Virus record (IMG/VR): IMGVR_UViG_2778261569_000004
DNA from: a virus
Lineage: Duplodnaviria > Heunggongvirae > Uroviricota > Caudoviricetes
Reading direction: 5' to 3' (one strand)
Length of the DNA stretch: 13,057 nucleotides
Shown: positions 1-13,057 of the stretch, piece by piece
Layout of the letters: the number at the start of each line of letters is the position of its first letter
Position numbering within the stretch: the stretch's first letter is position 1
Translations under genes and position numbers: made by a program
The notes under the pieces: model-generated
Database searches by the model: none
Told to the model about the DNA's origin: nothing
The model's input: only the letters and a program-made list of their open reading frames with translations

Positions 1-69
1 ACGATACCGATACCAACGCACCAACTCTTCACGAAAATTAGCCCTGACAAGCTCAGCTATCGTACTCAT
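1..69 (-). CDS. Hypothetical phage protein, N-terminal part only (gene continues past the window start)
   Basis: ATG at 69..67 (minus) preceded by a GGAGG Shine-Dalgarno (plus 80-84, reverse complement); frame stays open to the window edge. Too short to assign a family. Confidence 0.3.
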   Translation of the reverse strand, partial: MSTIAELVRANFREELVRWYRYR

Positions 70-201
70 TTCTTAAAACCTCCTCAAACGCATTCTGACG
101 CATTTTTCATTCTCGCTGCTTATCGGTATACCTTGCACGTGCTTACCTCACCACAGAGCGATTGTGATGCCTTAAAAGCGATTTATTGAAGTGATATTTG
201 C

Positions 202-480
202 TTAATCGAAATTCTTTTCTTTGATTCCTGCGGCCCTGATGGCTTTCATTACTGCAATTACCGTTTTGTCACGCCCATCCTCATAACCCATCGCATAAGC
301 ACCTTCTTCACCATCTTTCCAAAGGTCGTCATTCGATTCGGGCCAGTCGATATCCAGTTCAATAGCAGAGCGCGATGCCTGCCATATCACCCAGGCAAAC
401 TCTTTTAATTCATCGTCTCCCGTGAACTGGCTTTTGTCTTTTGACCACCAGTTTTCAAACTGTCGGTAGCTATCGTTCAC
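202..480 (-). CDS. Hypothetical nin-region phage protein (about 92 aa)
   Basis: ORF track frame 202..495. I place the start at GTG 480..478 because a GGAGAGGG Shine-Dalgarno sits immediately upstream, whereas the TTG at 495 falls inside the terminator T-tract. Acidic, Trp-rich protein; no family recognised. Confidence 0.45.
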   Translation of the reverse strand: MNDSYRQFENWWSKDKSQFTGDDELKEFAWVIWQASRSAIELDIDWPESNDDLWKDGEEGAYAMGYEDGRDKTVIAVMKAIRAAGIKEKNFD

Positions 481-493
481 TTCCCTCTCCCCC

Positions 494-524
494 AAATAAA
501 AAGGCCTGCGATTACAGCAGGCCT
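494..524 (-). terminator. Rho-independent terminator (minus strand) downstream of the replication-gene cluster
   Basis: Perfect 8-bp stem AGGCCTGC/GCAGGCCT (502-509 / 517-524) with a 7-nt loop; on the minus strand it is followed by TTTTATTT (plus 494-501). Confidence 0.55.
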
Positions 525-549
525 GTTATTAACTCAGTGATGTAGATGG

Positions 550-819
550 TCATTGCTTCATCTCCCTTTCCATTTCATCAATGTCAACGTCATCAGGAAG
601 ATGGGAGCAATACGCCGCTATACCATGATGATTTATCTCATACCCTTTGAACGTTACCATCTGGCGCGTAATCTCAACTTCGTTCAGGAATCCGCCATCG
701 CATAACTGCCTGGCTATTTTCGATTTGGTCTGGATTATTGGTAGTGCCTGTTCTTTCAAAGCGTATGATATTTGCGCATCCCATGCCTTTTCGAGAATGG
801 CTAATTGTTTTTTATTCAT
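550..819 (-). CDS. Hypothetical protein translationally coupled to the helicase gene (89 aa)
   Basis: ATG at 819..817 overlaps the helicase stop codon (819-821) by one nucleotide; ORF track 550..819. No family recognised. Confidence 0.5.
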   Translation of the reverse strand: MNKKQLAILEKAWDAQISYALKEQALPIIQTKSKIARQLCDGGFLNEVEITRQMVTFKGYEINHHGIAAYCSHLPDDVDIDEMEREMKQ

Positions 820-2255
820 CAGAATCCTCCTTTCTTCTTGGACTGCGGTTCCTCGCGTTCACGTCGGCGCATTTCAGCAGACTGTTGGTCTGTGTCATAA
901 ATAGCGCCATTTGCCTGAATGCAATACACCGTGCCGGTATTGCCATGACGATTGAGACGAAGGATTAGTTCGGTTTCACCAGGTGGAACACTGTCATCAA
1001 AAGCACCTTCACGATGGATCCCCACCCAATAATCGCAATCCTGTTCAATCTGCCCTGTATCTCGTGAGTCACTTGGTAATGGGCGTTTATTGGTTCGGCT
1101 TTCCAGTGCGCGGTTAAGTTGCGTCAGAAGCACAACAACGCAATCAAGCTCTTTGGCAAGGTTCTTCAGTCCTTTGGTGATCATGCCGTAAGCAAGGTCG
1201 TTGCGATCGGCCTTCTCAGCGGTCATTAGTGTCAGGTAATCGACCAGAATCATGCCAACACATCCTTTTTCTCGCTTGATTCGACGGCTTTCGCTGACGA
1301 TTTGAGCCAGAGATAATCCCGGCGTGTCGTCGATGTAAAGCATGTCGATTTCACTCAAGCGATTGGCTGTTTCGATCGCCCTGTTGAAGTCACCATCGTA
1401 ATCACCCTGATAGCCGTCATCGGCGTCATTTGTCGCCGGAAGGTAAAAAATATTCGGGTTAACACCAGACTTCTGCCCTACCAGTTTTTCCAGTATCTGA
1501 TCACCTGGCATTTCAAGGCTGAACATCAGAGCGGGCTTTTTCTCATGCACTGCGCAATTGATTGCCATCTGGCTGTATAGCGTCGTTTTCCCCATCTTAG
1601 GGCGAGCGCCAATGACAAACAGAGAGCCTTTCACCAGACCTTTCGGTGACAGCATCCTGTCCAGCGATGGGATCCCTGTGCTCATTCCCCGTTGTTCGCC
1701 TGATGGGTCAAATCGCTTCTCAAGGTCGCTAACCCAGTCTTCCATGACCTCGCCAAATGAGCGAAGGCCGCGACGCGATCCGGTTTTTGCATGGTCTGTC
1801 AGTTGCGTGAAAATCGCCTGAATAGCTTCGTACTTCTGCGTCGCAGTCATTCCGTTGCGGGAATAGAGCAATTCCGTCGCTTCAGTCATGCGGTTGATGG
1901 CGTAGCGTTCCATTGCGGTTTCGCGAACCTGCATTGCATAGGCAACGATGTTTGCGGCGCTCGGCGTGTTCTTTGCGATCTCAGCGATATAAGCAAAACC
2001 GCCAACAGACGCCGTTAACGATTTACGCTCCAGTTCATCGAAAAGCGTCAGGCCATCTACTGGCTTTTGCTCCCGGTGCATTCTGGTTATTTCTTCGAAA
2101 AGGATTTTGTGTGGTCGGCTGTAAAATGAATCGGGCTTCAGCATCGCCAGAACTTTCTGGACGCGCTCACTGCTGTCATCATCCAGAAGCAATCCACCAA
2201 TCACCGCCTGCTCTGCCTCGATGCTATGGGGCGGCGCATAAAAATTATCGGTCAT
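819..2255 (-). CDS. Replicative DNA helicase, DnaB family (P22 gene 12-type)
   Basis: N-terminal motif PHSIEAEQAVIGGLLLDD typical of the DnaB N-terminal domain; Walker A GARPKMGKTT; Walker B-like ILVDYLTLM; overall RecA-like helicase layout. Start placed at ATG 2255 ([11 protein letters not shown]) with a GAGGGTGA Shine-Dalgarno upstream, rather than the GTG at 2270 used by the ORF track. Confidence 0.9.
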   Translation of the reverse strand: MTDNFYAPPHSIEAEQAVIGGLLLDDDSSERVQKVLAMLKPDSFYSRPHKILFEEITRMHREQKPVDGLTLFDELERKSLTASVGGFAYIAEIAKNTPSAANIVAYAMQVRETAMERYAINRMTEATELLYSRNGMTATQKYEAIQAIFTQLTDHAKTGSRRGLRSFGEVMEDWVSDLEKRFDPSGEQRGMSTGIPSLDRMLSPKGLVKGSLFVIGARPKMGKTTLYSQMAINCAVHEKKPALMFSLEMPGDQILEKLVGQKSGVNPNIFYLPATNDADDGYQGDYDGDFNRAIETANRLSEIDMLYIDDTPGLSLAQIVSESRRIKREKGCVGMILVDYLTLMTAEKADRNDLAYGMITKGLKNLAKELDCVVVLLTQLNRALESRTNKRPLPSDSRDTGQIEQDCDYWVGIHREGAFDDSVPPGETELILRLNRHGNTGTVYCIQANGAIYDTDQQSAEMRRREREEPQSKKKGGF

Positions 2256-3144
2256 CGTGTTCACCCTCACGAACTTTCAGGTAGGTATTGTCGTTAAGCA
2301 GGAAATCAAATCCCTTTTTGTGCCAGACGGTTCCGCGCTGATGGTTTGGGCGCTCTTCGAACATCCATCGGCAATTTTCGCCTACGTAGCTCAAATAATT
2401 TCTCCAGTCCTGCATCGTGAACCCATGCCCGTCAAGCTGGCGGGTTATCACTCCGGCTTTGCGCCAGAACGTTCGGATCTGGTTTTTACGCTTGTCATTC
2501 AGTGCGCGGATTTTTGGCGCTTCAGGAAGGATTTCGTGGTAAGCATCGACAACATCCTGACAGCTGACGGAAGGTTTTTTCTTGTCAGACTTTTTGTCTG
2601 CTGTGGCACTCTCTAATACGTCAGTATTAGAGATAATATTATTATATTCTTTATCTGTGGTAATTTGCTGGTAATCTGCTGGTACAGTATTGCTTGCAGG
2701 CATTGGTATTGCTGGCTTTGAGGTGGTAATTTGCTGGTAATCTGCTGGTACAAAATTTGACTGATAATCGTCATATTTCTCTACCGAGAAAACTGAGAAT
2801 TTACCGTGTGAAACCCAGTCAATCATGCCGAGTTTTTTGAACTTTCTAAGCAGGTACTGAACGCGATCTGGTTTGAGTCCTGTTTCAAACGCCAGAGAGT
2901 TTCTACCGCCAAGTAGCTTCCCTCTGCCTACCAGAATTTCTCCTGCGTCAGTCATTACATACTCAGGCGTATGCTTTGCTTTGAGGATTAAGTGAACCCA
3001 CAGATGCGCAGCTTCTGCGTCCTTGTAAAACGGCACATCCATAATTTTACGGTGCAGCAAGGCATACCCCTTACCGCTGCTTTGATGCGGTTGTTGTAGC
3101 CTTCTGGCCTCTCTGGCTTCGGCTAGATTAGATATGTTACTCAT
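2245..3144 (-). CDS. Replication initiator protein (lambda O / P22 gene 18 analogue) with origin iterons inside its coding sequence
   Basis: Sits between cII and the helicase as O does in lambdoid phages. Contains a direct-repeat iteron array plus an adjacent AT-rich tract (see repeat feature). AAGGAG Shine-Dalgarno before ATG 3144. The 3' end overlaps the helicase start by 11 nt. The protein is not obviously lambda-O-like by eye, so the family assignment rests on position and the iterons. Confidence 0.7.
2657..2753. repeat. Origin-of-replication iteron array (ori) inside the O-like gene
   Basis: Two perfect 30-bp direct repeats GTGGTAATTTGCTGGTAATCTGCTGGTACA at 2657-2686 and 2724-2753. Each holds two approximately 11-bp subunits GGTAAT(T/C)TGCTGG, with a degenerate copy GGTATTGCTGG at 2705-2716. 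An AT-rich tract (about 2615-2655) lies downstream in the O reading direction, as at ori-lambda. The repeats encode a duplicated [10 protein letters not shown] peptide in the initiator. Confidence 0.7.
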
Positions 3145-3283
3145 GACCTTTCTCCTTCTGCATCAGCTTCACTTTTTCCAACTCAGCCCGGAATCGACAA
3201 GGCTGCTTGAAGCTGGACAGGAAGCGATCACGTAGTATGTGTTTGTGAATTTTGTCCTGGTAAGGACTGAGTTGTTTTGTCAT
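3137..3283 (-). CDS. Putative small protein (48 aa) between cII and the initiator gene
   Basis: ATG at 3283..3281 with an AGGAG Shine-Dalgarno 7 nt upstream; translation [48 protein letters not shown]; stop overlaps the initiator start. Below the ORF-track size cut-off and unsupported by homology. Confidence 0.25.
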
Positions 3284-3317
3284 AATTACTCCTGTGGATT
3301 GATCCAGTCTTTCTACA

Positions 3318-3596
3318 TCAGGCCTCGAAGAATTCGCCGTTCTTCGGGGCTTTTTCTTTTGTCAGGATTCTGGCTACTTTCTTAGCCAGTTCCGCCAACT
3401 CCTCGTCTTCAACACCCCATTCAAGAACAGCCAGAAGCATTCCCATTTTGGGGATGAAGCTATCTTTCCATCGCGAAATTTGCGATTCATTAATCCCTAA
3501 CGCGTCGGCAACCTTTCGCTGACCACGTACAGCAATTCGATTCAGGATGTTGCTTGTAATTGCATTCGCTTTCTTGCGAGTACTTGTAAGTTGCAT
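3318..3596 (-). CDS. cII: CII transcriptional activator (lysogeny establishment)
   Basis: Recognised similarity to lambda CII, including the near-identical block SQISRWK...[13 protein letters not shown]. The translation-initiation region TAAGGAAATACTTACATATG matches the classic lambda cII ribosome-binding site, so the start is ATG 3596, not the upstream start in the ORF track. Confidence 0.85.
3323..3360 (+). terminator. Rho-independent terminator on the strand antisense to cII (oop-like terminator)
   Basis: Stem CCTCGAAGAA/TTCTTCGGGG (3323-3332 / 3340-3349, one G-U pair), 7-nt loop, then CTTTTTCTTTT (3350-3360). It lies on the plus strand inside the 3' end of minus-strand cII, the geometry of the lambda oop RNA terminator. 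Confidence 0.55.
3550..3563 (+). promoter_or_regulatory. CII-binding site TTGC-N6-TTGC (PRE-like establishment promoter -35 region)
   Basis: TTGCTTGTAATTGC on the plus strand inside the cII N-terminal codons, oriented to drive transcription antisense through cro towards cI, as lambda PRE does. The -10 element is not confidently identified. Confidence 0.5.
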
Positions 3597-3655
3597 ATGT
3601 AAGTATTTCCTTAACAAATAAGAAGTTATGCGCATCAAATTATGCGCGTTGTATT

Positions 3656-3698
3656 CCCGCATTTCGGCGGGAATGATGACCATGACTGTTAAAGAGCG
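3656..3698 (-). promoter_or_regulatory. nutR site (boxA plus boxB hairpin)
   Basis: On the minus strand just after the cro stop: boxA CGCTCTTTAACA (plus 3687-3698, reverse complement), then boxB hairpin CCCGC-CGAAAT-GCGGG (plus 3656-3671). The boxB sequence is identical to the one at nutL. Confidence 0.6.
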
Positions 3699-3704
3699 GT
3701 GTTA

Positions 3705-3899
3705 CTATTTGTTTTTCTTGTTGCTTGGGAAAGGACGAACTTCCTCTCCAATCACACTGCCATCAGGCTTTACCGTAACCATGATGTTACGGCCTGCCAG
3801 AATGGCCTTGCTGATAGCGCACTGGATTACACCAAAGTCACTGGCTGCTTTAGCCTGTCCATGGATTTTGGCGTAATCGGCAAGTGTCATTCGAATCAT
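3705..3899 (-). CDS. cro: Cro repressor
   Basis: Recognised similarity to lambda Cro (TLADYA..GQ.K.A.D.GV.Q.AI.KAI.AGR.I.....DGSV..EEV.PFPSNKK). Start placed at ATG 3899 with a GGAGAG Shine-Dalgarno 5 nt upstream. Divergent from cI across the operator region. Confidence 0.85.
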
Positions 3900-3929
3900 A
3901 TGCACTCTCCGTTATTAACCATGAACAAA

Positions 3930-3995
3930 GAATACTACAGGTATTCAAAGCAATCAATACTCAGGGTATTTTTAGTTTAAGTACCTTAGCTATTA
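3930..3995. promoter_or_regulatory. OR operator region: three 17-bp operators with divergent PR and PRM promoters
   Basis: Operators GAATACTACAGGTATTC (3930-3946) and CAATACTCAGGGTATTT (3955-3971) are palindromic; a degenerate third site AAGTACCTTAGCTATTA lies at 3979-3995. Centre spacings are 25 and 24 bp. PR candidate on the minus strand: -35 TTGATT, 17-bp spacer, -10 TATTCT. PRM candidate on the plus strand: -10 TAGAAT at 3994-3999, which places +1 at about the A of the cI ATG (leaderless; no Shine-Dalgarno before cI). Confidence 0.6.
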
Positions 3996-4005
3996 GAATT
4001 AAGCT

Positions 4006-4722
4006 ATGGAAAATAAAAAATCACTGACGACAGAACAGCTCGAAGACGCTAAGCGGCTTAAGGCTTTGTATGAGTCAAAAAAGAAAGAATTGGGAATAAC
4101 CCAATACTCAATCGCTGATGAACTGGGTATCACCCAAGGAGCGGTAGGGCATTATCTTAATGGCAGAAACGCGCTAAACGTTGAGGTCGCATCTGGTTTT
4201 GCACGTTTGTTGCAAGTCTCAATTGCTGATTTTAGCCAGTCAATTGCTGCCAAGGTTGCAGAACAGGCAGAAAGCCTTAAGAGCGATGCCAACGTAAGGT
4301 ATGCAGGGGAATACAGAGCAGGAAAGAGGTATCCGGTGTTAAGCAGTATCCAGGCTGGCTCGTGGTGTGAAGCATGCGAACCATACACCATTAAAGACAT
4401 AGATGTTTGGCTTGAGTCTGACGCGCATATTCAAGGTAATGCGTTCTGGCTTAAAGTGGAAGGTGATTCAATGACGGCACCGGTTGGGTTAAGCATTCCA
4501 GAGGGAACATTCGTTCTTTTCGATACCGGAAGGGAGGCGATCAACGGCAGCTTGGTCATAGCAAAACTTTCTGACTCTAACGAAGCAACATTCAAGAAGC
4601 TGATAATCGACGGCGGAAATAAATACCTCAAGGGACTTAATCCTGCATGGCCTCTCGTGCCAATCAATGGAAACTGCAAGATTATAGGCGTTGCAATTGA
4701 GACAAAACTAAGGCTGGTTTGA
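4006..4722 (+). CDS. cI: CI repressor (HTH DNA-binding domain plus LexA/S24-type autocleavage domain)
   Basis: Recognised similarity to lambda CI: N-terminal LTxEQLEDAKRLKALYE.KK.ELG..Q.S.AD..G and C-terminal FWL.VEGDSMTAP ... ATFKKLI (Ser/Lys dyad). Divergent from cro. Confidence 0.9.
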   Translation: MENKKSLTTEQLEDAKRLKALYESKKKELGITQYSIADELGITQGAVGHYLNGRNALNVEVASGFARLLQVSIADFSQSIAAKVAEQAESLKSDANVRYAGEYRAGKRYPVLSSIQAGSWCEACEPYTIKDIDVWLESDAHIQGNAFWLKVEGDSMTAPVGLSIPEGTFVLFDTGREAINGSLVIAKLSDSNEATFKKLIIDGGNKYLKGLNPAWPLVPINGNCKIIGVAIETKLRLV

Positions 4723-4739
4723 TCACGCAAGGGGCGATT

Positions 4740-5108
4740 ATGGTTGGAACCGCTATAGCAAGCTTTTTTGGGATGTTGGCAATCTCGACAATTTACGGCT
4801 TAGCGCATGCTTTTATTGCGAAATCTCTATCAGAAAAAATAAGCCAGGCTTGGGCGCATAGATCAGCTCGTTTCATGATTCTGGTGATCATAGCAATACA
4901 AGGGATATCTGCATTTATCCTCTATGGATCAAGCTTATACCTATTGTATCAAGGCGCGACATTTACGCCTTACACCAGTGATTACGGAACTCTATACGAT
5001 GGTAGTGAAGACATCACTGTGGCTTGGATCGTCTTTGGTTTATCTATGGCCGTGTCTGTTGTAGCAGACATCATTAAGGTAATTCTCGTCTTAACCTTCG
5101 CTGACTAA
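4740..5108 (+). CDS. Small integral membrane protein in the rex/sie position, co-transcribed with cI (candidate superinfection-exclusion or defence protein)
   Basis: ORF track frame 4719..5108; start placed at ATG 4740 with an AAGGGG Shine-Dalgarno, 18 nt after the cI stop. Three hydrophobic helices predicted by eye (about residues 1-25, 45-70 and 95-120). It occupies the lambda rexAB slot between cI and OL. No homologue recognised. Confidence 0.6.
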   Translation: MVGTAIASFFGMLAISTIYGLAHAFIAKSLSEKISQAWAHRSARFMILVIIAIQGISAFILYGSSLYLLYQGATFTPYTSDYGTLYDGSEDITVAWIVFGLSMAVSVVADIIKVILVLTFAD

Positions 5109-5193
5109 CCTATAATCCCGGCAGCAATAGCTATCGGGATCCACTTCACATATCCCGCATAAAAAGCACTGAACAAGCAGACACCGAAAAAAT

Positions 5194-5281
5194 AAATATC
5201 CTTTGTATTCATTTGCTTATCATTATTTCACCAAAAATAAATACCTTGGGTATTTACACAATAAAATACCTACAGTATTCT
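5194..5281 (+). promoter_or_regulatory. OL operator region and PL promoter
   Basis: Three 17-bp operators of the same family as OR: AAATATCCTTTGTATTC (5194-5210), AAATACCTTGGGTATTT (5239-5255) and AAATACCTACAGTATTC (5264-5280). PL candidate: -35 TTTACA (5253-5258), 17-bp spacer, -10 TATTCT (5276-5281), overlapping the operators as in lambda. Confidence 0.55.
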
Positions 5282-5326
5282 TTAGCCATCAGCAGGGCGC
5301 TGGAAGCCAAACGGAACAGATTGGCA

Positions 5327-5367
5327 GGCTCTTTAACATTGATGGGATTGTCCCGCCGAAATGCGGG
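5327..5367 (+). promoter_or_regulatory. nutL site (boxA plus boxB hairpin)
   Basis: boxA GGCTCTTTAACA (5327-5338) followed by boxB CCCGC-CGAAAT-GCGGG (5352-5367), identical to the boxB at nutR; lies in the leader between PL and N. Confidence 0.6.
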
Positions 5368-5475
5368 AACCAAAGAGTAGTTGGCTTTGGGGTGACGTGA
5401 AGTGCAGCTGCACGACGGCAACCGGAAGATAAGCACCCGGCGCGTCACCGCCAAAGTCAATCATCGGAGGTCAAC

Positions 5476-5748
5476 ATGACAGTAGTCATTACATATCTGG
5501 CTGACGATAACGCCAGAAATCGCCGCAGAGCACGCAGACAGGCTCAACGTGAACAGGCAATGCAAGAGCAGCGACTGGCACGAAAAATTGCGCTAAAGCT
5601 CTCTGGTTGCGTCAGAGCAGATAAAGCAGCATCACTCGGAAGCCTTTGCTGCAAGGAAGAAGATGAACGCAGTGGAAGTATTTGCCTGCCAAACGTAGCC
5701 ATTTACGCGGCAGGATACCGGAAATCAAAACAACTGACAGCGAGGTAA
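5476..5748 (+). CDS. N: Antitermination protein N (P22 gene 24-like)
   Basis: N-terminal arginine-rich motif NARNRRRARRQAQREQ (boxB RNA-binding ARM); C-terminus ...AIYAAGYRKSKQLTAR resembles my recollection of P22 gp24; GGAGG Shine-Dalgarno; first gene downstream of PL and nutL. Confidence 0.8.
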   Translation: MTVVITYLADDNARNRRRARRQAQREQAMQEQRLARKIALKLSGCVRADKAASLGSLCCKEEDERSGSICLPNVAIYAAGYRKSKQLTAR

Positions 5749-5751
5749 GTG

Positions 5752-5976
5752 ATGAATCAGACATACATTCCATCATGCTTGAGAAATCTGCCAAAGCAGA
5801 AAGCAAAGCCCCGCAAGCAAGCCATAAAGGACGCTAAGGCAGAGGTTATTGATCAAGCAATACAATTGCTCAGGGAGGAGTTAAGAAGTGGCAAGCTCGA
5901 AGGAATGATGATGCCCTATCAGCGCGGATATCTATCGGCGATTAGTAAGTTGGAAGTATTGAAGAGTGAATTATGA
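5752..5976 (+). CDS. Hypothetical early protein (74 aa)
   Basis: ATG 5752 with a GAGG Shine-Dalgarno, starting 4 nt after the N stop. Basic N-terminus, predicted helical. In the position of ral or kil-type genes but not recognisably similar. Confidence 0.45.
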   Translation: MNQTYIPSCLRNLPKQKAKPRKQAIKDAKAEVIDQAIQLLREELRSGKLEGMMMPYQRGYLSAISKLEVLKSEL

Positions 5977-6038
5977 ACTATCTGGAATTTCCGGATGGTT
6001 CATTGTTTTGGCAGCAAACCACTTATTTGAGGTGATGT

Positions 6039-6125
6039 ATGGAAGAAGAATTTGAAGAGTTCGAAGAGCATCCTCAGGATGTGATGGAACAATACCAGGA
6101 CTATCCGTATGACTACGACTATTGA
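6039..6125 (+). CDS. Putative very small acidic protein (28 aa)
   Basis: ATG 6039 preceded by GAGGTGA; translation MEEEFEEFEEHPQDVMEQYQDYPYDYDY. Below the ORF-track cut-off; speculative. Confidence 0.2.
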   Translation: MEEEFEEFEEHPQDVMEQYQDYPYDYDY

Positions 6126-6309
6126 TAAAAATCAATGGTGTGGACAATTCAAGCGATGCAATGGATGCAAGCTGCAATCGGAATGCATGGTTAAGCCTGA
6201 AGAAATGTTTCCTGTAATGGAAGATGGGGAATATGTCGATAAATGGGCAATACGAACGACGGCAATGATTGCCAGAGAACTTGGTAAACTGAACAACAAG
6301 GCTGCCTGA
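6109..6309 (+). CDS. Hypothetical small Cys-containing protein (66 aa)
   Basis: ORF track. Four cysteines in CGQFKRCNGCKLQSEC, a possible metal-binding knuckle. Ends just before a terminator. Confidence 0.4.
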   Translation: MTTTIDKNQWCGQFKRCNGCKLQSECMVKPEEMFPVMEDGEYVDKWAIRTTAMIARELGKLNNKAA

Positions 6310-6327
6310 TGGCGGCCTTTATTTTTG
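6298..6327 (+). terminator. Rho-independent terminator
   Basis: Stem AAGGCTGCC/GGCGGCCTT with a TGAT tetraloop, followed by TATTTTTGG. Confidence 0.6.
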
Positions 6328-6374
6328 GCATAAACAACAGAATAAACACAGCACTGAATTATTTGAGGTGAGAT

Positions 6375-6845
6375 ATGACAAAATCATGGAGCGTACCTTT
6401 TCCTGAATCAGAAACTGAACATGATGGAATGCCTGTTTTCTGGAGATTCCAAGCGACAGTTGAAGAAGATGGAATCAAAATATTCGCACTTCAATATATA
6501 GCTTTTCATCAGACAGATCATTATGCATGGTTGGTTCCTGCGCATTGGATTGTTAATTTTAAACCAGCACCAAATCAGTGGTTACAGGAATGGAAACAAA
6601 GGAGAAATAGATATGCAATTAAGAAAGTAGCAAAAAATGCCGAAAGATCTTTTGCATTCCCGACGAAGAAACTTGCCATTGAAAGTTTATTGCGCCGGAA
6701 GAAGTACCATTTAATGAGAATCAAACAAGATTTGGCTGTTGTATCAACTCTTGTTGATGGGATGAAGAATATTGATACATCAATACCAGATATTGAATAT
6801 AACTTTGGACACAACCAAGAAACAGAAAATTGGGTGTTTTATTAG
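6375..6845 (+). CDS. Hypothetical protein on a low-GC moron-like insert (156 aa)
   Basis: ATG 6375 with a GAGGTGA Shine-Dalgarno. A hand count over the first 300 nt gives roughly 37% G+C, against roughly 45% at the start of erf. Bracketed by the terminator at 6298-6327 upstream and by an inverted repeat (6860-6887) and terminator-like hairpin (6951-6974) downstream. No family recognised. Confidence 0.6.
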   Translation: MTKSWSVPFPESETEHDGMPVFWRFQATVEEDGIKIFALQYIAFHQTDHYAWLVPAHWIVNFKPAPNQWLQEWKQRRNRYAIKKVAKNAERSFAFPTKKLAIESLLRRKKYHLMRIKQDLAVVSTLVDGMKNIDTSIPDIEYNFGHNQETENWVFY

Positions 6846-7039
6846 TACGAATAAGCACTGTGTATTCATTCCAACGAGTGAATACACGGAGCAATGTCGC
6901 TCGTAACTAAACAGGAGCCGACTTGTTCTGATTATTGGAAATCTTCTTTGCCCTCCAGTGTGAGGGCCTTTTTATATGCATACCAATAACGCTTCACTCG
7001 AGGCGTTTTCGTTATGCAATCAAACAGAAGGAGCATCCT

Positions 7040-7210
7040 ATGCAACAGTTCGCTATTGCAGGGGCGGCATCGGTTCGCCCTTTCAACCCGATTTTATCGG
7101 TACAGCATTCACGAAAAAATATTTTAACCGGAGCAGACTTTAAACAACCAAGAATGAAAAGCTTGCTCGAAAAGCTTTGGGATATTTTGAAACAACAAGG
7201 CCGCCCATGA
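7040..7210 (+). CDS. Hypothetical small protein (56 aa)
   Basis: ATG 7040 with a GAAGGAG Shine-Dalgarno 6 nt upstream; in frame with the longer TTG-initiated ORF in the track (6935), which I consider an over-extension. Confidence 0.4.
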   Translation: MQQFAIAGAASVRPFNPILSVQHSRKNILTGADFKQPRMKSLLEKLWDILKQQGRP

Positions 7211-7377
7211 GTTTTACAGATAACTGGTCAGACGAAGAATTCATTCGTCAGATGAAAGAATTAATCGGTAACGAAGGAGATATTCATGTCACTTGCAACC
7301 ACCGTGAAGGAGAGCAAGTTACAGAGACGCATGTACACGCAGCAGGCGTTAATGTATCGCCAGAAGGGAGATCGTGA
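7207..7377 (+). CDS. Hypothetical small protein (56 aa), directly upstream of erf (Arf-like position)
   Basis: ATG 7207 overlaps the stop of the preceding gene (ATGA). Its position matches P22 arf, but that is not verifiable by eye. Confidence 0.35.
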   Translation: MSFTDNWSDEEFIRQMKELIGNEGDIHVTCNHREGEQVTETHVHAAGVNVSPEGRS

Positions 7378-7466
7378 AGGTGTTCGCGTATTTTTAAATG
7401 CGGCAAAGACTGAAGTATTAAATCAGCGTTATTTCCTTGGGCCATGTCCATTCTGAGAACAATCAT

Positions 7467-8072
7467 ATGAGCAAAGAATTTTACGCAAGACTGGCAGCTA
7501 TTCAGGAAAATCTGAACGCGCCCAAGAATCAGTACAACTCATTCGGTAAATATAAATACAGAAGCTGCGAAGACATTCTTGAAGGCGTTAAGCCGTTACT
7601 GAATGGTCTGTTTTTATCAATCAGCGATGAAGTTGTGTTGATTGGTAATCGGTATTACGTGAAAGCCACGGCAACTATTACCGATGGCGAAAACAGTCAT
7701 ACGGCAACCGCTCTTGCACGAGAGGAAGAAAGCAAGAAAGGAATGGATTCTGCACAAGTTACGGGAGCTACAAGCTCTTATGCACGCAAGTATTGCCTCA
7801 ATGGTTTGTTCGGCATTGATGATGCGAAAGATGCAGATACAGACGAGCATAAACATCAGCAGAACGCAGCAGCAAAGCAATCAAAACCATCACCTACACC
7901 TGAACAGGTTCTAAAAGCATTCACTGACGCAGCATTGCAGAAAAACACCGTAGAAGAGCTTAAACAGGCGTTCGCCAAAGCGTGGAAGATGCTCGAAGGC
8001 ACACCGGAGCAGCACAAAGCGCAGGACGTTTACAACATCAGACGAGACGAATTAGAAGGAGCGGCTGCTTAA
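7467..8072 (+). CDS. erf: Erf-family single-strand annealing recombinase
   Basis: N-terminal region MSKEFYARLAAIQENLNAPKNQYNSFGKYKYRSCEDILEGVKPLL matches my recollection of P22 Erf closely. Start at ATG 7467, not the upstream start in the ORF track. Confidence 0.8.
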   Translation: MSKEFYARLAAIQENLNAPKNQYNSFGKYKYRSCEDILEGVKPLLNGLFLSISDEVVLIGNRYYVKATATITDGENSHTATALAREEESKKGMDSAQVTGATSSYARKYCLNGLFGIDDAKDADTDEHKHQQNAAAKQSKPSPTPEQVLKAFTDAALQKNTVEELKQAFAKAWKMLEGTPEQHKAQDVYNIRRDELEGAAA

Positions 8073-8455
8073 TGGCACATTCGATTACTGTAAGACTAAA
8101 CAAGCCCGCAAGAGAGTTTCAGGCCGGGGAAAATATCGGATTCAACATCCGTGCTGGCGTTCAGTATTACGATCGCCAGACAAAAAAGAAAGAATGGACA
8201 AACTACAACGCCGTTGTATTTGCCAAGCCGGGAGCGCAAGCGGATTACTACCGTAGTGTTCTTGTTGAAGGTGGCATTGTAGAAATTACCGGAGAAAACA
8301 TCAGGGTTGATGTTTATCAGGGGCAAAATGGTCAATCAATCACTCTTGAATTACTGAATGCAAAGATTGGATTTGCAGCTTCAGGAAATGGCCCGCAGCA
8401 GCAAAGTAGTAACCAGCAGAACACCCCTGTATACGACGATTCCATCCCATTCTGA
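8072..8455 (+). CDS. Putative ssDNA-binding protein with an SSB-type C-terminal tail (128 aa)
   Basis: ATG 8072 overlaps the erf stop (TAATG). C-terminus ...GNGPQQQSSNQQNTPVYDDSIPF has a Gln/Asn-rich linker ending in DDSIPF, mirroring the E. coli SSB tail (DDDIPF). The N-terminal region is not canonical SSB by eye, so the OB-fold assignment is inferred. Confidence 0.55.
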   Translation: MAHSITVRLNKPAREFQAGENIGFNIRAGVQYYDRQTKKKEWTNYNAVVFAKPGAQADYYRSVLVEGGIVEITGENIRVDVYQGQNGQSITLELLNAKIGFAASGNGPQQQSSNQQNTPVYDDSIPF

Positions 8456-8478
8456 TTTAGAAAAATAAGGATTTAATT

Positions 8479-8772
8479 ATGCCAGCGCCTCTGTATGGTG
8501 CGGATGACCCGCGCCGCTGTTCCGGCAATTCCGTATCGGAGGTGCTGGATAAATTCAGGAAAAATTACGACCGGATAATGTCGCTACCGCAGGAAACAAA
8601 AGAGGAAAAGGAATTTCGCCACTGCGTATGGCTTGCAGAGAAAGAAGAACGCGAGCGAATTTACCAGACATCAATCCGACCATTCCGCAAAGCCACATAT
8701 ACCCACTTCCCTGAAATTGACCCGCGCCTGCGTAATTACCGCTCACGCTATGGCGCTATCAGTAATAACTGA
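8479..8772 (+). CDS. Hypothetical early protein (97 aa); size and position compatible with an Abc2-like anti-RecBCD protein
   Basis: ORF track. Lies downstream of erf, where P22 carries abc1 and abc2. The Abc2 assignment is positional and from memory only. Confidence 0.4.
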
Positions 8773-8782
8773 GGAATTTACC

Positions 8783-8950
8783 ATGAGAGGACTTGCATAC
8801 AATCCCAGCATTCTTCCGGCAGAAATGATTATTCGCCAGCGCGTAAAGCCAATGCCATCGAGAGAGGAATTACTTAAGAGAAATTCTTTTCCGTCAGTAA
8901 ATCAAAACAAATATCTGAATGCGATGTTGCGTAAAGGAGGCAAGCAGTGA
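8783..8950 (+). CDS. Hypothetical small protein (55 aa)
   Basis: ATG 8783 with a GAGGA Shine-Dalgarno; same frame as the longer ORF in the track. Confidence 0.35.
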
Positions 8951-9246
8951 GTGTATGTCTTATTGATAAACGTCGACGTGGGCAACAAATACCATCTGTT
9001 GAAATGCCGAATCACACATGGTTTTGCGTACTTGATATCGATGGTATGGATACGTTGGTTGACACTCGTCATTACTGCGATACCGCAACAGCTACTCCGG
9101 CGAAAGCAAAGAAAATTGCTGCTCTGATAGAAAACTGGACTCCACCTGATGGTTGGTGCAATGGGAATGATCGAGATTGGCATGAAAAAATGAAGGGCTA
9201 TATCTGCGATTTCTTACGTAAATGCAACGGATTCAGGGTGATGTGA
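8947..9246 (+). CDS. Hypothetical protein (99 aa)
   Basis: GTG 8947 with a strong AAGGAGG Shine-Dalgarno 8 nt upstream; overlaps the preceding stop (GTGA). No family recognised. Confidence 0.45.
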
Positions 9247-9247
9247 C

Positions 9248-9802
9248 ATGAACAAGATTGACTATCAGGCACTGCGTGCCAAGGCAGAAAAAGCAACGTG
9301 TGGTGAGTGGTCGCTCGAATATGGAGAGGAGAGATTTGATGCTGGTGATGCGCTAATTCATCGTGAAGTTGTTGGATATCTTCCCATTTGCAGAATTGAA
9401 GGAGCGCATCCTGAAAGCGGTTTCGATGAAGATTTCCAGATGGAACAGCAGGCCAATGCTGAATTTATTGCTGCCTTTAATCCAAAGGTTGCTTTGGCAC
9501 TGCTGGATGAACGGGAAAGAAACCAGCAATACATCAAACGCCGCGACCAGGAGAACGAGGATATTGCGCTAACGGTAGGGAAGCTGCGCGTTGAGCTTGA
9601 AGCAGAAAAACAGCGGGCAAAAGTTCTATTTATGGAAAATGCTCGGCTTAAGTCAGGCATAGCCGGTCTGATACACCTCGGTATTCGATATGCAGATGTT
9701 GAGGTCATGAAAATTGCTGGAGATGCCCAGCTTTCTACCCCATGCACTGACAGCATCATAAACAGCATTGCAACAGGCATTCGCATCAAAGGAGGTGAGT
9801 AA
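9248..9802 (+). CDS. Hypothetical protein with a coiled-coil segment (184 aa); possibly Ead/Ea22-like
   Basis: ORF track. The N-terminus QALRAKAEKATCGEW resembles a motif I associate with prophage Ead/Ea22-like proteins; the central region ERERNQQYIKRRDQENEDIALTVGKLRVELEAEKQRAKV looks coiled-coil. Confidence 0.45.
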   Translation: MNKIDYQALRAKAEKATCGEWSLEYGEERFDAGDALIHREVVGYLPICRIEGAHPESGFDEDFQMEQQANAEFIAAFNPKVALALLDERERNQQYIKRRDQENEDIALTVGKLRVELEAEKQRAKVLFMENARLKSGIAGLIHLGIRYADVEVMKIAGDAQLSTPCTDSIINSIATGIRIKGGE

Positions 9803-9978
9803 TGCGTGTGGCATGTATCGGCTTGTTACCGTACCCGACTCGTTTTTGGGCTTCTGCGCTAATTGCAAAGCCGCATGTCCTGATGGCTGACAACATCATC
9901 CCGGCACCAAAGCGCCGCCATACCGGTATTGCATCGGCACGACGAGCAGCAAAGAAACGCAGGAGAGCAAAACGATGA
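9802..9978 (+). CDS. Putative small basic protein (58 aa)
   Basis: ATG 9802 overlaps the upstream stop (TAATG) and its own stop overlaps the next start (ATGA). Translation MRVACIGLLPYPTRFWASALIAKPHVLMADNIIPAPKRRHTGIASARRAAKKRRRAKR. Below the ORF-track cut-off. Confidence 0.3.
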   Translation: MRVACIGLLPYPTRFWASALIAKPHVLMADNIIPAPKRRHTGIASARRAAKKRRRAKR

Positions 9979-10163
9979 AAAACCGTAAAGCAAAGATTCT
10001 GTTAGTTCGTAGAAACGCTCCTGGCGTCTGGCAGTGGGTGAGACTCAGCAACCGACGGGTGGGGTTAATGAAACATTACGGGATGATGGATTGTGGTTTT
10101 TGCAAAAAGCCCAGCGCGGCGCAAAACCGCTGGAAAAACCACTTGCGTACTAAAGGAGAGTGA
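9975..10163 (+). CDS. Hypothetical small protein (62 aa)
   Basis: ORF track; start coupled to the upstream gene. Confidence 0.4.
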   Translation: MKNRKAKILLVRRNAPGVWQWVRLSNRRVGLMKHYGMMDCGFCKKPSAAQNRWKNHLRTKGE

Positions 10164-10164
10164 T

Positions 10165-10374
10165 ATGGCTATTGCCGCAAGTTACACCATGCATCTCTAT
10201 TGTGACTGCCGCCAGTGTACGGAAGGTGTATATCCAGTGCCAGACTTCGGAGAGTATATCGGCACGTCATGGGCTGGTTGTGCAAAAGAGGCGCGTAAGG
10301 ATGGCTGGCGAATAAGCAAAGACAAAACACGTGCTTTTGCGCCTGGGCATAAAGTTTTGAGGATTAACAAATGA
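10165..10374 (+). CDS. Hypothetical small Cys-rich protein (69 aa)
   Basis: ATG 10165 preceded by AAGGAGAG; contains C-x-C-x2-C ... C (HLYCDCRQC...AGC). Confidence 0.4.
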   Translation: MAIAASYTMHLYCDCRQCTEGVYPVPDFGEYIGTSWAGCAKEARKDGWRISKDKTRAFAPGHKVLRINK

Positions 10375-10697
10375 CCACTATTACCAGAGAACAAGCTCTG
10401 AAAATTATTGAGGCAGCCGATGAGGTTATTAGTGCGCTTGCCGGAACTAACGAGGATGTTCACCCTGGTAGCGATAACATGCTACGCCTGTGGGATGACC
10501 TGAATGACCGTTACGCGCCGCCGGAAGTTGTGCGTGAGCTGGCACGGATTGCGCTGGCATCGTTGGAAGCAAAACCAATAGGTGCTTCCACATTGCAGAA
10601 CAGCAAGTTGACGGCACAAGTGACTACCTCAAGGATGGAGAATGGCCTATTGATAATGGGACAATTGAAGTATACGCCGCCCCTCCAGTGCCAGTAG
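10371..10697 (+). CDS. Hypothetical protein (108 aa)
   Basis: ATG 10371 overlaps the upstream stop (ATGA); ORF track. Confidence 0.45.
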   Translation: MTTITREQALKIIEAADEVISALAGTNEDVHPGSDNMLRLWDDLNDRYAPPEVVRELARIALASLEAKPIGASTLQNSKLTAQVTTSRMENGLLIMGQLKYTPPLQCQ

Positions 10698-11173
10698 TAC
10701 CTGAAGAAAAACCAATGCCTAACCCTCTTAGCATGTACGCGGTCGATGCTGTTGCCGCTATTGCAGAGGTGAGAGGCTGGAACGCCTGCCGCGCCGCCAT
10801 GCTTCATGGTGCCGAACCTGTAAGCCAAACTTACAAGTCACAACACACGCAGTTTGAACAAGTTGCTGACCTCTACGAAATGCAATTTGATGACGGTCGC
10901 ACTTGTGCCTTTCACACTGATGCGCAAAAGGCTGCGCAATGGCTTCAGGCATGCGACGGAAACAGGGTTCAGGAATACGTGAAGCTGGAGCGATTGCGTA
11001 ATGCGCTATCGGGCAACTCTCCGGTAACTCCGGATGGTTGGGTTATGGTGCCGAAGGAACCAACTCAGGCCATGATTAAAGCGTGGCTATCAGAGATTGC
11101 TAACTTTCGCGGTCATGCTGCTGGTTACAGGGCTGCTCTTGAGGCAGCACCACAGGAGGTTAACCGTGGCTAA
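10688..11173 (+). CDS. Hypothetical protein (161 aa from a GTG start; frame open upstream to 10538)
   Basis: ORF track, GTG start with no clear Shine-Dalgarno. Protein-like sequence (DGEWPIDNGTIEVYAAPPVP) continues upstream in the same frame, overlapping the previous gene. Confidence 0.4.
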   Translation: MPVVPEEKPMPNPLSMYAVDAVAAIAEVRGWNACRAAMLHGAEPVSQTYKSQHTQFEQVADLYEMQFDDGRTCAFHTDAQKAAQWLQACDGNRVQEYVKLERLRNALSGNSPVTPDGWVMVPKEPTQAMIKAWLSEIANFRGHAAGYRAALEAAPQEVNRG

Positions 11174-11450
11174 CCTGCAACTTGCCGTCAAAGGTGAATA
11201 CTTCGATGCCATGATTCGCGGAGAGAAAACAGAAGAGTATCGCCTGTGTAATGACTACTGGAATAAGCGAATTATGTTCCGGGAGTATGACCGCCTGATT
11301 ATCACAAAGGGATATCCGAAGCGCGACGACTCCAGCCGCAGAATAGACGTCCCGTATGACGGATATGAAATCAAGACAATCACACATCCCCACTTCGGCG
11401 ATAAACCGGTAAAGGTGTTCGCGATAAATGTGAATATCGGCAATGAATAA
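11166..11450 (+). CDS. Hypothetical protein, possibly ASCH/PUA-like (DUF3850-like), about 95 aa
   Basis: GTG 11166 preceded by AGGAGG. The pattern KGEYFDAMIRGEKTEEYRLCND ... resembles my recollection of DUF3850/ASCH phage proteins. The ORF track gives a longer upstream start at 11097. Confidence 0.4.
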   Translation: MANLQLAVKGEYFDAMIRGEKTEEYRLCNDYWNKRIMFREYDRLIITKGYPKRDDSSRRIDVPYDGYEIKTITHPHFGDKPVKVFAINVNIGNE

Positions 11451-11485
11451 CAACCCTCGCATTTGCGGGGATTTCTTTTATCTGA

Positions 11486-11509
11486 ACTCGCTACGGCGAG
11501 TTTTGTTTT
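11486..11509 (+). terminator. Rho-independent terminator
   Basis: Stem ACTCGC/GCGAGT with a TACG loop, followed by TTTTGTTTT. Confidence 0.5.
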
Positions 11510-11821
11510 ATGGAGATGATTATGGTCTGTTCAACATTCAACCATCTAACGTTACAGAAATACCAGCCAGACCCTGAAGATTTATGCTCACTGTGTGGCG
11601 GAAATCATGGTAAAGCCGCCATGATCGAATGTAATGACAAAATCCACATTTGCCTTAATTGCGTTGATGTCCTCGTTGATATCAAAAATGAGAGAGAAGA
11701 TAAAAAGCGTAGCGAGGCTATTCGCGCCTTAGATTCATGGATGCGAGATGGGTATAGTGCTGCGCAAATTTATGACTTAGCAATATCAAAAGGCGAAATA
11801 CCAGGAGTACGCATCGAATAA
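11510..11821 (+). CDS. Hypothetical zinc-ribbon-like protein (103 aa)
   Basis: ORF track. Two Cys pairs, CSLCGG and CLNC, about 20 residues apart. An alternative start at ATG 11522 is better placed relative to the GGAG at 11512-11515. Confidence 0.45.
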   Translation: MEMIMVCSTFNHLTLQKYQPDPEDLCSLCGGNHGKAAMIECNDKIHICLNCVDVLVDIKNEREDKKRSEAIRALDSWMRDGYSAAQIYDLAISKGEIPGVRIE

Positions 11822-11861
11822 GACATAACCGATATTCGAATTGAAGAACTGAAAGAACACC

Positions 11862-11888
11862 AAGCCGCCTGATGGCGGTTTCTTTTTG
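11862..11888 (+). terminator. Rho-independent terminator
   Basis: Stem AAGCCGCC/GGCGGTTT with a TGAT tetraloop, followed by CTTTTTG. Confidence 0.6.
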
Positions 11889-11902
11889 CCTGGAGAATTA
11901 AG

Positions 11903-12094
11903 ATGACCGATACCAGCCTGATTCCTGAGAAAGAAGTGATGAACAAGCTCGGTGTTTCATCACGTCAGACAATCTGGAACTATACCAAACGACACGGATT
12001 TCCGAAGCCAGTCAGAACCCACCCCAAATCATACCTTCGTGAAGCTGTTGAAGGGTGGATTCTTAACGGTGGCGTTAATCAGAAATGCTCCTGA
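11903..12094 (+). CDS. xis: AlpA-type excisionase / DNA-binding regulator
   Basis: AlpA-family pattern (EVMNKLGVSSRQTIWNYTKRHGFPKPVR...W). The 3' end overlaps the integrase 3' end, convergently. Confidence 0.55.
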   Translation: MTDTSLIPEKEVMNKLGVSSRQTIWNYTKRHGFPKPVRTHPKSYLREAVEGWILNGGVNQKCS

Positions 12095-12499
12095 TGTGCC
12101 AGAACAATTTATCAGCGTGAAGCTCATACGCTTTGCGCTGAGCCTCTATCCAATCGTGTTTATTGTATACGGACATTATCCCGCCAAGTTCATGACCGAG
12201 CATTCGCTCAGTAACATGAGGCTCGACATTCATCTCGGACAGACGTGTAACAAGCGTTCTTCTGAAATCATGTGTTCGCCAGTAACCTAGATCCATCCCT
12301 CCCCTTATTCTATTTACGAATCGGTTGGCTGCAGCGATGCTGATCGGTTTGTTTATGTCTTCTCCAGGGAAAAGAACATCATTGTACGTTGTCATGGCCT
12401 TTTCGAGAAAAGGCTTAATTTGTTCGAAGATTGGACGACGGATAACATTACCCATCTTGCTATGCTCTTTCGGTACGGTCCATACGTTGTCCAGCAGGT
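12075..12499 (-). pseudogene. int: Tyrosine integrase, C-terminal catalytic fragment only; N-terminal part displaced by an IS insertion
   Basis: Catalytic motifs HDFRRT and LGHELGGIMSVYNKHDW (Tyr nucleophile) present. The reading frame runs upstream without a stop to the IS terminus at 12500; the conserved box I Arg and the N-terminal domain are absent from this side. Confidence 0.75.

Positions 12500-13057
<558 letters not shown>

Follow-up and report, generated by a model that had tools for sequence, protein, structure and literature searches.

The origin of phage lambda has been mapped, and its iterons are dyad-symmetric and bind dimers of the O protein (PMC5043065). The division of labor within lambda O, where the N-terminal part is concerned with origin recognition and the C-terminal part with the helicase side, has likewise long been known (PMC5043065). 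In phage L, six 11-bp repeats in gene 18 were regarded as the likely origin in the L genome paper, which also cites earlier work in which an exchange of the whole 18-12 region between phages L and P22 put the L origin within that region. Putative origins have in addition been annotated in public records for close relatives of the sequence analyzed here, and these annotations are themselves made by analogy with lambda. No binding, footprint, mini-replicon or origin-mapping experiment for this replicon type was found in the literature that was searched, and the experimental work on Stx-phage origins found there concerns solely the lambda-type O of 933W and P27, in a paper that is silent on Sakai, HK022 and P22.

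The stretch of DNA analyzed here (13,057 bp, referred to as the window) corresponds to the region for immunity and replication in a lambdoid prophage and lies in inverted orientation (Table 1). Its initiator gene encodes a protein that matches PHROG 345, 'replication initiation O-like' (E = 7e-88), and that is 100% identical to the O protein of Stx1-converting phage and of PA-series phages, with identities of 99.7% to O of VT2-Sakai, 98.7-99% to O of HK022 and HK620, and 65-66% to the proteins of L and Sf6. Compared as DNA, the gene shows 99.6-99.7% identity to those of VT2-Sakai, Stx1-converting phage, Stx2 phage 86 and many O157 phages, and the replicon type was found in 373 of 5,426 complete E. 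coli genomes. The product of the gene immediately downstream of O, 819-2270(-), matches Pfam DnaB (3.4e-31) and DnaB_C (2.8e-60), and this stretch contains no loader gene between O and the helicase gene. The designation of the initiator as O-like in the original prediction, which had been made from the sequence of the window, is justified by position and role but not by sequence, as similarity to lambda O was undetectable with Pfam (no match to PF04492, Phage_rep_O), by BLASTP (E = 4.8) and by hhalign of the family profile (probability 0.2%). Pfam and NCBIfam yielded no useful family for the protein, with a weak match to DUF7376 as the sole result from Pfam, which also gave no match to a Rep_3-type family. 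The N-terminal part of the protein matches PHROGs described as 'DnaD-like helicase loader', whose members include firmicute phage proteins.

Based on the comparative data presented herein, we propose that positions 2610-2751 probably form the replication origin of an HK022/VT2-Sakai-type lambdoid (Stx) prophage, located inside the linker-coding part of its own initiator gene, and we estimate the probability of this reading at about 0.8. The origin is not new, since it is already annotated publicly for the same sequence. In GenBank AP000422 (VT2-Sakai), two misc_binding features with 'O protein' as the bound moiety correspond to the window as 'ori iteron 1' (2723-2752) and 'ori iteron 2' (2657-2686), and the two-piece rep_origin of the HK620 record maps to 2657-2752. 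The Sf6 record refers to a 'repeat region reminiscent of the phage lambda origin; similar to phage HK620', and in the record of phage L the equivalent place is marked 'putative origin'. These records (the same sequence in VT2-Sakai and HK620, equivalents in Sf6 and L), together with the conservation at the DNA level described below, agree with the original prediction that the repeats constitute a putative origin, an interpretation that, with the refinements given below, holds in all its parts within the reach of sequence comparison. What is added to the known element are refinements, namely its resolution into 11-bp units, four specificity types, a copy-number series, a chimera in an Erwinia phage and a covarying hairpin.

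Table 1. Positions of the genes, protein domains and putative origin elements in the 13,057-bp window.
Feature	Position	Strand	Details
DnaB-like replicative helicase gene ('P' of HK022/VT2-Sakai)	819-2270	-	Overlaps the end of O; Pfam, public annotation
O-like replication initiator gene	2245-3144	-	299 aa; ORF list, translation, PHROG 345, protein identities
Helical C-terminal domain, putatively helicase-recruiting	2260-2571	-	About residues 192-295; AF2 pLDDT 74-91
Perfect inverted repeat	2610-2633		10-bp arms 2610-2619 and 2624-2633, 4-nt loop
AT-rich tract, putative DNA-unwinding element	2634-2656	-	91% A+T; placed as the lambda AT-rich region
Unit cluster 2	2653-2685	-	u4 2675-2685 GTACCAGCAGA, u5 2664-2674 TTACCAGCAAA, u6 core 2657-2663 TTACCAC
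Unit cluster 2, 30-bp copy	2657-2686	-	Encodes the duplicated 10-residue peptide, residues 154-163
Spacer between clusters	2686-2718	-	Encodes 11 residues; contains the candidate extra copy 2708-2718
Unit cluster 1	2719-2751	-	u1 2741-2751 GTACCAGCAGA, u2 2730-2740 TTACCAGCAAA, u3 2719-2729 TTACCACCTCA
Unit cluster 1, 30-bp copy	2723-2752	-	Encodes the duplicated 10-residue peptide, residues 132-141
N-terminal winged-helix-like domain, putatively unit-binding	2782-3024	-	About residues 41-121; AF2, Foldseek, type-tracking residues
cII	3318-3683	-	Immunity and replication region
cro	3705-3905	-	Immunity and replication region
cI	4006-4722	+	Immunity and replication region

The repeat finder returned two copies, 2657-2686 and 2723-2752, that are identical over 30 bp and lie 66 bp apart from start to start, as expected from the two perfect 30-bp direct repeats that had been predicted. 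On the coding (minus) strand each copy reads GTACCAGCAGA-TTACCAGCAAA-TTACCAC, which amounts to two complete 11-bp units followed by a truncated one, and the subunits of about 11 bp that had been written as GGTAAT(T/C)TGCTGG are the reverse complement of the coding-strand GTACCAGCAGA / TTACCAGCAAA / TTACCAC.. series. The motif TACCAGCARAT, allowing at most one mismatch, occurs four times in 13,057 bp, all within the two copies, where 0.42 occurrences are expected and none of 200 shuffles reaches four, and no other direct-repeat family was found in the 3.6-kb replication module (500-4100). The repeats are in frame, and the translation of 2245-3144(-) has an identical 10-residue peptide at residues 132-141 and 154-163. 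The peptide duplication is therefore exact, as had been stated, but it is not strictly tandem, as 12 residues lie between the two copies. We suggest, as a refinement, that the functional unit is the 11-bp direct repeat, present six times per putative origin, rather than the 30-bp block. In each cluster the units include just one A-tract, which is short. At 10.5 bp per turn the 66-bp distance corresponds to a non-integral number of turns, and placement of both clusters on the same face of the helix is not established.

Comparison of natural alleles lends strong support to an origin role. It drew on 306 loci, taken from annotated phages, from GTDB genomes and from IMG/VR, which gave 208 distinct O-like genes. 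The diversity in this set came from viral-contig scans led by diverged alleles, and a genome-contig scan with a single protein gave 11 loci. In all 208 alleles the units are at fixed offsets of 27, 38 and 49 nt and of 93, 104 and 115 nt past the codons for KYD[DE][YF]Q, and in the standard architecture each cluster has three 11-bp units and lies 66 bp from the other. Four main unit types are distinguished at unit positions 2-9: TACCAGCA in 77 genes, this allele included, GTCCAGCC in 72, TGCCAACA in 41 and GTCCAACG in 14. All of them have the core CCA[AG]C in common and, because a period of 11 bp is not divisible by three, this core falls in all three reading frames, where it encodes P, Q and T/S, and the remaining peptide is wholly different between types. 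The site-wise diversity (pi), calculated for the canonical alleles only and with the one- and three-cluster alleles left out, is 0.029 in the units versus 0.245 in the spacer for the type of this allele, and 0.097 versus 0.234, 0.030 versus 0.207, and 0.069 versus 0.333 for the other types. The units are about 3-8 times more conserved (Mann-Whitney p <= 2e-6 in each of the four types), which places the constraint on the DNA rather than on the peptide. The duplicated peptide would be a by-product of this arrangement, in which three 11-bp units span 11 codons (33 bp) and one 66-bp period spans 22, and the linker may tolerate whatever sequence the DNA sites impose.

The original prediction also included an extra degenerate copy, and a coding-strand AAGCCAGCAAT is present at 2708-2718 in the 11-bp register. 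It is weakly supported as a site, however, and we have rejected it as a conserved one, because it lies in the freely varying spacer (pi of 0.245 versus 0.029) and is unit-like only in this unit type. The number of clusters varies from one to four among natural alleles, always in exact 66-bp (22-codon) steps, and the spacer is duplicated or deleted along with the cluster. One-cluster alleles are represented by L091-093 and by L196, which is of another unit type, three-cluster alleles by L087/L088 and about 26 distinct 321-aa proteins, and a four-cluster allele by P0001, with 343 aa.

Unit type is closely tied to one half of the initiator. Clustering of the N-domains at 25% distance gave 11 clusters, each of which (11/11) carries a single unit type; clusters of C-domains are mixed, and the C-domain assorts independently of unit type. 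Among alleles with different units, the C-domains are up to 100% identical and the N-domains at most 72% identical. Unit type is tracked best by N-domain residues 96, 97, 100, 101 and 104, followed by 110 and 113-117, and also by residue 37. Linkage alone could contribute to the perfect association of N-domain and units, as the N-domain coding sequence comes within 30 bp of the units. The allele comparisons show that the cassette of units, AT tract and inverted repeat travels with the initiator N-domain and, as judged by its pattern of variation, is under selection at the DNA level.

The predicted structure of the initiator places these residues in a plausible context. The AF2 model is based on a shallow alignment, since large protein searches gave mostly near-identical sequences; its mean pLDDT is 58.7, and residues in it are numbered one higher (+1) than in the real protein. 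The predicted N-domain has the topology helix, beta-hairpin, helix, helix, wing (pLDDT 60-83), which fits a winged helix-turn-helix (wHTH), and the top Foldseek matches to it in the PDB are all wHTH DNA-binding domains, although these are weak (E >= 0.019). A sequence search of the PDB with the family profile found no relative. We consider a wHTH fold for the N-domain plausible from the model, in which the type-tracking residues map to helix 92-104, the predicted recognition helix, and to the wing. Residues 123-191, which hold the repeats, are unstructured in the model (pLDDT < 50) and are predicted to form a disordered linker. The interdomain position that had been assigned to the repeats thus corresponds to an AF2-predicted disordered segment between two folded domains.

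The adjacent AT-rich tract of the original prediction was recovered at 2634-2656 with its 91% A+T. The 40-nt interval 2625-2664 has a GC content of 0.175, which is the minimum of the gene and the joint minimum of the 13 kb, and 0.06% of such intervals are as low. Over 204 alleles, the 23 nt preceding the hairpin average 86% A+T, with a range of 74-96%. Beyond the AT tract in the direction of the gene lies the inverted repeat 2610-2633, which on the coding strand reads TCTCTAATAC-TGAC-GTATTAGAGA and is the sole inverted repeat reported in 2300-3100. This hairpin with its 10-bp stem was absent from the original prediction. As single-stranded DNA its folding energy is dG = -8.9 kcal/mol (z = -4.4). 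In all 208 alleles a perfect inverted repeat of 9-10 bp occupies the homologous position; its loop is T[AG]A[AC], and its stem occurs in no fewer than 10 different sequences. In the 32 distinct versions of the hairpin, 97.5% of the cells are paired, and all 10 pairs change on both sides with no one-sided change; none of 500 shuffles matches the observed pairing percentage or covariation score, and shifting the partner by 1-3 columns reduces pairing to 29-52%. Such an absence of G-U-type intermediates suggests a Watson-Crick (DNA) constraint on the hairpin. Identical stems accompany different unit types, with CTCTCTTAC found together with all four, and so the hairpin is not an element of N-domain specificity. 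We infer that its role is that of a DNA structure, and it could be the kind of origin-associated structure that is sensed by defense systems such as Lamassu.

We now put forward a hypothetical mechanism for the initiation of replication in this replicon type. Monomers of the initiator would bind through their winged-helix-like N-domain to the six units head to tail, one per helical turn, a mode of binding that is implied by the direct rather than dyad arrangement of the units. On supercoiled DNA, the resulting nucleoprotein complex would melt the adjoining AT tract, and the inverted repeat beside the unwound tract may form a hairpin or cruciform that aids opening or the loading of the helicase. 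The C-terminal domain of the initiator would bring in the phage's own DnaB-like helicase (gene 819-2270). As the phage encodes this helicase itself, we propose that a capture of host DnaB of the lambda-P type is unneeded.

One alternative explanation of the repeats, in which a protein-level duplication in the linker is all there is, be it a functional PxDxQ peptide or neutral slippage with no role for the DNA, we consider very improbable. It would fit the in-frame position of the repeats, the invariance of P133/P155 and Q137/Q159 (P134/P156 and Q138/Q160 in the +1 numbering) across alleles, and the readiness with which linker repeats expand and contract. However, it is the CCA[AG]C core, falling in different frames, that produces the invariant residues; elsewhere the peptide is completely altered from one unit type to the next, the 11-bp periodicity is kept in 208/208 alleles, every N-domain cluster has just one unit type, and the segment is predicted by AF2 to be disordered. 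To the idea that the units are bound by a host factor and not by the phage initiator we give almost no weight: a host factor would favor a single conserved site, but four unit types, one per N-domain cluster, occur in one host range (Escherichia, Enterobacter, Klebsiella and Salmonella), and although host factors assist many origins (PMC5043065), none of the analyses lent the idea any support. It is also quite improbable that the units serve the initiator mainly for autoregulation, copy control or exclusion and that replication starts elsewhere in the phage genome. Iteron arrays of plasmids do have control functions as well (PMC5043065); nevertheless, the full layout of repeats, the most AT-rich tract of the gene and a flanking inverted repeat matches that of the mapped origin of lambda, the replication module has no second repeat array, and the L/P22 exchange of the 18-12 region, as cited in the L genome paper, places the L origin there.

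A further alternative concerns the inverted repeat at 2610-2633 rather than the units, namely that it is an RNA element, either an intrinsic terminator antisense to O (plus strand, with a T-rich tail) or a stem in the mRNA. A terminator scan does flag the plus strand, with the tail TAATATTATT, but this single hit compares with a chance expectation of 0.9, and no more than three of the pairs in the stem are G-C. A terminator on the minus strand is annotated at the corresponding location in the phage L record, and the z-score of the RNA fold is about -3 for either strand. On the other hand, none of the 320 pair cells has changed on one side only (G-U type), as would be allowed in an RNA helix, the search of 2245-3200 found no promoter-like site to drive antisense transcription, and Rfam gave no match. 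On balance we regard an RNA element as unlikely and favor the reading of the inverted repeat as part of the DNA origin.

Many Stx-converting and other lambdoid prophages replicate by means of this replicon type, and the dosage of the toxin gene is amplified when the phage replicates after induction. The essence of the comparative picture is that it converts an annotation by analogy into specific testable predictions. Tentatively, and with rather less than even confidence, we put forward a joint reading in which the hairpin is needed as a DNA structure, such as a cruciform or hairpin stabilizing the opening or positioning helicase loading, and in which the four unit types and a small set of residues on the wing and one helix make up a simple recognition code, giving mutually orthogonal replicons; both may be parts of an origin that have perhaps not been described.

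How, then, does this origin compare with known systems? That of VT2-Sakai, HK022, HK620 and Sf6, with an HK022-type O and a DnaB-like P, is the same element, and it is annotated as an origin in VT2-Sakai, HK620 and Sf6. Records of the VT2-Sakai/HK620 type mark two 30-bp iterons, whereas here six 11-bp units, the AT tract and the hairpin are resolved. Phage L gene 18 is homologous (65% identity, with a nearly identical C-domain) and has 3 + 3 units 66 bp apart at the same position, given as six imprecise 11-bp repeats, TGTCCAACGGA. It differs in unit type, which is GTCCAACG in L versus TACCAGCA here, and in its N-domain.

The lambda ori (NC_001416) resembles the present one in lying inside the initiator gene, at the boundary between two domains, and in its repeats, AT-rich tract and inverted repeat with a 4-nt loop. 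In the part of NC_001416 that was compared directly (38600-40400), four 18-bp iterons at 39034-39118 are followed by the AT-rich region, and an inverted repeat (L306, 563-590), whose arms are 12 bp and whose loop is 4 nt long, has the same relative position as the hairpin at 2610-2633. The term 'lambda-style' used in the original prediction therefore holds for the order of the layout but does not extend to the mode of binding, because the units lack dyad symmetry: lambda iterons are imperfect inverted repeats of 18-19 bp, and those here are 11-bp direct units. In lambda, P loads the host DnaB, whereas here the partner is the phage DnaB-like helicase. In both lambda and this type, it is the N-half of the initiator that goes with the repeats, and the helicase system is paired with the C-half.

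The two halves are found in a different combination in Erwinia phage vB_EhrS_59, whose O protein is a chimera. Over its residues 6-178 it shares 47% identity with the O-like protein of the window (E = 5e-53), and over residues 193-316 it shares 70% identity with the lambda O C-terminal domain (E = 6e-63), a domain that among the compared proteins was found only in this chimera. Within the Erwinia O gene the units, which are 66 bp apart, are present together with the AT tract and hairpin, and the next gene encodes a lambda-P-like loader in place of the DnaB-like helicase. This indicates that N-domain, units, AT tract and hairpin form a portable origin-recognition module and that the C-domain matches the helicase system encoded downstream. 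In Pectobacterium phage ZF40, a homologous C-domain is joined to a different N-domain and the gene has its own repeat, again with a 66-bp period.

Iterons of plasmids such as P1, F, RK2, R6K and pSC101 are about 17-22 bp long and lie outside the rep gene. The present units differ from those of iteron plasmids in being 11 bp long and inside the gene, whose product has no match to a Rep_3-type initiator. Bacillus phage SPP1 has in its oriL (gene 38, encoding the replisome organizer G38P) direct repeats together with an AT-rich unwinding element within the initiator gene, as here, and also a phage helicase of the DnaB family, but it differs in having a separate loader, gp39, and a second origin, oriR. 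In their direct arrangement, the units described here resemble plasmid iterons, or the direct repeats found in SPP1 oriL, more than they do the iterons of lambda.

The number of clusters of the 11-bp units varies among natural initiator alleles, which have one, two, three or four of them, with a single cluster in the loci L091-L093 and L196, three in L087 and L088, and four copies in the 343-aa protein P0001. Every step in cluster number among these alleles, spacer included, measures exactly 66 bp (22 codons). The initiator gene of Pectobacterium phage ZF40, which combines a C-domain (the putative helicase-recruiting domain) homologous to that of the window protein with a different N-domain (the putative unit-binding domain), carries an internal repeat of its own, and here too the period is 66 bp: PVPPKSTAPVPS is present twice, and CCTGTGCC lies at offsets 276, 300, 342, and 366 in the gene. 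The initiator of Erwinia phage vB_EhrS_59 is a natural chimera in which an N-domain of the window family, together with the units, the AT tract, and the hairpin, is joined to the C-terminal domain of lambda O (70% identity), and the gene downstream encodes a lambda-P-like loader in place of the DnaB-like helicase.

Positions of features in the window and in related initiator loci
Feature	Location	Strand	Remarks
ORF, 119 aa, antisense to O gene	window 2257-2616	+	AP005153: hypothetical protein (ORF b66)
Perfect inverted repeat, 10-bp arms and 4-nt loop	window 2610-2633		directly beyond AT tract
Natural chimeric initiator gene, Erwinia phage vB_EhrS_59	L307 686-1636		
Initiator gene, Pectobacterium phage ZF40	L309 598-1368		

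ORF b66, which lies entirely within O on the opposite strand, is probably not a real gene. A feature under or adjoining the O gene is labeled 'tail protein' in PV189400, PV189407, NC_008464, NC_019708, and NC_019723, RefSeq records among them; the label appears to be a misannotation of a small ORF in the replication region. A 386-bp contig of the Xanthomonas pisi DSM 18956 assembly (NZ_JPLE01000275.1) encodes residues 1-84 of the present O-like E. coli phage protein at 100% identity, and probably represents contamination of that assembly.

Rfam returned a weak match to ctRNA_p42d at 3317-3362 (+), on the strand opposite the 3'-terminal part of cII; it scored 19 bits (E = 0.65), whereas the gathering score of the family is 50. 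Because the antisense oop RNA of lambda occupies the corresponding position, at the 3' end of cII, this segment may be an oop-like terminator hairpin.

The hairpin beside the AT tract is preserved among the 208 alleles compared, where compensatory changes maintain pairing at all 10 of its 10 base pairs and one-sided changes number zero. Lambda likewise has an inverted repeat at the equivalent relative position (L306 563-590).

Follow-up and report, generated by a model that had tools for sequence, protein, structure and literature searches.

A putative pO–oop–tO antisense unit opposite the 3′ end of cII in the immunity region of a P22/HK620-type lambdoid phage

We analyzed a phage DNA stretch of 13,057 nt (the window, by which we mean this whole stretch) and found that positions 3258–3362 of its plus strand most probably, with a likelihood of about 0.87, constitute a pO–oop–tO unit, antisense to cII, in a lambdoid phage whose cII gene is of the P22/HK620 type. 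The window represents the immunity/replication region of such a phage in reverse orientation; its relevant features are listed in Table 1. The element itself is already known and widespread, and the finding is correct but ordinary. It shows a classical regulatory unit that was correctly recognised from the sequence alone.

Table 1. Positions of the immunity and replication genes and of the elements assigned to the oop unit; strands refer to the window as presented.
Feature	Position	Strand	Details and basis
cI	4006–4722	+	
cro	3705–3905	−	
pRE (CII-activated)	3573–3612	+	homology; HK620 annotation via 96.7%-identical alignment
cII (P22 C1-like, 92 aa)	3318–3596	−	translation; PF05269
T-rich terminator tail TTTCTTTTGT	3353–3362	+	opposite strand encodes the Lys-rich TKEK of CII
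tO terminator hairpin	3320–3352	+	arms 3320–3333 and 3339–3352; loop 3334–3338
Predicted oop-type antisense RNA, 63–66 nt	3294–3359	+	alignments to lambda, P22, HK620 and BTP1
Possible 5′ stem-loop I (GUGGA...UCUAC)	3294–3316	+	MFE fold; weakly supported
LexA-box-like CTGT-N8-CCAG	3292–3307	+	spans the oop start; read from sequence
pO extended −10, TGtCATAAT	3278–3286	+	identical to the lambda pO −10 block
pO −35 hexamer, TGGTAA	3258–3263	+	3/6 matches to TTGACA; 17-bp spacer to the −10
DUF2740 gene, 48 aa (P22 orf48 / HK620 hkaW)	3137–3283	−	between cII and the replication genes
O-like gene	2245–3144	−	
DnaB-like helicase gene	819–2270	−	

The gene in which the terminator is embedded is a full-length member of the Phage_CII family (Pfam PF05269, E 1e-42), with its stop codon at 3318–3320. 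Its 92-aa start at 3596 is common to the HK620 and P22 annotations and gives a protein that matches the full Pfam CII model. In PV189406, the closest record, cII is called as a 121-aa ORF from an upstream ATG at 3683 (window 3318–3683, minus strand), and this longer version passes through the nutR/tR1 region. The closest records come from the E. coli phages vB_EcoP_phi367 and phi296 (genus Oslovirus, EHEC host), which are 99.7–99.8% identical over 601 bp, while the identity of HK620 to the window is 96.7%. On the other side of the predicted RNA, the Shine–Dalgarno sequence AGGAG of the DUF2740 gene (3289–3293) adjoins the oop +1, and the start codon of this gene lies inside the pO −10, where CAT at 3281–3283 is its reverse complement. 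Several RefSeq and pharokka-annotated records label the 48-aa protein as a “tail protein”, which looks like a propagated misannotation. A plus-strand ORF of 48 aa at 3239–3385 was rejected as a gene, since this mechanical ORF runs over two real genes. The oop terminator is located upstream of pRE on the same strand.

The first-pass annotation, made from the letters of the window, had claimed a strong plus-strand intrinsic terminator at 3323–3360, placed within the last codons of minus-strand cII. Both parts of this claim were confirmed: the stem spans 3320–3352 and the tail runs to 3362, with a folding energy of −20 kcal/mol, and the surrounding gene at 3318–3596 is indeed the PF05269 gene. 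A consensus terminator scan gave a plus-strand stem of 14 pairs, six of them G-C, closed by a 5-nt loop, and ranked this hairpin first among the 26 terminator candidates of the window. The segment 3316–3364 folds on the plus strand at −20.0 kcal/mol (z −4.73), and none of 200 dinucleotide shuffles folded as well. Within cII the hairpin covers codons 82–92, which are the last 11, together with the stop codon. The minus-strand copy reaches only −12.6 kcal/mol (z −2.7) and has no T tail, so that the tO signal is strand specific; the weaker fold arises because three plus-strand G-U pairs become C-A mismatches. A bidirectional terminator at 3320–3352 was rejected because the minus strand carries no T tail. 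A stricter count, which demanded a hairpin of −15 kcal/mol or lower abutting a tail with at least seven T in nine positions, returned two sites in the window, with tO as the best; 100 dinucleotide shuffles contained 0.11 such sites on average. After tO, the strongest intrinsic terminator of the window is found at 502–524 on the minus strand; it consists of an 8-bp G+C-rich stem followed by TTTTTATTT (−15.2 kcal/mol) and lies just downstream of an 89-aa ORF (550–819), at the end of the helicase-proximal gene block.

For the oop promoter, previously expected around 3240–3285 and described as not obvious by eye, homology yielded a candidate at 3258–3286, but a simple promoter scan missed it. Alignment supports the assignment of this segment as pO, the homologue of lambda pO and of the promoter annotated as “oop” in P22. 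Of the 33 bases of 3276–3308 (TTTGTCATAATTACTCCTGTGGATTGATCCAGT), 30 agree with the lambda segment comprising the pO −10 and the start of oop; the −35 hexamer corresponds in position to TTGAGT of lambda and to TGGTCA, with which the P22 “oop” promoter feature begins. The P22 RefSeq record (NC_002371) furthermore has a promoter and a terminator, each annotated “oop; similar to phage lambda”, at the corresponding sites, where they overlap with orf48 and c1. Position 3278 is the sole plus-strand match to TGNTATAAT (at most one mismatch) in the 13-kb window; counted as a motif with at most one mismatch, TGNTATAAT was obtained 11 times in the window versus 11.7 times in shuffles, i.e., at chance level. 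The simple sigma-70 scan of the window did not list pO because its −35 matches the consensus in fewer than four of six positions. From the chance-level motif count and the missed scan we conclude that the identification of pO rests on homology and position and not on motif statistics.

Conservation of the −10 block is, in addition, confounded by the ribosome binding site and the ATG on the opposite strand and by the role of the block as a mosaic “boundary sequence”. Homology switches within 3276–3308, which contains the pO −10, the ribosome binding site and the oop 5′ end, between four replication-module starts. The block coincides with a mosaic joint, and the boundary sequence is called “bsq5” in the Sf6 record. 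We also noticed a CCTGG (Dcm CCWGG site) at 3256–3260 that overlaps the pO −35 position 3258–3263. Its distance to the −10 is kept in three unrelated N-terminal contexts of the downstream gene (…PYQD…, …KYQE… and …KFQV…), but not in the lambda-O context; this conservation may reflect a constraint at the nucleotide level or a coincidence.

The predicted RNA would begin either at G3294, by homology to the lambda oop +1, or at G3297, by the 5′ end from RNA-seq of P22, and it would end in the U tract at about 3357–3360. A length of 63–66 nt follows from these ends, slightly below the 70–90 nt assumed in the first-pass annotation. The P22-derived 5′ end at 3297 is 11 nt away from the −10, which is further than usual. 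Folding of the whole predicted RNA gave −27.2 kcal/mol (z −5.2). It covers the last 42 nt of cII (3318–3359; codons 80–92 plus the stop codon) and spans the cII–DUF2740 intergenic region 3294–3317. The pair that would form the possible stem-loop I is kept in a GTAGA variant and broken in the GTTGA variant that constitutes the 5′ end in BTP1, and the stem-loop would be absent if the RNA started at 3297.

At the level of RNA families, a covariance model built from lambda/434-type oop alleles (R1) had its best match in the window exactly at 3294–3359 on the plus strand, although the score was no more than 14.8 bits (E roughly 0.085) and the stem was out of register. Given this low score, the resemblance to lambda OOP as an RNA is confined to the 5′ end and the general architecture. 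Rfam at gathering thresholds gave no match in the window and, in a control, none at the own oop of lambda or P22 either, so that its silence in the window is uninformative. At permissive thresholds Rfam returned only chance-level matches in the window. Rfam does not contain an oop family.

Such an RNA has been detected in a relative. RNA-seq of P22-infected Salmonella detected P22C-oop, a 63-nt RNA with the sequence GAUUGAUCCAGUCUUUCUACAUCAGGCCUCAAAACUGUUCCCGCAGUCUUGAGGCUUUUCUUU (PMC13397905). The window and P22 are 87.7% identical over 111 nt; P22 has another loop (6 nt versus 5 nt in the window) and another inner half of the terminator stem, with one A-C mismatch. Among the 14 pairs of the hairpin we counted five compensatory double changes, one one-sided change, one pair broken in P22 and seven unchanged pairs. 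The pairs of the P22/HK620-type stem were listed by script, and the ungapped MAFFT alignment shifts the P22 3′ arm by one base. At the same time the encoded CII tail reads APKNGEF in the window and PQDCGNS in P22 (the longer P22 tail is KEKPQDCGNSFEA). That the pairing is conserved but the peptide changed points to selection on the hairpin. In the lambda/434-type alleles three terminator pairs show double changes.

The unit is common. The 111-bp unit matches 196 phage records and is present in 1037 of 5426 complete E. coli genomes, which is about a fifth. Among the records that we inspected, only P22 and some HK phages with the lambda-type allele carry an oop feature; it is lacking in HK620, in the nearest Stx-type phages and in the rows checked for E. 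coli genomes. Because oop is under-annotated and absent from Rfam, the collected alleles could justify building a family. When loci were retrieved by the cII protein alone, all 80 of them contained both the hairpin and the extended −10 at a constant distance of 42 nt, and they span four unrelated downstream genes; cII is 98–100% identical in this set, which makes it an oop-independent sample of this allele and not of distant CII genes. The IMG/VR loci that share the pO box contain several oop bodies that cannot be aligned with each other. The distinct oop-context alleles with this box all end in a hairpin followed by a T run whose first base lies 57–73 nt after the +1, except for L114, in which the T run is interrupted.

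Two loci of the collection show rearrangements. A 227-bp tandem duplication in L130 (4030–4390) carries pO, the oop body and the terminator twice, and the sequence after each terminator does not run on into a normal cII. In L009 (IMGVR_UViG_2778261069_000001, about 129–147, minus strand) the sequence downstream of the pO block changes immediately behind CTCCTGTG at the oop +1 into an apparent IS end and a transposase start (TGAACCGCCCCGGGAATCCTGG...ATGACTAAAAATACTCG), and the insertion replaces the oop body and cII. We take the inserted element to be an IS629-like member of the IS3 family.

The mechanism that we propose for the window is as follows. pO, with its weak −35 and its extended −10, would fire against the direction of the pR operon, and RNA polymerase would produce the 63–66-nt RNA from 3294 or 3297 and stop at about 3359 in the cII-embedded terminator. 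This RNA, which would be perfectly complementary to the pR transcript because both are read from the same DNA, each from a different strand, would pair with it across the final 42 nt of cII and the region between cII and orf48. The duplex would then be cut in an RNase III-dependent manner, the cII message would be degraded, and the resulting drop of CII would shift the decision toward lysis. Convergent transcription from pO may also dampen the read-through from pR into the replication genes. We infer the RNase III dependence, the effect on CII and the interference with pR from lambda for the allele in the window. Over-produced lambda OOP lowers cII through RNase III-dependent cutting of the cII–O message (Krinke & Wulff 1987, 1990, cited in PMC2327240 and PMC5869508). 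Expression of oop from pO abolishes CII-dependent phenotypes in lambda (PMC5869508), and the lambda oop mechanism is also treated in PMC12197685. In lambda, mutation of pO failed to bring back CII activity after SOS induction, and the weight of OOP is modest in some conditions (PMC2327240).

The same promoter could also act on the level of DNA and transcription. In this case, the convergent firing of pO would interfere with pR transcription into orf48–O–P and thereby tune replication, with the RNA being secondary. Such an action is compatible with the antisense model. In lambda, pO activity reduces convergent, pR-driven transcription and affects replication, and phages as well as plasmids carrying a pO− mutation are impaired in replication (PMC3985674); in the window, pO lies at the very start of the replication module, with its −10 overlapping the start codon of the first gene. 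Interference alone, however, needs no terminator placed precisely inside cII and leaves the five compensatory changes that preserve the hairpin unexplained, and the oop RNA does accumulate during P22 infection (PMC13397905). We therefore regard interference as the leading activity as rather unlikely. Another option is that P22/HK620-type oop does not act chiefly on cII but mainly on the translation or stability of the orf48–O–P message, or that it is SOS-gated via the LexA-like box; the pO/oop 5′ block may in addition be a recombination joint between immunity and replication modules. The missing long stem-loop I, the overlap of only 42 nt and the 5′ end that abuts the Shine–Dalgarno sequence make a main action on this message possible, and an effect on the downstream message is conceivable because the RNA 5′ end adjoins the DUF2740 ribosome binding sequence. 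The CTGT-N8-CCAG element matches the 20-bp LexA consensus of the CTGT-N8-ACAG type in 13 of 20 positions, compared to 15 of 20 in lambda, where CTGT-N8-CCAG occurs at the same place at the oop start; a LexA site within lambda oop–pO is cited in PMC5869508. Overall, we consider this second option distinctly unlikely.

One may further ask whether a dedicated RNA exists at all. The hairpin could simply be a terminator that insulates pRE, cro and cI from stray antisense transcription out of the replication genes, with neither its own promoter nor a discrete RNA. The poor −35, the chance-level count of the −10 motif in the window and the position of pRE downstream on the same strand would fit such a function, but the −10 block has its homologue in the −10 of lambda pO, the promoter that drives oop, the distance of 42 nt between −10 and hairpin is the same in each of the 80 loci selected by cII, and discrete RNAs are reported for P22 (PMC13397905) and BTP1 (PMC7067206), which renders a mere insulator very improbable. 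We give even less credence, and in fact hardly any, to the idea that the inverted repeat is a by-product of cII coding or an element of the sense mRNA, such as a 3′ stabiliser or a processing site, rather than a plus-strand terminator. The repeat does fold on the minus strand as well, with the energy and z-score given above. However, three of its plus-strand G-U pairs are C-A mismatches there, the T tail exists on the plus strand only, the peptide differs between alleles while the pairing is kept, and the pR transcript must read through this site to reach O and P.

In summary, we favor the reading of window 3258–3362 (plus strand) as a pO–oop–tO unit antisense to cII, and its membership in the lambdoid oop family is supported by position, terminator, promoter homology and identity to a reported RNA. 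The first-pass annotation had proposed an arrangement like that of lambda oop, and this proposal proved right in position and in sequence homology, given the 30 of 33 bases shared with lambda, the P22 annotation and the identity to BTP1. The lambda OOP RNA with pO and tO is reportedly the work of Krinke and Wulff in 1987 and 1990 and of Krinke et al. in 1991. P22 sar and lambda aQ are also short cis-encoded antisense RNAs in the lysis/lysogeny decision (PMC12197685). Their targets (ant and Q), positions and sequences are different, and they show no homology to the element in the window.

Lambda OOP is an antisense RNA with the same layout as the predicted one: its 5′ end lies between cII and the following gene, and an intrinsic terminator within the 3′ part of cII stops its transcription. 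The lambda pO −10, TGTCATAAT, shares bases with the start codon of that following gene, as in the window, and the first ~15 nt of the two RNAs are homologous. Beyond this part, the oop body of the window does not align with that of lambda. Lambda OOP has 77 nt and a long stem-loop I, whereas the RNA of the window, with 63–66 nt, is about 12 nt shorter and lacks this element. It overlaps cII by 42 nt instead of 52–55 nt, the −35 reads TGGTAA instead of TTGAGT, and the gene under pO encodes the 48-aa DUF2740 protein instead of O. The closest counterpart at the RNA level is the OOP(BTP1) ncRNA, which was reported from the transcriptome of the Salmonella prophage BTP1 (Owen et al. 2020, PMC7067206); the supplements of this study do not list its coordinates. 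The BTP1 oop is identical to window 3297–3366, including body, hairpin and tail, and differs by a few substitutions in the promoter and the 5′ end, with TGGCATAAT in place of TGTCATAAT and GTTGA in place of GTGGA. The host and the remaining phage are different from the window. In P22, the oop RNA of which is said to go back to Backhaus and Petri in 1984, the first 30 nt of the RNA equal window 3297–3326 and the U tail is identical as well. P22 shares the features by which the window departs from lambda, namely the shorter RNA, the lack of a long stem-loop I, the 42-nt overlap and the DUF2740 gene. It also has the same order of c1/cII, orf48 and replication genes, the same pO block and an RNA of ~63 nt.

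Follow-up and report, generated by a model that had tools for sequence, protein, structure and literature searches.

Overlap of the cII start with the PRE promoter in a mosaic lambdoid prophage, and a candidate second CII box within the cII coding sequence

The 5′ end of the cII gene in the window (the whole stretch of 13,057 nt of DNA that was analyzed) raises two related questions. PRE is the promoter that is switched on by CII, which results in repressor being made during the establishment of lysogeny. The first question is which of the TTGC-type repeats inside cII serves this promoter. The second is why the translation initiation region of cII is identical to that of lambda when the neighboring immunity genes are not. 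The region is the cII start and the PRE promoter of a lambdoid prophage, and the two features overlap. The reading favored here, with a probability of roughly 0.75, is that the cII start and PRE are laid over each other in opposed directions, that the primary CII box is at positions 3574–3587 with an auxiliary box at 3550–3563, and that the 20 nt initiation block is a crossover point between modules.

The window is a mosaic lambdoid prophage whose nearest relatives are Escherichia phages phi296 and phi367, HK620 and mEpX2. The lambdoid map is inverted in it, i.e. cII, cro, O and P are on the minus strand, and cI and N are on the plus strand. The genes and elements that bear on the questions are as follows.

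3318–3596, minus strand: cII, 92 aa plus stop, ATG at 3596–3594, a CII/C1 activator of the P22-C1/HK620 type
3654–3698, minus strand: nutR-like element, boxA CGCTCTTTA at 3698–3690 and boxB hairpin at 3673–3654, placed by alignment with the annotated HK620 nutR
3705–3905, minus strand: cro (probable start ATG at 3899), PHROG 35
4006–4722, plus strand: cI repressor gene, PHROG 4

The CII sequence matches the Pfam family Phage_CII (PF05269) with 144.7 bits against a cut-off of 21.3 (E-value = 1e-42, residues 1–91 of the 91 profile positions). It also matches PHROG 191 (E-value = 1.6e-37) and, at residues 5–88, the lambda CII structures 1XWR and 1ZS4 (E-value = 8e-24). Protein identity is 86% with P22 C1 and 51% with lambda CII. 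The lambda activator is a homologue, and the recognition helix of the helix-turn-helix, SQISRWK, is the same in lambda CII, P22 C1 and the window CII. This type of cII is found in 727 of 5,426 complete E. coli genomes.

The start of cII at position 3596, which lies behind a Shine-Dalgarno sequence, yields a 92 aa protein that matches P22 C1 and the HK620 cII product. A mechanical open reading frame at 3318–3683 (minus strand) begins at an ATG further upstream, within the nutR region, and so makes cII 121 aa long; the same extended cII is given in the automated annotation of phi296 (PV189400.1, 41702–42067). At the other end of the gene there is a strong intrinsic terminator (14-bp stem and T-run) at 3320–3352 on the plus strand, antisense within the 3′ end of cII. 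Its counterpart in P22 is the annotated oop terminator, P22 similarly having an oop-type terminator at the 3′ end of its activator gene; Rfam gives only a sub-threshold ctRNA match. Further along the minus-strand operon, the O-like replication gene displays two long direct repeats, GGTAATTTGCTGGTAATCTGCTGGTACA, at about 2655–2755. They look like the ori iterons that are annotated within the O genes of lambda and HK620.

The promoter elements at the start of cII are as follows.

3574–3587, plus strand: primary CII box TTGCGAGTACTTGT (TTGC-N6-TTGT), cII nt 10–23, at about −39 to −26 and flanking the −35 region
3594–3613, minus strand: 20 nt block TAAGGAAATACTTACATATG, a single exact match, with the Shine-Dalgarno sequence AAGGA at 3612–3608, a spacer and the cII ATG at 3596–3594
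3601–3606, plus strand: PRE −10 sequence AAGTAT, 13 nt after position 3587, the same in lambda
3613, plus strand: predicted PRE start point (A), 7 nt after the −10 sequence, placed by homology with lambda

The arrangement is of the PRE type. The boxes, the −10 sequence and cI are on the plus strand with cII and cro on the minus strand, and the promoter reads through cro into cI. By analogy with lambda, cI would be the target of PRE transcription and the PRE transcripts would be antisense to cro. The start point of lambda PRE, for which there is no feature in the lambda records examined, is presumably at lambda position 38343, which gives +1 at position 3613 of the window. In the HK544 record the minus_10_signal of pRE is ATACTT, which reads AAGTAT on the PRE strand, and its distance to the cII ATG is that seen in the window.

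Several lines of comparison place the primary box at cII nt 10–23. The lambda box, TTGCGTTTGTTTGC, occupies nt 10–23 of cII, is 13 nt ahead of the −10 sequence AAGTAT and is oriented towards cro and cI, as in the window. The records of P22, HK544 and Sf6 annotate the C1/CII site in the same register as TTGCGAGTACTTGT. The annotated P22 site, TTGCGAGTGCTTGT, is of the form TTGC-N6-TTGT and thus agrees with the primary box of the window in form as well as register. The promoter-proximal half-site differs from that of lambda, i.e. TTGT in the window and TTGC in lambda, and TTGT is present in 97 of 104 sequences of the cII subfamily described below. In that set the synonymous positions of the primary box, nt 12 and 21, show zero changes. 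Among 48 distinct 5′ ends of cII genes from a range of Enterobacterales species, 34 have a box at exactly nt 10–23. Two papers give the P22 C1 consensus as TTGC-N6-TTGC/T (PMC2629481, PMC10345575; both citing Ho et al. 1992). A Stx phage is described with one base of the repeat changed, at the same locations (PMC4651098).

One group of CII homologues (L227, L228, L238–L240, L245, L247 and L248), with N-termini such as METTTTRNKDQARKIES, does not have a TTGC-N6-TTGY sequence at nt 10–23 and displays CGAAA where others show CGCAA. The activators of this group may recognize a different repeat.

The 20 nt block is doubly used. On the minus strand cII takes its Shine-Dalgarno sequence, spacer and start codon from the block; on the plus strand the block supplies a weak −10 sequence, AAGTAT, and the predicted start of PRE, with the upstream half of the promoter falling within the first cII codons. 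Lambda has the same 20 nt block at its PRE/cII start, with the Shine-Dalgarno sequence, the ATG, the −10 sequence (on the opposite strand) and the start point. The initial annotation had described the cII initiation region as identical to that of lambda, and alignment with lambda bears this out: identity is 20/20 to lambda positions 38343–38362, with divergence setting in at once on both flanks. The block gave no match in 200 shuffles of the sequence. The region upstream of it (nutR/tR1) is unrelated to that of lambda; the nutR-like element is of the HK620 type and not of the lambda type. It was also correct that Cro and CI are clearly not those of lambda, the identities being 63% for Cro and 43% for CI.

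Is this identity a matter of function or of exchange? The initiation block of P22 differs from that of lambda and the window at six of 20 positions, and more distant members of the CII family have quite different initiation blocks. Thus function alone does not demand identity at all 20 positions. The further suggestion, that immunity modules had recombined at conserved junctions, was pursued with the exact copies of the 20-mer in a scan of IMG/VR and in fetched phage records, about 125 occurrences. The upstream sequences were classed as lambda-type or HK620-type, which are unrelated to each other, and the downstream cII sequences as lambda-type or P22-like. All four combinations of upstream and downstream type are found across the 20-mer (54, 38, 16 and 16 loci), i.e. 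the four classes of the four-gamete criterion. HK544 and Sf6 illustrate the exchange directly, as they are identical to lambda before the block and identical to the window after it; upstream of the 20-mer they have lambda-type sequence where the window has the HK620 type.

These sequence comparisons support the view that the 20 nt block is a recombination junction and that its identity to lambda reflects exchange there. The block would be the crossover point between an immunity/nutR module and a cII-replication module, and on this reading it is lambda-identical because it is that crossover point. Mosaic junctions of lambdoid phages likewise consist of a short conserved block flanked by alternative modules, unrelated or diverged, in all combinations. 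Unlike the usual junction, the block in the window is not an intergenic linker but serves both as a translation start and as a promoter core. None of this is new for lambdoid phages: the PRE promoter with its primary box, the initiation block with its two uses and the junction between modules are well established, and they are marked in the records of close relatives.

The remaining question concerns the motif to which attention had been drawn at the outset.

3550–3563, plus strand: second CII-type box TTGCTTGTAATTGC, a perfect TTGC-N6-TTGC, cII nt 34–47, at about −63 to −50 and 10 bp upstream of the primary box

The observation stands in part. The repeat is present inside cII, and its orientation is that of PRE, i.e. 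it reads on the strand that is transcribed towards cro and cI. Its placement is not that of lambda PRE, a point which is taken up below. The number of such motifs in the window is not in itself remarkable. TTGC-N6-TTGC occurs twice where 1.26 are expected, with 73 of 200 shuffles reaching two, and the looser form TTGC-N6-TTGY occurs three times where 2.3 are expected. The non-chance status of TTGCTTGTAATTGC depends on comparative data and not on the motif count.

The other perfect TTGC-N6-TTGC, TTGCGGGGCTTTGC, is at 5803–5816 on the minus strand, in an open reading frame just downstream of N and antisense to the PL operon. It has AGATTT at the place of a −10 sequence, and no site near N was found in the scan of the HK620 genome; the match is probably due to chance. 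Equivalents of the PI and PaQ sites are not to be found in the window, which has neither an int nor a Q region.

For the comparative analysis, cII genes were collected from contigs chosen as one genome per species and from viral contigs, by searches seeded with divergent homologues. The window protein as query returned only loci of 98–100% identity, and the diversity in the collection comes from the species contigs and the divergent seeds. The subfamily set consists of 104 distinct sequences of 240 nt that encode A-I-x-S-N/K at residues 12–16. They are well diverged from one another: over nt 61–240 the mean divergence is 17%, with values up to 43%. The carriers of A-I-x-S-N/K include genes of the Erwinia/Kalamiella type and of the Dryocola/Cedecea type, the latter with about 60% protein identity to the window.

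Every distinct sequence that encodes A-I-x-S-N/K at these residues has GCAA-N6-GCAA at nt 34–47. The Ala12 codon is GCA in 104/104 and the Ser15 codon is AGC in 104/104. Other codons of the same set vary freely, e.g. Ala10 (GCG, GCC or GCA), Ala22 and Ala30 (all four codons) and Arg24 (CGT, CGC, AGG or AGA). In sequences of other subfamilies the Ser15 codon is AGT in 40, AGC in 20 and TCT in one, with the Arg7 codon of the primary box, CGC, invariant in all 62.

Numbers of changes were obtained by Fitch parsimony on a UPGMA tree made from nt 61–240, an approach in which recombination within the gene is ignored. Third codon positions have a mean of 6.2 changes. There are about 75 degenerate third positions in the 240 nt, and only six of them, nt 12, 21, 27, 36, 42 and 45, have zero changes. 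Each of the four half-sites of the two boxes has its third codon position among these six (nt 12, 21, 36 and 45). The second box accounts for nt 36 and 45, one in each half-site, and for nt 42, which is in its spacer. Given that nt 12 and 21 have zero changes, the chance that nt 36 and 45 are both among the four remaining zero-change positions is about 0.002 by a combinatorial calculation. Variation is seen in the spacer of the second box and on its flanks, at nt 30, 33, 39, 40–41 and 48. Fixed half-sites with a varying spacer and flanks would be the pattern expected of a binding site. On this evidence the second box and the established CII site have one and the same kind of phylogenetic footprint, and the second box is conserved beyond the need of the protein code, presumably by selection at its synonymous positions.

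The explanation that the motif is a functionless by-product of coding, i.e. of the peptide Ala-Ile-Thr-Ser-Asn, must be set against this footprint. It agrees with the chance-level count of the motif in the window and with the absence of the motif from P22 and from relatives with Glu12. However, it does not explain why two positions that are free to vary are unchanged in 104 distinct sequences that diverge by up to 43% elsewhere, when adjacent synonymous sites change five to seven times, close to the gene-wide mean. Moreover, the constrained bases are exactly those of the two TTGC half-sites, and the constraint equals that on the primary box. A coding by-product is considered unlikely.

A second explanation, that TTGCTTGTAATTGC is itself the CII site at the −35 region of PRE and is placed as in lambda, is very improbable. 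The motif agrees with the lambda consensus at every base, has the strand that is required and is in the 5′ part of cII, and this was the placement given in the initial annotation. However, it is 37 nt from AAGTAT and not 13 nt, i.e. 24 bp further upstream. It is not the lambda-type site because it occupies nt 34–47, whereas the sites of lambda, P22, HK544 and Sf6 are at nt 10–23. The position equivalent to the lambda site holds TTGCGAGTACTTGT, which had been overlooked, so a box in the right register is already present at 3574–3587. In addition, P22, for which activation of PRE by C1 is annotated, does not have the upstream motif. At nt 34–47 lambda has CGAATCGAGAGTGC, which is in no way box-like, and P22 has CTGC...TTGC and hence no perfect second box, unlike the window. 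A motif that is perfect by consensus is not necessarily the homologous site; here the imperfect TTGC-N6-TTGT holds the canonical position.

It is equally hard to credit that the constraint at nt 34–47 acts on the cII mRNA (its structure, the efficiency of its translation, or a site for a small RNA or protein) and not on the DNA. The box does fall within the first 16 codons, a part of the gene in which translation is often sensitive to the codons used, and the Lys9 codon AAA is invariant as well. Against this, no conserved RNA structure is apparent in an alignment of 19 diverse sequences (alifold, −1.6 kcal/mol), and the Ala10 codon, two codons away from the box, varies freely as given above. 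Selection for A/T-rich 5′ codons does not predict AGC in preference to AGT or TCN, and the constrained bases repeat the CII half-site twice at 10-bp spacing. On the other strand, no overlapping open reading frame of at least 40 aa crosses the motif.

The least probable explanation is a separate CII-dependent promoter driven by the second box with its own −10 sequence inside cII, for which AGTACT at 3579–3584 might be proposed (3/6 match to TATAAT), but this is 15 nt and not 13 nt after the motif, it consists of codons 5–6 that vary freely in the subfamily (AGT/ACC/ACA and ACT/ACC/ACA/GCT) and are not conserved with the box, and a promoter scan gave no promoter for the second box.

The sequence AAAGC between the two boxes, at window positions 3567–3571 on the plus strand (cII nt 25–29, Lys9 AAA and the GC of Ala10), is invariant in 104/104 and includes nt 27, one of the zero-change positions. 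Relative to PRE it is at about −46 to −42, and a C-terminal domain of the RNA polymerase alpha subunit is reported to be located near that position on lambda PRE.

The reading preferred here is thus that TTGCTTGTAATTGC is probably an auxiliary CII site, centered near −56. By homology with lambda and P22, a CII tetramer would bind the direct repeat TTGCGAGTACTTGT that flanks the −35 region and would recruit RNA polymerase, and transcription would proceed from about position 3613 through cro, in antisense, into cI. The second box would most likely bind extra CII, either as a second tetramer or by way of the spare DNA-binding domains of the first. This could raise the occupancy of the primary box, in which the half-site on the promoter-proximal side, TTGT, is the weaker one.

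Some observations speak against an auxiliary role. In P22, the member of the family that has been studied by experiment, the distal half-site is CTGC and not TTGC, and close relatives with Glu12 do not have the second box. Neighboring half-sites of the two boxes are 14 bp apart, which puts them out of phase on the helix. Since P22 and the Glu12 relatives do without a perfect copy, the second box must be dispensable for a working PRE. A search of the whole HK620 genome for tandem boxes, with at most one mismatch per box, found them at PRE only; the PaQ box is single. The PI cII site of HK620 (L435), annotated at 1689–1701 on the minus strand, is TTGCCTGATTTGC, i.e. TTGC-N5-TTGC, which is one base under the canonical spacing.

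HK620, Sf6 and HK544 share with the window a cII of 98–99% protein identity, the primary box, the −10 sequence and the second motif. Their records, however, annotate only the site at nt 10–23 (nt 1–24 in HK620) (Clark 2001; Casjens 2004; Degnan 2007), and the box at nt 34–47 is unmarked in all four of the P22, HK544, Sf6 and HK620 records. Text searches, with Ho 1992, Clark 2001 and Degnan 2007 outside their scope, gave no mention of a second CII box at PRE. It is probable that the second box is new, while the PRE core is known and its description here mainly corrects a site that had been mis-assigned. That the second box works as a CII site and had also gone undescribed until now is a joint claim, and it is put forward tentatively, at somewhat less than even odds.

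The same caution applies to the subfamily as a whole. The CII proteins of the HK620/Sf6/Stx-phage type, a large subfamily that has relatives in Erwinia, Kalamiella, Dryocola and Cedecea, could possibly have a bipartite PRE with four TTGC-type half-sites, although the balance tips slightly against it. The boxes of such a promoter would be at about −39/−26 and −63/−50, 10 bp apart. CII would then occupy an upstream promoter region that has no box in lambda, as two tetramers or as the four domains of one tetramer, an architecture of CII activation that is not described for lambda or P22. On lambda DNA only two of the four DNA-binding domains of the CII tetramer are reportedly in use, and a bipartite PRE would be a natural test case for a tetramer that engages longer operators. 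It might also tune the lysis-lysogeny threshold in very common prophages. If the upstream box aids CII-dependent synthesis of repressor, it would affect the ease of lysogenization, Stx-converting phages included.

A final observation concerns the lambda-type cII loci in the collection (L253, L255–L269 and similar). Over residues 7–91 they share 54% identity with the window protein, and they are found on contigs assigned to Shewanella, Kitasatospora, Bradyrhizobium, Tardiphaga, Vibrio, Enterococcus and Pseudoxanthomonas, many of which are short or of low coverage. The cII start region that was examined is exactly that of lambda, and on de-duplication it reduces to one sequence (L253). The presence of lambda-type cII on contigs of such unrelated organisms is almost certainly due to contamination of the assemblies with lambda DNA.

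Follow-up and report, generated by a model that had tools for sequence, protein, structure and literature searches.

Phages lambda, P22 and phi21 supply the series of N/boxB pairs used for studying how arginine-rich motifs recognise RNA. The boxB RNAs of lambda and P22 both fold as pentaloops from which one base is extruded (PMC12550061); in the P22 pentaloop, GACAA, it is the C that is looped out, and this base is touched by the peptide (PMC12550061). The phi21 boxB structure is organised differently, with a C·C pair that flanks a four-nucleotide GNRA-like core inside a hexaloop (PMC12550061). The boxA element reads CGCUCUUA in lambda and UGCUCUUUA in the E. coli rrn operons, where antitermination is independent of N and boxB (PMC2724277). 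Here we compare these systems with a pair of nut sites in a 13,057-nt viral sequence (IMG/VR record IMGVR_UViG_2778261569_000004, hereafter the window).

Results

Along the window we read the order cII, nutR, cro, cI, pL, nutL and N, with nutL placed between pL and N, nutR between cro and cII, and each site in the sense of its own operon. The promoter pL (5253-5281, + strand; TTTACA-17-TATTCT), which would transcribe nutL and N, was called by a promoter scan and coincides with pL of phage HK620 (L001 3454-3489). The consensus promoter scan missed pR, the promoter of cro, nutR and cII, which we placed at 3922-3957 (- strand) by homology with HK620 (L001 2123-2158, offset +1799); TTGATT-17-TATTCT can be read there. 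On the pR transcript, cro (3705-3899, - strand; Pfam Cro, E = 4e-26, and HK620 annotation) directly precedes nutR, and the first gene 3' of nutR and tR1 is cII (3318-3596, - strand; Pfam Phage_CII, E = 1e-42, and HK620 annotation). The cI repressor lies between the two nut sites (4006-4722, + strand; Pfam HTH_3 and Peptidase_S24; HK620 cI). The gene for the 90-residue antitermination protein N (5476-5748, + strand) matches Pfam PF25694 N_peptide with E = 5e-15. A terminator scan of the pL operon 3' of N found an intrinsic-terminator-like hairpin at 6298-6319 (+ strand), likely a target of antitermination, and further terminator-like hairpins at 5973-6003, 6950-6967 and 6988-7007. The terminator-like sites 3' of the nut sites stand on the correct strands.

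Over the 2.45 kb that run from cII to N, the window shares 98.3% identity with HK620. The record of that phage (GenBank AF335538) annotates a putative N-utilization leftward and a putative N-utilization rightward site, together with pL, pR and tR1, at homologous coordinates: HK620 nutL (L001 3528-3569) corresponds to window 5327-5368, and HK620 nutR (L001 1854-1899) to window 3653-3698. At the nut sites nothing of substance sets the two phages apart. They have identical boxA and boxB elements, placed alike with respect to pL, N, cro and cII, and a single base distinguishes their nutR spacers; 3' of N, the pL operons diverge. The surrounding phage background differs from that of HK620 and matches Stx-phage phi296/phi367 and E. 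coli O111 prophages at 100% identity. The first-pass annotation of the two sites as nutL and nutR is borne out by their position and orientation, by boxA, boxB and the N gene, and by the annotation of sequence-identical homologous sites in HK620, and we assign a probability of about 0.9 to their being the nutL and nutR of a lambdoid prophage with the HK620 immunity and N module. Since they have been annotated ever since the HK620 record, the sites are not new; they are real, ordinary and common in E. coli, and 26 phage records as well as 500 of 5,426 complete E. coli genomes (about 9%) contain the same nutL. In the literature collection that we searched, no paper dealt with the N/boxB pair of HK620.

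The boxB Hairpins and Their boxA Elements

The 16-nt boxB sequence CCCGCCGAAATGCGGG occurs exactly twice in the window, at 5352-5367 (+ strand) and 3656-3671 (- strand), so that an earlier statement that nutL and nutR carry identical boxB elements holds to the base. With two mismatches permitted, the same 16-mer appeared in 0 of 200 dinucleotide-preserving shuffles. Combining the copy scan with folding, we delimited the nutL hairpin as U-CCCGC-(C GAAA U)-GCGGG-A (5351-5368, + strand) and the nutR hairpin as AUUCCCGC-(C GAAA U)-GCGGGAAU (3653-3674, - strand). In nutL a U-A pair thus extends the stem CCCGC/GCGGG; in nutR the extension is AUU/AAU, and the predicted stem is longer (8 bp). Both sites are predicted to form stable hairpins (-7.9 to -9.7 kcal/mol, z about -2.3): boxB by itself folds as a 6-nt loop on a 5-bp stem at -7.9 kcal/mol (z = -2.2 to -2.3), and -9.7 kcal/mol is reached with the flanking U-A pair. 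In relatives of this locus, a 251-nt insertion 3' of boxB showed no significant folding signal (z = -0.89).

At nutL and nutR alike, boxB lies 12-14 nt 3' of the boxA word GCTCTTTAACA, which was found twice, at 5328-5338 (+ strand) and 3687-3697 (- strand). By chance 0.27 copies of this word would be expected, and two or more copies occurred in 7 of 200 shuffles. Read one base further 5', as in the first-pass annotation, the elements are GGCTCTTTAACA in nutL (5327-5338, + strand) and CGCTCTTTAACA in nutR (3687-3698, - strand), each within the span homologous to the annotated HK620 site, and both fit CGCUCUU(U)A. The proposed resemblance to the rrn consensus is confirmed, GCUCUUUA matching rrn UGCUCUUUA (PMC2724277). 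The spacers, read from the sequence, measure 12 nt each: TTGATGGGATTG in nutL (5339-5350, + strand) and GTCATGGTCATC in nutR (3675-3686, - strand). The ATYGAYG with which the nutL spacer begins recurs in phi21-type and other nutL sites that have different boxB hairpins, and phi21-type and Enterobacter nutR sites share part of the spacer start seen in nutR here.

We also considered that these hairpins might act as terminators or RNase III sites, or be inverted repeats that arose by chance beside boxA-like words, rather than bind a protein. The HK620 annotation places tR1 immediately 3' of nutR, and the leader regions of lambda are known to contain RNase III sites. Against this, no U-tract follows either hairpin and the terminator scan called neither; moreover, an exact 16-mer stands in opposite orientations with a boxA beside each copy, and it is strictly linked to one type of arginine-rich motif in N over at least 12 immunity types (see below). 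We regard a non-binding role as very improbable.

Structure of the boxB Loop

The loop of this boxB, C-GAAA-U, has a GNRA core without the fifth base that marks the lambda/P22 class, in which a Watson-Crick pair closes a G-N-(N)-R-A loop with one base looped out. It shares with the phi21-class hexaloop the pyrimidines, here C and U, on either side of a four-nucleotide core, but the UMAC core and the tyrosine-containing arginine-rich motif (ARM; SRYKARR) of that class are replaced by GAAA and NRRRARR. A scan of the whole window against Rfam at the gathering threshold matched no family, the same search of four related loci returned the cIII thermoregulator as sole match and no nut family, and a PDB sequence search with N gave no match even at E <= 10. 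As neither an Rfam family nor a solved structure matched, our reading of the loop is drawn from sequence comparison. Relatives with closely related ARMs carry the loops C-GAGA-U, C-GCAA-U and A-GAGA-U, so the four central bases vary within GNRA only (GAAA, GAGA, GCAA), and in the A-GAGA-U relative the tetraloop is closed by a Watson-Crick A-U pair. From these variants, together with P22 nutR boxB and the phi21 boxB structure, we consider the loop to be probably a true GNRA tetraloop (GAAA) between a C·U mismatch.

Two alternatives are a flexible hexaloop and a lambda-like GAAAU pentaloop with an extruded fifth base, in which C7-G13 closes the loop and C6 is bulged. The minimum-free-energy fold does show a 6-nt loop, two successive Cs make the register ambiguous, and pentaloops with one extruded base have precedents in lambda and P22 (PMC12550061). 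Thermodynamic folding yields a plain 6-nt loop, a C·U-closed tetraloop being beyond its evaluation. When we tried the bulged-C pentaloop register, it proved 3.4 kcal/mol less stable (-6.3 vs -9.7 kcal/mol) and was rejected; it is also impossible in the relative L218, where CGC-A-GAGA-U-GCG forms an A-U pair at the flanks. Together with the restriction of the central bases to GNRA, this makes either form of the alternative unlikely. The 5-bp stem and 6-nt loop of the first-pass annotation agree with the predicted fold, but the loop is more likely a C·U-closed GNRA tetraloop. With this tetraloop, the element is best read, by comparison of sequences, as a P22 nutR boxB that lacks the extruded C and adopts the hexaloop layout of phi21 C-UAAC-C.

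The ARM of N and boxB Travel Together

The ARM of N is NARNRRRARRQAQREQ (residues 12-27, nt 5509-5556), and it aligns with the ARMs of lambda, P22 and phi21. The aligned cores read N-A-R-N-R-R-R-A-R-R in the HK620-type protein, D-A-Q-T-R-R-R-E-R-R in lambda and N-A-K-T-R-R-H-E-R-R in P22. An alanine of the N protein here aligns with lambda Trp18, the residue that stacks on the lambda boxB loop.

With these sequences we turned to the distribution of the two elements. The exact boxB was found upstream of N in 76 of 80 IMG/VR loci that encode HK620-type N, and about 70 of the 80 contained an inverted second copy 1.15-1.74 kb away, although most of these loci are close relatives and the counts do not represent independent events. 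Because one of the three collection scans used a fixed loop sequence, loop conservation in the set from that scan is partly ascertainment. A contig search with the N alignment was of no use for diversity, since it yielded three loci only, of which two lay on contigs of unlikely MAGs. The repressors found between the two copies of the exact boxB pair fall into at least 12 clusters (<70% identity), one of which we take from its sequence to be lambda-cI-like; therefore, nutR goes with N rather than with the immunity cassette.

The ARM also moves relative to the rest of N. The same HK620-type ARM precedes P22-type, lambda/21-type or other C-termini in different N proteins, and the same boxB goes with it every time. 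In a natural swap, a phi21-type ARM (GTAKSRYKARRA) sits on the same middle and C-terminus, and here both nut sites carry a boxB with a CUAACC loop. Loci with RY-type ARMs carry CUAACC or CUAGCA loops, and Cedecea and Enterobacter prophages with an HK620-type ARM retain the CGAAAU loop on different stems. Among 16 distinct hairpins, four stem pairs were altered on both sides; the covariation score and the percentage of paired positions were reached by none of 500 shuffles, and every slid register scored lower. ARM type and boxB type change together on an otherwise common protein and leader backbone, which shows that the two are exchanged as one cassette, independent of the immunity region and the remainder of N.

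These comparisons support the view that the HK620-type ARM and this boxB form a cognate pair, whose binding specificity we infer from the sequences. It could be objected that the nut sites are real but that the ARM lacks a private specificity and recognises every GNRA-like boxB, the lambda and P22 hairpins among them, so that the differences would reflect neutral drift within one specificity class. The ARM core is indeed common to HK620-type, lambda and P22 N, the stem and the flanking C are the same as in P22 nutR, and the boxB requirements of P22 overlap those of lambda according to the title of a paper by Cocozaki et al. (2008; cited in PMC8022706). We nevertheless consider a shared specificity somewhat unlikely. 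In all loci examined, the HK620-type ARM family was accompanied by (C/A)-GNRA-U loops only and never by GAAAA/GAAGA or GACAA pentaloops, and this pairing is kept while C-termini, spacers, leaders and immunity regions swap freely. The alanine at the position of lambda Trp18 points the same way. For the claim that this ARM has an RNA specificity of its own, the comparative support is therefore strong, short of proof.

Proposed Mechanism

By analogy with lambda, P22 and phi21, we infer that N binds boxB and mediates antitermination. The pL and pR transcripts would each present the consensus boxA GCUCUUUAACA and, after a spacer of 12 nt, an identical boxB hairpin. The N-terminal ARM of the 90-residue protein (residues about 9-30, DDNARNRRRARRQAQREQAM) would bind boxB on the nascent RNA, with NusB/NusE on boxA and NusA on the spacer. 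The resulting complex may enable RNA polymerase to read through tR1, which lies between nutR and cII, and through the terminators 3' of N. In lambda, a consensus boxA lessens the need for Nus factors, so the boxA here would predict a weaker Nus requirement than that of lambda.

Discussion

As annotation, these sites carry little weight, since nut sites of this kind are to be expected in an HK620-type immunity/N module and already stand in GenBank. The exchange of boxB/ARM cassettes is a comparative by-product of modest value, and it suggests that the common HK620-type cassette uses a plain GNRA tetraloop. If this reading is true, the cassette would extend the lambda, P22 and phi21 series, in use for the study of ARM-RNA recognition, by one natural variant, and further peptide/RNA tethering pairs orthogonal to lambda N/boxB could result. 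The broader proposal is that the HK620-type pair constitutes a fourth, structurally uncharacterised class of N/boxB recognition, defined by a C·U-closed true GNRA tetraloop, no extruded base and an ARM without the tryptophan of lambda, and that it belongs to a set of six or more natural ARM/boxB cassettes swapped on a common backbone of boxA, spacer and leader; we see the chances for and against it as evenly balanced.

The boxB described here had been said to differ from the lambda and P22 hairpins, and comparison with NC_001416 (lambda boxB GCCCTGAAGAAGGGC in nutL, GCCCTGAAAAAGGGC in nutR) and AB362338 (P22 boxB GCGCTGACAAAGCGC in nutL, CCGCCGACAACGCGG in nutR) bears this out, with the qualification that it appears related to that of P22 and is, as aligned, nearly the P22 nutR boxB minus the extra C. 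This nearest known hairpin reads CCGC-C-GACAA-C-GCGG, versus CCGC-C-GAAA-U-GCGG here. Both have the stem core CCGC/GCGG, a C at the 5' flank of the loop, and a pyrimidine-pyrimidine mismatch around a G-A..A-A core, but the site described here has only GAAA, and its 3' flank is U instead of C. P22 also has a consensus-type boxA (CGCTCTTTA), and its nutL spacer start, CTTCGATGA, is similar to, not identical with, ours. P22 gp24 (N) and the N protein here share MTV(V)ITY at the N-terminus and LPxVAxYAAGxRKSKQxTAR at the C-terminus, whereas their ARMs differ at most non-arginine positions and a stretch of three residues before the P22 ARM is missing here.

With lambda, the locus shares the boxA-spacer-boxB architecture, the two-site layout, the ARM core A-x-x-R-R-R-x-R-R and the motif GGCTTTGGGGTG 3' of nutL. 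It differs in that the lambda boxA is one U shorter (CGCTCTTA), that the lambda boxB, GCCCU-GAAAA/GAAGA-AGGGC, is a pentaloop closed by U-A, and that lambda N has Trp18 in place of alanine and an unrelated C-terminal module. The phi21 system resembles this locus in its hexaloop, with pyrimidines first and last around a four-nucleotide core (C-UAAC-C), in its boxA and spacer start and, in the relatives P0030 and P0008, in the middle and C-terminal modules of N; its core is UAAC instead of GNRA, and its ARM, GTAKSRYKARRAELIAERR, has tyrosine in place of the second arginine. Finally, the E. coli rrn boxA (UGCUCUUUAACAA) equals GCUCUUUAACA at every compared position (PMC2724277), but unlike its rrn counterpart the boxA here precedes an N-type boxB.

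Results

The immunity region of the window, as read from its ORFs and Pfam matches, is lambdoid and runs in the opposite orientation to the usual lambda map. The minus strand encodes a helicase (819-2270), an O-like replication protein (2245-3144), cII (3318-3596) and cro (3705-3899); the plus strand carries cI (4006-4722), a small membrane ORF (4740-5108), a promoter-like site coinciding with pL of phage HK620 (5253-5281) and N (5476-5748; Pfam N_peptide, PF25694), of which NARNRRRARRQAQREQ forms residues 12-27. The boxB 16-mer CCCGCCGAAATGCGGG has exactly two copies, 5352-5367 (+, nutL) and 3656-3671 (-, nutR), and in 200 shuffles we found no copy even with two mismatches allowed. BoxA GCTCTTTAACA (5328-5338, +; 3687-3697, -) precedes each copy by 12-14 nt and is of the consensus (rrn) type, as the first-pass annotation had proposed. 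RNA folding returned the 5-bp G+C stem and 6-nt loop described there (-7.9 kcal/mol; -9.7 kcal/mol with the flanking U-A pair), and at nutR the stem extends to 8 bp. Every detail of the earlier description, two identical boxB hairpins preceded by boxA, could be confirmed in the window.

A strong terminator-like hairpin (3320-3352, +; 14 pairs followed by a T-run) lies antisense to the 3' end of cII and resembles the terminator of the lambda OOP antisense RNA. At the end of the window, the adjoining ORFs 12075-12455 (-) and 12542-13033 (-) resemble, by eye from their translations, the C-terminal part of a phage integrase and an IS3-family transposase; an IS1203-family transposase is annotated in an O111 genome under part of the match to window 3300-5800. 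The prophage integrase may have been truncated by an IS.

Window positions 3300-5748 are 98.3% identical to coliphage HK620, and a 3300-5800 query matches Stx phages phi296 and phi367, as well as E. coli O111 prophages, at 100% identity. The HK620 record (AF335538) annotates pL, pR, operators and tR1 as well as "nutL; putative N-utilization leftward" and "nutR; putative N-utilization rightward", with spans that map to window 5327-5368 and 3653-3698. The HK620 boxA and boxB are identical to those of the window, and its nutR spacer differs by one base. This boxA is also flagged in the mEpX2, HK630 and HK140 records, and a 64-nt nutL query matches 500 of 5,426 complete E. coli genomes and 26 phage records. 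Given the HK620 annotation, these matches, the Pfam N assignment and the coincidence with pL, the element is a known and common nut-site pair; the first-pass finding is accurate and its interpretation sound, for a feature already annotated and widespread.

Since HK620 similarity stops at 5748, the pL operon downstream of N in the window is a different module. Rfam Lambda_thermo, the cIII thermoregulator, was matched in HK620 (L001, 5124-5182) and in the related locus L047 (4895-4953); in a scan of the window no Rfam family reached any threshold, Lambda_thermo included. Short contigs from MAGs labelled Segatella copri (L088) and Bacillales (L090) encode the window's type of enterobacterial phage N together with its nut sites, which likely reflects mis-binning or contamination.

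The window boxB had been described as different from those of lambda and P22, and the reference sequences bear this out. Lambda combines boxA CGCTCTTA with GCCCT-GAAGA-AGGGC (nutL) or GCCCT-GAAAA-AGGGC (nutR), P22 combines CGCTCTTTA with GCGCT-GACAA-AGCGC (nutL) or CCGC-C-GACAA-C-GCGG (nutR), and both window sites combine (G/C)GCTCTTTA with CCGC-C-GAAA-U-GCGG. Alignment of these hairpins shows that the window boxB is the P22 nutR hairpin without its looped-out C and with U rather than C as the 3' flank. P22 GACAA folds as a GNRA loop from which the C is extruded, and in the solved phi21 complex a C.C pair in the CUAACC hexaloop flanks a 4-nt GNRA-like core (PMC12550061). Among cassette relatives the central four loop bases are GAAA, GAGA or GCAA only, all within GNRA, and in the nutL of locus L218 these bases are flanked by an A and a U, which form a Watson-Crick pair. 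Four stem pairs are changed on both sides among 16 distinct hairpins; the covariation score of the set was reached by 0 of 500 shuffles and is higher than that of every slid register. The alternative register, a pentaloop with bulged C, is 3.4 kcal/mol less stable. From this likeness to P22 and phi21, the GNRA-only cores, the A-U pair, the covariation and the energy penalty, we infer that boxB is probably a stem of 6-8 bp capped by a GNRA tetraloop, with a C.U mismatch closing the loop.

The nutR sites of L086, L098, L101, L113, L198, L218 and L223 have one stem backbone, GCUCC-C-NN[loop]NN-N-GGAGC, in which the third pair counted from the loop is conserved as a mismatch, either C.C or C.A, for CGAAAU, CGCAAU and CUAACC loops alike.

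In an alignment, the window ARM and the lambda, P22 and phi21 ARMs share the core (N/D)-A-x-x-R-(R/Y)-x-x-R-R, and the window ARM has Ala at the position of lambda Trp18. Among 80 IMG/VR loci with N at least 93% identical to that of the window, 76 contain the exact boxB 16-mer upstream of N, and in about 70 a further copy stands inverted at a distance of 1.15-1.74 kb. The four exceptions are three loci in which the HK620-type N comes second in a tandem of N genes, and one locus without nutL, where unrelated sequence, possibly an IS insertion, takes its place. Across loci, the repressor between the two exact boxB copies belongs to at least 12 different clusters (<70% identity), one of them lambda-cI-like by our own sequence reading. 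As nutR and N stand on opposite sides of the immunity cassette, the nutR boxB goes with N rather than with the cassette.

N itself is mosaic: the C-terminus that accompanies the ARM module MTVVITYLADDNARNRRRARRQAQREQAM can be P22-type, lambda/21-type or of another type, and in Cedecea lapagei and Enterobacter sp. prophages an HK620-type ARM on divergent C-termini retains the CGAAAU loop. The N proteins P0030 and P0008 have their middle and C-terminus in common with HK620-type-ARM proteins but carry a phi21-type ARM, GTAKSRYKARRA; at these loci boxB is TCTCAAC-CTAACC-GTTGAGA (nutL) and TCACCT-CTAACC-GGGTGA, or its GGGTAA variant (nutR). A loop-unbiased scan, anchored solely on boxA and the nutL spacer start, gave a clean ARM-loop association. 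DNA(R/K)NRRRx(R/K)R occurs with C-GAAA-U (variants C-GAGA-U and A-GAGA-U, and C-GCAA-U at nutR), RY-containing ARMs (SRYKARR, NRYRARR) with CUAACC or CUAGCA, SRRYLKRGELIAKRR with CCUU or CCGU, and NSKTRKFKRTGEFF with AUAGU or AAAGU. All four cassettes have a common boxA and spacer start and, in most instances, a common downstream leader (…ACCAAAGAGCAGTTGGCTT…); ARM and boxB have evidently been exchanged together as one cassette. At the level of sequence, this exchange and the ARM-loop association support the first-pass proposal that the N ARM has its own RNA specificity, with boxB as its cognate partner.

In further loci (L214, L217, L219, L228, L237, L252; L233, L243; L215, L223), the SRRYLKRGELIAKRR cassette has CUCCCGC-CCUU-GUGGGAG at nutL and CCCCGC-CCGU-GUGGGG at nutR, the NSKTRKFKRTGEFF cassette has CCCGG-AUAGU-CUGGG and CCCGG-AAAGU-CUGGG, and the NRYRARR ARM pairs with CUAGCA.

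The N leader is mosaic too. Many relatives (L037, 2648-2900; also L041, L025, L045, L044, L003) carry an insertion of about 251 nt exactly 3' of the nutL boxB, with junctions GGGAAC/TGAGTTTAACC...GAGTGTGAGT/CAAAGAG; the window lacks it, the corresponding junction being 5370/5371. The insertion matches no Rfam family and gives no significant folding signal (z = -0.89). A second, alternative insertion of about 205 nt lies directly ahead of the N start codon in L047, L009 and L025 (…CAAAGTCAAT/TCCATAGGCGAAATGCAGCC…GTTGTTT/CATCGGAGG), and L042 and L041 have a third leader module. Tandem N genes occur in L045 (phage mEp213; 1218-1260 and 2600-3270), L044 and L003. The first N of the tandem is lambda/21-type and is accompanied by a lambda nutL (CGCTCTTAAAAATTAAGCCCTGAAGAAGGGC). 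The second N is HK620-type; ahead of it stands only the right-hand half of an HK620 boxB (GCCCTCCGAAATGCGGGAAC), without boxA, and it appears to have no cognate nut site.

Discussion

By homology to the established lambda N system, boxA, spacer and boxB would be exposed on the pL and pR transcripts, where NusB/NusE would bind boxA and NusA the spacer, as described (PMC2724277). The ARM of N would bind boxB and its C-terminal part would engage NusA and RNA polymerase. The polymerase would then read through tR1, annotated directly 3' of nutR in HK620, and through terminator-like hairpins downstream of N (5973-6003, 6298-6319, 6950-6967, 6988-7007).

The structures and literature searched yielded neither a solved structure of an HK620-type N/boxB pair nor a paper characterising one. 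P22 and phi21-type sites have a consensus boxA in common with the window, whose boxA is therefore not unusual among lambdoid phages. Recognition of boxB by the ARM in the HK620-type pair may be of a plain-GNRA kind, a variant that extends a very well understood system modestly.

Follow-up and report, generated by a model that had tools for sequence, protein, structure and literature searches.

A probable HK620-type immunity switch in a lambdoid prophage, with a candidate distal operator upstream of PL

The region between positions 3930 and 5280 of the window (the whole stretch of viral DNA analysed here, 13,057 nt) is, judging from its sequence, very probably the lysis/lysogeny immunity switch of a lambdoid E. 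coli prophage of the HK620 immunity type, a reading to which we assign a probability of about 0.88. The operators and gene anatomy of this type are already annotated for HK620 (GenBank AF335538, Clark et al. 2001), and nothing in the switch itself is new: OR1–OR3, OL1, OL2, pR and pL stand at exactly the same coordinates in that record, with nutL and nutR also at matching places. The difference concerns the third OL site, which we place at 5194–5210, whereas the record has OL3 at 5217–5233 and a terminator, tIMM, at 5190–5220.

Genes, operators and promoters of the switch

The genes of the region share their order with lambda and encode homologous CI, Cro, cII and N proteins. The minus strand carries cII, nutR and cro, and the plus strand reads OR1–OR3, cI, hkaS, OL with PL, nutL and N. 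The cII gene (3318–3596, minus strand), for the activator of lysogeny establishment, encodes 92 aa (Pfam Phage_CII, E = 1e-42) and has the same coordinates in HK620. The nutR site (3654–3697, minus strand) consists of boxA GCTCTTTAAC at 3688–3697 and a boxB hairpin (TTCCCGCCGAAATGCGGGAA, 3654–3673); these boxA and boxB sequences recur at nutL (5328–5368, plus strand), where boxA GCTCTTTAAC occupies 5328–5337 and boxB TCCCGCCGAAATGCGGGA occupies 5351–5368, and both nut sites match their HK620 annotation. The 64-aa Cro (3705–3899, minus strand) matches the Pfam family Cro (E = 4e-26) and lambda Cro in the PDB (E = 5e-19); its gene has a GGAG 7 nt 5′ of the ATG and diverges from cI across 106 bp.

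The cI gene (4006–4722, plus strand) encodes a 238-aa repressor with an N-terminal HTH and a C-terminal S24 domain (Pfam HTH_3 and Peptidase_S24), matching the lambda repressor (3bdn) over residues 3–232 (E = 3e-52). Aligned to the lambda repressor, it keeps the Ala-Gly cleavage site (QAG), the serine of GDSM and the lysine of TFKK; with these autocleavage elements retained, induction should therefore run via RecA/SOS. The place that rexAB takes in lambda, 3′ of cI, is occupied here by hkaS (4740–5108, plus strand), encoding a predicted membrane protein of 122 aa that is annotated in HK620 and matches phrog_6534 (unknown function, E = 2e-79), with no Pfam family above the cut-off. Since hkaS replaces rexAB, OL and OR are 1.3 kb apart here versus ~2.3 kb in lambda. 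A second operator cluster overlaps PL, 5′ of nutL and N, and holds OL1, OL2 and a third site of uncertain standing. N itself (5476–5748, plus strand) is a 90-aa antiterminator with GGAGG upstream, recognised by Pfam N_peptide (E = 5e-15) and annotated as N in HK620.

An earlier note on this DNA had listed six 17-bp sites in the two clusters, and all six are present. OR1 (GAATACTACAGGTATTC, 3930–3946) and OR2 (CAATACTCAGGGTATTT, 3955–3971) both have a perfect core, the former overlapping the PR −10 and the latter overlapping the PR −35 and abutting the weak PRM −35; OR3 (AAGTACCTTAGCTATTA, 3979–3995) has two core mismatches and overlaps the PRM −10. At the other cluster, OL1 (AAATACCTACAGTATTC, 5264–5280; perfect core) overlaps the PL −10, OL2 (AAATACCTTGGGTATTT, 5239–5255; a perfect palindrome core) overlaps the PL −35, and a distal site (AAATATCCTTTGTATTC, 5194–5210; one core mismatch) lies 45 bp from OL2. 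Apart from this distal site, all bear the same names in the HK620 record. The consensus proposed earlier, AAATAC(C/T)-N4-GGTATTT, spans 18 bp as written and the sites span 17 bp, so that the gap must be N3. With centres at 3938, 3963 and 3987, the OR sites do have the reported spacings of 25 and 24 bp, although the likeness to the geometry of lambda (24 and 23 bp) that had been read into them is off by 1 bp per step. The OL spacings, absent from the earlier note, are 25 and 45 bp versus 24 and 20 bp in lambda, and the third OL site falls outside adjacent-site geometry. Shared with lambda are the 17-bp sites with a central base pair, the presence of three sites at OR, and an OR3 that stops 10 nt short of the cI ATG. 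As in a lambda-type switch, the cI–cro interval contains three related pseudo-palindromic operators ~2.3 helical turns apart.

A consensus search for AATAC-N5-GTATT across the 13-kb window, allowing up to one mismatch, returned five matches, every one of them in OR or OL, versus 0.35 expected; none of 200 shuffles reached five. When a weight matrix trained on the four perfect sites was scored at 13041 positions, the distal OL site ranked 5th and OR3 7th. OR3 is not separable from chance by sequence alone, because its score of 7.7 falls between those of two unrelated positions (8.9 and 7.1); the assignment rests on position and on homology to better OR3 sites in relatives, which have one mismatch at the same place.

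The predicted PR (3929–3957, minus strand) has a −35 TTGATT (3957–3952) and a −10 TATTCT (3934–3929) separated by a 17-nt spacer, with a predicted start near 3922. It matches 8 of 12 consensus positions, under the threshold of the promoter scan, shares its −10 hexamer with PL and corresponds to pR in HK620. PL (5253–5281, plus strand; −35 TTTACA, 17-nt spacer, −10 TATTCT) was the sole promoter reported by the consensus scan, which returned neither PR nor PRM; its predicted +1 is A5288, from which the transcript would begin AUCAGCAGG, and this start region is homologous to that of lambda PL. The predicted PRM combines a poor −35 (TTTAGT, 3971–3976) with a −10 TAGAAT (3994–3999, plus strand) that precedes the cI ATG by 6 nt, and its predicted +1 is A4006. 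Read directly from the sequence, these candidate PR and PRM hexamers would overlap the operators back to back, in a layout that agrees with the HK620 pR annotation and with lambda.

In the proposed switch, CI dimers would recognise 17-bp pseudo-palindromes of the form xAATAC(C/T)-N3-(G/A)GTATTx. CI on OR1 and OR2 would block PR and, by analogy with lambda, may aid RNA polymerase at the weak PRM, while OR3, the poorest site and one that overlaps the PRM −10, would switch PRM off at high CI. CI on OL1 and OL2 would cover the −10 and −35 of PL, stopping transcription of N, and Cro expressed from PR would bind the same sites, lowering PRM and later PR and PL. Phage 933W shows that a lambdoid switch need not be cooperative: its binding at OR is non-cooperative, and its OL has two operators (PMC5977221). 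We assume cooperativity at OR here, with spacings 1 bp longer than those of lambda; compared to 933W, the repressor specificity differs, OR1 and OR2 both have perfect cores, and nothing suggests that cooperativity has been lost.

Operator specificity and the HK620 immunity group

The reading of these sites as predicted CI/Cro operators is supported, with every computable part of it in agreement. Our comparison covered ~160 related loci, and polymorphism was scored in 66–67 close relatives. Among the latter, 2 of 60 core positions are variable, compared to 9 of 30 central positions and 12 of 51 spacer positions (Fisher p = 6.5e-4 and 2.8e-3). The same motif is found in prophages of more than 12 Enterobacterales genera whose CI proteins are 54–76% identical. 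In distant relatives, it stands at −73 to −76, −49 to −51 and −25 to −27 from the cI ATG, and it also occurs as a 25-bp pair ahead of PL; a search among GenBank phages gave no near match to two divergent relatives (L066 and L069). The motif tracks the CI helix Q[GS][AG][VI][GA]HY, being present in 23 of the 25 loci with this helix versus 1 of 55 others (Fisher p = 1e-16), and the recognition helix in the window is QGAVGHYLN.

Cro fits the same half-site. The Cro helix QCAISK has Gln, Ala and Lys at H1, H3 and H6, from which a published recognition code for Cro proteins (PMC6649833) predicts A, A and C at positions 2, 5 and 6 of the half-site; A-A-A-T-A-C fits all three predictions. Compared to the lambda half-site (TATCACCG), AAATAC(C/T) differs at positions 1, 3 and 4, in step with the changes S45G, G46A and A49H in CI and S28C and N31S in Cro.

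CI is identical to that of HK620 at 237 of 238 residues and Cro at 64 of 64. A comparison of operator sets with those of known immunity groups, as the earlier note had proposed, finds OR (3900–4005) identical to that of HK620 and OL different from it at two spacer positions only, with all OL sites identical. Having the same CI, Cro and operators, the window belongs to the HK620 immunity group, and homoimmunity with HK620 is predicted. The region is 98–100% identical to HK620, HK630, HK140, mEpX2 and others, and HK620-type immunity is also found in vB_EcoP_phi296/phi367 and some Stx2c prophages. Outside the immunity region, the mosaic of the window differs from that of HK620, and the best phage record covers at most 57% of the window. 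The region is carried by 145 of 5426 complete E. coli genomes (~2.7%). A search of the literature for experiments on the repressor or operators of HK620, or on mEpX2 immunity, gave nothing relevant.

The distal OL site and the conserved block upstream of PL

The site at 5194–5210, 45 bp from OL2, is a likely, weaker candidate for the third OL operator; as an operator it is the weakest of the six, and it has a rival explanation. In 66 close relatives, 1 of its 17 positions is polymorphic, and its 45-bp position recurs in eight other loci, one of them with a perfect core. It is enclosed by a block upstream of PL (5187–5219, plus strand) that consists of an A-tract, AAAAAATAAAT, at 5187–5197 (−101 to −91 of PL) and an IHF-core-like sequence, ATTCATTTGCTTA, at 5207–5219. 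The A-tract is equally far from the PL start in lambda and in the 20 other related loci that we compared, although it is not universal in lambdoid phages, as CUS-3 (P22-type immunity) is without it. The IHF reading of the second element is tentative, because a consensus scan allowing one mismatch found matches in some relatives only, and none in the window or in lambda.

It is quite possible, at odds somewhat worse than even, that 5194–5210 is not a working operator and owes its resemblance to the A-tract and to the IHF-core-like ATTCA-N5-TTA (at about −81 to −69) that it overlaps. These elements would then serve the stimulation of PL, and perhaps of PRM via an OL–OR loop, as does the distal UP element near OL in lambda, which works together with IHF at PL and, within the loop, on PRM (PMC3708714; PMC8053113). 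OL would be left with two operators, making 933W, which has no OL3 (PMC5977221), the closest parallel. The A-tract speaks for this explanation, as it occupies exactly −101 to −91 in lambda, which has no operator there, and is kept in the other 20 loci wherever their third OL site lies. Furthermore, an alignment of nine loci has the A-tract, A-x-TCA and TA as its invariant columns, with operator positions 6, 12, 13 and 15 varying; IHF consensus matches with up to one mismatch start at −81 or −80 in six loci; and in L066, L067, L090 and L091 the right half of the site is degenerate, with two mismatches.

Several features nevertheless point to an operator. The distal site of the window fits 9 of 10 core positions, and its sole deviation, AATAT, is also found in OR2 sites of relatives that are certain from their position (L089, AAATATCCCAGGTATTT; L141, AAATATCCCTAGTATTT), and in the Kluyvera locus L108 the core at this 45-bp position is perfect. 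In this block, the sequence is AAATTCC...AATCA in loci that have a proximal third site and AAATAYC...RTAYTCA in those that have none, a shift at four positions toward the operator and away from the IHF consensus. The IHF-like match of the window has two mismatches, which puts it under the scan threshold, and the operator and UP/IHF roles are compatible rather than mutually exclusive.

A further reading, which we would put a little short of even odds, is that the third OL operator is movable in the family, located 21, 30 or 45 bp from OL2 or absent altogether. In the HK620 type, the operator would lie at 45 bp, centred at −86 of PL and superimposed on the A-tract/IHF-like module, which keeps a fixed distance from PL across the lambda-CI superfamily, lambda included; the OL3 and tIMM annotation of HK620 would then be wrong.

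The cI transcript and the wider family

The earlier note had also predicted a leaderless cI transcript, based on a −10 hexamer 7 bp upstream and the lack of a Shine-Dalgarno sequence. Both observations are borne out: TAGAAT (3994–3999) is followed by TAAGCT and the ATG at 4006, the last T of the hexamer being 7 bp before the A, and GGAG, GAGG, AGGA and AAGG are all absent upstream. Position 4006 is the first start codon in the cI frame after the stop. A leaderless start is expected because the −10 ends 6 nt before the ATG, and the layout is the same as in lambda (TAGATT-TAACGT-ATG versus TAGAAT-TAAGCT-ATG), where cI mRNA from pRM is an established leaderless message (PMC10491246). The cI maintenance transcript most probably starts at the A of the ATG. 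In the 28 tabulated loci, a TAnnnT hexamer stands 5–7 nt before the cI ATG in all 28, with a variable spacer, and an SD-like word is absent upstream of cI in 26.

It is unlikely that the maintenance transcript instead begins a few nucleotides further upstream, or comes from a different promoter, giving a leadered mRNA that lacks a Shine-Dalgarno sequence. Such a start could be accommodated, as the position of the start is a prediction, the 5–7-nt spacing among relatives would put some of their starts 1 nt to either side of the A, and an overlapping hexamer, TATTAG (3991–3996), could produce a leader of 3 nt; the PRE transcript, which depends on cII, moreover must be leadered and is likewise without a Shine-Dalgarno sequence here. 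However, the lambda PRM transcript, with the same layout, starts at the A of the AUG (PMC10491246), this layout is kept in all 28 tabulated loci despite their varying spacer sequence, OR3 and PR take up the space that a ribosome-binding site would need, and the promoter scan returned no other promoter-like site.

At the other end of the cI transcript, it is highly improbable that the GenBank record is right in taking 5217–5233 (TTATCATTATTTCACCA), 22 bp from OL2, as OL3 and 5190–5220 as the intrinsic terminator tIMM, even though that OL3 mimics the 20-bp OL2–OL3 distance of lambda and AAATAAATA could form an all-A/T stem with TATTCATTT. We rejected the annotated OL3 on its weight-matrix score of −35 bits (rank 8449 of 13041; nothing between 5205 and 5238 is operator-like) and on its polymorphism, as close relatives vary at 4 of its 17 positions, with a 36:30 polymorphism and a 1-bp deletion among them, which is spacer-like. 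The terminator was rejected because the terminator scan had no plus-strand match at 5190–5220 and the minimum-energy RNA fold does not form the AAATAAATA/TATTCATTT stem, which is also not kept in L066 or L067; unlike lambda, the window has no obvious intrinsic terminator before OL. The site at 5194–5210 is a better OL3 candidate than that of GenBank, and the OL3 and tIMM features of the HK620 record are probably wrong.

Working from raw sequence, the analysis arrives again at the regulatory anatomy that was described with HK620 in 2001 for a common type of E. coli prophage immunity, and its importance beyond annotation is small. For the family, it indicates that the specificity for AATAC-N5-GTATT, which goes with the CI helix QGAVGHY, reaches prophages of many Enterobacterales genera, and that the leaderless-type cI layout is kept throughout the loci of this specificity. 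Those working on the distal UP element and IHF at PL may be interested in the A-tract, whose distance from PL is constant from lambda to these phages. If the third OL operator is indeed movable, CI bound there could compete with or replace the action of IHF and the UP element on PL, and could also position the UP element for PRM in an OL–OR loop.

The immunity region and its known relatives

The immunity genes lie in a window whose plus strand is in reverse orientation relative to the conventional lambda map. The minus strand carries cII (3318-3596; Pfam Phage_CII), nutR (3654-3697, between cII and cro) and cro (3705-3899; Pfam Cro), whose product aligns with lambda Cro (E = 5e-19). A divergent gap of 106 bp, the cro-cI control region, separates cro from cI (4006-4722, plus strand; Pfam HTH_3 and Peptidase_S24), and the lambda repressor alignment covers CI residues 3 to 232 (E = 3e-52). 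Directly 3′ of cI, in the slot of lambda rexAB, hkaS (4740-5108, plus strand) encodes a 122-aa predicted membrane protein of phrog_6534, a family of unknown function. PRM, the cI maintenance promoter, presumably drives its expression in the lysogen, and in relatives unrelated genes occupy the hkaS slot. The second control region (OL/PL), nutL (5328-5368) and N (5476-5748; Pfam N_peptide) follow on the plus strand. The two nut sites have boxA GCTCTTTAAC in common, and their boxB hairpins (TCCCGCCGAAATGCGGGA) are identical.

This switch has been described before, as the immunity region of HK620. The 2.5-kb stretch that contains it is 100% identical to two EHEC phages, 99.5% to mEpX2 and 98% to HK620, HK630 and HK140, and CI and Cro match their HK620 counterparts at 237/238 and 64/64 residues. 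OR (3900-4005) is HK620 sequence exactly, and OL differs at 5216 and 5231 only, both between sites. A comparison with known immunity groups, which an earlier note on this DNA had proposed, identified the operators as those of HK620, where OR1, OR2, OR3, OL1, OL2, pR, pL, nutL, nutR and pRE are annotated at the corresponding coordinates (GenBank AF335538). The region occurs in 145 of 5426 complete E. coli genomes at 95% identity or higher. Over its full length the window has a different mosaic structure, the best phage record covering at most 57% of it.

Operators and their predicted recognition by CI and Cro

Six 17-bp sites are present at the positions claimed in the earlier note: OR1 (3930-3946), OR2 (3955-3971), OR3 (3979-3995), OL1 (5264-5280), OL2 (5239-5255) and a distal OL site (5194-5210), hereafter the sixth site. 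The consensus proposed with them, having a gap of N4, would span 18 bp; the correct gap is N3. The OR sites are indeed spaced 25 and 24 bp centre-to-centre, but this is the lambda geometry (24/23) plus one per step rather than the lambda geometry itself, and at OL the spacings are 25 and 45 bp, compared with 24/20 in lambda. Searching the 13-kb window for AATAC-N5-GTATT with at most one mismatch returned five matches, all inside the OR and OL clusters (0.35 expected; five reached in no shuffle). At up to two mismatches, there are 14 matches versus 5.8 expected, so OR3, with two mismatches, is not supported by sequence alone. A weight matrix trained on the four perfect sites ranked the sixth site 5th and OR3 7th of 13041 window positions. 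Two isolated operator-like 17-mers, at 11796-11812 and 6090-6106 (AAATACCAGGAGTACGC and CAATACCAGGACTATCC), score on a par with OR3 and are probably chance half-site matches within coding sequence.

Promoter positions and comparative data support the interpretation of these sites as operators. PL (TTTACA-17-TATTCT, from a promoter scan) overlaps OL2 and OL1, and PR, read from the sequence as TTGATT-17-TATTCT on the minus strand, lies across OR2 and OR1; it matches 8/12 consensus positions, slightly below the scan threshold. The putative PRM -10 reaches into the end of OR3. Among 66-67 loci with near-identical CI, 2/60 half-site core positions vary, compared with 9/30 in the central five bp and 12/51 in the spacers (Fisher p = 6.5e-4 and 2.8e-3, respectively). 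In prophages with CI 54-76% identical to that of the window (from Lelliottia, Siccibacter, Enterobacter, Tatumella, Lonsdalea, Serratia, Pantoea, Providencia, Proteus, Yersinia, Pectobacterium, Scandinavium and Kluyvera), the motif recurs at -73 to -76, -49 to -51 and -25 to -27 relative to the cI ATG, and as a pair with 25-bp spacing 5′ of PL; site centres and flanks vary freely. Across 80 species-representative loci, the cI start carries two or more copies of the motif in 23 of the 25 with the CI helix Q[GS][AG][VI][GA]HY, versus one of the 55 that have a different N-terminal domain (p = 1e-16). A neighbouring repressor subfamily (loci L101, L102, L104, L105, L110 and L112) shares the C-terminal domain and has the helix TKGAVSHWLN. 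In place of AATAC sites, its loci show TATAC-N5-GTAT sites at -103 and -44 (locus positions ~2898 and ~2957), a predicted different immunity with a different operator layout.

Residue-base contacts are assigned here after the lambda co-crystal structures. Relative to the lambda half-site TATCAC, positions 3 and 4 change jointly with CI residues 45, 46 and 49 and Cro H2 and H5, whereas CI Gln44 and Asn55 and base pairs 2 and 6 are unchanged. The window Cro has the recognition helix QCAISK, and its half-site A-A-A-T-A-C agrees at 3/3 predicted positions with the Cro code, in which Gln H1 pairs with A at position 2, Ala H3 A at position 5 and Lys H6 C at position 6 (PMC6649833).

A predicted leaderless cI transcript and its regulation

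The TAGAAT of the earlier note (3994-3999) ends 6 nt short of the cI ATG and, as the note had it, no SD-like word lies upstream. ATG 4006 is the earliest start codon in frame following a stop, and it matches the lambda CI N-terminus in alignment. The layout is lambda-like (TAGAAT-TAAGCT-ATG versus TAGATT-TAACGT-ATG in lambda), and in both OR3 is separated from the ATG by 10 nt. A TAnnnT hexamer (TAGAAT, TACAAT, TACTAT, TAATAT, TAAAAT or TAGGAT) overlaps the OR3 end, 5-7 nt (mostly 6) before the ATG, in 28/28 loci, separated from it by an unconserved spacer. An SD-like word is absent upstream of cI in 26 of these loci; in the two others, both Proteus, the sole such word, AGGA, is part of the hexamer TAGGAT. 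Neighbouring genes have clear SDs (cro GGAG, N GGAGG, hkaS AAGGGG). Together with the precedent of lambda cI from pRM, a classic leaderless mRNA (PMC10491246), the layout, its conservation and the SD absence make a leaderless PRM transcript a well-founded prediction. At window position 3990, OR3 position 12 is C (GCTATTA), where relatives have GGTATTA and lambda has GGTGAT. In lambda, GGTGAT is the SD for the leadered cI transcript from the cII-dependent promoter PRE; the PRE transcript of the window cI, like the PRM one, would be without an SD.

The regulatory mechanism, inferred from homology in all its steps, would resemble that of lambda. CI would occupy OR1/OR2 and OL1/OL2, repressing PR and PL, and OR2-bound CI, adjoining a poor PRM -35 (TTTAGT), probably activates PRM. 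Asp38 and Glu34 are part of the lambda CI activation patch; Asp38 is kept in the window CI and Glu34 is not. OR3, the weakest site, overlaps the PRM -10 and would mediate negative autoregulation, which an OL-OR loop of ~1.3 kb may assist. Cro would act on the same sites, and the prophage would be induced via RecA-stimulated CI autocleavage at Ala-Gly.

The sixth site and the DNA upstream of PL

In the HK620 record, OL3 is 5217-5233 and 5190-5220 is annotated as a terminator (tIMM). This OL3 has a weight-matrix score of -35 bits (rank 8449 of 13041), and 4/17 positions are polymorphic among close relatives, a 1-bp deletion among them; the terminator is absent from both terminator scan and RNA fold. 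The sixth site matches at 9/10 core positions, is polymorphic at 1/17, and its deviation, AATAT, also occurs in relatives, at OR2 sites that are certain from their position. Sites at the equal 45-bp offset are found in L066, L067, L089, L090, L091, L098/L099, L108 (with a perfect core) and L141; in other loci the third OL site lies at 21 or 30 bp or is missing. Where a proximal third site exists, the sixth-site place reads AAATTCC...AATCA, versus AAATAYC...RTAYTCA in loci without one, so four positions are shifted towards the operator consensus in the latter. L098/L099 (Yersinia) have a four-site array, with weak sites 21 bp as well as 45 bp upstream of OL2, which hints that the 45-bp layout could have arisen from such an array by loss of the inner site. 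In L009, L011, L016 and L017, otherwise near-identical in their immunity regions, a 1-bp deletion at 5233 brings the distal site to 44 bp from OL2. The sixth site is the best candidate for the third OL operator and the least certain of the six; the balance leans modestly towards CI binding there.

A second element may occupy part of the same DNA. An A-tract, AAAAAATAAAT (5187-5197), includes the left end of the sixth site and lies exactly at -101 to -91 of the predicted PL start (A5288). Lambda (L083, locus 284-274), which has no operator there, carries the same tract at the identical distance. So does each of the 20 further related CI-family loci in the comparison, despite differing operators and OL layouts; the tract is absent in CUS-3 (P22-type immunity). 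At its right end the site overlaps a conserved ATTCA-N5-TTA similar to the IHF core: ATTCATTTGCTTA (5207-5219) has two mismatches to WATCAANNNNTTR, the columns that match do not vary across nine loci, and in six relatives the fit to the core, at -81 or -80 of PL, has at most one mismatch. In lambda, a distal UP element beside OL is reported to act together with IHF on PL, and via the loop on PRM (PMC3708714; PMC8053113); the A-tract may be its counterpart. No intrinsic terminator is evident in the window between hkaS and PL. A stable UCCCGGC...GCCGGGA-type hairpin without a U-tract lies 3′ of the hkaS stop (5115-5140), and L066 has a different GC hairpin in its place, resembling an opposite-strand terminator.

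For a switch already described, what is added here is limited to the probable correction of one GenBank feature pair, the HK620 OL3 and tIMM, and to a comparative picture of the family.

What the first reader, a model, noticed from the sequence alone, without database searches (positions are those of the whole stretch)
4740..5108. Uncharacterised three-helix membrane protein coupled to cI in the rex/sie slot
The gene starts 18 nt after the cI stop, on the same strand and upstream of OL/PL, so it would be expressed from PRM in the lysogen, exactly where lambda keeps rexAB. That slot is a known hotspot for prophage-encoded exclusion or abortive-infection genes. This protein is a single 122-aa polypeptide with three predicted transmembrane helices and no RexA partner, and I recognise no family. 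It is the strongest candidate here for a lysogen-expressed defence function, possibly a membrane-depolarising effector.
Basis: partly seen in the sequence, partly recalled or inferred. Interest (0 to 1): 0.7.

Follow-up and report, generated by a model that had tools for sequence, protein, structure and literature searches.

The report
HkaS: membrane protein behind prophage repressor
The gene is real and sits just after the prophage repressor gene, where phage lambda keeps its rex defence genes; it encodes a small three-helix membrane protein already catalogued as HkaS of phage HK620, whose function nobody has tested, so it is a reasonable but unproven candidate for protecting the host cell from other phages.

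Summary
Window 4740-5108 (+) is an intact 122-aa ORF. It starts 17 nt after the cI stop, has its own Shine-Dalgarno, and lies upstream of OL/PL, nutL and N.

It is not unknown to databases. It is HkaS of coliphage HK620 (99% identical, annotated 'unknown') and PHROG 6534 ('unknown function').

Hydropathy, loop charges and a confident AlphaFold model (pLDDT 92) agree on three membrane helices, N-terminus out and C-terminus in. Loop 1 is basic and cytoplasmic. Loop 2 is an acidic periplasmic hairpin.

The family is tiny: 12 clusters among 5.8 billion proteins. An exhaustive profile search of 1.84 billion representatives found no remote relatives. There was no match to RexB, SieA, SieB, holins, Pfam, NCBIfam, PADLOC or any solved or predicted fold.

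In every lineage the gene is locked between this cI type and OL. It occurs in 145 of 5426 complete E. coli genomes, the same number as cI. All 80 viral contigs examined carry an intact ORF. It evolves about four to nine times faster than cI but remains under purifying selection.

Function is untested. My best guess is an inner-membrane block on incoming phage DNA. A RexB-like depolarising effector is possible but needs more assumptions.

The parts
4740..5108 (+). hkaS: 122-aa three-helix inner-membrane protein (stop codon included). Predicted TM1 about 3-27, basic cytoplasmic loop 28-44, TM2 45-70, acidic periplasmic beta-hairpin loop 71-92, TM3 93-121.
   Evidence: ORF and translation. 99.2-100% identical to HK620 HkaS and mEpX2. 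PHROG 6534. AF2 pLDDT 92. Hydropathy and insertion energy. Loop charges kept in 5 lineages.
4728..4733 (+). Shine-Dalgarno AAGGGG of hkaS, in the 17-nt spacer after the cI stop.
   Evidence: Read from the sequence. An AAGGA/AAGGGG motif precedes the ATG in all lineages. The only indels among 80 loci are 1-2 nt here.
4006..4722 (+). cI repressor (HTH_3 + Peptidase_S24), the upstream gene of the presumed PRM operon.
   Evidence: Pfam. HK620 annotation.
3971..3999 (+). Candidate PRM: -35 TTTAGT 3971-3976 abutting OR2, -10 TAGAAT 3994-3999. This would start the transcript at or next to the cI ATG (leaderless, as in lambda).
   Evidence: My reading of the sequence. It is below the threshold of the promoter scan. 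Inference by analogy with lambda PRM, not shown.
3930..3995 (.). OR1-OR3 operators (GAATACTACAGGTATTC, CAATACTCAGGGTATTT, AAGTACCTTAGCTATTA).
   Evidence: HK620 record, mapped through the constant offset. Repeat family D1 and ATAC-N5-GTAT search.
5115..5140 (+). Stem-loop 7 nt after the hkaS stop (7+3 bp, no U-tract). Possible 3' end or stabiliser of the cI-hkaS transcript.
   Evidence: RNA folding. Each diverged lineage has a different, non-homologous stem-loop at the same place. Function is inferred.
5194..5210 (.). Extra operator-like palindrome AAATATCCTTTGTATTC, invariant in all lineages. The HK620 record annotates tIMM over this stretch.
   Evidence: Alignment of 5 lineages. Repeat family D1. 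HK620 annotation.
5239..5281 (+). OL2 and OL1 operators (5239-5255, 5264-5280) and PL (TTTACA, 17 nt, TATTCT; 5253-5281).
   Evidence: Promoter scan. HK620 annotation. Conservation.
5328..5368 (+). nutL: boxA-like GCTCTTTAACA and boxB hairpin CCCGCCGAAATGCGGG.
   Evidence: Sequence. HK620 nutL annotation. boxA conserved in all lineages.
5476..5748 (+). N antiterminator, first gene of the PL operon. It marks the far side of the slot.
   Evidence: PF25694 and phrog_271.

Best explanation
The ORF is hkaS, the second gene of the repressor (PRM) operon of the HK620-type immunity module. Its product is a 122-aa protein of the cytoplasmic membrane. It has three helices, with the N-terminus in the periplasm and the C-terminus in the cytoplasm. 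A basic loop faces the cytoplasm and a small acidic, aromatic-rich hairpin faces the periplasm.

I think it most likely acts as a superinfection-exclusion factor. In that reading it is made continuously in the lysogen together with cI. It sits in the inner membrane and stops the DNA of incoming phages from crossing. These would be phages that cI cannot repress. It would do so by binding the phage's ejection or tape-measure conduit, or the host membrane component that the conduit uses. The cell is not killed.

Shown: gene structure, position, conservation, membrane character and topology signals. Inferred: transcription from PRM, membrane localisation in vivo, and the exclusion function itself.
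For: Position.
- The gene lies 17 nt after cI with its own SD, and no promoter or terminator signal lies between them.
- It is upstream of OL/PL.
- The HK620 record puts tIMM after it.

Linkage.
- The order cro/cI/hkaS/N is the same in all five diverged lineages, from E. coli, Hafnia, Salmonella and two metagenomic lineages. Replication, N and recombination modules differ among them.
- cI and hkaS are each found in 145 of 5426 complete E. coli genomes, at 146 places each.

Selection.
- The length is exactly 122 aa with no indels in any lineage.
- 80 of 80 viral-contig copies are intact.
- pN/pS is 0.36 within E. coli, and pN is about 0.3 against pS of about 0.8 between lineages.

Fast evolution relative to cI.
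- dN is 0.33-0.42 against 0.083 for cI.
- Polymorphism is 22 nonsynonymous to 19 synonymous in hkaS, against 5 to 37 in cI (Fisher p 5.5e-5).
- The periplasmic loop is the least conserved part (52% pairwise, 4 of 22 invariant). This fits contact with changing phage parts.

Architecture.
- There are three TM helices with only 17- and 22-residue loops, hence no soluble sensor or enzyme domain.
- This is the build of known injection blockers. [quoted passage not shown]

The slot carries alternative cargo in related phages (PMC2629481).
Against: - There is no experimental datum on this protein: no paper names it and no lysogen RNA or plating data were found.
- It shows no sequence or fold relation to any exclusion protein. 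hhalign probability is at most 0.7% against RexB, SieA and SieB. PADLOC gave no hit. Fold searches gave nothing specific.
- The raised pN/pS could simply be relaxed constraint on a small membrane protein.
- The best-conserved parts face the cytoplasm or lie inside the membrane. These are the loop KIsQAWxHRxARF, and the invariant Q54, D110, K113 and C-terminal ILVLTFAD. That would equally suit an ion path or a cytoplasmic or intramembrane host partner.
- The module rides in phages with different virion types: P22-like HK620, lambda-like HK630, Stx phages. There is therefore no hint of which incoming phages would be targeted.
Confidence: 0.38

Rival explanations
1. Abortive-infection effector. 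HkaS would be a latent pore or channel in the inner membrane, working like RexB but without RexA. A component of an infecting phage would open it, collapsing membrane potential and stopping the infection at the cost of the cell.
For: - It occupies the same slot as rexAB.
- It is an all-helical small membrane protein.
- Polar and charged residues inside the helices are invariant (Q54, S106, D110, K113), as expected for an ion path.
- Its N-out/C-in three-helix topology matches that of class I holins (holin topology from general knowledge).
Against: - It has no sensor partner and no soluble domain, only 17- and 22-residue loops, so the trigger would have to act inside the membrane or periplasm.
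- It shows no relation to RexB or the P22/lambda-type holin (hhalign probability 0.7% and 0.5%).
- It lacks the charged C-terminal tail typical of holins; the protein ends at the end of TM3.
- It has no PADLOC match.
- Constitutive co-expression with cI would require the pore to be very tightly closed.
Confidence: 0.15
2. A lysogen-fitness or lysogeny-maintenance factor unrelated to excluding other phages. It would be a small membrane protein that modulates a host membrane protein such as a protease (for example FtsH), a transporter or a sensor. That could tune prophage stability or host physiology. Comparable side activities are reported for RexB, and phage 434 Hex stabilises its repressor.
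For: - Linkage to one cI lineage is strict and ancient. dS is saturated, yet the pair is never separated.
- The cytoplasmic loop is the most conserved region (71% pairwise, 9 of 17 invariant), suggesting a conserved host or phage partner on the cytoplasmic side.
- The 434-type slot holds a 'repressor protection protein' (annotation under hit H82).
Against: - The linkage is also explained trivially. A gene between cI and OL cannot be exchanged without breaking the immunity module.
- Close relatives of this cI do without any gene in the slot (Serratia OS31, cI 71% identical), so cI function does not need it.
- No homology to any known modulator.
Confidence: 0.2
3. A hitch-hiking ORF with little or no function, trapped between cI and OL and therefore inherited with the immunity module.
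For: - The family is very narrow: 12 clusters in 5.8 billion proteins, and 2 representatives in 1.84 billion.
- The proportion of nonsynonymous polymorphism is much higher than in cI.
- GC content is only slightly below its neighbours, at 42% against 46%.
Against: - The ORF is intact at exactly 122 aa, without a single indel, across lineages whose synonymous sites are saturated.
- 80 of 80 copies are intact.
- pN/pS is 0.36, clearly below 1.
- 46 of 122 positions are invariant, including buried charges.
- The SD is conserved.
Confidence: 0.07
4. An immunity protein against a pore-forming toxin or a holin, in the manner of the three- or four-helix immunity proteins of pore-forming colicins.
For: Its size and three-helix membrane build resemble colicin E1-type immunity proteins (general knowledge). 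Conserved intramembrane residues could mediate helix-helix recognition.
Against: - No toxin gene lies in the module.
- No match to colicin-immunity or any other Pfam family, even at E up to 1.
Confidence: 0.05

Closest known systems
HkaS of coliphage HK620 (AAK28867; GenBank AF335538), also mEpX2, HK630, HK140 and Stx2c phages; PHROG 6534
   Same: It is the same protein, 97.5-100% identical over the full length. It sits in the same place between cI and tIMM/OL.
   Different: Nothing differs. Those records give the function as 'unknown' or 'hypothetical', so identity brings a name but no mechanism.
Lambda RexB (with RexA), repressor-operon abortive-infection system
   Same: Same genomic slot and presumed PRM co-transcription. 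Both are small polytopic inner-membrane proteins.
   Different: No sequence relation (hhalign probability 0.7%) and no Pfam or PADLOC RexB hit. HkaS is 122 aa with three helices, whereas RexB is 144 aa. There is no RexA-like sensor gene.
P22 SieA (inner-membrane superinfection exclusion protein)
   Same: Both are prophage-encoded and lack a soluble domain. SieA has three predicted transmembrane domains and acts alone (PMC10883804). This is the closest functional model.
   Different: No sequence relation (hhalign probability 0.3%). SieA is 162-164 aa with a cytoplasmic FxRYPxEAxxFNK motif that is absent here. SieA lies in the immI/ant region with its own promoter, not behind the repressor.
Other occupants of the repressor-downstream slot: 434/Sf101 hex-type ORF, epsilon34 genes 44/45, Enterobacter phage BHUENT3 two-gene pair
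   Same: Same position downstream of a LexA-type repressor on the same strand.
   Different: The sequences are unrelated. The hex-type ORF overlaps the repressor stop and is annotated as a repressor protection protein. BHUENT3 has a Cys-rich soluble protein plus a coiled-coil protein with one C-terminal TM helix.

Membership tests
HkaS / PHROG 6534 | Full-length sequence match to the family profile | tested here: met
   phrog_6534 E 2.4e-79, residues 1-122 on profile positions 1-122. 99.2% identical to HK620 HkaS.
HkaS / PHROG 6534 | Position immediately downstream of the HK620-type cI, upstream of OL/PL | tested here: met
   145 genomes each for cI and hkaS.
Lambda RexAB system | RexB homology (Pfam/PADLOC RexB model or profile match) | tested here: not met
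   No Pfam hit at E<=1 other than two sub-threshold unrelated families. No PADLOC hit at E<=10. hhalign probability 0.7%.
Lambda RexAB system | A RexA-type cytoplasmic sensor gene adjacent to the membrane component | tested here: not met
   Only one ORF lies between cI and OL.
Lambda RexAB system | Co-transcription with cI from PRM in the lysogen | not testable with these tools
   Consistent with the 17-nt spacing and the absence of intervening signals, but no RNA data.
Lambda RexAB system | Loss of membrane potential and abortive infection on phage attack | not testable with these tools
   Needs experiment.
P22 SieA family | Sequence similarity, including the conserved cytoplasmic motif FxRYPxEAxxFNK (PMC10883804) | tested here: not met
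   hhalign probability 0.3%. The motif is absent from the 122-aa sequence.
P22 SieA family | Inner-membrane protein with about three TM helices that acts alone | tested here: inconclusive
   Three TM helices are predicted. Localisation and sufficiency are untested.
P22 SieA family | Blocks DNA injection of specific phages | not testable with these tools
   Needs plating and DNA-entry assays.
SieB (P22/lambda) | Sequence similarity to SieB | tested here: not met
   hhalign probability 0.1%. No Pfam hit.
Class I holins (lambda S / P22 gp13 type) | Sequence or profile similarity | tested here: not met
   hhalign probability 0.5% against P22 gp13. No holin family in Pfam or PHROGs.
Class I holins (lambda S / P22 gp13 type) | Three TM helices N-out/C-in plus a charged cytoplasmic C-terminal tail; location in the lysis cassette | tested here: not met
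   The topology signals fit. However, the protein ends at TM3 with no tail, and the gene is in the immunity region.

The most novel reading that the evidence does not exclude
HkaS would be the founding member of a new family of stand-alone, sensor-less membrane defence proteins carried inside the immunity module. A conserved intramembrane Asp/Lys pair and a basic cytoplasmic loop would form a gated ion path or a clamp on a host membrane machine. The fast-evolving periplasmic hairpin would recognise the ejection apparatus of incoming phages. This would give a one-protein equivalent of RexAB.
Probability: 0.12. Interest if true: 0.7.

Novelty: new member of a known kind. Interest (0 to 1): 0.4.

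Why it matters
About 1 in 37 complete E. coli genomes (145 of 5426) carries this gene welded to a prophage repressor. Carriers include Shiga-toxin phages and O111 strains. No function is known for it.

If it excludes other phages, it would add a new, very small protein family to the set of prophage-encoded barriers. It would also affect which therapeutic or Stx-converting phages can enter such strains.

The test is cheap: compare cI alone with cI+hkaS on a plasmid, or use clean deletions in HK620 or mEpX2 lysogens. If nothing is found, it remains one more orphan moron in a slot already known to hold variable cargo.

Tried and rejected
Searches for relatives.
- Pfam, NCBIfam and PADLOC gave nothing above threshold. 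Cation_ATPase_C (17.6 bits against a cut-off of 27.3) and TssN (13 against 30.3) are hydrophobic noise.
- The word-indexed search of 5.8 billion proteins and the exhaustive profile search of 1.84 billion representatives found only the family itself.
- hhalign against RexB, SieA, SieB and the P22 holin gave nothing.
- The PDB sequence search gave nothing.

Fold searches.
- Foldseek against BFVD and PDB gave no hit at E<=0.001.
- AFDB50 was not available.

Literature.
- 'hkaS' alone only hits a fungal herbarium code.
- 'hkaS' with HK620 gave no paper, and the accession numbers gave none.
- The HK620 genome paper (PubMed 11518522) is not held.
- The LF82 prophage transcriptome paper reports a transmembrane protein near the Perceval CI expressed 81-fold above background. 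I could not establish that it is related, so it is not used as evidence.

Sequence features considered and rejected.
- An antisense 35-aa hydrophobic ORF (5212..5105) is rejected as a gene. It is interrupted after 10 codons in the Salmonella lineage, and only its operator-overlapping start is conserved.
- An operator-like ATAC-N5-GTAT inside hkaS (4937-4949) is rejected as functional, because synonymous changes destroy it in the other lineages.
- No classical intrinsic terminator was found after hkaS.
- Rfam found nothing in the window.

Full report
What is there

The window is the early region of a lambdoid prophage of E. coli. It is 100% identical over 2.2 kb to prophages of O111:H8/H2 strains.

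On the + strand the gene order is:
- cro (3705-3905, minus strand; PF09048)
- operators OR1-3 (3930-3995)
- cI (4006-4722; HTH_3 + Peptidase_S24)
- the ORF in question (4740-5108)
- operators OL and promoter PL (5239-5281)
- nutL (about 5328-5368)
- N (5476-5748; PF25694)

This comes, and it is the lambda order cI-rex-OL/PL-N.

The ORF begins 17 nt after the cI stop codon and is preceded by AAGGGG. The promoter/terminator scan found no signal between the two genes, and its only sigma-70-like hit in 3600-5600 is PL. By eye there is a weak PRM-like promoter: TTTAGT, 17 nt, TAGAAT, at 3971-3999, next to OR2. It would start transcription at the cI ATG, as in lambda. That is an inference.

Identity

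The protein is HkaS of coliphage HK620 (99.2% identical). It is 100% identical over the aligned residues 1-120 to the homologue in mEpX2 and several other phages, including Stx2c-converting phages.

The HK620 record calls it 'unknown' and annotates tIMM ('termination of cI transcript') after it. RefSeq calls it 'hypothetical protein' (WP_000233126). It fills PHROG 6534, 'unknown function', end to end.

Is it a real gene?

Yes, for four reasons.
- Five lineages (E. coli, Hafnia at 83% identity, Salmonella at 61%, and two metagenomic lineages at 55% and 52%) all encode exactly 122 aa with no indel.
- Between lineages, synonymous sites are saturated (pS about 0.8) while pN is 0.27-0.32.
- All 80 IMG/VR loci retrieved have an intact 122-aa frame. 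Their only indels are 1-2 nt in the spacer at the Shine-Dalgarno.
- The alternative TTG start at 4719 is ruled out by an in-frame stop just before the ATG in Salmonella.

Membrane character and topology

Kyte-Doolittle profiles give three hydrophobic stretches at about 3-27, 45-70 and 93-121. Summed Hessa insertion energies for the best 19-mers are +1.7, -0.2 and +2.2 kcal/mol, against +21 for the loop.

AlphaFold2 with the seven-sequence family alignment gives mean pLDDT 92 and pTM 0.79. It shows helices at 2-29, 31-38, 41-73 and 89-121, and a short beta-hairpin at 78-86.

The first loop carries a net charge of +3 to +5 in every lineage, and the second -1 to -4. By the positive-inside rule the N-terminus and the hairpin face the periplasm, and the basic loop and the C-terminus face the cytoplasm. 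The extramembrane parts are only 17 and 22 residues long, so there is no soluble domain.

How far does the family reach?

Not far.
- The indexed search of 5.8 billion proteins found 12 clusters.
- The exhaustive HMM search of 1.84 billion 50%-identity representatives found two, one of them a fragment.
- Pfam, NCBIfam and PADLOC gave nothing.
- Profile comparison with lambda RexB, P22 SieA, P22 SieB and the P22 holin gave probabilities of at most 0.7%.
- No PDB sequence matched.
- Foldseek against viral and PDB structures gave no hit at E<=0.001.

The fold is a plain three-helix membrane bundle and does not inform on function.

Linkage and evolution

In every locus examined the order cro/cI/hkaS/N is kept. 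The replication genes (lambda-P type, DnaB type, primase type), the N type (N_peptide or N36) and the recombination genes differ.

In complete E. coli genomes, cI and hkaS each occur in 145 of 5426 genomes, at 146 places each. The 2.2-kb cro-to-N query is also covered by at least 80% in 145 records. I therefore saw no copy of this cI type without hkaS, or the reverse. A gene between cI and OL cannot be exchanged without breaking the immunity module, so this linkage does not by itself argue for a functional tie to cI.

hkaS evolves much faster than cI.
- Protein identity is 52-61% for hkaS, against 86-88% for cI.
- dN is 0.33-0.42, against 0.083 for cI.
- Within E. coli, hkaS has 22 nonsynonymous and 19 synonymous polymorphisms (pN/pS 0.36). 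cI has 5 and 37 (pN/pS 0.04). Fisher p is 5.5e-5.

Conservation is uneven.
- The cytoplasmic loop is best kept (71% pairwise).
- The periplasmic loop is worst (52%).
- Q54, S106, D110, K113 and the last eight residues ILVLTFAD are invariant.

The slot

Related repressors carry different things here.
- Lambda has rexAB.
- P22 has nothing.
- Serratia phage OS31, whose cI is 71% identical, has nothing.
- Enterobacter phage BHUENT3 has an unrelated pair: a Cys-rich protein and a coiled-coil protein with one C-terminal TM helix.
- 434 and Sf101 have a hex-type ORF.

The epsilon34 genome paper explicitly compares two orphan genes behind its repressor with rexA and rexB (PMC2629481).

Mechanism

Nothing experimental exists for HkaS in what I could search.

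Given a constitutively made, very small polytopic inner-membrane protein without any sensor domain, I rank a superinfection-exclusion role first (0.38). That means blocking DNA passage at the inner membrane. The working model is P22 SieA, an inner-membrane protein with three predicted TM domains that alone blocks injection (PMC10883804).

The variable periplasmic hairpin and the raised amino-acid substitution rate fit contact with changing phage parts. They fit relaxed constraint as well.

The rivals rank as follows.
The conserved buried Asp/Lys and Gln would suit an ion path. But it needs a trigger that acts within the membrane and a pore that stays shut during constant expression.
- A role in host physiology or lysogen stability is a serious rival (0.2), because the conserved face is cytoplasmic.
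- A functionless hitch-hiker is unlikely (0.07), given the conservation of frame, length and 46 invariant residues.
- A toxin-immunity role has no support beyond shape (0.05).

Novelty and score

The ORF, its position and its name are already in the public record. Its function is not. If it is a defence protein, it is a new family of a known kind. A specialist would not be surprised by a small membrane moron behind a repressor, but the candidate is clean, widespread and easy to test. I score interest at 0.4.

Noticed in passing
window 12075-12455 (-) and 12542-13033 (-): Only the C-terminal 126 aa of the prophage tyrosine integrase remain (PF00589). They abut an IS3-family transposase orfB (rve domains). 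The integrase of this prophage copy is therefore cut by an IS. In the otherwise identical prophage of strain 2009C-3675 the integrase is intact, but an IS1203 sits between cII and cro.
   Followed up: partly
window 6375-6845 (+): A 156-aa ORF after ral in the PL operon has strikingly low GC (36%, GC3 29%, against 46% for the window). It matches only PHROG 1636 (unknown function) and no Pfam family. It looks like a moron and is a second candidate accessory gene.
   Followed up: partly
window 5105-5212 (-): An antisense 35-aa hydrophobic ORF (MNTKDIYFFGVCLFSAFYAGYVKWIPIAIAAGIIG) is convergent with hkaS and overlaps it by 4 nt. Only its first codons, which lie in an operator-like site, are conserved. 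In the Salmonella lineage it stops after 10 codons. It is probably not a gene.
   Followed up: yes
window 5194-5210: An operator-like palindrome AAATATCCTTTGTATTC lies 45 bp left of OL2 and is invariant in all five lineages. The HK620 record annotates tIMM over it and places OL3 at the equivalent of 5217-5233, which fits the operator consensus poorly. The true third (or fourth) OL site may be misplaced in that annotation.
   Followed up: partly
window 5115-5140; L003 5381-5421; L007 5383-5412; L011 1832-1859: Each diverged lineage has a different, non-homologous stem-loop a few bases after the hkaS stop. None has a U-tract. The feature is kept while the sequence is not, which suggests a 3'-end or stabilising hairpin for the cI-hkaS RNA.
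   Followed up: partly
L094 2163-2366 (E. coli ETEC1747), equivalent to between window 5461 and 5462: Some relatives carry a 204-nt insertion between nutL and the N ribosome-binding site. It is flanked by near-repeats (CAAAGTCAAT... / ...CCAAAGTTGTTTCATCGGAGG). Several genomes show the same extra ~200-250 nt.
   Followed up: no
window 4937-4949: The fifth ATAC-N5-GTAT in the window lies inside hkaS, over the invariant YLLY codons. The other four are OR1, OR2, OL2 and OL1, and 0.3 such sites are expected by chance. The DNA motif is not kept in other lineages, so it is probably a coincidence of codon choice.
   Followed up: yes
L096 2470-3186 (Enterobacter phage BHUENT3): Two ORFs lie behind a repressor whose C-terminal domain is 65% identical to this cI. 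One is a 127-aa protein with two CxxC pairs. The other is a 109-aa protein with a Gly-rich stretch, a coiled-coil-like repeat and one C-terminal TM helix. This is an unannotated two-gene cassette in the rex slot, reminiscent of a sensor plus membrane effector.
   Followed up: no

Follow-up and report, generated by a model that had tools for sequence, protein, structure and literature searches.

The stretch of DNA analysed here (the window, 13,057 nt) covers the immunity and early-left region of a lambdoid phage of the HK620 type. Over positions 5150-5760 it is 100% identical to Escherichia phages vB_EcoP_phi296 and phi367 and 97% identical to HK620, the annotation of which was transferred to the window and then checked against its sequence to obtain the coordinates in Table 1. 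The order known from lambda, with pL followed by nutL and N, is kept. We infer from the sequence ATCAGCAGG, as in the lambda pL RNA, that the pL transcript starts at about position 5288; counted from there, the N leader is 188 nt long. On the minus strand, nutR (3655-3697) carries a boxA and a boxB identical to those of nutL, where zero matches are expected by chance.

The longest mechanical ORF of the cII-like gene (3318-3683) overlaps the boxB of nutR, and its real start is, therefore, probably located further downstream. In PV189400, a 65-aa hypothetical protein is annotated on the plus strand at what corresponds to window positions 5203-5400; this is almost certainly no gene, as it would cover OL, pL, nutL and half of the hairpin described below.

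Table 1. Features of the immunity and early-left region and of the N-leader hairpin, in window coordinates
Feature	Position	Strand	Sequence or pairing	Basis or remark
cro	3705-3905	minus		HK620 annotation transfer; own family match
cI	4006-4722			HK620 annotation transfer; own family match
OL3 to OL1 and pL	5217-5288			HK620 annotation transfer
pL promoter	5253-5281	plus	-35 TTTACA, -10 TATTCT	consensus scan; HK620 annotation; lambda leader alignment
nutL	5328-5368	plus	boxA GCTCTTTAACA 5328-5338; boxB hairpin TCCCGCCGAAATGCGGGA 5351-5368	HK620 annotation
anti-P0 upstream arm	5370-5375	plus	CCAAAG; pairs with CUUUGG 5385-5390, 9-nt loop	directly 3′ of boxB
P0 5′ arm (stem base)	5381-5390	plus	UUGGCUUUGG; pairs with 5451-5460	folds and lambda alignment
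helix P1 5′ arm	5391-5399	plus	GGUGACGUG, contains GGTGACG; pairs with 5441-5449	covariation in 5-6 of 9 pairs
J1/2, unpaired	5400-5406	plus	AAGUGCA (family consensus AAUUGCA)	22-sequence alignment
P2 hairpin	5407-5419	plus	GCUG 5407-5410, loop CACGA, CGGC 5416-5419	covariation-backed
J2/3, unpaired	5420-5421	plus	AA	A5420 invariant
P3 hairpin	5422-5440	plus	CCGG 5422-5425, 11-nt loop AAGAUAAGCAC 5426-5436, CCGG 5437-5440	
helix P1 3′ arm	5441-5449	plus	CGCGUCACC, contains CGTCACC	covariation
bulge between helix P1 and P0	5450	plus	G	position of lambda's bulged A195
P0 3′ arm	5451-5460	plus	CCAAAGUCAA	folds and lambda alignment
Shine-Dalgarno sequence of N	5466-5470	plus	GGAGG	read from sequence; 5 nt past stem foot
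N antiterminator gene, 90 aa	5476-5748	plus		Pfam N_peptide E = 5e-15; N in HK620 and phi296

The N-leader hairpin and its counterpart in lambda

A structured element does lie, as the initial annotation proposed, between nutL and the N ribosome-binding site, and the repeats in which it had been recognised are all present: the inverted repeat GGTGACG/CGTCACC (5391-5397 and 5443-5449), the 12-bp palindrome GTGCAGCTGCAC (5402-5413) and the CCGG pair (5422-5425 and 5437-5440), which forms hairpin P3. Each by itself, these repeats are at chance level, the window holding two perfect 12-nt palindromes against 3.1 expected and 28 perfect 7-bp inverted repeats with arms 20-60 nt apart against 34 expected. 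What goes beyond chance, unlike the separate repeats, is the larger stem. The 7-bp repeat sits at the heart of a helix of 19 bp (5381-5399 paired with 5441-5460), interrupted by a single bulged G; this helix carries two small hairpins in a stem-loop of 80 nt in all (5381-5460). Pair probabilities in the helix are 0.9-1.0 (0.42 for the outermost pair), the four base pairs of P3 stack on it, and the 71-nt core folds at -29.5 kcal/mol with a z-score of -2.75, so that RNA folding does predict a stable, long double-stranded stem. The Shine-Dalgarno sequence of N is unpaired in the centroid fold; the sequence after the stem, TCATCGGAGG, includes no T-run. In related phages, the fold is maintained through compensatory changes.

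The base of the stem has a competitor directly upstream, the anti-P0 hairpin, which shares the 5′ arm of P0, the two structures thus being mutually exclusive. In folds of successive prefixes of the leader, anti-P0 is part of the minimum-energy fold when the RNA ends before 5456, after which the 3′ arm of P0 displaces it. An equivalent hairpin was folded in 14 of the 14 N leaders examined, using single-sequence folds because the MAFFT alignment is out of register in this section, and its arms co-vary: CCAAAC/GUUUGG in P22 and 2E9, CCAGAAC/GUUUUGG in 21 and CAAAGC/GCUUUG in lambda. These observations suggest either an ordered co-transcriptional folding pathway or a switch.

The structure had been regarded as a possible analogue of the RNase III site in the lambda N leader. 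On its sequence, bulge and spacing, the stem base is more than an analogue and is homologous to that of the lambda hairpin; the 12-bp palindrome, however, is not the conserved inner pairing (see the next section). In the lambda leader, GGCUUUGGGGUGUGUG occupies +81 to +96 and CACACACCACCAAAGC +187 to +202, with the N AUG at +223. The base reads GGCUUUGG-GGUG / CACC-N-CCAAAG in lambda and, identically, CUUUGG-GGUG / CACC-N-CCAAAG in the window, with the bulge at the same place (A195 and G5450, respectively), and GGCUUUGGGGUG...CACC(A/G)CCAAAG is invariant in the alignment of lambda, the window and a Citrobacter prophage (L140). Both phages have the order pL, nutL, hairpin, N ribosome-binding site and a matching competing hairpin upstream; the stem begins 11-12 nt past boxB and ends 2-5 nt before the Shine-Dalgarno sequence (12 and 5 nt in the window). 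The interiors differ: that of lambda, where the hairpin spans 118 nt from UUUGG to CAAAG, is unrelated in sequence, whereas the window has a compact 61-nt module with invariant unpaired bases, which also occurs outside N leaders. Cleavage and regulation have been demonstrated for the lambda hairpin only.

The stem base is kept and the interior varies in all N leaders collected, namely those of phages 21, HK629, PA28, Lambda_2E9, P22, SPN9CC, epsilon34 and Gally, as well as several uncultured phages. The Citrobacter prophage L140 combines the lambda boxB (GCCCUGAAGAAGGGC), a lambda-type N (MDAQARRRERR...) and the lambda stem base and downstream sequence with the module interior of the window. 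Variable interiors on a constant base, together with this prophage, make the hairpin a fixed socket for exchangeable interiors. With 19 bp and a bulge, the stem in the window amounts to about two helical turns, enough for RNase III, and closing helices measure 19-26 bp in all 11 module-bearing N leaders.

Some leaders carry insertions or a different interior. In HK140 (L011, about 538-745), about 200 nt flanked by CCAAAGT repeats are inserted between the hairpin and the Shine-Dalgarno sequence of N, including a 41-aa ORF and a second nut-like site (GATGCTCTTTCTG plus the hairpin GCCCCTC-AATTC-GAGGGGC), which implies that close spacing to the ribosome site is not obligatory. In the Stx2c phage Stx2_EH1904 (L013, about 450-790), boxB and the hairpin are separated by an insertion of about 330 nt, in which an Rfam scan found no family. 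The 3′ part of this insertion (...CCGGTAAAGCAGCGCGA...GGCAGAGACTCAAGGGCATGAGCGCG..CACTGCGAGAGTGTG) recurs ahead of the module in L142 (Kluyvera) and L153 (Salmonella). Gally (L012, 467-624; the same in L013) has the stem base of the window, but a 158-nt interior with a related junction, GAAUGAGCAG, and a last hairpin CCGG-AAUUCAGCA-CCGG; this interior has a counterpart in the ban leader of phage P1, and no Rfam family was found in a scan of the Gally region. In L087 (4711-5651 in locus coordinates, module on the plus strand), one module-bearing leader is followed by three different tandem N-like ORFs, which are HK620-like, lambda-like (MDAQARRREKR...) and P22/21-like (MATIIYGKS...KGRRRLRRLE), respectively.

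The 61-nt module in and outside N leaders

The module extends from 5390 to 5450 and consists of helix P1, J1/2, P2 and P3. We aligned 22 distinct cores with MAFFT, without fitting them to a structure, and scored the alignment on the three-helix structure: 92.6% of cells pair, as against 78.5 +/- 1.2% in shuffles (0 of 500 reach the observed value), and both sides change in nine of the 16 pairs. When partners were slid, pairing dropped to 28-47%. Over 41 distinct sequences, 92.4% of cells are paired and 10 pairs show double changes; RNAalifold independently recovers the same three helices. In related leaders, GUGACG/CGUCAC of helix P1 is replaced by GAUGCGAUG/CAUCGCAUC, GUGAUG/CAUCAC or GUGCAG/CUGCAC, and CCGG/CCGG of P3 by CCAG/CUGG or UCGAG/CUCGA, with an exchange of A-U to G-C at the third pair of P3. 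G-U pairs are common among the 41 sequences (at one pair, U-G occurs in 18 of them), which identifies the plus strand as the folded RNA strand. In the window, the covariance model (R1) detects a single copy, at 5390-5450 (66 bits, E = 1.5e-18); it scores copies outside its seed, in phage P1 and Salmonella phage Sasha, at 75-77 bits.

The palindrome at 5402-5413 fared otherwise. Across the 22 homologues, it is paired in 57.5% of cells, which is the shuffle mean (432 of 500 shuffles reach this value), and its internal hairpin, GUGC/GCAC, is ruled out comparatively for want of covariation support. By homology, the conserved inner hairpin is P2 (5407-5410 with 5416-5419), which the palindrome overlaps and with which it competes in the window sequence only. 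There, the palindrome form is 1.2 kcal/mol more stable than the P2 form, and both interior folds may consequently form.

Unpaired bases account for 13 of the 22 positions that are invariant among the 22 homologues. They lie in AAgUgCA (5400-5406; invariant at 5400, 5401, 5403, 5405 and 5406), at A5420 and in the P3 loop AAGAUAAGCA (5426-5435), where seven positions are invariant (family loop AAGAUAAGCAY). Such conservation would not be expected if the interior were a neutral cap for an RNase III stem. The 8-mers complementary to the P3 loop or J1/2 had no consistent position in 34 loci. One window sequence, TGCTTATC at 5214-5221 within the OL3/tIMM region, matches the complement of GATAAGCA in the P3 loop (5428-5435); as an antisense target it was rejected, being unconserved in other phages and consistent with chance.

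A pattern scan of viral contigs gave many chance matches, from which true copies were sorted by regular expression and then with the covariance model; the module core was thus found outside N leaders, too, and every time on the sense strand. When one genome was scanned for each bacterial species, further copies occurred essentially only in Enterobacteriaceae. Two strong copies are exceptions, one in a MAG labelled Segatella copri (L151; 66.2 bits, the same as in the window, and a G+C content of 0.66) and one in Vagococcus sp. (L149), the contigs probably being mis-binned or contaminating sequence. Phage P1 carries the module (NC_005856, about 69583-69642) in the leader of the C1-controlled ban operon, where it follows tRNA-Thr at a distance of about 80 nt and lies on the sense strand, opposite the doubtful plp ORF. 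Among 5426 complete E. coli genomes, 598 have P1-like plasmids with the module, and 467 have the HK620-type hairpin, on the chromosome and never annotated as RNA. In Sashavirus, the module occupies a 480-nt gap in the structural gene region, ahead of an annotated terminator. In three further loci (L018, L023 and L037), a cI-like repressor gene of the same strand precedes it by a few hundred nt, which again places it in an early-left leader, and the relatives found with the L018 leader as the query include ST64B, SfV, SfII and phiNP. In ENT1, L142, L143, L153, L148 and L149, it is mounted on stems of 16-28 bp of differing sequence, upstream of non-N-looking genes. The closing helix varies with the context, measuring 19-26 bp in N leaders and about 9 bp in the copies of phage P1, Sasha and the ST64B type. 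An intrinsic terminator follows some copies. Copies outside N leaders have an upstream hairpin similar in design to anti-P0, with CACAAC...GUUGUG 5′ of helix P1.

With the covariance model, the leaders of lambda, P22 and Gally yielded no module. They keep the hairpin, so any role of the hairpin in N control is independent of the module, and the module, for its part, is independent of N. The long stem agrees with the candidate RNase III-type structure of the initial annotation, which had missed the interior, a sequence-conserved module shared with non-N contexts.

Two apparent associations of the module were rejected. Linkage to tRNA genes is limited to P1-like and a few other loci (5 of 23), and a boxA candidate upstream of non-N copies, GTGCTCTTTCC, is the 3′ arm of a long hairpin with the 5′ arm CACAACAGGTAAGAGCAT, the arms of which co-vary.

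The ban leader of phage P1 (L136, 1980-3125; NC_005856, about 69057-70202) is an untranslated tandem series of related structured units. Besides the 61-nt module, it includes three long hairpins with the arms CACAACAGGTAAGRGC / GCYCTTWCCGTTGYG and a larger unit resembling the interior of the Gally/IME10 N leaders, while tRNA-Asn and tRNA-Thr lie between units.

Proposed function of the hairpin and its module

In lambda, a nutL complex located beside the N ribosome site represses N translation. The lambda order of NUTL, RNase III-sensitive hairpin and N ribosome-binding site and the relief of N autorepression by cleavage were reportedly described by Wilson et al. in 2002 (EMBO J), in a line of work on this hairpin that is said to include Steege et al. 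1987, Kameyama et al. 1991 and Wilson et al. 1997, 2002. The cuts in lambda we take to lie near +88/89 and +197/198, inside the conserved base. By homology, we favour, with a probability of roughly 60%, that RNase III cuts the stem in the window and, as in lambda, breaks the link between nutL-bound N and the N ribosome site. The folded stem brings the N-Nus complex on nutL close to the N ribosome-binding site; host RNase III would then cut the conserved base, at sites predicted at 5390/5391 and 5452/5453 by transfer of the presumed lambda coordinates. Such a cut would separate nutL from the RNA that codes for N, lift autorepression and raise N translation, and cleavage would tie the level of N to that of RNase III, as in lambda. 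Cutting at both sites would also set free a fragment of about 62 nt, almost exactly the 5390-5450 module, which probably has a sequence-specific job of its own. PMC5725501 describes repression of N translation by NutL-bound N and Nus factors and a high degree of structure in the intervening leader; in PMC5371410, Steege 1987 is the source given for RNase III sites in the N leader of lambda.

A conserved module shared with non-N contexts is more than an RNase III site by itself would call for. RNase III is indifferent to loop sequence, and cleavage, therefore, leaves the invariant unpaired bases and the copies on 9-bp stems (phage P1, Sashavirus) unexplained. There is, at somewhat less than even odds in our estimation, another way to see the element, in which the module is the main unit, be it a small RNA in its own right or a site bound by a host factor, and any effect on N is secondary; the N leader would be its early, heavily transcribed carrier and the long stem would serve excision, which is compatible with cleavage by RNase III and not exclusive of it. 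The distribution of the copies argues for this, located as they are in the ban leader of phage P1 by tRNA genes, in P1-like plasmids, in an intergenic region of Sashavirus, in leaders after cI-like repressors and upstream of non-N-looking genes. The scores of the phage P1 and Sasha copies, from outside the seed, point the same way, as do the prevalence of unpaired bases among the invariant positions, the terminators that follow some copies as they do small RNA genes, and the coincidence of the predicted RNase III fragment with the module. It is weakened by the search for a target or partner, which found none (the complementary 8-mers in the 34 loci), and by the hairpins that lambda, P22 and Gally-type leaders keep without the module.

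It seems unlikely that the hairpin acts uncut, as a spacer that compacts the leader or as a direct limit on the access of the 30S subunit, since in lambda cleavage strongly affects N translation. The unpaired state of the Shine-Dalgarno sequence in the centroid fold also speaks against it, and the exact conservation of base and bulge across heteroimmune phages, along with the invariant loops, would be left unexplained; what it does account for is the geometry, shared with lambda, of a boxB 12 nt before and a Shine-Dalgarno sequence 5 nt after the folded stem, and compaction by a structured leader has been raised as a possibility (PMC5725501). We consider it quite improbable that the element is a cis-acting RNA which, like put of HK022, modifies RNA polymerase or blocks Rho and so protects long untranslated early transcripts, even if the module is always found in the untranslated 5′ regions of early operons, in some phages with no N-like gene seen beside it, and in phage P1 in a long untranslated stretch rich in tRNA genes. 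The put RNA consists of two stem-loops without a closing stem, an architecture that differs from that of the module; the immunity and early region of HK022, searched with model R1 with filters off, yielded nothing, so the module is not put; and the window already has a complete N/nut system, with nutL and nutR, but no copy of the module after nutR. A chance inverted repeat, an intrinsic terminator or part of a small coding gene would suit the separate repeats at chance level and the ORFs annotated across such leaders (the one in PV189400 and, in LR595860, one on the opposite strand of its own leader), but covariation and the absent T-run exclude all three with near certainty: compensatory changes, G-U pairs and length differences of 1-2 nt among homologues fit an RNA helix and not a reading frame, and a plus-strand scan of 5100-5800 found no terminator-like site.

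For the invariant bases, a released small RNA or a host-factor binding site is our leading guess, and it is offered as a guess. Tentatively, then, the module may be a new family of phage structured RNAs that acts via its invariant single-stranded bases on a conserved host component; RNase III would excise it in N leaders, and other nucleases in the tRNA-rich ban leader of phage P1, and what is released might be a small regulatory RNA or a decoy. If so, the "RNase III hairpins" of lambdoid N leaders would be exchangeable cassettes, each with a different RNA; both the 61-nt module and the larger Gally-type interior have counterparts in phage P1. The upper part of the hairpin cannot vary freely, being a compact, covarying RNA with invariant loops, and it is common to lambdoid, P1-like, Sasha-like and other temperate phages (with relatives including ST64B and SfV) and to phage-plasmids of Enterobacteriaceae. 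Should it be set free as a small RNA, it would belong to the earliest phage products after infection or induction, which would make it a concrete candidate for a host-directed function.

Comparison with known RNA families and systems

The module is absent from Rfam and from the searchable literature. With Rfam 15, the whole window gave nothing at E <= 1 and positions 5340-5480 gave only spurious microRNA-hairpin matches at E <= 10, while no family matched the module copies of phage P1, Sasha, L018 and L037; text searches, whether for the motif sequence or for small RNAs from nutL leaders, returned nothing relevant. ARAGORN found the neighbouring tRNA genes at P1, L024, L068 and L145, and not the module, which the Rfam tRNA model does not match either.

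STnc100 (Rfam RF02076) and PasD resemble the module in a closing stem that ends in ...GGUG and continues with AAU..., and in a final CCGG...CCGG hairpin directly adjoining the 3′ arm of that stem. Both are prophage-encoded small RNAs and, unlike the window element, lie near Q and the late region, not in N leaders (bioRxiv 10.64898/2026.05.13.724894). A 141-nt query with the window element gave no match to STnc100 even at E = 10; the third unit of the phage P1 ban leader, 440 nt downstream of the module, matches it below threshold (33.4 bits, with a gathering score of 47).

The c4 RNA of phages P1 and P7 and the CI RNA of P4 are phage RNAs of about 75 nt excised from a leader transcript, with a closing stem and internal hairpins, in which the single-stranded segments do the work. 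The window module is likewise borne by a leader and has a closing stem with internal hairpins; it differs from them in that no complementary target was found in the 34 loci. The Rfam C4 model matched neither the window nor the phage P1 copy. The c4 gene of phage P1 is presumably located in the immI region, the module copy being in the ban operon instead.

The leaders of rRNA operons share with the N leader a Nus loading site (boxA) ahead of the 5′ arm of a long RNase III stem; in lambda, boxC (GGUGUGUG) is this arm. Nus factors have been linked with RNase III in rRNA folding (PMC4807359). In rRNA operons, the stem encloses the 16S rRNA, whereas that of the window encloses a 42-nt two-hairpin cap and precedes a protein-coding gene. 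The lambda N leader is a textbook case of a host nuclease that sets the level of a phage master regulator, and the base of its hairpin is now extended to a phage of the HK620 type.

Follow-up and report, generated by a model that had tools for sequence, protein, structure and literature searches.

As listed in Table 1, a 156-codon gene (hereafter ORF156) lies in the lambdoid early-left (pL) operon of the window, that is, the whole stretch of 13,057 nucleotides analyzed here. The oL/pL region, nutL, N, ral, cIII, erf, and abc2 are all on the plus strand, and ORF156 is on the same strand, downstream of pL, nutL, and N and upstream of cIII and the recombination genes. The three oL repeats (5195-5209, 5240-5254, and 5265-5279) are overlapped by a pL-like promoter, TTTACA-17-TATTCT, at 5253-5281. 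The nutL boxA GCTCTTTAACA at 5328-5338 fits the consensus known from lambda and rrn, and the hairpin UCCCGC-CGAAAU-GCGGGA at 5351-5368 is probably boxB-like. The 3′ end of N (5683-5746) is common to the N genes of 933W and HK97. These elements bear out the N-antiterminated early-left operon that an earlier note on this DNA had named as the setting of the gene. Further downstream, ral was identified with the Pfam Ral profile (E = 1.5e-47) and orf28 with PHROG 16060, and the segment 6014-6356 is 96.8% identical to orf28-ral of lambda. The linker in front of orf28 matches the 933W and HK97 sequence immediately 5′ of L0079/gp45.

Table 1. Features of the early-left operon around ORF156, with their positions in the window.
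Feature	Position	Strand	Remark
oL operator repeats with overlapping pL-like promoter	5195-5281	+	AATAYC...GTATT dyad, three copies; between the cI-distal ORF and N
nutL	5328-5368	+	boxA and boxB-like hairpin, read off the sequence
N antiterminator gene, 90 aa	5476-5748	+	Pfam PF25694 N_peptide, E = 5e-15
First linker copy containing a Shine-Dalgarno sequence	6012-6041	+	precedes orf28; TTATTTGAGGTGA at 6023-6035
orf28 (6039-6125) and ral (6109-6309)	6039-6309	+	lambda-type anti-restriction module
Intrinsic terminator-like hairpin at the ral stop codon	6298-6327	+	9-bp stem and T run
Left half of the conserved boundary sequence (TTTATTTTTGGCATAAACAACAGAATAAACACAGCACTG)	6313-6356	+	
ORF156 cassette, insertion relative to lambda	6357-6854	+	blastn breakpoints against lambda, 933W, HK97, and Stx2-86
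ORF156 coding sequence	6375-6845	+	156 codons; inside the cassette 6357-6854
Stable stem-loop	6858-6889	+	just 5′ of the estimated PreS start
Putative PreS/LPR1 sRNA orthologue	6886-6973	+	extent inferred from the published size of ~88 nt ending at tL2a
tL2a terminator, right-hand module junction	6950-6977	+	GCCCTC-CAGTGT-GAGGGC and U run
Further hairpin and T run, 5′ of cIII	6988-7007	+	dG -9.9, z -4.2
cIII homologue, next gene of the operon	7040-7210	+	PHROG 550, E = 1e-22

ORF156 had been described as lower in G+C than its neighbors (about 37% versus 45%), and the computed values are 36.1% for the gene (GC1 45.2, GC2 34.4, and GC3 28.7) and 44.5% for both the left (5476-6374) and the right (6846-8455) flank, while the whole window has 46.2%. 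In a sliding comparison over the whole window, the gene ranks in the lowest 0.5% of all 471-bp windows, and the minimum (35.7%) starts at 6398, within ORF156. Third-position composition deviates as well; A or T occupies the third position of 71.8% of the ORF156 codons versus 55.6% in 13 other plus-strand genes pooled (Fisher p = 9e-5). The strong Shine-Dalgarno sequence claimed for the gene is GAGGTGA at 6365-6371, with three nucleotides between it and the ATG at 6375. The hairpin at the end of ral has a stem of nine pairs, six of them G-C, at 6298-6319, followed by TATTTTT (dG -16.5 kcal/mol, z -3.4, and none of 200 shuffles as stable). Downstream of ORF156, the inverted repeat has nine perfect Watson-Crick pairs (6860-6868/6879-6887) and extends to a stem of 12-14 bp (6858-6871/6876-6889; dG -21.7, z -7.8). 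It is followed by the tL2a hairpin at 6950-6967 with a T run (dG -10.7, z -2.1). Thus, all the elements that had been noted, namely the upstream terminator, the 9-bp repeat, and the downstream terminator-like hairpin, are real and correctly placed. A further hairpin next to cIII, which the earlier note does not mention, is common to lambda, 933W, and HK97.

Do the hairpins belong to ORF156? The upstream one also ends the gene H0090 in VT2-Sakai, is degenerate in lambda, and is absent from 933W, HK97, and Stx2-86, where ORF156 lies directly 3′ of N with no terminator between them. By this comparison it closes the ral module at its 3′ end and is not a terminator of ORF156 itself. Five phages without ORF156, namely lambda, 434, Sf6, HK106, and VT2-Sakai, carry the downstream inverted repeat and hairpin at an identity of at least 95%. 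The stem-loop at 6858-6889 is identical in these five phages as well as in 933W and HK97. The annotation of Sf6 calls the tL2a hairpin tL2A or boundary sequence bsq4, and those of HK97, HK106, and 434 call it a terminator; in 933W, ea10 is inserted exactly after position 6977. A terminator consensus scan over 5000-8000 gave six terminator-like sites versus 2.8 +/- 2.0 in shuffled sequences, and every module of the early-left operon ends in a hairpin. Since this is so, and since the alternative genes of the ORF156 slot are similarly AT-rich, neither trait singles out ORF156.

The borders of the cassette were defined by comparison with related phages. In lambda, Sf6, VT2-Sakai, 434, and HK106, the sequence of 6313-6356 runs straight into that of 6855 onward. 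Lambda is colinear with 6014-6356 and with 6855-6977, and the two segments overlap at a single GCACTG, which is present in the window as direct repeats flanking the cassette (6351-6356 and 6855-6860). In contrast to lambda, 933W, HK97, and Stx2-86 match the window from 6359 to 6977 or beyond. Thus, the DNA common to all ORF156 carriers begins at 6359, 16 nucleotides before the ATG. The 13-nt linker in front of orf28 recurs at 6359-6371, where it contains the Shine-Dalgarno sequence of ORF156. These alignments show that the cassette consists of only a Shine-Dalgarno sequence and the ORF, and that it splits a boundary sequence of ~165 nt at GCACTG in this lambda-like prophage. They also show, by sequence comparison, that ORF156 sits in a recombination hot spot between N/ral and this conserved boundary sequence. 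The junctions lie at short linker and boundary sequences common to phages with different neighbors, as is the case for modules of the pL operon.

Is ORF156 a regular component of this operon? It is carried by 83 of 325 phage records and by 598 of 5426 complete E. coli genomes. The conserved 123-nt PreS/boundary element was found at 3199 places in 2237 of the 5426 E. coli genomes, and ORF156 adjoins it at 834 of these places (about 26%). The gene is thus variable rather than universal among related phages. In the phages without it, unrelated genes occupy the same slot: gp34 in Sf6, H0090 in VT2-Sakai and HK106, and a Nun-like protein of 289 aa in 434. It was considered whether gp34 of Sf6 and H0090 of VT2-Sakai are divergent homologues of ORF156, but the hhalign probability was below 1% for both. 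The left neighbor of ORF156 may be ral, DUF7167, Nmad5, or N, and the right neighbor may be cIII, DUF2528, or a sie-like gene. Judged from its sequence context, ORF156 belongs to the accessory rather than the core genes of the lambdoid early-left operon and is exchanged horizontally.

On the right, the cassette adjoins the counterpart of a published lambda RNA, PreS/LPR1. In lambda this is an Hfq-dependent sRNA ending at tL2a (bioRxiv 10.1101/2024.10.31.621285). The 123 nucleotides at 6855-6977 are 97.6% identical to the ral-ea10 spacer of lambda and differ only at 6968, 6969, and 6974, so that the PreS body is the same as in lambda. By this identity, 6855-6977 is the PreS/LPR1 sRNA with tL2a, while Hfq binding and the lytic-cycle species of ~88 and ~68 nt have been shown for lambda only (bioRxiv 10.1101/2024.10.31.621285). 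No Rfam family covers 6846-6977. The candidate seed stretches at 6924-6934 and 6939-6950 provide a perfect 12-mer and 11-mer complementarity to positions -47 to -36 and -27 to -17 of MG1655 dnaN, whereas any 11-mer match arose in 10 of 2000 shuffles. The comparison shows that the conserved boundary sequence at which accessory genes are swapped corresponds to this recently described sRNA. Since ORF156 is inserted at GCACTG 5′ of PreS, PreS is placed in the 3′ untranslated region of ORF156 and not in that of ral.

The predicted protein is the same gene product as HK97 gp45, 933W L0079, and Stx2-86 orf57; over the full length of 156 aa it is 98% identical to gp45 and 98.7% identical to the other two. 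It matches PHROG 1636 with an E-value of 1e-111, with residues 1-156 aligned to profile positions 1-156, and all 68 members of the ORF156 alignment A2 match the same PHROG. Among 20 homologues from Escherichia, Pectobacterium, Brenneria, Rosenbergiella, and Symbiopectobacterium, with identities down to 55%, 42 columns are invariant, and E. coli alleles differ by 6-9 synonymous versus 2-3 nonsynonymous codon differences. The possibility of a spurious ORF was rejected on the basis of the cross-genus conservation and the surplus of synonymous differences; by its substitution pattern, ORF156 is a real gene under purifying selection. The family comprises about 80 representatives at 50% clustering from temperate phages of Gammaproteobacteria. 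A profile search also found relatives of ~140 aa, and remote relatives are encoded in prophage early operons (between repressor and integrase) of other Gammaproteobacteria. Their neighbors include DNA methylase, RdgC, and xis/int genes, from which no specific partner emerges, while the operon of a Salmonella phage homologue also encodes a beta-clamp homologue. Among the matches listed, all 46 relatives are unnamed or annotated as "hypothetical protein".

The earlier note had recognized no family for the protein, and searches agreed with it. Pfam, NCBIfam, PADLOC, and PDB (phmmer and profile) gave no significant match to ORF156, leaving only PHROGs of unknown function; the negative PADLOC result includes its defense-system models. 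The AlphaFold2 model is poor (pLDDT 57.8), and neither remote-homology search nor structure prediction yielded a fold or family match. From the sequence, the protein is calculated to be 18.6 kDa and soluble with a pI of 9.1, no membrane segment was found in the sequence profile, and the predicted layout is acidic at both termini, with beta structure prevailing in the N-terminal part, and strongly basic and helical in the center, where K84, K87, R91, R107, K109, and R115 make up the basic core. The literature search gave nothing on L0079, the accession numbers, or PHROG 1636, and the matches for HK97 "gp45" concern gp45 of other phages. The orf184 gene of Silas et al. is encoded in an accessory region common with ral and triggers gop-beta-cII; it is a different protein from ORF156, beginning with MEALVVERSEDGYWT. 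The ORF156 sequence is present in the supplements of neither of the two Silas-lab papers. ORF156 is a catalogued hypothetical gene at a textbook mosaic junction.

How might ORF156 be expressed? The earlier note read the locus as an autonomously expressed moron cassette bracketed by terminators. What the analysis supports of this reading is a separately acquired, variably present gene with deviant composition; autonomous expression and the ownership of the terminators find no support. A consensus scan found no sigma-70-like promoter between 6000 and 6375, and the cassette cannot carry one, since the carrier-shared DNA starts 16 nucleotides before the ATG. The upstream terminator belongs to ral or H0090 and the downstream one is tL2a of lambda. 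A weak or non-sigma-70 promoter may lie in the 3′ end of ral or in the left half of the boundary sequence. With no promoter of its own and standard lambda hairpins around it, ORF156 is better described as a common kind of mosaic module than as a moron that drives its own expression, and its position downstream of oL/pL, nutL, and N makes it most likely an N-antiterminated early lytic gene.

I therefore favor, with a probability of roughly 0.75 for the whole explanation, that ORF156 is a swappable accessory gene of the pL operon, expressed early in lytic growth under N antitermination and having a host-directed role. Judging from the anatomy of the operon, ORF156 would be transcribed from pL. 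When cI repression is lifted, N would be loaded at nutL, and RNA polymerase would read through the hairpins at 5973-6003 (after orf75), 6298-6327, and 6950-6977. Since transcription from pL follows cI release and depends on this readthrough, the protein would be made early in lytic growth or induction and not in a stable lysogen. The 3′ untranslated part of the message would be the PreS sRNA, ending at tL2a. From its neighborhood and charge pattern, ORF156 is most likely a dispensable protein directed at the host, with a host protein or nucleic acid as its binding partner in counter-defense or takeover, a role that agrees with the operon neighbors Ral, Abc2/Gam, Kil, and CIII. More speculatively, and with considerable doubt, ORF156 may found an uncharacterized novel-fold family of early-operon proteins whose basic helical core neutralizes a host defense or a host factor handling nucleic acids, with one message delivering both this protein and a host-reprogramming sRNA.

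Morons are common in lambdoid phages, and the concept is said to come from the HK97/HK022 genome paper by Juhala et al. in 2000. If ORF156 were a true moron, it would have its own promoter in the repressed prophage and its own insulating terminators, and it would benefit the lysogen through defense or fitness. The deviant GC, the variable presence, and the hairpins on both sides in the window fit such a gene, although low GC fits recent acquisition too and thus does not discriminate between a moron and an early-operon gene. This explanation is unlikely: no promoter-like site precedes the ORF, the carriers have only 16 nucleotides of DNA before the ATG in common, N directly precedes the gene without an intervening terminator in 933W, HK97, and Stx2-86, and the downstream hairpins pre-exist in phages without it. 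Nor does the soluble, basic protein resemble the membrane or exclusion proteins typical of morons. A lysogen of Phi24B was surveyed by 2D-PAGE/CMAT in a proteomics paper that describes this phage as very closely related to 933W, and no L0079 homologue is listed there among the proteins expressed in the lysogen; this is a weak point, as the gels covered acidic pI ranges and carriage by Phi24B is assumed.

ORF156 could instead be coupled to PreS, either tuning the processing or abundance of the sRNA or sharing its target pathway (host replication, DnaN). It lies immediately 5′ of PreS in all seven E. coli phage or prophage contexts inspected, and the beta-clamp homologue in the Salmonella phage operon points in the same direction. 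However, ~74% of the PreS loci have no ORF156, and the homologues in Pectobacterium, Marinobacterium, Vibrio, and other prophages are placed elsewhere with no sign of an adjoining PreS. Since all carriers have the same right-hand junction, one ancestral insertion explains the adjacency, and a functional coupling seems very unlikely. Least probable of all is that ORF156 acts in inter-phage competition or abortive infection during lytic growth, like sieB, nun, or rex. The slot or its neighbors hold sieB in lambda, a protein with a Nun C-terminal peptide in 434, and a "superinfection exclusion protein" in strain LH85-a, but ORF156 has neither a PADLOC match nor a membrane segment, and expression in the lysogen, which is normal for exclusion genes, finds no support in the anatomy of ORF156.

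The accessory pL-operon gene favored here bears on the annotation of similar loci. In a lambdoid early operon, low GC and hairpins on both sides do not suffice to call an ORF a moron; a promoter and a terminator borne by the cassette are needed, and comparison with lambda reassigns both "brackets" of ORF156 to elements of the framework. ORF156 is a reasonable and cheap candidate for counter-defense and host-takeover screens, given that ral, nun-like, sieB, Nmad5, and ea10 genes use the same hot spot and that Shiga-toxin phages carry ORF156.

Among known systems, HK97 gp45, 933W L0079, and Stx2-86 orf57 have the same operon and the same right-hand PreS/tL2a junction as ORF156. There, the gene comes immediately after N, whereas here orf28-ral lies between the two and the boundary sequence retains its left half. 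The ral-ea10 spacer of lambda and bsq4 of Sf6 resemble 6855-6977 in the GC hairpin with a U run, in the complementarity to the dnaN leader, and in the position before ea10/cIII. In lambda, however, the PreS element directly follows ral, while here ORF156 is inserted 5′ of it. The classical lambdoid morons, such as gene 15 of HK97 and bor and lom of lambda, sit in a late-operon intergenic site. ORF156 is like them an extra gene, variably present and of deviant composition, but unlike them it has no promoter or terminator of its own, lies within an antiterminated early operon, and is not expected to be expressed in the lysogen. Although ORF156 has no sequence or fold similarity to Ral, Gam/Abc2, Kil, or CIII, it is like them a small, presumably non-essential, and variably present member of the same operon, and it is AT-rich like lambda ral (41.3% GC), the one gene of that class with which GC was compared. 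By this analogy, Ral, Gam/Abc2, Kil, and CIII are proposed as the class of proteins that ORF156 may work like.

The window is lambdoid prophage DNA from the immunity and early region, and E. coli O111 chromosomes (e.g., NC_013364 and CP029692) match positions 6250-7050 at 100% identity. ORF156, the low-GC gene of 156 codons, lies on the pL strand 3′ of nutL and N, and its operon companions are Ral, Abc2, Kil, and CIII. An earlier note had placed it inside an N-antiterminated early-left operon; this is correct, since a pL-like promoter, nutL, and N lie 5′ of it on the same strand.

Features of the early-left region around ORF156 (window coordinates)
Feature	Position	Strand	Remarks
cI	4006-4722	+	Peptidase_S24 and HTH
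Hydrophobic 122-aa ORF	4740-5108	+	PHROG 6534 (unknown function)
Three operator-like dyads and pL-like promoter	5195-5281	+	
nutL boxA	5328-5338	+	GCTCTTTAACA
nutL boxB-like hairpin	5351-5368	+	
N	5476-5748	+	Pfam N_peptide
orf75		+	followed by hairpin 5973-6003
orf28 and ral	6039-6309	+	Pfam Ral, E 1.5e-47
Upstream hairpin and T run	stem 6298-6319	+	dG -16.5 kcal/mol, z -3.4
ORF156	6375-6845	+	between ral and cIII
Inverted repeat	6858-6889	+	12-14 bp stem; dG -21.7, z -7.8
Downstream hairpin and T run	6950-6967	+	dG -10.7, z -2.1
Additional hairpin	6988-7007	+	dG -9.9, z -4.2
cIII	7040-7210	+	
erf, ssb-like gene, abc2, further early genes	3′ of cIII, in that order	+	

The hairpin at 5973-6003 (+ strand) is strong (14 bp, dG -19.9, z -6.2, then TGTTTTGG), spans the stop codon of orf75, and occupies a place like that of tL1, 3′ of N and orf75. 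When 3309-6006 is compared with the O111:H- 11128 prophage (NC_013364), the flanks are 99.5-99.9% identical, but the cII-distal to N segment (the immunity region) is unrelated; from the alignment, these otherwise near-identical prophages are judged to differ by an immunity-module swap. RefSeq records of relatives label the N region 'hypothetical' plus a frameshifted pseudogene.

Is ORF156 a moron with its own promoter and terminators, as the earlier note proposed? The features that suggested this do exist. The GC content of ORF156 is 36.1% (GC3 28.7%) versus 44.5% in either flank and 46.2% in the whole window, which places it within the lowest 0.5% of all 471-bp windows. A or T occupies 71.8% of its third codon positions versus 55.6% in the 13 other plus-strand genes (Fisher p = 9e-5). 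The strong Shine-Dalgarno sequence (GAGGTGA, 6365-6371) and the three flanking hairpins were likewise found. However, the anatomy of the cassette is decisive against the moron reading, which fails on ownership of both promoter and terminators and is improbable. No sigma-70-like site was found within 6000-6375, and only 16 nt of DNA before the ATG travel with ORF156. The bracketing hairpins belong to the ral module and to PreS/tL2a. Low GC is a trait of this accessory-gene class and no special mark of ORF156, since the other genes at or near this site are generally AT-rich as well (434 gene, 34.6% GC; Sf6 gp34, 38.3%; ea10, 38.8%; sieB, 38.6%; Nmad5, 39.7%), and in Pectobacterium, a Salmonella phage, a Vibrio phage, and a metagenomic phage the ORF156 homologue has a lower GC content than its flanks.

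Lambda is colinear with window 6014-6356 (orf28, ral, the hairpin, and the spacer; 96.8%) and again with 6855-6977 (97.6%), and the two blocks abut in lambda, overlapping by a single GCACTG. Thus, 6357-6854 is read as an insertion relative to lambda, with GCACTG direct repeats at 6351-6356 and 6855-6860. In pairwise blastn, the match to 933W, HK97, and Stx2-86 extends over 6359-6977 or more at 96-98% identity; their ORF156 gene directly follows N, whereas orf75, orf28, and ral intervene in the window. The window, 933W, HK97, Sf6, VT2-Sakai, 434, and HK106 were aligned. Without ORF156, the conserved element runs uninterrupted (...TTTATTTTTGGCATAAACAACAGAATAAACAC(A/T)GCACTGTGTATTC...GAGGGC and a T run), while the right-hand junction, TACGAATAA followed by GCACTG, is identical in all ORF156 carriers. 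This common junction points to one ancestral insertion of ORF156 and subsequent reshuffling on the left side. A 13-nt linker containing the Shine-Dalgarno sequence, TTATTTGAGGTGA, is duplicated (6023-6035 before orf28/ral and 6359-6371 before ORF156), and the former copy with its 5′ flank matches the sequence preceding L0079 in 933W. Such short linkers appear to be the homology where early-operon modules are swapped. In 933W, ea10 is inserted exactly after 6977.

The strong terminator 5′ of ORF156 is present but overlaps the ral stop codon and is part of the ral module; it is degenerate in lambda, and the N-L0079 spacer of 933W has no terminator. In VT2-Sakai, it terminates H0090: at 1742-1785 (window 6292-6330), this unrelated gene has the hairpin and last codons of ral in the window (ACAACAAGGCTGCCTGA...), which hints at recombination within the 3′ ends of genes, at the terminator.

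On the 3′ side, the 123-nt block 6855-6977 occurs at at least 95% identity in 325 phage records, including lambda, 434, HK97, Sf6, Salmonella phages, and Stx phages. Of 5426 complete E. coli genomes, 2237 carry it, at 3199 places. It is annotated as the boundary sequence "bsq4" and "tL2A" in Sf6, and its hairpin as a terminator in HK97, HK106, and 434. In lambda, the sRNA LPR1/PreS (about 88 nt, processed form about 68 nt) lies between ral and ea10 and ends at tL2a; it is Hfq-dependent, is restricted to the lytic cycle, and raises dnaN translation (bioRxiv 10.1101/2024.10.31.621285, 2024 preprint). Relative to lambda, the window has changes at just three positions of the T run (6968, 6969, and 6974), which leaves the sRNA body identical. 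By this identity, 6855-6977 (+) is assigned as the PreS/LPR1 orthologue plus tL2a; no Rfam 15 family represents it. Residues 6939-6950 (12 nt) and 6924-6934 (11 nt) are perfectly complementary to -47 to -36 and -27 to -17 of the MG1655 dnaN leader, and any 11-mer complementarity arose in only 10 of 2000 shuffles. Accordingly, the inverted repeat (9 bp in the earlier note) is real but is a conserved stem-loop just 5′ of the estimated PreS start rather than part of the cassette, and the downstream hairpin is real but is tL2a, the 3′ end of PreS, found also in phages lacking ORF156.

ORF156 was found by tblastn in 83 phage records, and 598 of the 5426 E. coli genomes hold it, at 834 places. Its presence is variable: ORF156 occupies about 26% of the loci with the PreS element, and unrelated genes occupy the site elsewhere, namely ral and gp34 (140 aa) in Sf6, H0090 (83 aa) in VT2-Sakai and HK106, a protein of 289 aa bearing a Nun C-terminal peptide in 434, and nothing besides ral in lambda. 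The genes to its left (ral, DUF7167, Nmad5, or N) and, after PreS, to its right (cIII, DUF2528/ea10, or "superinfection exclusion protein") also vary. Functional coupling of ORF156 with PreS, which their adjacency might suggest, is likewise improbable; PreS stands alone at about 74% of loci, and a single ancestral insertion explains the adjacency better.

The protein is 98% identical to HK97 gp45 and 98.7% to 933W L0079 and Stx2-phage 86 orf57. Among 20 full-length homologues from Escherichia, Pectobacterium, Brenneria, Rosenbergiella, and Symbiopectobacterium, with identity down to 55%, 42 columns are invariant, and E. coli alleles differ by 6-9 synonymous versus 2-3 nonsynonymous codons. A spurious ORF was rejected on this conservation; ORF156 is a real gene. 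The earlier note recognised no family, and the searches agree: ORF156 hits PHROG 1636, of unknown function, along the entire protein (E 1e-111), and has no sequence match in Pfam, NCBIfam, PADLOC, or PDB. An exhaustive profile search gave 83 cluster representatives at E <= 1e-3, mostly of about 140 aa with the common core G...ET...K-x-x-K...RFAF-x-TK-x-x-A...RK-x-x-Q-x-x-HL; all belong to PHROGs 1636, 13631, or 25384 (unknown function), and the named ones are all "hypothetical protein". Sf6 gp34 and H0090 were rejected as family members (hhalign probability <1%). The AlphaFold2 model from the 20-sequence alignment is weak (pLDDT 57.8), with three N-terminal strands and then long helices. The protein is soluble (18.6 kDa, pI 9.1, no Cys, seven Trp), with an acidic N-terminus, a strongly basic centre (residues 61-115), and an acidic C-terminus. 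In Salmonella phage vB_SpuS_NX263 (4001-6401), a homologue with 64% identity heads an operon in which a DNA polymerase III beta-subunit homologue is also encoded; this is curious, as PreS, the neighbour of ORF156 in E. coli phages, up-regulates host dnaN, and may be a coincidence.

ORF156 would be transcribed only from pL, after cI repression is lifted; N-modified polymerase would read past the hairpins that follow orf75 and ral and the one at tL2a, and the 3′ end of the message would yield PreS. I put this structural and regulatory picture at about 0.75. Remote homologues have DNA methylase, RdgC, and xis/int genes as neighbours, in early operons that run from repressor to integrase. From these and the operon neighbourhood, with the charge architecture as an added hint, ORF156 is probably a dispensable host-directed factor, tentatively of the counter-defence or host-takeover class, whose basic helical core may bind a host protein or nucleic acid. 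An exclusion or abortive-infection role is improbable: ORF156 has neither a PADLOC match nor a membrane segment, and the lysogen is not expected to express it. The very hydrophobic 122-aa ORF (4740-5108, +) overlaps the cI stop codon 5′ of oL/pL, the rexAB position. Since co-transcription with cI in lysogens is expected in this slot, it is a better candidate than ORF156 for a lysogen-expressed exclusion or conversion gene.

It is rather unlikely that the gp45/L0079 family is a new counter-defence protein whose message also delivers PreS; if true, this would be moderately interesting. ORF156 is a member of a known, uncharacterised family (gp45/L0079) at a known mosaic junction, of the kind that Sf6 labels a boundary sequence. 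There is no new kind of system here; the flanking hairpins are lambda tL2a/PreS and the ral-distal hairpin.

Follow-up and report, generated by a model that had tools for sequence, protein, structure and literature searches.

The gene between erf and abc2 of HK97-type lambdoid phages probably encodes a strongly diverged SSB

The 127-aa protein encoded directly after erf in the window (the whole 13,057-nt stretch of caudoviricete DNA analysed here, IMG/VR record IMGVR_UViG_2778261569_000004) can be placed with reasonable confidence, from profile comparisons and a structural model, in the superfamily of bacterial SSBs (proteins binding single-stranded DNA), as a strongly diverged member. By sequence comparison it is the ortholog of gp40 of phage HK97, and it quite probably serves as the SSB of an Erf/Abc2 recombination module, in which its OB domain would bind ssDNA and its C-terminal tip would recruit Erf and/or host partners of SSB. 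The SSB identity of HK97 gp40 is already known as a prediction, both from PHROGs and from a 2025 survey in Genome Res of the recombination modules of lambdoid phages (PMC12315714), in which the predicted structure of gp40 resembled bacterial SSBs and the protein was named SSB-1b. The assignment in that survey was made from AF3 fold similarity only, and the tail and the DNA-contact residues were not discussed. Added here are sequence-level homology, conserved DNA-contact residues, statistics of tail conservation, the size of the family and evidence from replacement in the slot after erf.

Locus, gene structure and distribution

The SSB-1b gene begins inside the stop codon of erf: the A of the SSB-gene ATG doubles as the final base of the erf TAA (8070-8072; 'TAATG'), in agreement with the overlap reported in the preliminary description. 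The length of 128 aa given there is one too many, as the 128 codons of the gene include the stop and the protein has 127 aa. Together with a Shine-Dalgarno-like motif in the 3' end of erf (Table 1), the overlap suggests translational coupling of erf and the SSB gene. A longer ORF with a GTG start at 7982 was rejected, because the homologs start further in: the N-termini of nearly all full-length homologs shown read M-[AS]-H-[ST]-[IV]-T, a few being one residue shorter (MHSIT or MHTIT). Elsewhere the window is made up of a lambdoid early region of mosaic structure, with genes for a DnaB-like helicase, O, cII, cro, cI, N and ral.

Table 1. Features of the erf-SSB-1b-abc2 region (positions in the window)
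Feature	Position	Strand	Remarks
Second small ORF upstream of erf	7207-7377	+	phrog_2123 'recombinase' E 3.9e-39
Small ORF just 5' of erf, P22 Arf slot	7286-7456	+	56 aa; PHROG 1723 'recombinase' E 4.5e-34
erf	7467-8072	+	201 aa; Pfam ERF PF04404 E 1.5e-44; PHROG 155 E 1.6e-57
Shine-Dalgarno-like GAAGGAG	8055-8061	+	In 3' end of erf; 10 nt before SSB-gene ATG; read from sequence
SSB-1b gene (HK97 gp40 type)	8072-8455	+	ATG 8072; TGA 8453-8455; 127 aa
SSB-1b residues 1-103, predicted OB-fold ssDNA-binding domain	8072-8380	+	
SSB-1b residues 104-120, Q/N/S/G/P-rich disordered linker SGNGPQQQSSNQQNTPV	8381-8431	+	Low pLDDT; length variable among homologs
SSB-1b residues 121-127 YDDSIPF and stop codon	8432-8455	+	Acidic-hydrophobic tip, bacterial SSB-Ct type
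abc2, anti-RecBCD protein 2	8479-8772	+	Last gene of recombination module; Pfam PF11043 E 4.3e-64

The two small ORFs upstream of erf share 92 nt, read in different frames, and match separate PHROGs, both labelled 'recombinase'. In the corresponding region of HK97, which also carries some substitutions, two 1-nt insertions join them into one 83-aa CDS, and the window matches phage mEp234 as far as the mEp234 record extends in the alignment. Sequence comparison found no similarity to P22 Arf for either ORF.

Over the 989 bases of erf and gp40 (7467-8455), DNA identity was 97.7% to HK97 and 97-98.5% across HK97, HK106, HK542, several mEp phages and Stx-converting phages. HK97 carries this gene too, likewise between erf and abc2 and with the same tail; its CDS is 390 nt long (129 codons without the stop) as against 127 aa for the window copy, and there is otherwise essentially no difference between the two. 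The order erf-ssb-abc2 was found in 80/80 complete loci (79 from IMG/VR, and HK97), although the IMG/VR search returned near-identical loci only and these add no diversity; one further IMG/VR locus, lying outside the 80, stops before the abc2 slot. A scan of GTDB genomes for the family gave 11 loci. Among 5426 complete E. coli genomes the gene was present in 578 (~11%), with up to four copies per genome, and in E. coli O111:H-/H8 STEC chromosomes (RefSeq E. coli) it was 100% identical. The family as a whole is small and discrete: a family-profile search among 1.84 billion cluster representatives yielded 216 representatives (50%-identity clusters) at E<=1e-3.

Existing labels for the gene vary. 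The HK97 record calls it 'Gp40' only, the E. coli records listed carry it as 'hypothetical protein' (PGAP), and the record of phage HF4s already names it 'ssb protein'. A literature search for 'DDSIPF' found no paper.

A natural deletion was seen in mEp234 (L105, NC_019715), in which the SSB-1b gene is cut to 64 aa (1653-1847) and abc2 is absent while erf is intact. This suggests that SSB-1b and Abc2 are dispensable for the growth of this phage, at least in the laboratory.

Relationship to bacterial SSBs

The AF2 model of the 127-aa protein is an OB barrel (mean pLDDT 84; 91-96 over most of residues 1-100), and the modelled domain has SSB topology. In a Foldseek search with this model, the best 50 matches were all SSB or PriB, the best of them being bacterial and mitochondrial SSBs and PriB. 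Absence of an OB fold had been named beforehand as the observation that would count against an SSB; the barrel is present in the model.

At the sequence level the relationship is distant. Pfam SSB (PF00436) gave no match to the window protein even at E<=1, and TIGR00621 (ssb) stayed below threshold (E 0.052; 13.9 bits vs a cut-off of 53.95), which bears out the preliminary remark that by eye the protein does not look like a canonical SSB. PF00436 matched just nine of 45 relatives, weakly (best E 0.0038). Against PDB chains, neither a search with the single protein nor one with a close-homolog profile returned anything relevant, and SSBs were reached by the broader family profile only. The match to PHROG 44, 'single strand DNA binding protein', was strong (E 1.6e-27) but is probably not independent, because homologs of gp40 are likely members of that cluster.

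The link to bacterial SSBs became clear in profile comparisons. With hhalign, an alignment of close homologs matched E. coli SSB at a probability of 86% and an alignment of 53 diverse members at 97.5% (E 6.8e-12), with the tail and the linker of low complexity contributing part of the score. Searched against solved structures, the family HMM matched Klebsiella SSB (1.2e-6), E. coli SSB (3.3e-5) and yeast mitochondrial Rim1 (1.4e-4). Since Rim1 is without an IPF tail, the last of these matches rests on the OB domain alone.

The residues that would contact DNA are also kept. In E. coli SSB, W40, W54, F60 and W88 stack on ssDNA; in the hhalign comparison, on which this correspondence depends, they align with Y32, W42, F50 and Y82 of the window protein. 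Y32, W42 and F50 were conserved in 44-45 of 45 family sequences and position 82 was Y or F in all 45, and the OB domain is the best-conserved part of the family.

With E. coli SSB (PF00436), and with the phage-borne copies of it termed SSB-1 (ES18, Sf6 and ABTNLsp11242), SSB-1b shares the OB domain, the aromatics at stacking positions, and an acidic tip with the ending IPF behind a disordered linker. On the other hand, its identity to bacterial homotetrameric SSBs is just ~15-20% in structural alignments and its scores fall below Pfam and TIGRFAM thresholds, its linker has 17 residues in the window vs about 50-60, and its tip reads DDSIPF vs DDDIPF. The suggestion of a divergent phage SSB, one of two readings that the preliminary description had offered, is supported by the modelled OB barrel, the structural matches to SSB and PriB, the profile links and the conserved aromatics.

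The Gln/Asn-rich linker and the host-SSB-like tail that had been pointed out earlier were both recovered. Residues 104-120 contain five Q, three S and three N (pLDDT <50 in the AF2 model for residues 107-120) and are followed by YDDSIPF, and in profile comparisons this tip aligns with the E. coli SSB tip, DFDDDIPF. An xPF ending was shared by 82 of the close homologs (109 full-length sequences) and by 62 of the representatives of 50%-identity clusters (117 full-length sequences), ~20 more of the latter having near variants (DDDIPFN, DDDIPW or DDDILF). Many relatives end in exactly DFDDDIPF; in the Enterobacterial clade Ser consistently replaces the third Asp, and DDSIPF is the ending of most close homologs. 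Across homologs the linker before the tip ranges from 13 to 75 residues, and retention of the tip behind linkers so different in length argues that it is under selection and not an accident of one sequence.

Departures from this ending were of several kinds: i) a metagenomic subclade of SSB-1b (L088/L089, 3501-4013; P0094-P0110) has a long Q/P-rich linker and no acidic IPF tip, ending in ...NFNQPQR or ...GGFPQHQG, and in L088 the tip-less gene still follows an Erf gene, whose product has a different, shorter C-terminal domain, with a DNA_pol_B_exo2 exonuclease gene upstream; ii) a further variant of SSB-1b (L084, 2591-3070; P0103, P0112 and P0120) ends in ...PDDDWV or ...ADDGWV, not IPF, and its gene follows an Erf gene and has a gene of the RdgC family (PF04381) two genes downstream; iii) several family members (P0127, P0149, P0153, P0168, P0180, P0195, P0196, P0233, P0264, P0098 and P0113) extend beyond the Phe by one to five residues (DDDIPFN, DDIPFS, DDDIPFD or DDDIPFNQGGR); iv) in P0125, P0155, P0160 and P0176 another common ending (PFAPVGLQ..., FAPIGLMH..., FAPIGLQF... 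or FDPVGCVG...) replaces the acidic tip, and it may be another partner-binding peptide. As the free carboxylate of the terminal Phe of E. coli SSB takes part in the docking contact, the extended tails may differ in binding, or the stop codons of these genes may have been called wrongly.

The slot after erf and the proposed function

Directly upstream of the relatives an Erf-like gene was found in prophages of Serratia, Yersinia and Rahnella as well as in phages from metagenomes, a Sak4-like gene (AAA_24) in Leminorella and an exonuclease gene in a Coxiellaceae MAG; in three loci the upstream neighbour was unrecognised. The slot between erf and abc2 is itself variable among phages. Salmonella phage vB_SalP_ABTNLsp11242 has, in the identical slot behind an Erf with 88% identity to that of the window, a canonical SSB (PF00436 E 2.2e-40) that ends in MDFDDDIPF, and in ES18 a canonical SSB likewise comes directly after Erf. 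P22 has Abc1 between erf and abc2. Exchange of Abc1, canonical SSB-1 and SSB-1b in one slot supports the functional equivalence of SSB-1b with an SSB. Abc1 itself, although in the same slot, has no sequence similarity to SSB-1b, and its annotation is that of an accessory protein against RecBCD and not of an SSB; homology of the two was rejected, no BLASTP alignment to P22 Abc1 being found at E<=100.

The closest tested precedent is the SSB of phage HK620 (HkaK, 'SSB-2'), whose gene also lies directly after that of the annealing protein and before abc2 (PMC5928155). It raises Sak4 recombineering about tenfold, and its last six residues, NDYPPF, are required to load Sak4 onto SSB-coated ssDNA (PMC5928155). 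Loading and stimulation of an annealing protein by this tip provide the working model for SSB-1b. The two systems differ in that HkaK is described as lacking homology to bacterial SSB (PMC12315714), unlike SSB-1b, that the partner of the HK620 protein is Sak4 (RecA-like) whereas Erf lies beside SSB-1b, and that the HK620 SSB has been tested experimentally while the role of gp40 is predicted. More generally, annealing proteins depend on the C-terminal tails of SSBs (PMC12054835), and the HK75-type module was described as an anti-RecBCD protein, an SSB and an annealing protein (PMC12315714).

On this model, SSB-1b would be made together with Erf (from an overlapping stop and start, with its own ribosome-binding site) and with Abc2 in the early-left module of a lambdoid prophage. 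Abc2 would redirect RecBCD, and the phage SSB would coat the ssDNA arising from phage recombination and replication. The exposed tip would then bring Erf, and very likely host SSB-interacting proteins too, onto the SSB-coated ssDNA, and Erf would anneal the coated strands. The analysis shows the gene structure, the homology and fold, the conserved DNA-contact aromatics and tip, and the association with annealing proteins in the genomes; the ssDNA binding, oligomeric state and tip partner of SSB-1b are inferred.

A more specific version of the model would have the C-terminal domain of Erf dock the SSB tip, with DDSIPF tuned for preference for the phage SSB or for avoidance of host partners, and the two exchanged as a co-adapted cassette; we regard this as unlikely. 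The AF2 model of the window Erf shows an annealing domain at the N-terminus (~1-122), which a disordered linker (125-141) joins to a three-helix C-terminal domain (145-196). Identity to P22 Erf is 74% overall and ~90% over residues 1-145, divergence being concentrated in the C-terminal ~50 residues. One recombinant supports the cassette: in a Salmonella prophage contig (L103, 2001-3001), nt 1-470 of erf are 97-100% identical to P22, while nt 480-618 are 98% identical to the window/HK97 type and run on into SSB-1b, so that the mosaic junction falls at the boundary of the Erf linker and C-terminal domain. On the other hand, the HK97-type C-terminal domain occurs with SSB-1b and also with a canonical SSB (ABTNLsp11242), and the P22-type domain with Abc1 (P22) and also with a canonical SSB (ES18). 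The occurrence of both types with a DDDIPF-tailed canonical SSB counts against co-adaptation, and the candidate rule that the type of Erf C-terminal domain tracks the presence of an SSB was rejected as a strict one, since neither type is exclusive to SSB. The C-terminal domain of lambda Beta binds SSB; compared with it by hhalign, the Erf C-terminal domain gave a probability of 0.1%, and a Foldseek search of the PDB with the whole Erf model as query found no match at E<=0.001.

Partnership with Erf has to be weighed against a broader role, that of a general-purpose phage SSB which would stand in for host SSB, or add to it, at phage replication forks and wherever phage ssDNA arises, whose place after erf would be a convenience of the operon and whose host-like tail would engage host proteins of replisome and repair (chi, PriA, RecQ and ExoI). 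A tip just one residue off the E. coli DDDIPF, relatives ending in precisely the E. coli sequence, relatives that adjoin different annealing proteins or none recognisable, and the finding that Erf with either type of C-terminal domain may have a canonical SSB after it, or none as in P22, are all in its favour. Yet the gene lies between erf and abc2 in every one of the complete close loci, with its start overlapping the erf stop in the window, and it directly follows an annealing protein in several distant genera too; moreover the tested HK620 SSB acts specifically on the neighbouring annealing protein via its tail (PMC5928155). We therefore consider a role without any specific Erf partnership unlikely, and the two readings are compatible, not mutually exclusive.

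The second reading of the preliminary description, that the protein is purely a mimic of the SSB tail, fared worse. Such a decoy would not act via ssDNA binding and would draw host partners of SSB such as ExoI, RecQ and RecJ away from host SSB, sparing phage recombination intermediates. The host-like YDDSIPF tip is in keeping with it, as are the Enterobacterial Ser, which could shift partner preference, and the presence in the module of another host-takeover protein, Abc2. However, the OB domain and the aromatics at all four ssDNA-stacking positions, for which a pure decoy would have no need, belong to the most conserved part of the family, and a canonical SSB substitutes in the same slot in related phages; this makes a pure decoy very improbable, and competition of SSB-1b with host SSB for partners may occur as a side effect. 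A PriB-like primosome accessory protein is scarcely credible: PriB, a product of the rpsF-priB-rpsR operon, has neither a disordered linker nor an acidic IPF tip, whereas the window protein has the tail and sits in a phage recombination module, and the family profile matches SSBs, not PriB, by sequence.

Implications

Current concepts are unchanged by what follows for annotation, recombineering or defence. In roughly one in nine complete E. coli genomes, as in many Stx-converting and HK97-like phages, the gene is present as 'hypothetical protein', and renaming it as a divergent SSB appears reasonably safe. For recombineering, Erf and its cognate SSB are a natural pair to test, because how active an annealing protein is hinges on a matching SSB tail. 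Bacterial defence systems are also often triggered by phage SSBs and recombinases or directed against them, and it is therefore useful to know that HK97-type phages probably encode an SSB of their own.

Follow-up and report, generated by a model that had tools for sequence, protein, structure and literature searches.

Gene content and order of the locus

The window, that is, the whole stretch of 13,057 nucleotides that was analysed, is the immunity and early-left region of a lambdoid prophage. On its minus strand lie the gene for a DnaB-like helicase, a replication gene, and genes resembling cII and cro; on its plus strand, the following features surround the open reading frame (ORF) under study, which lies at positions 8479-8772.

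4006-4722, plus strand: cI-like repressor of the LexA family
5476-5748, plus strand: N-like antiterminator
6109-6309, plus strand: ral
7040-7210, plus strand: cIII
7207-7377, plus strand: 56-aa Gp33-like ORF, part of the same Rec module as abc2 (phrog_2123, E=2.2e-39; MSFTDNWSDEEFIRQ...)
7286-7456, plus strand: 56-aa ORF directly upstream of erf (phrog_1723, E=4.5e-34)
7467-8072, plus strand: erf, encoding an Erf-family single-strand annealing protein, the presumed partner of Abc2 (PF04404 ERF, 152 bits; phrog_155)
8072-8455, plus strand: 127-aa SSB-like (OB-fold) gene whose product has a C-terminal DDSIPF tip (phrog_44 'single strand DNA binding protein', E=1.6e-27)
8467-8471, plus strand: Shine-Dalgarno-like AAGGA, read from the sequence, 7 nt before the ATG of abc2
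8479-8772, plus strand: abc2, 97-aa Abc2 orthologue (Pfam PF11043, phrog_656, PDB 8B1T_A)
8783-8950, plus strand: DUF2737 gene, homologue of P22 orf56 (PF10930, 112 bits; 73% identical to P22 Orf56)
8947-9246, plus strand: DUF7739 gene
9248-9802, plus strand: Ead/Ea22 gene, with several small genes downstream
11903-12094, plus strand: xis-like gene

The gene order in P22 is c3, kil, arf, erf, abc1, abc2, orf56, and then the ea genes. The window gene shares the pL-operon position of P22 abc2, with erf on the upstream side and the orf56/DUF2737 gene on the downstream side, and this last gene occupies the same position in P22, MG40, Sf101, and HK75. Judged by gene order, the window gene is in the slot orthologous to that of P22 abc2. 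An earlier reading of the letters without database searches (the sequence-only reading) had placed the protein where P22 carries abc2, which agrees with the gene order and with the identity of the downstream neighbour as an orf56 homologue. It had also described the gene as downstream of erf; this is correct, but the two genes are not adjacent, the 127-aa SSB-like gene lying between them. Two terminator-like hairpins (6950-6967 and 6988-7007) are located just upstream of cIII, where P22 has tL2, and would fit N-dependent delayed-early expression.

Neither Gam (PF06064), nor Abc1, nor an exonuclease was detected among the ORFs scanned from N (5476) to xis (11903) with Pfam and/or PHROGs, in keeping with the earlier remark that no Gam is visible here. 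A BLASTP comparison of P22 Arf with the two small ORFs upstream of erf gave no match, and a short 'SDEEFI' motif is common to Arf and ORF 7207-7377. The full P22 system, consisting of Abc1, Abc2, Arf, and Erf, is not reproduced in the window, which is without abc1 and without a recognisable arf. The Erf proteins of P22 and the window are 73.8% identical, being near-identical up to about residue 150 and divergent beyond it. In HK75, the annealing protein combines an unrelated N-terminal domain with a C-terminal one that resembles its counterpart in P22 Erf. From these comparisons, it looks like the C-terminal domains of the annealing proteins are shuffled independently of the Abc2 type. Avoidance of Chi sites was considered as possible support for Abc2 and set aside as uninformative, since 0 Chi octamers on both strands of the window compare with ~0.4 expected by chance in 13 kb.

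ORF 8479-8772 encodes a member of the Abc2 family

In the ORF list of the window, the plus-strand ORF runs from an ATG (8479-8481) to a TGA (8770-8772) and encodes 97 amino acids, exactly the coordinates and length given in the sequence-only reading, which had also called the size similar to that of Abc2; P22 Abc2 likewise has exactly 97 residues. The protein matches the Pfam family PF11043 (Anti-RecBCD_p2; "Bacteriophage P22, anti-RecBCD protein 2") with 213.2 bits and E=4.3e-64, residues 1-97 aligning with positions 1-97 of the 97-position profile, where the gathering cutoff is 25 bits. The match to phrog_656 ("abc2 anti-RecBCD") is similarly complete (184 bits, E=7.8e-55, residues 1-97 on positions 1-98 of 98). 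A search of solved structures returned as its sole match chain A of 8B1T/8B1U, "Anti-RecBCD protein 2", with an ungapped alignment of residues 1-97 to residues 1-97, 89 of the 97 being identical (E=9.5e-59). An NCBIfam scan of six proteins of the module, including Abc2, produced 0 matches, and the RefSeq label of the DNA-identical gene is "phage anti-RecBCD protein" (WP_001111307.1).

A length of 97 codons is by itself no evidence of a gene, because the six-frame list of the window contains 104 ORFs with 40 aa or more. Chance produces many ORFs of such length in the window, and a 63-aa antisense ORF at 8555-8746 overlaps abc2, so that a chance ORF or a mis-called frame had to be weighed. Against this stand E-values of 1e-55 to 1e-64 versus curated families and a solved structure, a bias of the substitutions to synonymous ones, and conservation of the gene in 225 phage records as well as in 1100 E. 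coli genomes, and we regard a spurious ORF as already refuted by the sequence evidence. On the same evidence, ORF 8479-8772 is a real gene and an Abc2 orthologue, more than merely Abc2-like. What had been proposed as a possible Abc2-like anti-RecBCD gene is a full-length member of both the Pfam and the PHROG family.

Comparison with P22 Abc2 and conservation of the RecC interface

As P22 reference, abc2 from the annotated P22-pbi genome was aligned to the window gene. The two proteins are identical at 91 of 97 residues (93.8%) without gaps, and the genes at 267 of 294 nucleotides. This alignment is the check that the sequence-only reading had suggested, and it revealed similarity over all 97 residues rather than the absence of similarity named there as refuting. 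The codon differences comprise 18 synonymous and 6 non-synonymous ones, in which purifying selection on a protein-coding gene is evident at the level of sequence. From P22-pbi to the window, the substitutions are L32R, I50V, A65S, K76H, I78P, and D86N. P22 has Salmonella as its host, whereas the host of the window prophage is E. coli.

The published cryo-EM structure of RecBCD with Abc2 shows Abc2 as an extended helical protein bound to the Chi-recognition ("inactivated helicase") domains of RecC (PMC9836394). Residues 6-52 are ordered in Abc2 alone, and the order extends to residue 66 when the host protein PpiB is bound (PMC9836394). To assess the interface, we used the list of 15 Abc2 residues joined to RecC by hydrogen bonds or salt bridges according to ePISA (source data of Fig. 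4 in PMC9836394). All 15 (A3, R13, C14, S15, G16, Y30, I33, M34, L36, E39, K41, K44, E45, R47, and H48) are identical in the window protein. Within the ordered region 6-52, only L32R and I50V are substituted; R32 is also present in the Abc2 proteins of HK022, Sf101, and HK75, and V50 is a conservative change peculiar to the window allele. Pro68, the residue that engages host PpiB, is present in the window protein and invariant in an alignment of eight Abc2 sequences. This residue almost certainly occupies the active site of PpiB; it is required for co-purification of PpiB, which the P68A mutant loses (PMC9836394).

The sequence in PDB 8B1T differs from window Abc2 at positions 92 and 93 besides the six differences from P22-pbi, and five of these eight differences (76, 78, 86, 92, and 93) are in the C-terminal tail. 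Residues 90-97 of 8B1T chain A read RYAGISNN, and P22-pbi and six other near-full-length homologues with the motif have RYGAISN(N/D). The mismatch between 8B1T and the homologues concerns two residues, both located in the disordered tail.

Distribution and variation of Abc2 homologues

Genes for Abc2 are found in 225 phage records, and, of 5426 complete E. coli genomes, 1100 (about a fifth) carry close copies of abc2, which are consistently annotated as "phage anti-RecBCD protein". In a survey from 2013, Bobay et al. counted Abc2 with PF11043 in lambdoid prophages of E. coli and Salmonella (PMC3784561), and the modularity of Rec modules was catalogued in a 2025 survey of 325 lambdoid phages (PMC12315714).

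The Abc2 proteins of HK022, HK75, Sf101, HK542, mEp043, and CUS-3 are 95-97% identical to that of the window, with only one to four residue differences, and all share with it the 'E. coli-type' residues R32, S65, H76, P78, and N86. HK022 and Sf101 have the same order of erf, 127-aa SSB-like gene, abc2, and DUF2737 gene as the window, and, by DNA similarity, the arrangement is also found in HK542, mEp043, mEp213, CUS-3, PhiR12 phages, and Stx1a/Stx2 phages. HK75 has the same Abc2 type, but a different N-domain of the annealing protein and a classical 168-aa SSB.

More divergent forms are encoded by the Salmonella phages MG40/ST104 (68% identity), by the HK620-like JEP4 and Stx2a phages (~60%), and by the Flyfo siphovirus Tbat2_3 (~35%). 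They belong to the same family, and their genes are likewise found at the Rec module's distal end, but several of their RecC-contact positions are unlike those of P22 (R13N, K44A/N, and H48R/K). Among the positions that do not vary across the eight aligned sequences are P2, P4, L5, G7, A8, D9, R12, C14, S15, P68, R90, G92, A93, I94, and N96. The divergent types are accompanied by Erf and Abc1 in MG40, by a Sak4-type ATPase and SSB-2 in JEP4, and by Erf, SSB, and an RNase T-like exonuclease in Tbat2_3.

Co-variation of the Abc2 type with its partners was considered and rejected on this small sample, in which E. coli-type Abc2 accompanies the window-type Erf and short SSB-like protein in HK022 and Sf101. 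The same type is also found in HK75 with a classical SSB and an annealing protein that has a P22-like C-terminal domain, and P22-type Abc2 goes with Abc1. In this small sample of sequences, the Abc2 variants track the host genus, not the partner.

An SSB-like gene in the position of abc1

The gene between erf and abc2 starts within the erf stop, the two overlapping in the sequence TAATG. The DDSIPF end of its product resembles the C-terminal tip of bacterial SSB. No Pfam match was obtained for this protein, and a search against PDB sequences returned nothing meaningful (best E=0.18). Its assignment as Abc1 was tried and rejected: global alignment to P22 Abc1 gave 18% identity with a negative score, and BLASTP gave no match. 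The protein shares 94% identity with Sf101 gp26, and the HK022 reference record contains the corresponding ORF without annotating it. Homologues of ~50% identity occur in many Vibrio phages, where they are annotated as SSB/OB-fold proteins.

Overlapping small ORFs upstream of erf

The ORFs 7207-7377 and 7286-7456 overlap by 92 nt in different frames. Both are conserved as 56-codon ORFs, and their families, phrog_2123 and phrog_1723, are each loosely labelled 'recombinase'. In the PGAP annotation of the near-identical O111 genome NZ_CP077519, ORF 7207-7377 is uncalled and ORF 7286-7456 is called as hypothetical. Within the overlap, 10 of the 14 substitutions between the window and Sf101, the only pairwise comparison that was informative, fall on third codon positions of ORF 7286-7456. 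Because of this distribution, ORF 7286-7456 gives the impression of a genuine coding sequence, and the Gp33-like ORF seems free of constraint in its C-terminal half.

By BLASTP, the product of ORF 7207-7377 is identical to HK75 Gp33 at 55 of 56 residues (98.2%). In a preprint of July 2026, HK75 Gp33 is the only protein reported to suffice for triggering the toxicity of P2 OLD, and it is proposed there as a new RecBCD manipulator (10.64898/2026.07.10.737580). The published 'gp33' interval would also include the first 30 codons of the other ORF. A second link to OLD lies downstream of abc2, where the DUF7739 protein (8947-9246) is 94% identical to HK75 gp27. The preprint describes this phage protein as homologous, at 54% identity, to the OLD inhibitor Oad2 (HK446 gp27) and as giving HK75 no protection from OLD (10.64898/2026.07.10.737580).

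The composition of the module invites a reading in which Erf, the SSB-like protein, Abc2, and the Gp33-like protein carry out a mechanistically distinct takeover of RecBCD. Gp33 would then be the main modulator, or the tail substitutions K76H, I78P, and D86N would retune Abc2 to a partner such as the SSB-like protein. The basis named for this reading is the lack of Abc1 and of a recognisable Arf, together with the presence of a minimal SSB-like protein with a host-SSB-like DDSIPF tip and of a Gp33-like protein. We consider such a departure from the P22 scheme distinctly improbable.

State of the prophage

Positions 1-12499 of the window are 99.8-99.9% identical to prophages of E. coli O111:H8/H-/NM. 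In the best-matching genome, the prophage adjoins sbcB and its integrase gene is intact, and the abc2 DNA is identical to that of the window. In the window, the integrase gene, on the minus strand in the region of about 12075-13057, is truncated, and only its C-terminal part is left (a 126-aa ORF with a Phage_integrase domain). The similarity to intact O111 prophages ends at 12499, from where an IS3-family transposase (rve domains) runs off the end of the window. The window prophage may be unable to excise and is perhaps defective. The plus-strand ORFs 10371-10697 and 10688-11173 represent one gene, which is a RefSeq pseudogene with an internal stop in a near-identical O111 prophage.

These observations raise the question of whether abc2, although intact, at present lies idle in a decaying prophage, kept silent by cI, unable to take part in a productive phage cycle, and without a role in the strain. 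The interruption of the integrase gene by the IS3-family element at about 12500 and the pseudogene in the RefSeq copy of the prophage (window 10371-11170) speak for this, as does lambdoid biology, by which the pL operon would be silent in a lysogen carrying a cI-like repressor such as that at 4006-4722. However, neither the ORF nor its ribosome-binding site nor any part of the Rec module is damaged, and several O111 genomes share them in identical or almost identical form; a missing int interferes with excision but leaves the expression of early genes upon induction untouched. We regard idleness as rather unlikely; it concerns the current use of the gene and not its identity, and is compatible with Abc2 as the best explanation of the latter.

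Proposed mode of action of the window Abc2

Taken together, the results lead us to interpret the window gene, with a probability of roughly 0.93, as abc2 of an E. coli O111 lambdoid prophage, which would encode a RecC-binding, Chi-blinding Abc2 in an Erf-based recombination module. For the window allele, we infer RecC binding and loss of the Chi response from the 94% identity and the conserved interface. The structure and biochemistry of Abc2 were obtained with E. coli RecBCD, the host enzyme of the window prophage (PMC9836394).

Abc2 modifies rather than inhibits RecBCD: helicase and exonuclease activities are largely retained, the helicase activity not being substantially altered and the exonuclease being kept in vivo, and the response to Chi and RecBCD-dependent recombination are lost (PMC9836394). 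Phages with Abc2 are described as having no exonuclease of their own, with which the scan of the window agrees, and Abc1 is needed for full activity in P22 infection (PMC9836394).

In the mechanism that we propose, abc2 would be expressed as a delayed-early, N-antiterminated gene of the leftward pL operon. By homology to P22, the helical part of the protein, which makes up its N-terminal two-thirds (residues 3-66 or so), would bind the surface of RecC's Chi-recognition domains, Pro68 would be offered to PpiB, a prolyl isomerase of the host, and the C-terminal tail, which is disordered, would extend toward RecB. Binding would leave the helicase and nuclease of RecBCD running and the enzyme blind to Chi, and the outcome of host recombination and RecA loading would be blocked. 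The Chi-blind RecBCD could then serve as the resection nuclease that the phage is without (PMC9836394, PMC12315714, PMC3784561), and the single-stranded DNA would pass to the phage annealing protein Erf, probably with the adjacent SSB-like protein. Loading of Erf onto RecBCD products is a hypothesis even for P22, and the authors of the structural study call this step untested (PMC9836394).

Family labels such as 'anti-RecBCD' or 'inhibitor of RecBCD nuclease', and the lack of another known inhibitor in the window, could also be taken to mean that the protein is a total inhibitor of the Gam or gp5.9 type, a DNA mimic abolishing both nuclease and helicase activity. Like Abc2, lambda Gam and T7 gp5.9 are small early phage proteins aimed at RecBCD and encoded beside a phage recombinase, but they are unrelated to it in sequence and differ from it in mechanism. 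As DNA mimics, they obstruct the site of DNA binding and suppress every activity of the enzyme; Abc2, by contrast, attaches to RecC, and most of the helicase and nuclease activity persists. The window protein has no match to Gam and matches the Abc2 family only. Moreover, Abc2 sits on those domains of RecC that recognise Chi, not at the DNA entry site (PMC9836394), and the residues that contact RecC are all conserved in the window protein. Total inhibition is, in our view, very hard to credit beside a Chi-blinding Abc2.

Significance

The window abc2 is already known as an ordinary, routinely annotated, and common E. coli prophage gene, and Abc2 has already been characterised genetically, biochemically, and structurally. 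The analysis is confirmation only: what had been guessed from position now stands as a secure annotation. The general biology is of current interest, since defences such as retrons and OLD sense phage proteins that interfere with RecBCD (PMC9836394; 10.64898/2026.07.10.737580); the window gene is one more copy and brings nothing new to this picture. The analysis also shows that the Erf/SSB/Abc2 recombination module of this O111 prophage is intact. Among the side observations, the most useful is ORF 7207-7377, with its 98% identity to HK75 Gp33: if the preprint is right, the module may hold a second RecBCD-directed function besides Abc2.

Follow-up and report, generated by a model that had tools for sequence, protein, structure and literature searches.

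Do the small, tightly packed genes at the far end of a lambdoid early operon form one functional system, or are they a series of independent genes? This question is raised by a run of short open reading frames (ORFs) at positions 8783-11450 of a 13,057-nucleotide stretch of viral DNA (IMG/VR record IMGVR_UViG_2778261569_000004), termed the window below. A preliminary description, made from the sequence alone, counted about nine translationally coupled genes here and considered an uncharacterised counter-defence operon plausible. The analysis described below favors another answer: this block is very probably the distal accessory segment of a lambdoid/P22-like pL operon, composed of independently exchanged single-gene modules, each product of which acts alone. 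It is equivalent to the “ea” genes of P22 and Sf6 and to the variable stretch from ea22 to xis within the Stx-phage exo-xis region. The block consists of ordinary, already catalogued accessory genes and is not a new element.

The prophage and its early-left operon

The window represents a lambdoid/P22-like prophage carried by E. coli O111. Its segment 8400-11900 is 100% identical to prophages of E. coli O111 genomes, and parts of this 3.5-kb segment are matched by 3948 of 5426 complete E. coli genomes, EHEC prophages included. The gene order starts with cI and N and goes on through ral, erf, abc2, and the block to xis and int, with everything from the pL-like promoter onward on one strand. The recombination module is erf/ssb-like/abc2, as opposed to exo/bet/gam, and an IS element interrupts int.

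After cI (4006-4722), a consensus scan finds a pL-like sigma-70 promoter on the + strand (5253-5281; TTTACA-17-TATTCT), whose position between cI and N appears to match that in lambdoid phages and which would drive the whole leftward early operon. A nutL-like site (5327-5368, + strand) can be read from the sequence just 5′ of the N gene. It comprises a boxA, GGCTCTTTAACA, at 5327-5338 and a boxB-like hairpin, TCCCGC-CGAAAT-GCGGGA, at 5351-5368; the boxA was called against the established lambda/rrn consensus. The N antiterminator gene follows (5476-5748, + strand; Pfam PF25694 N_peptide, E 5.1e-15), and then the restriction antagonist ral (6109-6309; Pfam match). Directly 5′ of the block lies a known counter-defence or recombination gene, abc2, encoding an anti-RecBCD protein (8479-8772, + strand; Pfam PF11043, 213 bits; PHROG 656) that is 95% identical to Sf6 gp25. 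At the other end, a strong intrinsic-terminator-like hairpin with a T run (11862-11881, + strand; consensus scan) separates the accessory array from a xis-like HTH gene (11903-12094, + strand), which is annotated by PGAP in an identical sequence and closes the region on its distal side. The promoter, nut site, and terminators of the prophage are to be read as consensus matches only. A scan of the whole window with Rfam returned no RNA family, and a repeat search of 8400-12100 found only short repeats at chance level.

The block thus lies where it was first placed, in the early-left accessory region, 3′ of the pL-like promoter, nutL, N, ral, erf, and abc2 and 5′ of xis and int. Position and strand, as well as homology to reference phages, agree with membership in the pL accessory region. 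Strict membership in the exo-xis region, defined by orf60a-orf63-orf61-orf73-ea22 3′ of exo, does not apply, as the Ea22-family gene alone is present.

Organization of the block

The block is a run of same-strand (+) ORFs with junctions of -8 to +1 nucleotides. Its genes, numbered from g1 to g9 by ORF, meet at GTGA (g1 to g2, -4), across a 1-nucleotide gap (g2 to g3, +1), at TAATG (g3 to g4, -1), at ATGA (g4 to g5, -4), across another gap (g5 to g6, +1), at ATGA (g6 to g7, -4), and in a longer overlap (g7/8 to g9, -8). Overlapping stops had been reported for almost every gene; the GTGA, TAATG, and ATGA junctions are present, but two of the seven junctions are 1-nucleotide gaps. Each ORF is preceded by a Shine-Dalgarno-like motif embedded in the end of the preceding gene (4-6 of 6 positions versus AGGAGG; spacer 5-8). 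Coupling is equally tight elsewhere in the prophage, where N is followed by its neighbor at 0 nucleotides and erf by its neighbor at -1.

The coupled same-strand run largely stands as first described, but it contains eight genes, one of them a pseudogene, because two of the ORFs counted separately (10371-10697 and 10688-11173) are one broken gene. The intact sizes accordingly range from 55 to 267 amino acids instead of 55 to 184. Past 11450, the operon runs on through a tenth gene (11522-11821) to the terminator at 11862-11881. Values of pN/pS are 0.07-0.42 across the block genes, so that all of them are under purifying selection.

Every ORF can be assigned to a catalogued family (Pfam, PHROG). 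The earlier impression that none is recognisable holds to the extent that the PHROG matches are all labelled “unknown function”, but a named or numbered family exists for each gene, and homologues in Sf6 (gp19, gp22, gp23) and 933W (L0063, L0064, L0068) are 90-97% identical. None of the ten proteins had a match in NCBIfam or PADLOC, searches of PDB sequences with g9, g3, g6, and the g9 family profile gave nothing meaningful, and no match of a block protein to a known anti-defence family was found in Pfam, PHROG, or NCBIfam.

The genes of the block

The first gene, g1 (8783-8950, + strand), encodes a 55-residue DUF2737 protein that matches Pfam PF10930 over its full length (112.3 bits; cutoff 25). 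It is Sf6 gp23 (96% identity), with a pN/pS of 0.27 over 50 alleles. The second, g2 (8947-9246, + strand), starts with a GTG that overlaps the g1 stop and encodes a 99-residue DUF7739 protein, also matched over its full length (PF24881, 75.4 bits; cutoff 27). It corresponds to Sf6 gp22 (93% identity) and has a pN/pS of 0.38.

The 184-residue product of g3 (9248-9802, + strand) is an Ead/Ea22-like protein (PF13935, 107.8 bits versus a cutoff of 27), of which residues 3-152 align to positions 2-139 of the 139-position profile. A central coiled coil is documented for this family (PMC10834534), in agreement with the coiled coil first noticed here. The N-terminal and coiled-coil part is conserved, the N-terminal part being 71% identical to its counterpart in Sf6 gp21 and 50% identical to that in 933W L0069, while the C-terminal part is unique and ends in IKGGE. 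A search of PDB sequences with g3 gave no match at E <= 1, the solved C-terminal domain of lambda Ea22 included. As a separate observation, the “K/RGE” C-terminal motif described for Ea22 proteins lies where the coupled gene that follows has its Shine-Dalgarno sequence.

The next two genes encode basic proteins. g4 (9802-9978, + strand; PHROG 13831, match 1e-41) overlaps g3 at TAATG and encodes 58 residues, with 15 K+R against 1 D+E, so the earlier reading of a highly basic protein is accurate. An intact but unannotated 51-residue homologue with an in-frame deletion of 7 codons (21 nucleotides) is found in 933W. The g4 pN/pS of 0.35 derives from 12 substitutions only. g5 (9975-10163, + strand; PHROG 1380) encodes 62 residues with invariant termini and a variable middle, in which dN/dS is about 0.33 at a near-saturating pS of 0.5-0.64. 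The ends of its alleles are near-identical at the DNA level in most comparisons, its length of 58-64 residues is kept across alleles of 37-100% identity, and the same 3′ tail occurs on an unrelated ORF. Among possible fusion partners of g5, the only longer Pfam-bearing matches carry Ead/Ea22 or DUF4014, which gives no functional hint. A zinc finger in g5 was considered but, for lack of conserved Cys residues, rejected. Beyond their PHROG numbers, neither g4 nor g5 received a fold or family hint from Pfam, PHROG, NCBIfam, or PADLOC searches.

The 69-residue g6 protein (10165-10374, + strand; PHROG 926) is 933W L0068 (90% identity). It was first noted as Cys-rich, and it contains 4 Cys, three of which (C13, C15, and C18) are invariant among homologues together with H62. 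These four residues form a candidate Cys3His metal site.

The next gene, g7/8 (10371-11173, + strand), was identified by alignment to strain 11128 as a pseudogene of a 267-residue EaA-like protein, of which the two ORFs mentioned above are the halves. Compared to strain 11128, one A is missing between 10585 and 10586, which changes GGTGCATTCC to GGTGCTTCC. The PGAP annotation has an intact CDS in 11128, and it marks a pseudogene in 2009C-3675, whose sequence here is identical to that of the window. The protein is 38% identical to the C-terminal part of Sf6 gp21, and its tail PQEVNRG is common to 933W L0065. The accessory array is decaying in this prophage, as seen from the frameshift and from the IS element that interrupts int. 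Programmed frameshifting at 10586 was also considered and was rejected, since the change is a plain 1-nucleotide deletion relative to intact alleles, no slippery run is present, and PGAP calls a pseudogene.

The last gene of the block, g9 (11166-11450, + strand), starts with a GTG 8 nucleotides inside the preceding gene and encodes a 94-residue protein that is 933W L0064 (97% identity). It has the PUA-like β-barrel fold of the ASCH superfamily, as first suspected, in a minimal version. Residues G19, K21, E24, and R26 are invariant in 26 homologues and give the superfamily's originally described N-terminal signature, GxKxxExR. PGAP names it “ASCH domain-containing protein”, and Pfam PF04266 (ASCH) scores 14.2 bits with 23 residues aligned, below the cutoff of 21.2; no ASCH chain was found when the g9 family profile was compared to PDB sequences. 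Its pN/pS is 0.07, and identity is at least 74% among the best 120 of 634 homologues, across Enterobacterales.

In the 71-nucleotide gap after g9, a consensus scan finds two weak terminator-like hairpins (11455-11503, + strand). The last gene of the array, g10 (11522-11821, + strand), lies outside the limits first drawn for the block. It encodes a 99-residue CxxC...CxxC protein, which is 933W L0063 (96% identity) and Sf6 gp19 (95% identity), has a pN/pS of 0.31, and weakly matches a ClpX-type C4 zinc finger (E 0.015).

Relationship to known phage regions

One close arrangement is that of Sf6 (genes 19-23) and the P22 “ea” genes ead and eaA, where g1 (gp23), g2 (gp22), the N-terminal part of g3 (gp21), and g10 (gp19) occur in the same order after abc2. 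Sf6 differs in having a P2 Orf83-like gene (gp24) between abc2 and gp23, which is absent here, and its Lar-like gp20 occupies the slot filled here by g4-g5-g6, the EaA-like pseudogene, and the ASCH gene. Functions of P22-like early-left genes are mostly unknown (PMC8022706).

[quoted passage not shown] It contains g6 (L0068, 90%), g9 (L0064, 97%), and g10 (L0063, 96%), a gene related to the N-terminal part of g3 (L0069/Ea22, 50%), and unannotated counterparts of g4 and g5 between L0069 and L0068. However, exo-xis phages carry exo/bet/gam in place of erf/ssb-like/abc2, and their conserved orf60a/orf63/orf61 (933W L0072-L0070) have no homologue among the block proteins. Unlike the exo-xis region, this prophage has DUF2737 and DUF7739 genes of Sf6/P22 type, and a different EaA-like gene, the pseudogene, replaces 933W L0065-L0067.

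Lambda Ea22 and g3 share PF13935, with an N-terminal segment, a coiled coil, and a K/R-G-E type C-terminal ending, but their C-terminal domains are unrelated. Compared to E. coli YqfB (an ac4C amidohydrolase), Zymomonas ZmASCH, E. faecalis 3IUW, and human ASC-1/TRIP4, g9 is a minimal ASCH protein of only 94 residues, with a Pfam score below threshold. Ral, Abc2, lambda Gam, and Lar, all known for counter-defence, are, like the block genes, small, early, dispensable single-gene functions of the pL operon, but they have no sequence similarity to the block proteins in Pfam and PHROG searches.

Mosaicism of the block

The preliminary description had proposed co-occurrence across prophage genomes as a check, and this comparison indicates that the genes are not co-inherited. 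The full gene set is present in 2 of 80 viral loci anchored on the ASCH gene and in 1 of 60 anchored on g6. In the latter 60, individual neighbors are present in 25-68% of loci (g5 in 53%, g4 in 42%, ASCH in 25%), and dozens of partial combinations occur among the anchored loci. In both sets of loci, g4 is seen only alongside g5.

Going upstream from the g9 and g6 starts, an identity of about 0.97 drops to background over no more than 20-30 nucleotides. The exchange points examined (5′ of g9, 5′ of g6, and both ends of g5) are coupled junctions, and the Sf6 record marks “boundary sequences” in this region. Mosaic co-occurrence, together with the collapse of similarity at gene starts, argues for independent single-gene modules instead of an integrated operon-level system. 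These data show the block genes to be self-contained modules, swapped singly between phages through recombination at short conserved boundary junctions.

Against this reading, the P1-like phage-plasmid RCS47 has a similar array, in the order Ea22-g4-g5-g6-EaA-ASCH. Several block genes are thus able to travel or survive as a group, and the finding also speaks against targets peculiar to the lambda regulatory circuit.

Possible functions of the block genes

After induction or infection, transcription would start from pL, and N acting at nutL would permit readthrough of the upstream terminators (about 5973-7007), so that transcription would then proceed through erf, abc2, and g1-g10. Since starts overlap the previous stop or lie 1 nucleotide from it, with a Shine-Dalgarno sequence in the last upstream codons, translation would pass from gene to gene. 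Each product would then act alone on a host target, tuning host physiology or the lysis-lysogeny outcome. The products may be small nucleic-acid- or protein-binding factors, with g3 a putative Ea22-type coiled-coil oligomer, g9 an ASCH-fold protein that may bind RNA or modified nucleosides, g6 a small protein that probably binds metal, and g4 and g5 presumptive basic peptides; the roles proposed for g4, g5, g6, and g9 are based on fold, composition, or conserved residues only. One or a few products may instead neutralise host defences.

The genes of the Stx-phage exo-xis region are early expressed and dispensable, and their biochemical function is unknown (PMC8614690, PMC10789677). The region is likewise dispensable, and it influences both the choice between lysis and lysogeny and the expression of host genes (PMC10789677); genetic work on it as a block has found effects on the lysis-lysogeny decision and on the physiology of the host (PMC10789677, PMC8614690). 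Ea22 of lambda and Stx phages is pro-lysogenic and tetrameric (PMC7093339, PMC10834534). Transfer of the exo-xis phenotypes to this prophage is weak, because the genetics comes from Phi24B and lambda and because orf60a, orf63, and orf61 have no counterpart in the block.

The alternative that survives best is that at least one of g1-g6, g9, and g10 individually binds and inhibits a host anti-phage system early, alongside Ral and Abc2. This is possible but rather unlikely. The proven restriction and RecBCD antagonists Ral (6109-6309) and Abc2 (8479-8772) share the operon, Sf6 carries its Lar-like restriction-alleviation gene at the equivalent position, and small, early, dispensable, fast-shuffled genes fit the profile of defence antagonists given by Silas et al. 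(10.1101/2023.04.06.535777). The array in a P1-like phage-plasmid also suggests host targets and not the lambda circuit. Against this, the strong conservation of g9 (pN/pS 0.07) is unlike the usual fast evolution of arms-race inhibitors, and a literature search listed no paper linking exo-xis to anti-defence. Searches for ASCH with anti-defence gave one unrelated paper, those for the RefSeq protein accessions gave none, and DUF2737 had one incidental mention. The supplementary files of the Silas 2023 preprint, which give its screened accessory genes, contain none of twelve peptide words taken from g1, g2, g3, g5, g6, and g9, and those of the Silas 2025 paper contain none of the first six; as these words are unmatched, these proteins apparently fall outside the Silas accessory-gene screens. 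We would give only a modest chance, with the balance against it, to the proposal that at least one small block protein acts as a new inhibitor of an anti-phage system or modulates the modification of host nucleic acids, for which the best candidates are g9 (ASCH fold), g6 (Cys3His), and the basic pair g4/g5. If it holds, P22-like prophages, Stx phages, and P1-like phage-plasmids would share the array because of a host-directed function independent of the lambda circuit.

It is improbable that the smallest ORFs at least, g4 and g5, are non-functional spacers that preserve coupling or junctions, or neutral remnants. Such a role would suit the g5 ends, conserved as DNA around a highly variable middle without conserved Cys, the 12 g4 substitutions available for judging selection, the lack of a fold or family hint for either gene, and a prophage that carries a frameshifted gene and a disrupted int. 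However, the g5 core retains a dN/dS of about 0.33 at near-saturating pS, g5 keeps its length of 58-64 residues across alleles 37-100% identical, the 933W g4 indel is in frame, and the larger genes all have a pN/pS of 0.07-0.42.

A single integrated counter-defence or host-takeover system, made up of several genes that must act jointly and close to the operon first proposed, is hardly credible and has largely been refuted by the co-occurrence data: tight coupling of all genes, the constant presence of g5 with g4, and the recurring order in RCS47 speak for it, but coupling is just as tight elsewhere in the prophage, the genes do not travel together (a complete set in 2 of 80 ASCH-anchored loci, with dozens of partial combinations), mosaic breakpoints fall at the g9 and g6 starts and both g5 ends, the central 267-residue gene has become a pseudogene between intact neighbors, here as in other O111 genomes, and the literature search brought up no link of exo-xis to anti-defence.

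Under the preferred reading, that of independently exchanged single-gene modules, the window adds another mosaic assortment of catalogued families, in partial decay. Knowledge of what the block genes do would close a gap that has long existed in lambdoid phage biology and could bear on Stx-prophage induction. Small by-products of the analysis are the single frameshifted gene at 10371-11173, the coincidence of K/RGE with a Shine-Dalgarno sequence, and the location of the examined exchange points at coupled junctions.

Position of the Block in the Early-Left Operon

The block at 8783–11450 (+ strand) is real but ordinary: it is a mosaic set of accessory genes, from catalogued and very widespread families, in an early-left operon of lambdoid/P22-like type. 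Megablast with 8400–11900 reveals prophage sequence 100% identical to this region in E. coli O111 chromosomes. Partial matches to it occur in 3948 of the 5426 complete E. coli genomes and in 602 phage records, and at least 80% of it is covered in only 15 genomes; plasmids hold 653 of the 8237 matching places in E. coli genomes. In strain 11128, where sbcB adjoins the prophage, the annotation runs from a rightward replication module through cII, cro, and cI to early-left genes on the strand of the block. These follow in the order N-region genes, ral, ERF, an SSB-like gene, anti-RecBCD (abc2), the block, HTH/xis, and int.

In the window, a pL-like promoter is predicted at 5253–5281 (+), and 3′ of it lies a nutL-like site with boxA (GGCTCTTTAACA, 5327–5338, +) followed by a boxB-like hairpin (5351–5368, +). 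N (Pfam N_peptide, E 5e-15), Ral (Pfam, 159 bits), and Abc2 (Pfam, 213 bits) are all encoded 3′ of this site and upstream of the block. This order places the block in the distal part of an N-antiterminated early-left operon, which bears out the placement in the preliminary description, and expression of the block is probably pL- and N-dependent. Several terminator-like hairpins are seen between N and erf, inside the pL operon, at 5973–6003, 6298–6319, and 6950–7007. A scan of 4700–12200 found 16 such sites against 7.4 ± 2.1 expected, a surplus that fits control of the distal accessory genes by N-dependent read-through.

Junction distances were taken from the sequence and then recomputed. The first gene, g1 (8783–8950), starts 10 nt after abc2 and overlaps g2 (8947–9246) by 4 nt (GTGA). 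Further overlaps join g3 (9248–9802) to g4 (9802–9978; −1, TAATG), g4 to g5 (9975–10163; −4, ATGA), g6 (10165–10374) to the EaA-like gene (10371–11173; −4, ATGA), and the latter to g9 (11166–11450; −8). The GTGA, TAATG, and ATGA junctions are therefore real, but the near-universal stop overlap first described does not extend to g2–g3 and g5–g6, which are both spaced by +1. An AGGAGG-like motif (4–6 of 6 matches, spacer 5–8 nt) precedes each start within the end of the upstream gene, and a consensus scan predicted no sigma-70-like promoter inside the block. Coupling is a trait of the operon rather than of the block, because equally tight junctions occur elsewhere in the prophage (N to the next gene, 0; erf to the next gene, −1). 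The gap between g9 and g10 (11522–11821), beyond the block, measures +71 nt and contains two weak hairpins (11455–11470 and 11484–11503).

Gene Families and Coding Signal

Pfam assigns g1 to DUF2737, g2 to DUF7739, and g3 to Ead_Ea22, all far over threshold, and gives g9 an ASCH match under threshold. All ORFs fall into PHROGs families labelled “unknown function,” and scans of the block proteins with NCBIfam and PADLOC returned no match. Close homologues occur in phages Sf6 and 933W: g1 is 96% identical to Sf6 gp23, g2 is 93% identical to Sf6 gp22, g6 and g9 are 90% and 97% identical to 933W L0068 and L0064, and g10 is 95–96% identical to 933W L0063 and Sf6 gp19. The N-terminal part of g3 is 71% identical to Sf6 gp21 and 50% identical to 933W L0069 (Ea22); no solved-structure relative of g3 was found by sequence. 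Ea22 family proteins consist of an N-terminal segment, a coiled coil, and a variable C-terminal domain (PMC10834534, PMC7093339). Between L0069 and L0068, 933W carries intact, unannotated g4 and g5, its g4 having lost 7 codons in frame. The Cys residues of g5 vary among homologues. The g10 product has a CxxC...C...CxxC pattern and a weak ClpX-type C4 zinc-finger match (E 0.015).

Substitutions relative to the window allele were summed over 160 viral loci, anchored on g9 or g6, together with Sf6, 933W, and RCS47. Summed pN/pS is below 0.45 in every gene: 0.07 in g9, 0.15 in g6, 0.21 in abc2, 0.27 in g1, 0.31 in g10, 0.33 in g5, 0.35 in g4 (from only 12 substitutions), 0.38 in g2, and 0.42 in g3. 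Even the variable core of g5 has dN/dS ~0.33 at pS 0.5–0.64. The block ORFs are real genes under purifying selection, so the lack of conservation or coding signal that the preliminary description named as grounds for refuting its idea does not apply.

That description counted about nine genes. Compared to strain 11128, one A is missing between 10585 and 10586, which splits a 267-aa ORF in two; PGAP annotates 10371–11173 as an intact CDS in strain 11128 and as a pseudogene in a genome sharing the window's sequence. The block thus comprises eight genes, one of them broken. The 267-aa protein is 38% identical to the C-terminal part of Sf6 gp21 and ends in PQEVNRG, as does 933W L0065, a protein with an EaA-like annotation.

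Mosaic Inheritance

Among 80 g9-anchored loci, in all of which g9 is at least 96% identical, only 2 hold the full gene set, and both are O111-type. DUF2737 and Ea22-like genes are common yet highly variable in these loci, g2 is found in ~14, and g4-g5(-g6) in ~10. Among 60 g6-anchored loci with enough flank, neighbours occur in 25–68%: Ea22-like genes in 68%, g5 in 53%, g4 in 42% (never without g5), EaA-like genes in 28%, and ASCH in 25%.

Ungapped flank identity falls from ~0.97 inside g9 and g6 to background within 20–30 nt upstream of the start codon. The g5 family (9975–10163) was compared across the alleles of L024, L055, L062, L085, L110, L122, L125, L146, L156, and L163, comparison loci from viral records. 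Its middle has only 37–75% protein identity (pS 0.5–0.64), the DNA of the first 21 nt is nearly invariant, and so are the last ~45 nt in most alleles; the same 3′ tail also ends an unrelated ORF in L085. The exchange points fall at the coupled stop/start junctions with their embedded Shine-Dalgarno sequences. This mosaicism is of the type annotated in the Sf6 record, in the same region, as “boundary sequence.” Two tandem g5 paralogues are present in L062, L125, L163, and RCS47.

Ea22 proteins carry a C-terminal “K/RGE” motif whose significance has been called unknown (PMC7093339). Here, the C-termini are IKGGE in g3 (9788–9804), TKGE in g5 (10150–10167), and KGGKQ in g1 (8931–8950), and the K/RGE codons, AAA GGA G(G)..., are the Shine-Dalgarno sequence of the following overlapping gene. 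Therefore, judging from these sequences, the motif may simply result from translational coupling or from conservation of the junction.

Possible Functions of the Block

The P1-like phage-plasmid RCS47 (FO818745) carries an array at 2312–5138 in the same order as the window: an Ea22-like gene, g4, a g5 paralogue, g5, g6, an EaA-like gene, one extra gene, and ASCH. Identities are 98% over 43 aa for g4, 97% for g5, 93% for g6, and 87% for ASCH. Its neighbours there are pap on one side and morphogenetic genes on the other, which shows that the cassette also exists outside lambdoid early-left operons. The regulatory circuit of P1-like phages differs from that of lambda, which makes host functions, not lambda regulators, the probable targets of the block products. 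Each product would act independently, on the host. These probable host targets keep alive the idea that single genes of the block act in counter-defence, which we consider unlikely but far from negligible. An integrated counter-defence operon, as first proposed, is contradicted by the co-occurrence data, in which the genes do not travel together, and by the tolerated loss of a central gene.

According to reviews and genetic work, the genes of the homologous exo-xis region are transcribed early from pL and can be dispensed with; jointly they alter the balance between lysis and lysogeny, the induction of the prophage, and the expression of host genes, and Ea22 is pro-lysogenic (PMC8614690, PMC10789677, PMC7093339). 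Most early-left genes of P22-like phages are of unknown function (PMC8022706). In the literature library searched, no paper was found that connects exo-xis with anti-defence. The abc1/abc2 neighbourhood has been included in large accessory-gene screens (10.1101/2023.04.06.535777); twelve peptide words from g1, g2, g3, g5, g6, and g9 are absent from the supplementary gene lists of that 2023 screen, and the first six are likewise absent from the supplementary files of a 2025 screen paper.

Immunity Region and Signs of Prophage Decay

The immunity region (3309–6006) comprises part of cII/cro, cI, a 129-aa membrane-like ORF (4719–5108), pL, nutL, and N. It has no similarity to the strain 11128 prophage, which is 99.5–99.9% identical elsewhere; these near-identical prophages differ by an immunity-module swap. 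Downstream of erf, 8072–8455 encodes a 127-aa protein, annotated as hypothetical and without a Pfam match. Its last residues, ...DDSIPF, are like the C-terminal tip of SSB in bacteria, through which partner proteins are recruited.

The array is partly decayed here, with a frameshifted EaA-like gene and an IS-cut int. The truncated int (12075–12455, − strand) loses its likeness to its intact counterpart in strain 11128 at ~12499, after which comes an IS3-family transposase ORF (12542–13033, − strand). Together with the frameshift at 10586, the truncated int suggests a decaying, probably non-excisable prophage.

Follow-up and report, generated by a model that had tools for sequence, protein, structure and literature searches.

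The overlapping open reading frames (ORFs) that begin at positions 10371 and 10688 of the window (the whole 13 057 nucleotide stretch of DNA that was analysed) are almost certainly, with a probability of roughly 0.94, parts of one ancestral 804 nt gene, encoding a protein of 267 aa, that was split in two by the loss of one A and is now an ordinary frameshift pseudogene in an O111 prophage. The pseudogene status is already known, as identical sequences are flagged in RefSeq. The PGAP annotation there treats the window-identical sequence as a single pseudogene CDS in the O111:H8 genomes CP077531.1 and CP077519.1.

Reading frames in the window

All coordinates for this gene refer to the + strand. 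ORF1 (10371–10697; 108 aa) is preceded by a GAGGA Shine–Dalgarno sequence and begins with an ATG at 10371 that overlaps the stop codon of an upstream gene of 69 aa (ATGA). ORF2 (10688–11173; 161 aa) was called from a GTG at 10688–10690, and its frame is −1 with respect to that of ORF1. The gene downstream of it, an ASCH gene, is preceded by AGGAGG.

An earlier note on this DNA had pointed out that the open frame of ORF2 extends back to 10538, well upstream of the GTG, and that it overlaps the 3′ codons of ORF1. Both observations were confirmed. A TGA at 10535–10537 lies immediately upstream of the open stretch, and the two frames are both open across approximately 160 nt. Upstream of the GTG, the ORF2 frame translates as ...FHIAEQQVDGTSDYLKDGEWPIDNGTIEVYAAPPVPVV... 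and, in another excerpt, as ...CFHIAEQQVDGTSDYLKDGEWPIDNGTIEVYAAPPVPVV.... We estimate the chance of an open stretch of 50 codons in random sequence at about 9%, and by itself the open stretch is not beyond chance. The GTG was also correctly described as having no convincing Shine–Dalgarno sequence. The sequence directly upstream of it, AAGTATACGCCGCCCCTCCA, holds none, and none was found when the next in-frame ATG codons, at 10715 and 10733, were examined in the same way, unlike at the starts of ORF1 and the ASCH gene.

Comparison with the intact allele

The reference for the intact gene was that encoding WP_000208130.1 (267 aa) in E. coli O111:H- strain 11128 (accession number NC_013364.1), where the 804 nt allele is annotated as one CDS and translates as a clean ORF of 267 aa. 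In a four-way DNA alignment that included the window, 11128 and strain E2863, the window differed from the intact gene by a single gap at alignment column 216, with the other positions identical (803 of 803). One A is missing between 10585 and 10586, where the window reads GGTGC/TTCC (the slash marks the missing base) and the intact allele reads GGTGCATTCC.

The part of the ancestral gene 5′ to this 1 bp deletion (10371–10585, equivalent to bases 1501–1715 of the 11128 record) comprises codons 1–71 and the first two bases of codon 72. The 3′ part (10586–11173, equivalent to bases 1717–2304) continues in the −1 frame from F73 to G267 and ends with a TAA at 11171–11173. The ancestral peptide across the deletion site, KPIGAFHIAEQQ, spans ...KPIGA/FHIAEQQ.... 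Residues 1–72 of ORF1 (MTT...KPIGA) are authentic, and residues 73–108 make up an out-of-frame tail (10586–10697) of 36 residues, STLQNSKLTAQVTTSRMENGLLIMGQLKYTPPLQCQ, encoded by codons at 10587–10694 and closed by a premature TAG at 10695–10697. Neither the intact protein nor any of the phage homologues in the alignment has a counterpart of this tail.

The open stretch upstream of the GTG had been read as plausible protein, and this was correct for one part of it only. The stretch at 10586–10687 is identical to residues 73–106 of the intact 267 aa protein and is an orphaned coding stretch without a start codon; within it, the YAAPPVPVVPEEKP part is conserved in other phages. The 16 codons at the upstream end (10538–10585; AGTDCAGIVGSKTNRC) are N-terminal coding region read out of frame that, by chance, contains no stop codon. 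Hence, the frame looks open and protein-like on the 5′ side of the GTG because it holds orphaned ancestral codons in the −1 frame. The GTG itself is an internal codon, that for Val107 in ...YAAPPV107PVVPEEKP....

Distribution of the deletion in E. coli

When complete E. coli genomes were searched with 10371–11173 using megablast, 17 full-length matches were found, mostly from genomes labelled O111. Twelve were 804 nt long (11 at 99.9% identity and one at 99.8%), four were 803 nt long (three at 100% identity and one with a single mismatch) and one was 805 nt long. The gene was intact in 12 of the 17, and one, E2863, had a different indel. In E2863 (bases 1501–2305 of its record), the A is present and an independent C has been gained in the run of four C found at 10680–10683 in the window, which is CCCCC in that strain. 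RefSeq labels this allele as 'frameshifted'. Unless the change in E2863 is a homopolymer sequencing error, the same accessory gene has been struck twice in O111-type prophages.

A 60 nt probe centred on the deletion site matched 282 E. coli records in 275 genomes. The deleted form, with 60 of 60 bases matching, was present in four of the 282 records, namely O111:H- 110512, O111:H8 2009C-3675, O111:H8 7-16 37A and OkiPb01689. Three of these carriers are labelled O111 and the fourth has no serotype label. Among the best 60 matches, and among 60 spread evenly over the whole ranking of 282, every other match spans 61 nt. As this is one base more than the probe, these records hold the extra base. 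Over the prophage region, carriers and non-carriers are 99.9–100% identical, leaving no phylogenetic signal for a SNP tree. We infer that the deletion arose in one event and that the four carriers have a single origin.

The window was also compared with the closest complete genome, that of O111:H8 strain 7-16 37A (GenBank accession number CP077519.1). Seven substitutions were counted over window positions 1–12499 (12 499 nt), with five in the replication gene region (2290–3462) and none within the frameshifted gene or close to it.

Gain or loss of one base is the most frequent kind of assembly error, and the remainder of the gene bears no further sign of decay, as would be seen if the missing base were a sequencing or assembly error and the gene were intact in the real organism. 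This is nevertheless very unlikely. Four complete genomes that were deposited separately (GenBank accession numbers CP077531, CP077519, AP019761 and AP042540) share the deletion, and the intact allele is found within the same sequencing/accession series (e.g. CP077551 and CP077600), which argues against a pipeline artefact. Four independent assemblies, together with the non-homopolymer context of the site (GCATTC), point to a real deletion and make an error unlikely.

Homologues and protein family

In diverged phage homologues, tblastn matches covered both halves of the gene in one piece. The homologues are p53 of phiV10 (233 aa), Sb31 of ST64B (277 aa) and EaA of phage Gally (267 aa; annotated as 'similar to P22 EaA'), each a single CDS, and p53 has the same flanking genes, with a 210 nt gene before it and the ASCH gene after it. 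A protein alignment revealed that all three have in common the N-terminal module MTTIT(R/K)E...LASLEA(K/E)P and that each has kept the YAAPPVPVVPEEKP segment in one frame with this module.

Alignment with homologous loci had been proposed in the earlier note as a way of finding out if a single longer ORF exists elsewhere, and one does, in 11128, phiV10, ST64B and Gally; the arrangement in two frames is not a conserved feature. The homologues have a single gene and not, consistently, two separate genes, the arrangement named in advance as evidence against a frameshift. As the homologues are single-frame and the deleted form was seen in four of 282 records, the single ORF is ancestral and the split is derived and lineage-restricted. 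Two features by which a frameshift pseudogene is recognized were found: an intact orthologous allele exists, from which the split one is set apart by an indel whose length is not a multiple of three, and the derived state is present in a subset of the lineage (the four carriers) with the phage outgroups intact.

The intact protein matched phrog_60 over residues 1–266 (E=3.7e-43). Among the shorter PHROGs, phrog_3323 (residues 1–104) and phrog_5117 (residues 1–148) matched the N-terminal part only, and phrog_12449 matched the C-terminal part only (residues 207–263). All of the matched PHROGs are in the category of 'unknown' function. With the intact 267 aa protein as query, no Pfam family, DUF551 included, was matched at E≤1, and neither NCBIfam nor a sequence search of the PDB yielded a match. 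A literature search on EaA/P22 produced nothing bearing on the gene, and we know of no function for any of the EaA, Ea22-like or DUF551-neighbour proteins. Relatives that are annotated as DUF551 have only the N-terminal module in common with the intact protein, which is a mosaic EaA-like accessory protein.

Many relatives have the N-terminal module fused to a DUF551 C-terminus, unlike the gene here. The module (window 10371–10600) is mosaic and widely shared: the 60 nt probe centred on the deletion site matched at 305 places, of which 82 were on plasmids. Among the plasmid records listed, most were 90–117 kb, with one of 250 kb, and the size range of 90–117 kb suggests P1-like phage-plasmids.

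Prophage context

Using the annotation of the near-identical strain 7-16 37A, the prophage was found to be lambdoid/P22-like and to be inserted beside sbcB. The gene order in this strain is replication genes, cII, cro and the repressor, followed by Ral, ERF recombinase, anti-RecBCD, an Ea22-like gene and three small ORFs, and then by the EaA-like gene, the ASCH gene, a small ORF, an excisionase-like HTH gene and the integrase. In the window, small ORFs at 9802–9978 and 9975–10163 correspond to the RefSeq hypothetical proteins WP_001261535.1 (58 aa) and WP_000797282.1 (62 aa), respectively. The products of both are very basic and include Arg/Lys-rich stretches, such as ...ARRAAKKRRRAKR at the C-terminus of the product of 9802–9978.

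The match to the reference prophage ends at 12499, and an IS3-family element starts at 12500. Its terminal inverted repeat begins at 12500 with TGAACCGCCCCGGG... (in a longer quotation, TGAACCGCCCCGGGTTTCC...), and the C-terminus of its transposase is encoded on the − strand at 12542–13033 (NF033516, E=1e-56). Judging by its repeat and by the annotation of IS1203 at other sites in the sister genomes, we take this element to resemble IS1203/IS629. The element (window 12500–13057) interrupts a tyrosine integrase, of which a remnant is found at 12075–12499. In sister strains the uninterrupted integrase would span 12075–13253, and in the annotations examined a full-length integrase is present at the same position in 11128, 2009C-3675, 7-16 37A and E2863. 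As these four sister genomes have a full-length integrase, the interruption is a second inactivating lesion in the prophage of the window strain. The frameshift and the IS-disrupted integrase fit a prophage copy that is decaying and gathering inactivating lesions.

Predicted consequences of the deletion

In the proposed course of events, one A was deleted between 10585 and 10586 in an O111 sublineage. Ribosomes starting at the ATG at 10371 would then add the 72 authentic residues, followed by 36 out-of-frame residues, and would stop at the TAG at 10695–10697. The other 195 codons (10586–11170) would be left in the −1 frame with neither their own start codon nor their own ribosome-binding site. 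The C-terminal part would probably not be translated, or would be translated only in traces through reinitiation close to the stop codon of ORF1, and reinitiation at the GTG at 10688 or the ATG at 10715 would at best provide a route to the C-terminal codons. A low level of full-length product may be made by spontaneous frameshifting or reinitiation. In the ancestral arrangement, the stop codon and the start of the ASCH gene shared bases (GTGGCTAA), so that translational coupling between the two genes was probably lost with the deletion, although the ASCH gene keeps its own strong AGGAGG. The lack of any other change in the 803 nt and the IS-disrupted integrase in the same prophage copy suggest that the deletion represents recent, neutral decay of a non-essential gene.

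We consider it highly improbable that the deletion allele has been kept in an O111 sublineage because the 108 aa product, made up of the N-terminal module and a new tail, is functional by itself, or that a separate C-terminal protein is made via termination at 10695–10697 and reinitiation at the GTG at 10688 or the ATG at 10715. If true, either would be a fresh gene fission in a modular phage accessory family. With the split gene read as a frameshift pseudogene, the ORFs at 10371 and 10688 should be annotated as one frameshifted EaA-like pseudogene rather than as a pair of genes or a site of recoding. The deletion could be used as a lineage marker within O111 STEC. It reveals nothing new about frameshifting or phage biology.

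Two genes or a programmed frameshift

Two genuine genes that overlap by a short distance and are separately translated, with the C-terminal protein made from the GTG at 10688 or by termination–reinitiation, would be in keeping with the PHROGs that match the N- or C-terminal part alone, which indicate that the family is modular and that its modules stand alone elsewhere. The geometry would also suit reinitiation, as the stop codon of ORF1 (10695–10697) sits 10 nt past the GTG. However, the GTG has no Shine–Dalgarno sequence and is an internal Val codon, ORF1 ends with 36 non-ancestral residues, the split allele is confined to four of 282 records and RefSeq calls it a pseudogene. Two such genes are hardly credible. 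The long out-of-frame overlap of two genes that had been put forward earlier can be set aside too, given homologues that are single ORFs and a GTG that is the codon for an internal Val.

The earlier note had also raised the possibility of one protein joined by a frameshift, either mutational or programmed. The mutational form is supported by the 1 bp gap relative to the intact sister allele; the programmed form is not. The slippery heptamer that it had recommended looking for in the overlap was not found, as a scan of all ORF1-frame codons at 10371–10697 detected no X_XXY_YYZ sequence. No homopolymer longer than four bases is present in 10530–10700, where the longest runs are AAAA (10571) and CCCC (10680), and a run of about eight or more A or T, as needed for slippage, is absent from the junction. 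When the RNA fold of 10560–10720 was compared with dinucleotide shuffles, a comparison that covers structures other than pseudoknots, the minimum free energy was −35.6 kcal/mol and the shuffle mean was −35.1 kcal/mol (z=−0.15), i.e. the region is not extra stable. None of the defining features of a programmed frameshift that can be tested in silico was found.

Though ORF2 is in the correct (−1) frame relative to ORF1 and both frames are open for about 160 nt, fusion of the two into one protein through a programmed −1 ribosomal frameshift like those of lambda G/GT, dnaX or IS3 orfAB, or through transcriptional slippage, is extremely improbable given the absence of a heptamer, a run of more than 4 nt or a stable downstream structure, the single uninterrupted frame in sister strains that differ by the indel alone and in all homologues sampled, and the non-ancestral residues that a shift anywhere other than at the exact deletion site would put into the protein.

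Comparison with known systems

Programmed −1 frameshift sites, such as those of lambda G/GT, dnaX and IS3-family orfA/orfB, resemble the arrangement in the window in having two successive ORFs, the second in the −1 frame, with a stretch where both are open. The arrangement here differs in having no heptamer, no stimulatory structure and no conservation, and a 1 bp deletion explains the junction.

The gene itself resembles those for proteins of the EaA or 'ea' region in its place in the early left operon, between the recombination genes (erf and anti-RecBCD) and xis/int. Gally EaA, ST64B Sb31 and phiV10 p53 are alike in combining the MTTITKE...LASLEAEP module with the central YAAPPVPVVPEEKP linker. 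The EaD–EaA gene order is a point of likeness to Gally, and synteny (the 210 nt gene, p53, then the ASCH gene) is one to phiV10. The intact protein differs from its DUF551 neighbours, as it has no Pfam or NCBIfam match and is not itself a DUF551 protein.

The closest parallels to the split gene are the frameshifted pseudogenes in resident, often defective, lambdoid prophages of Shiga-toxin-producing E. coli (STEC) O111, O157 and O26. As in those cases, a one-base indel affects an accessory gene that is not essential, sister strains have the intact allele, the gene is flagged as a pseudogene by PGAP and an IS is present elsewhere in the prophage copy, here in the integrase gene. There is no substantial difference, and in the window the event is so recent that the 588 nt downstream of the deletion are still identical to the intact allele.
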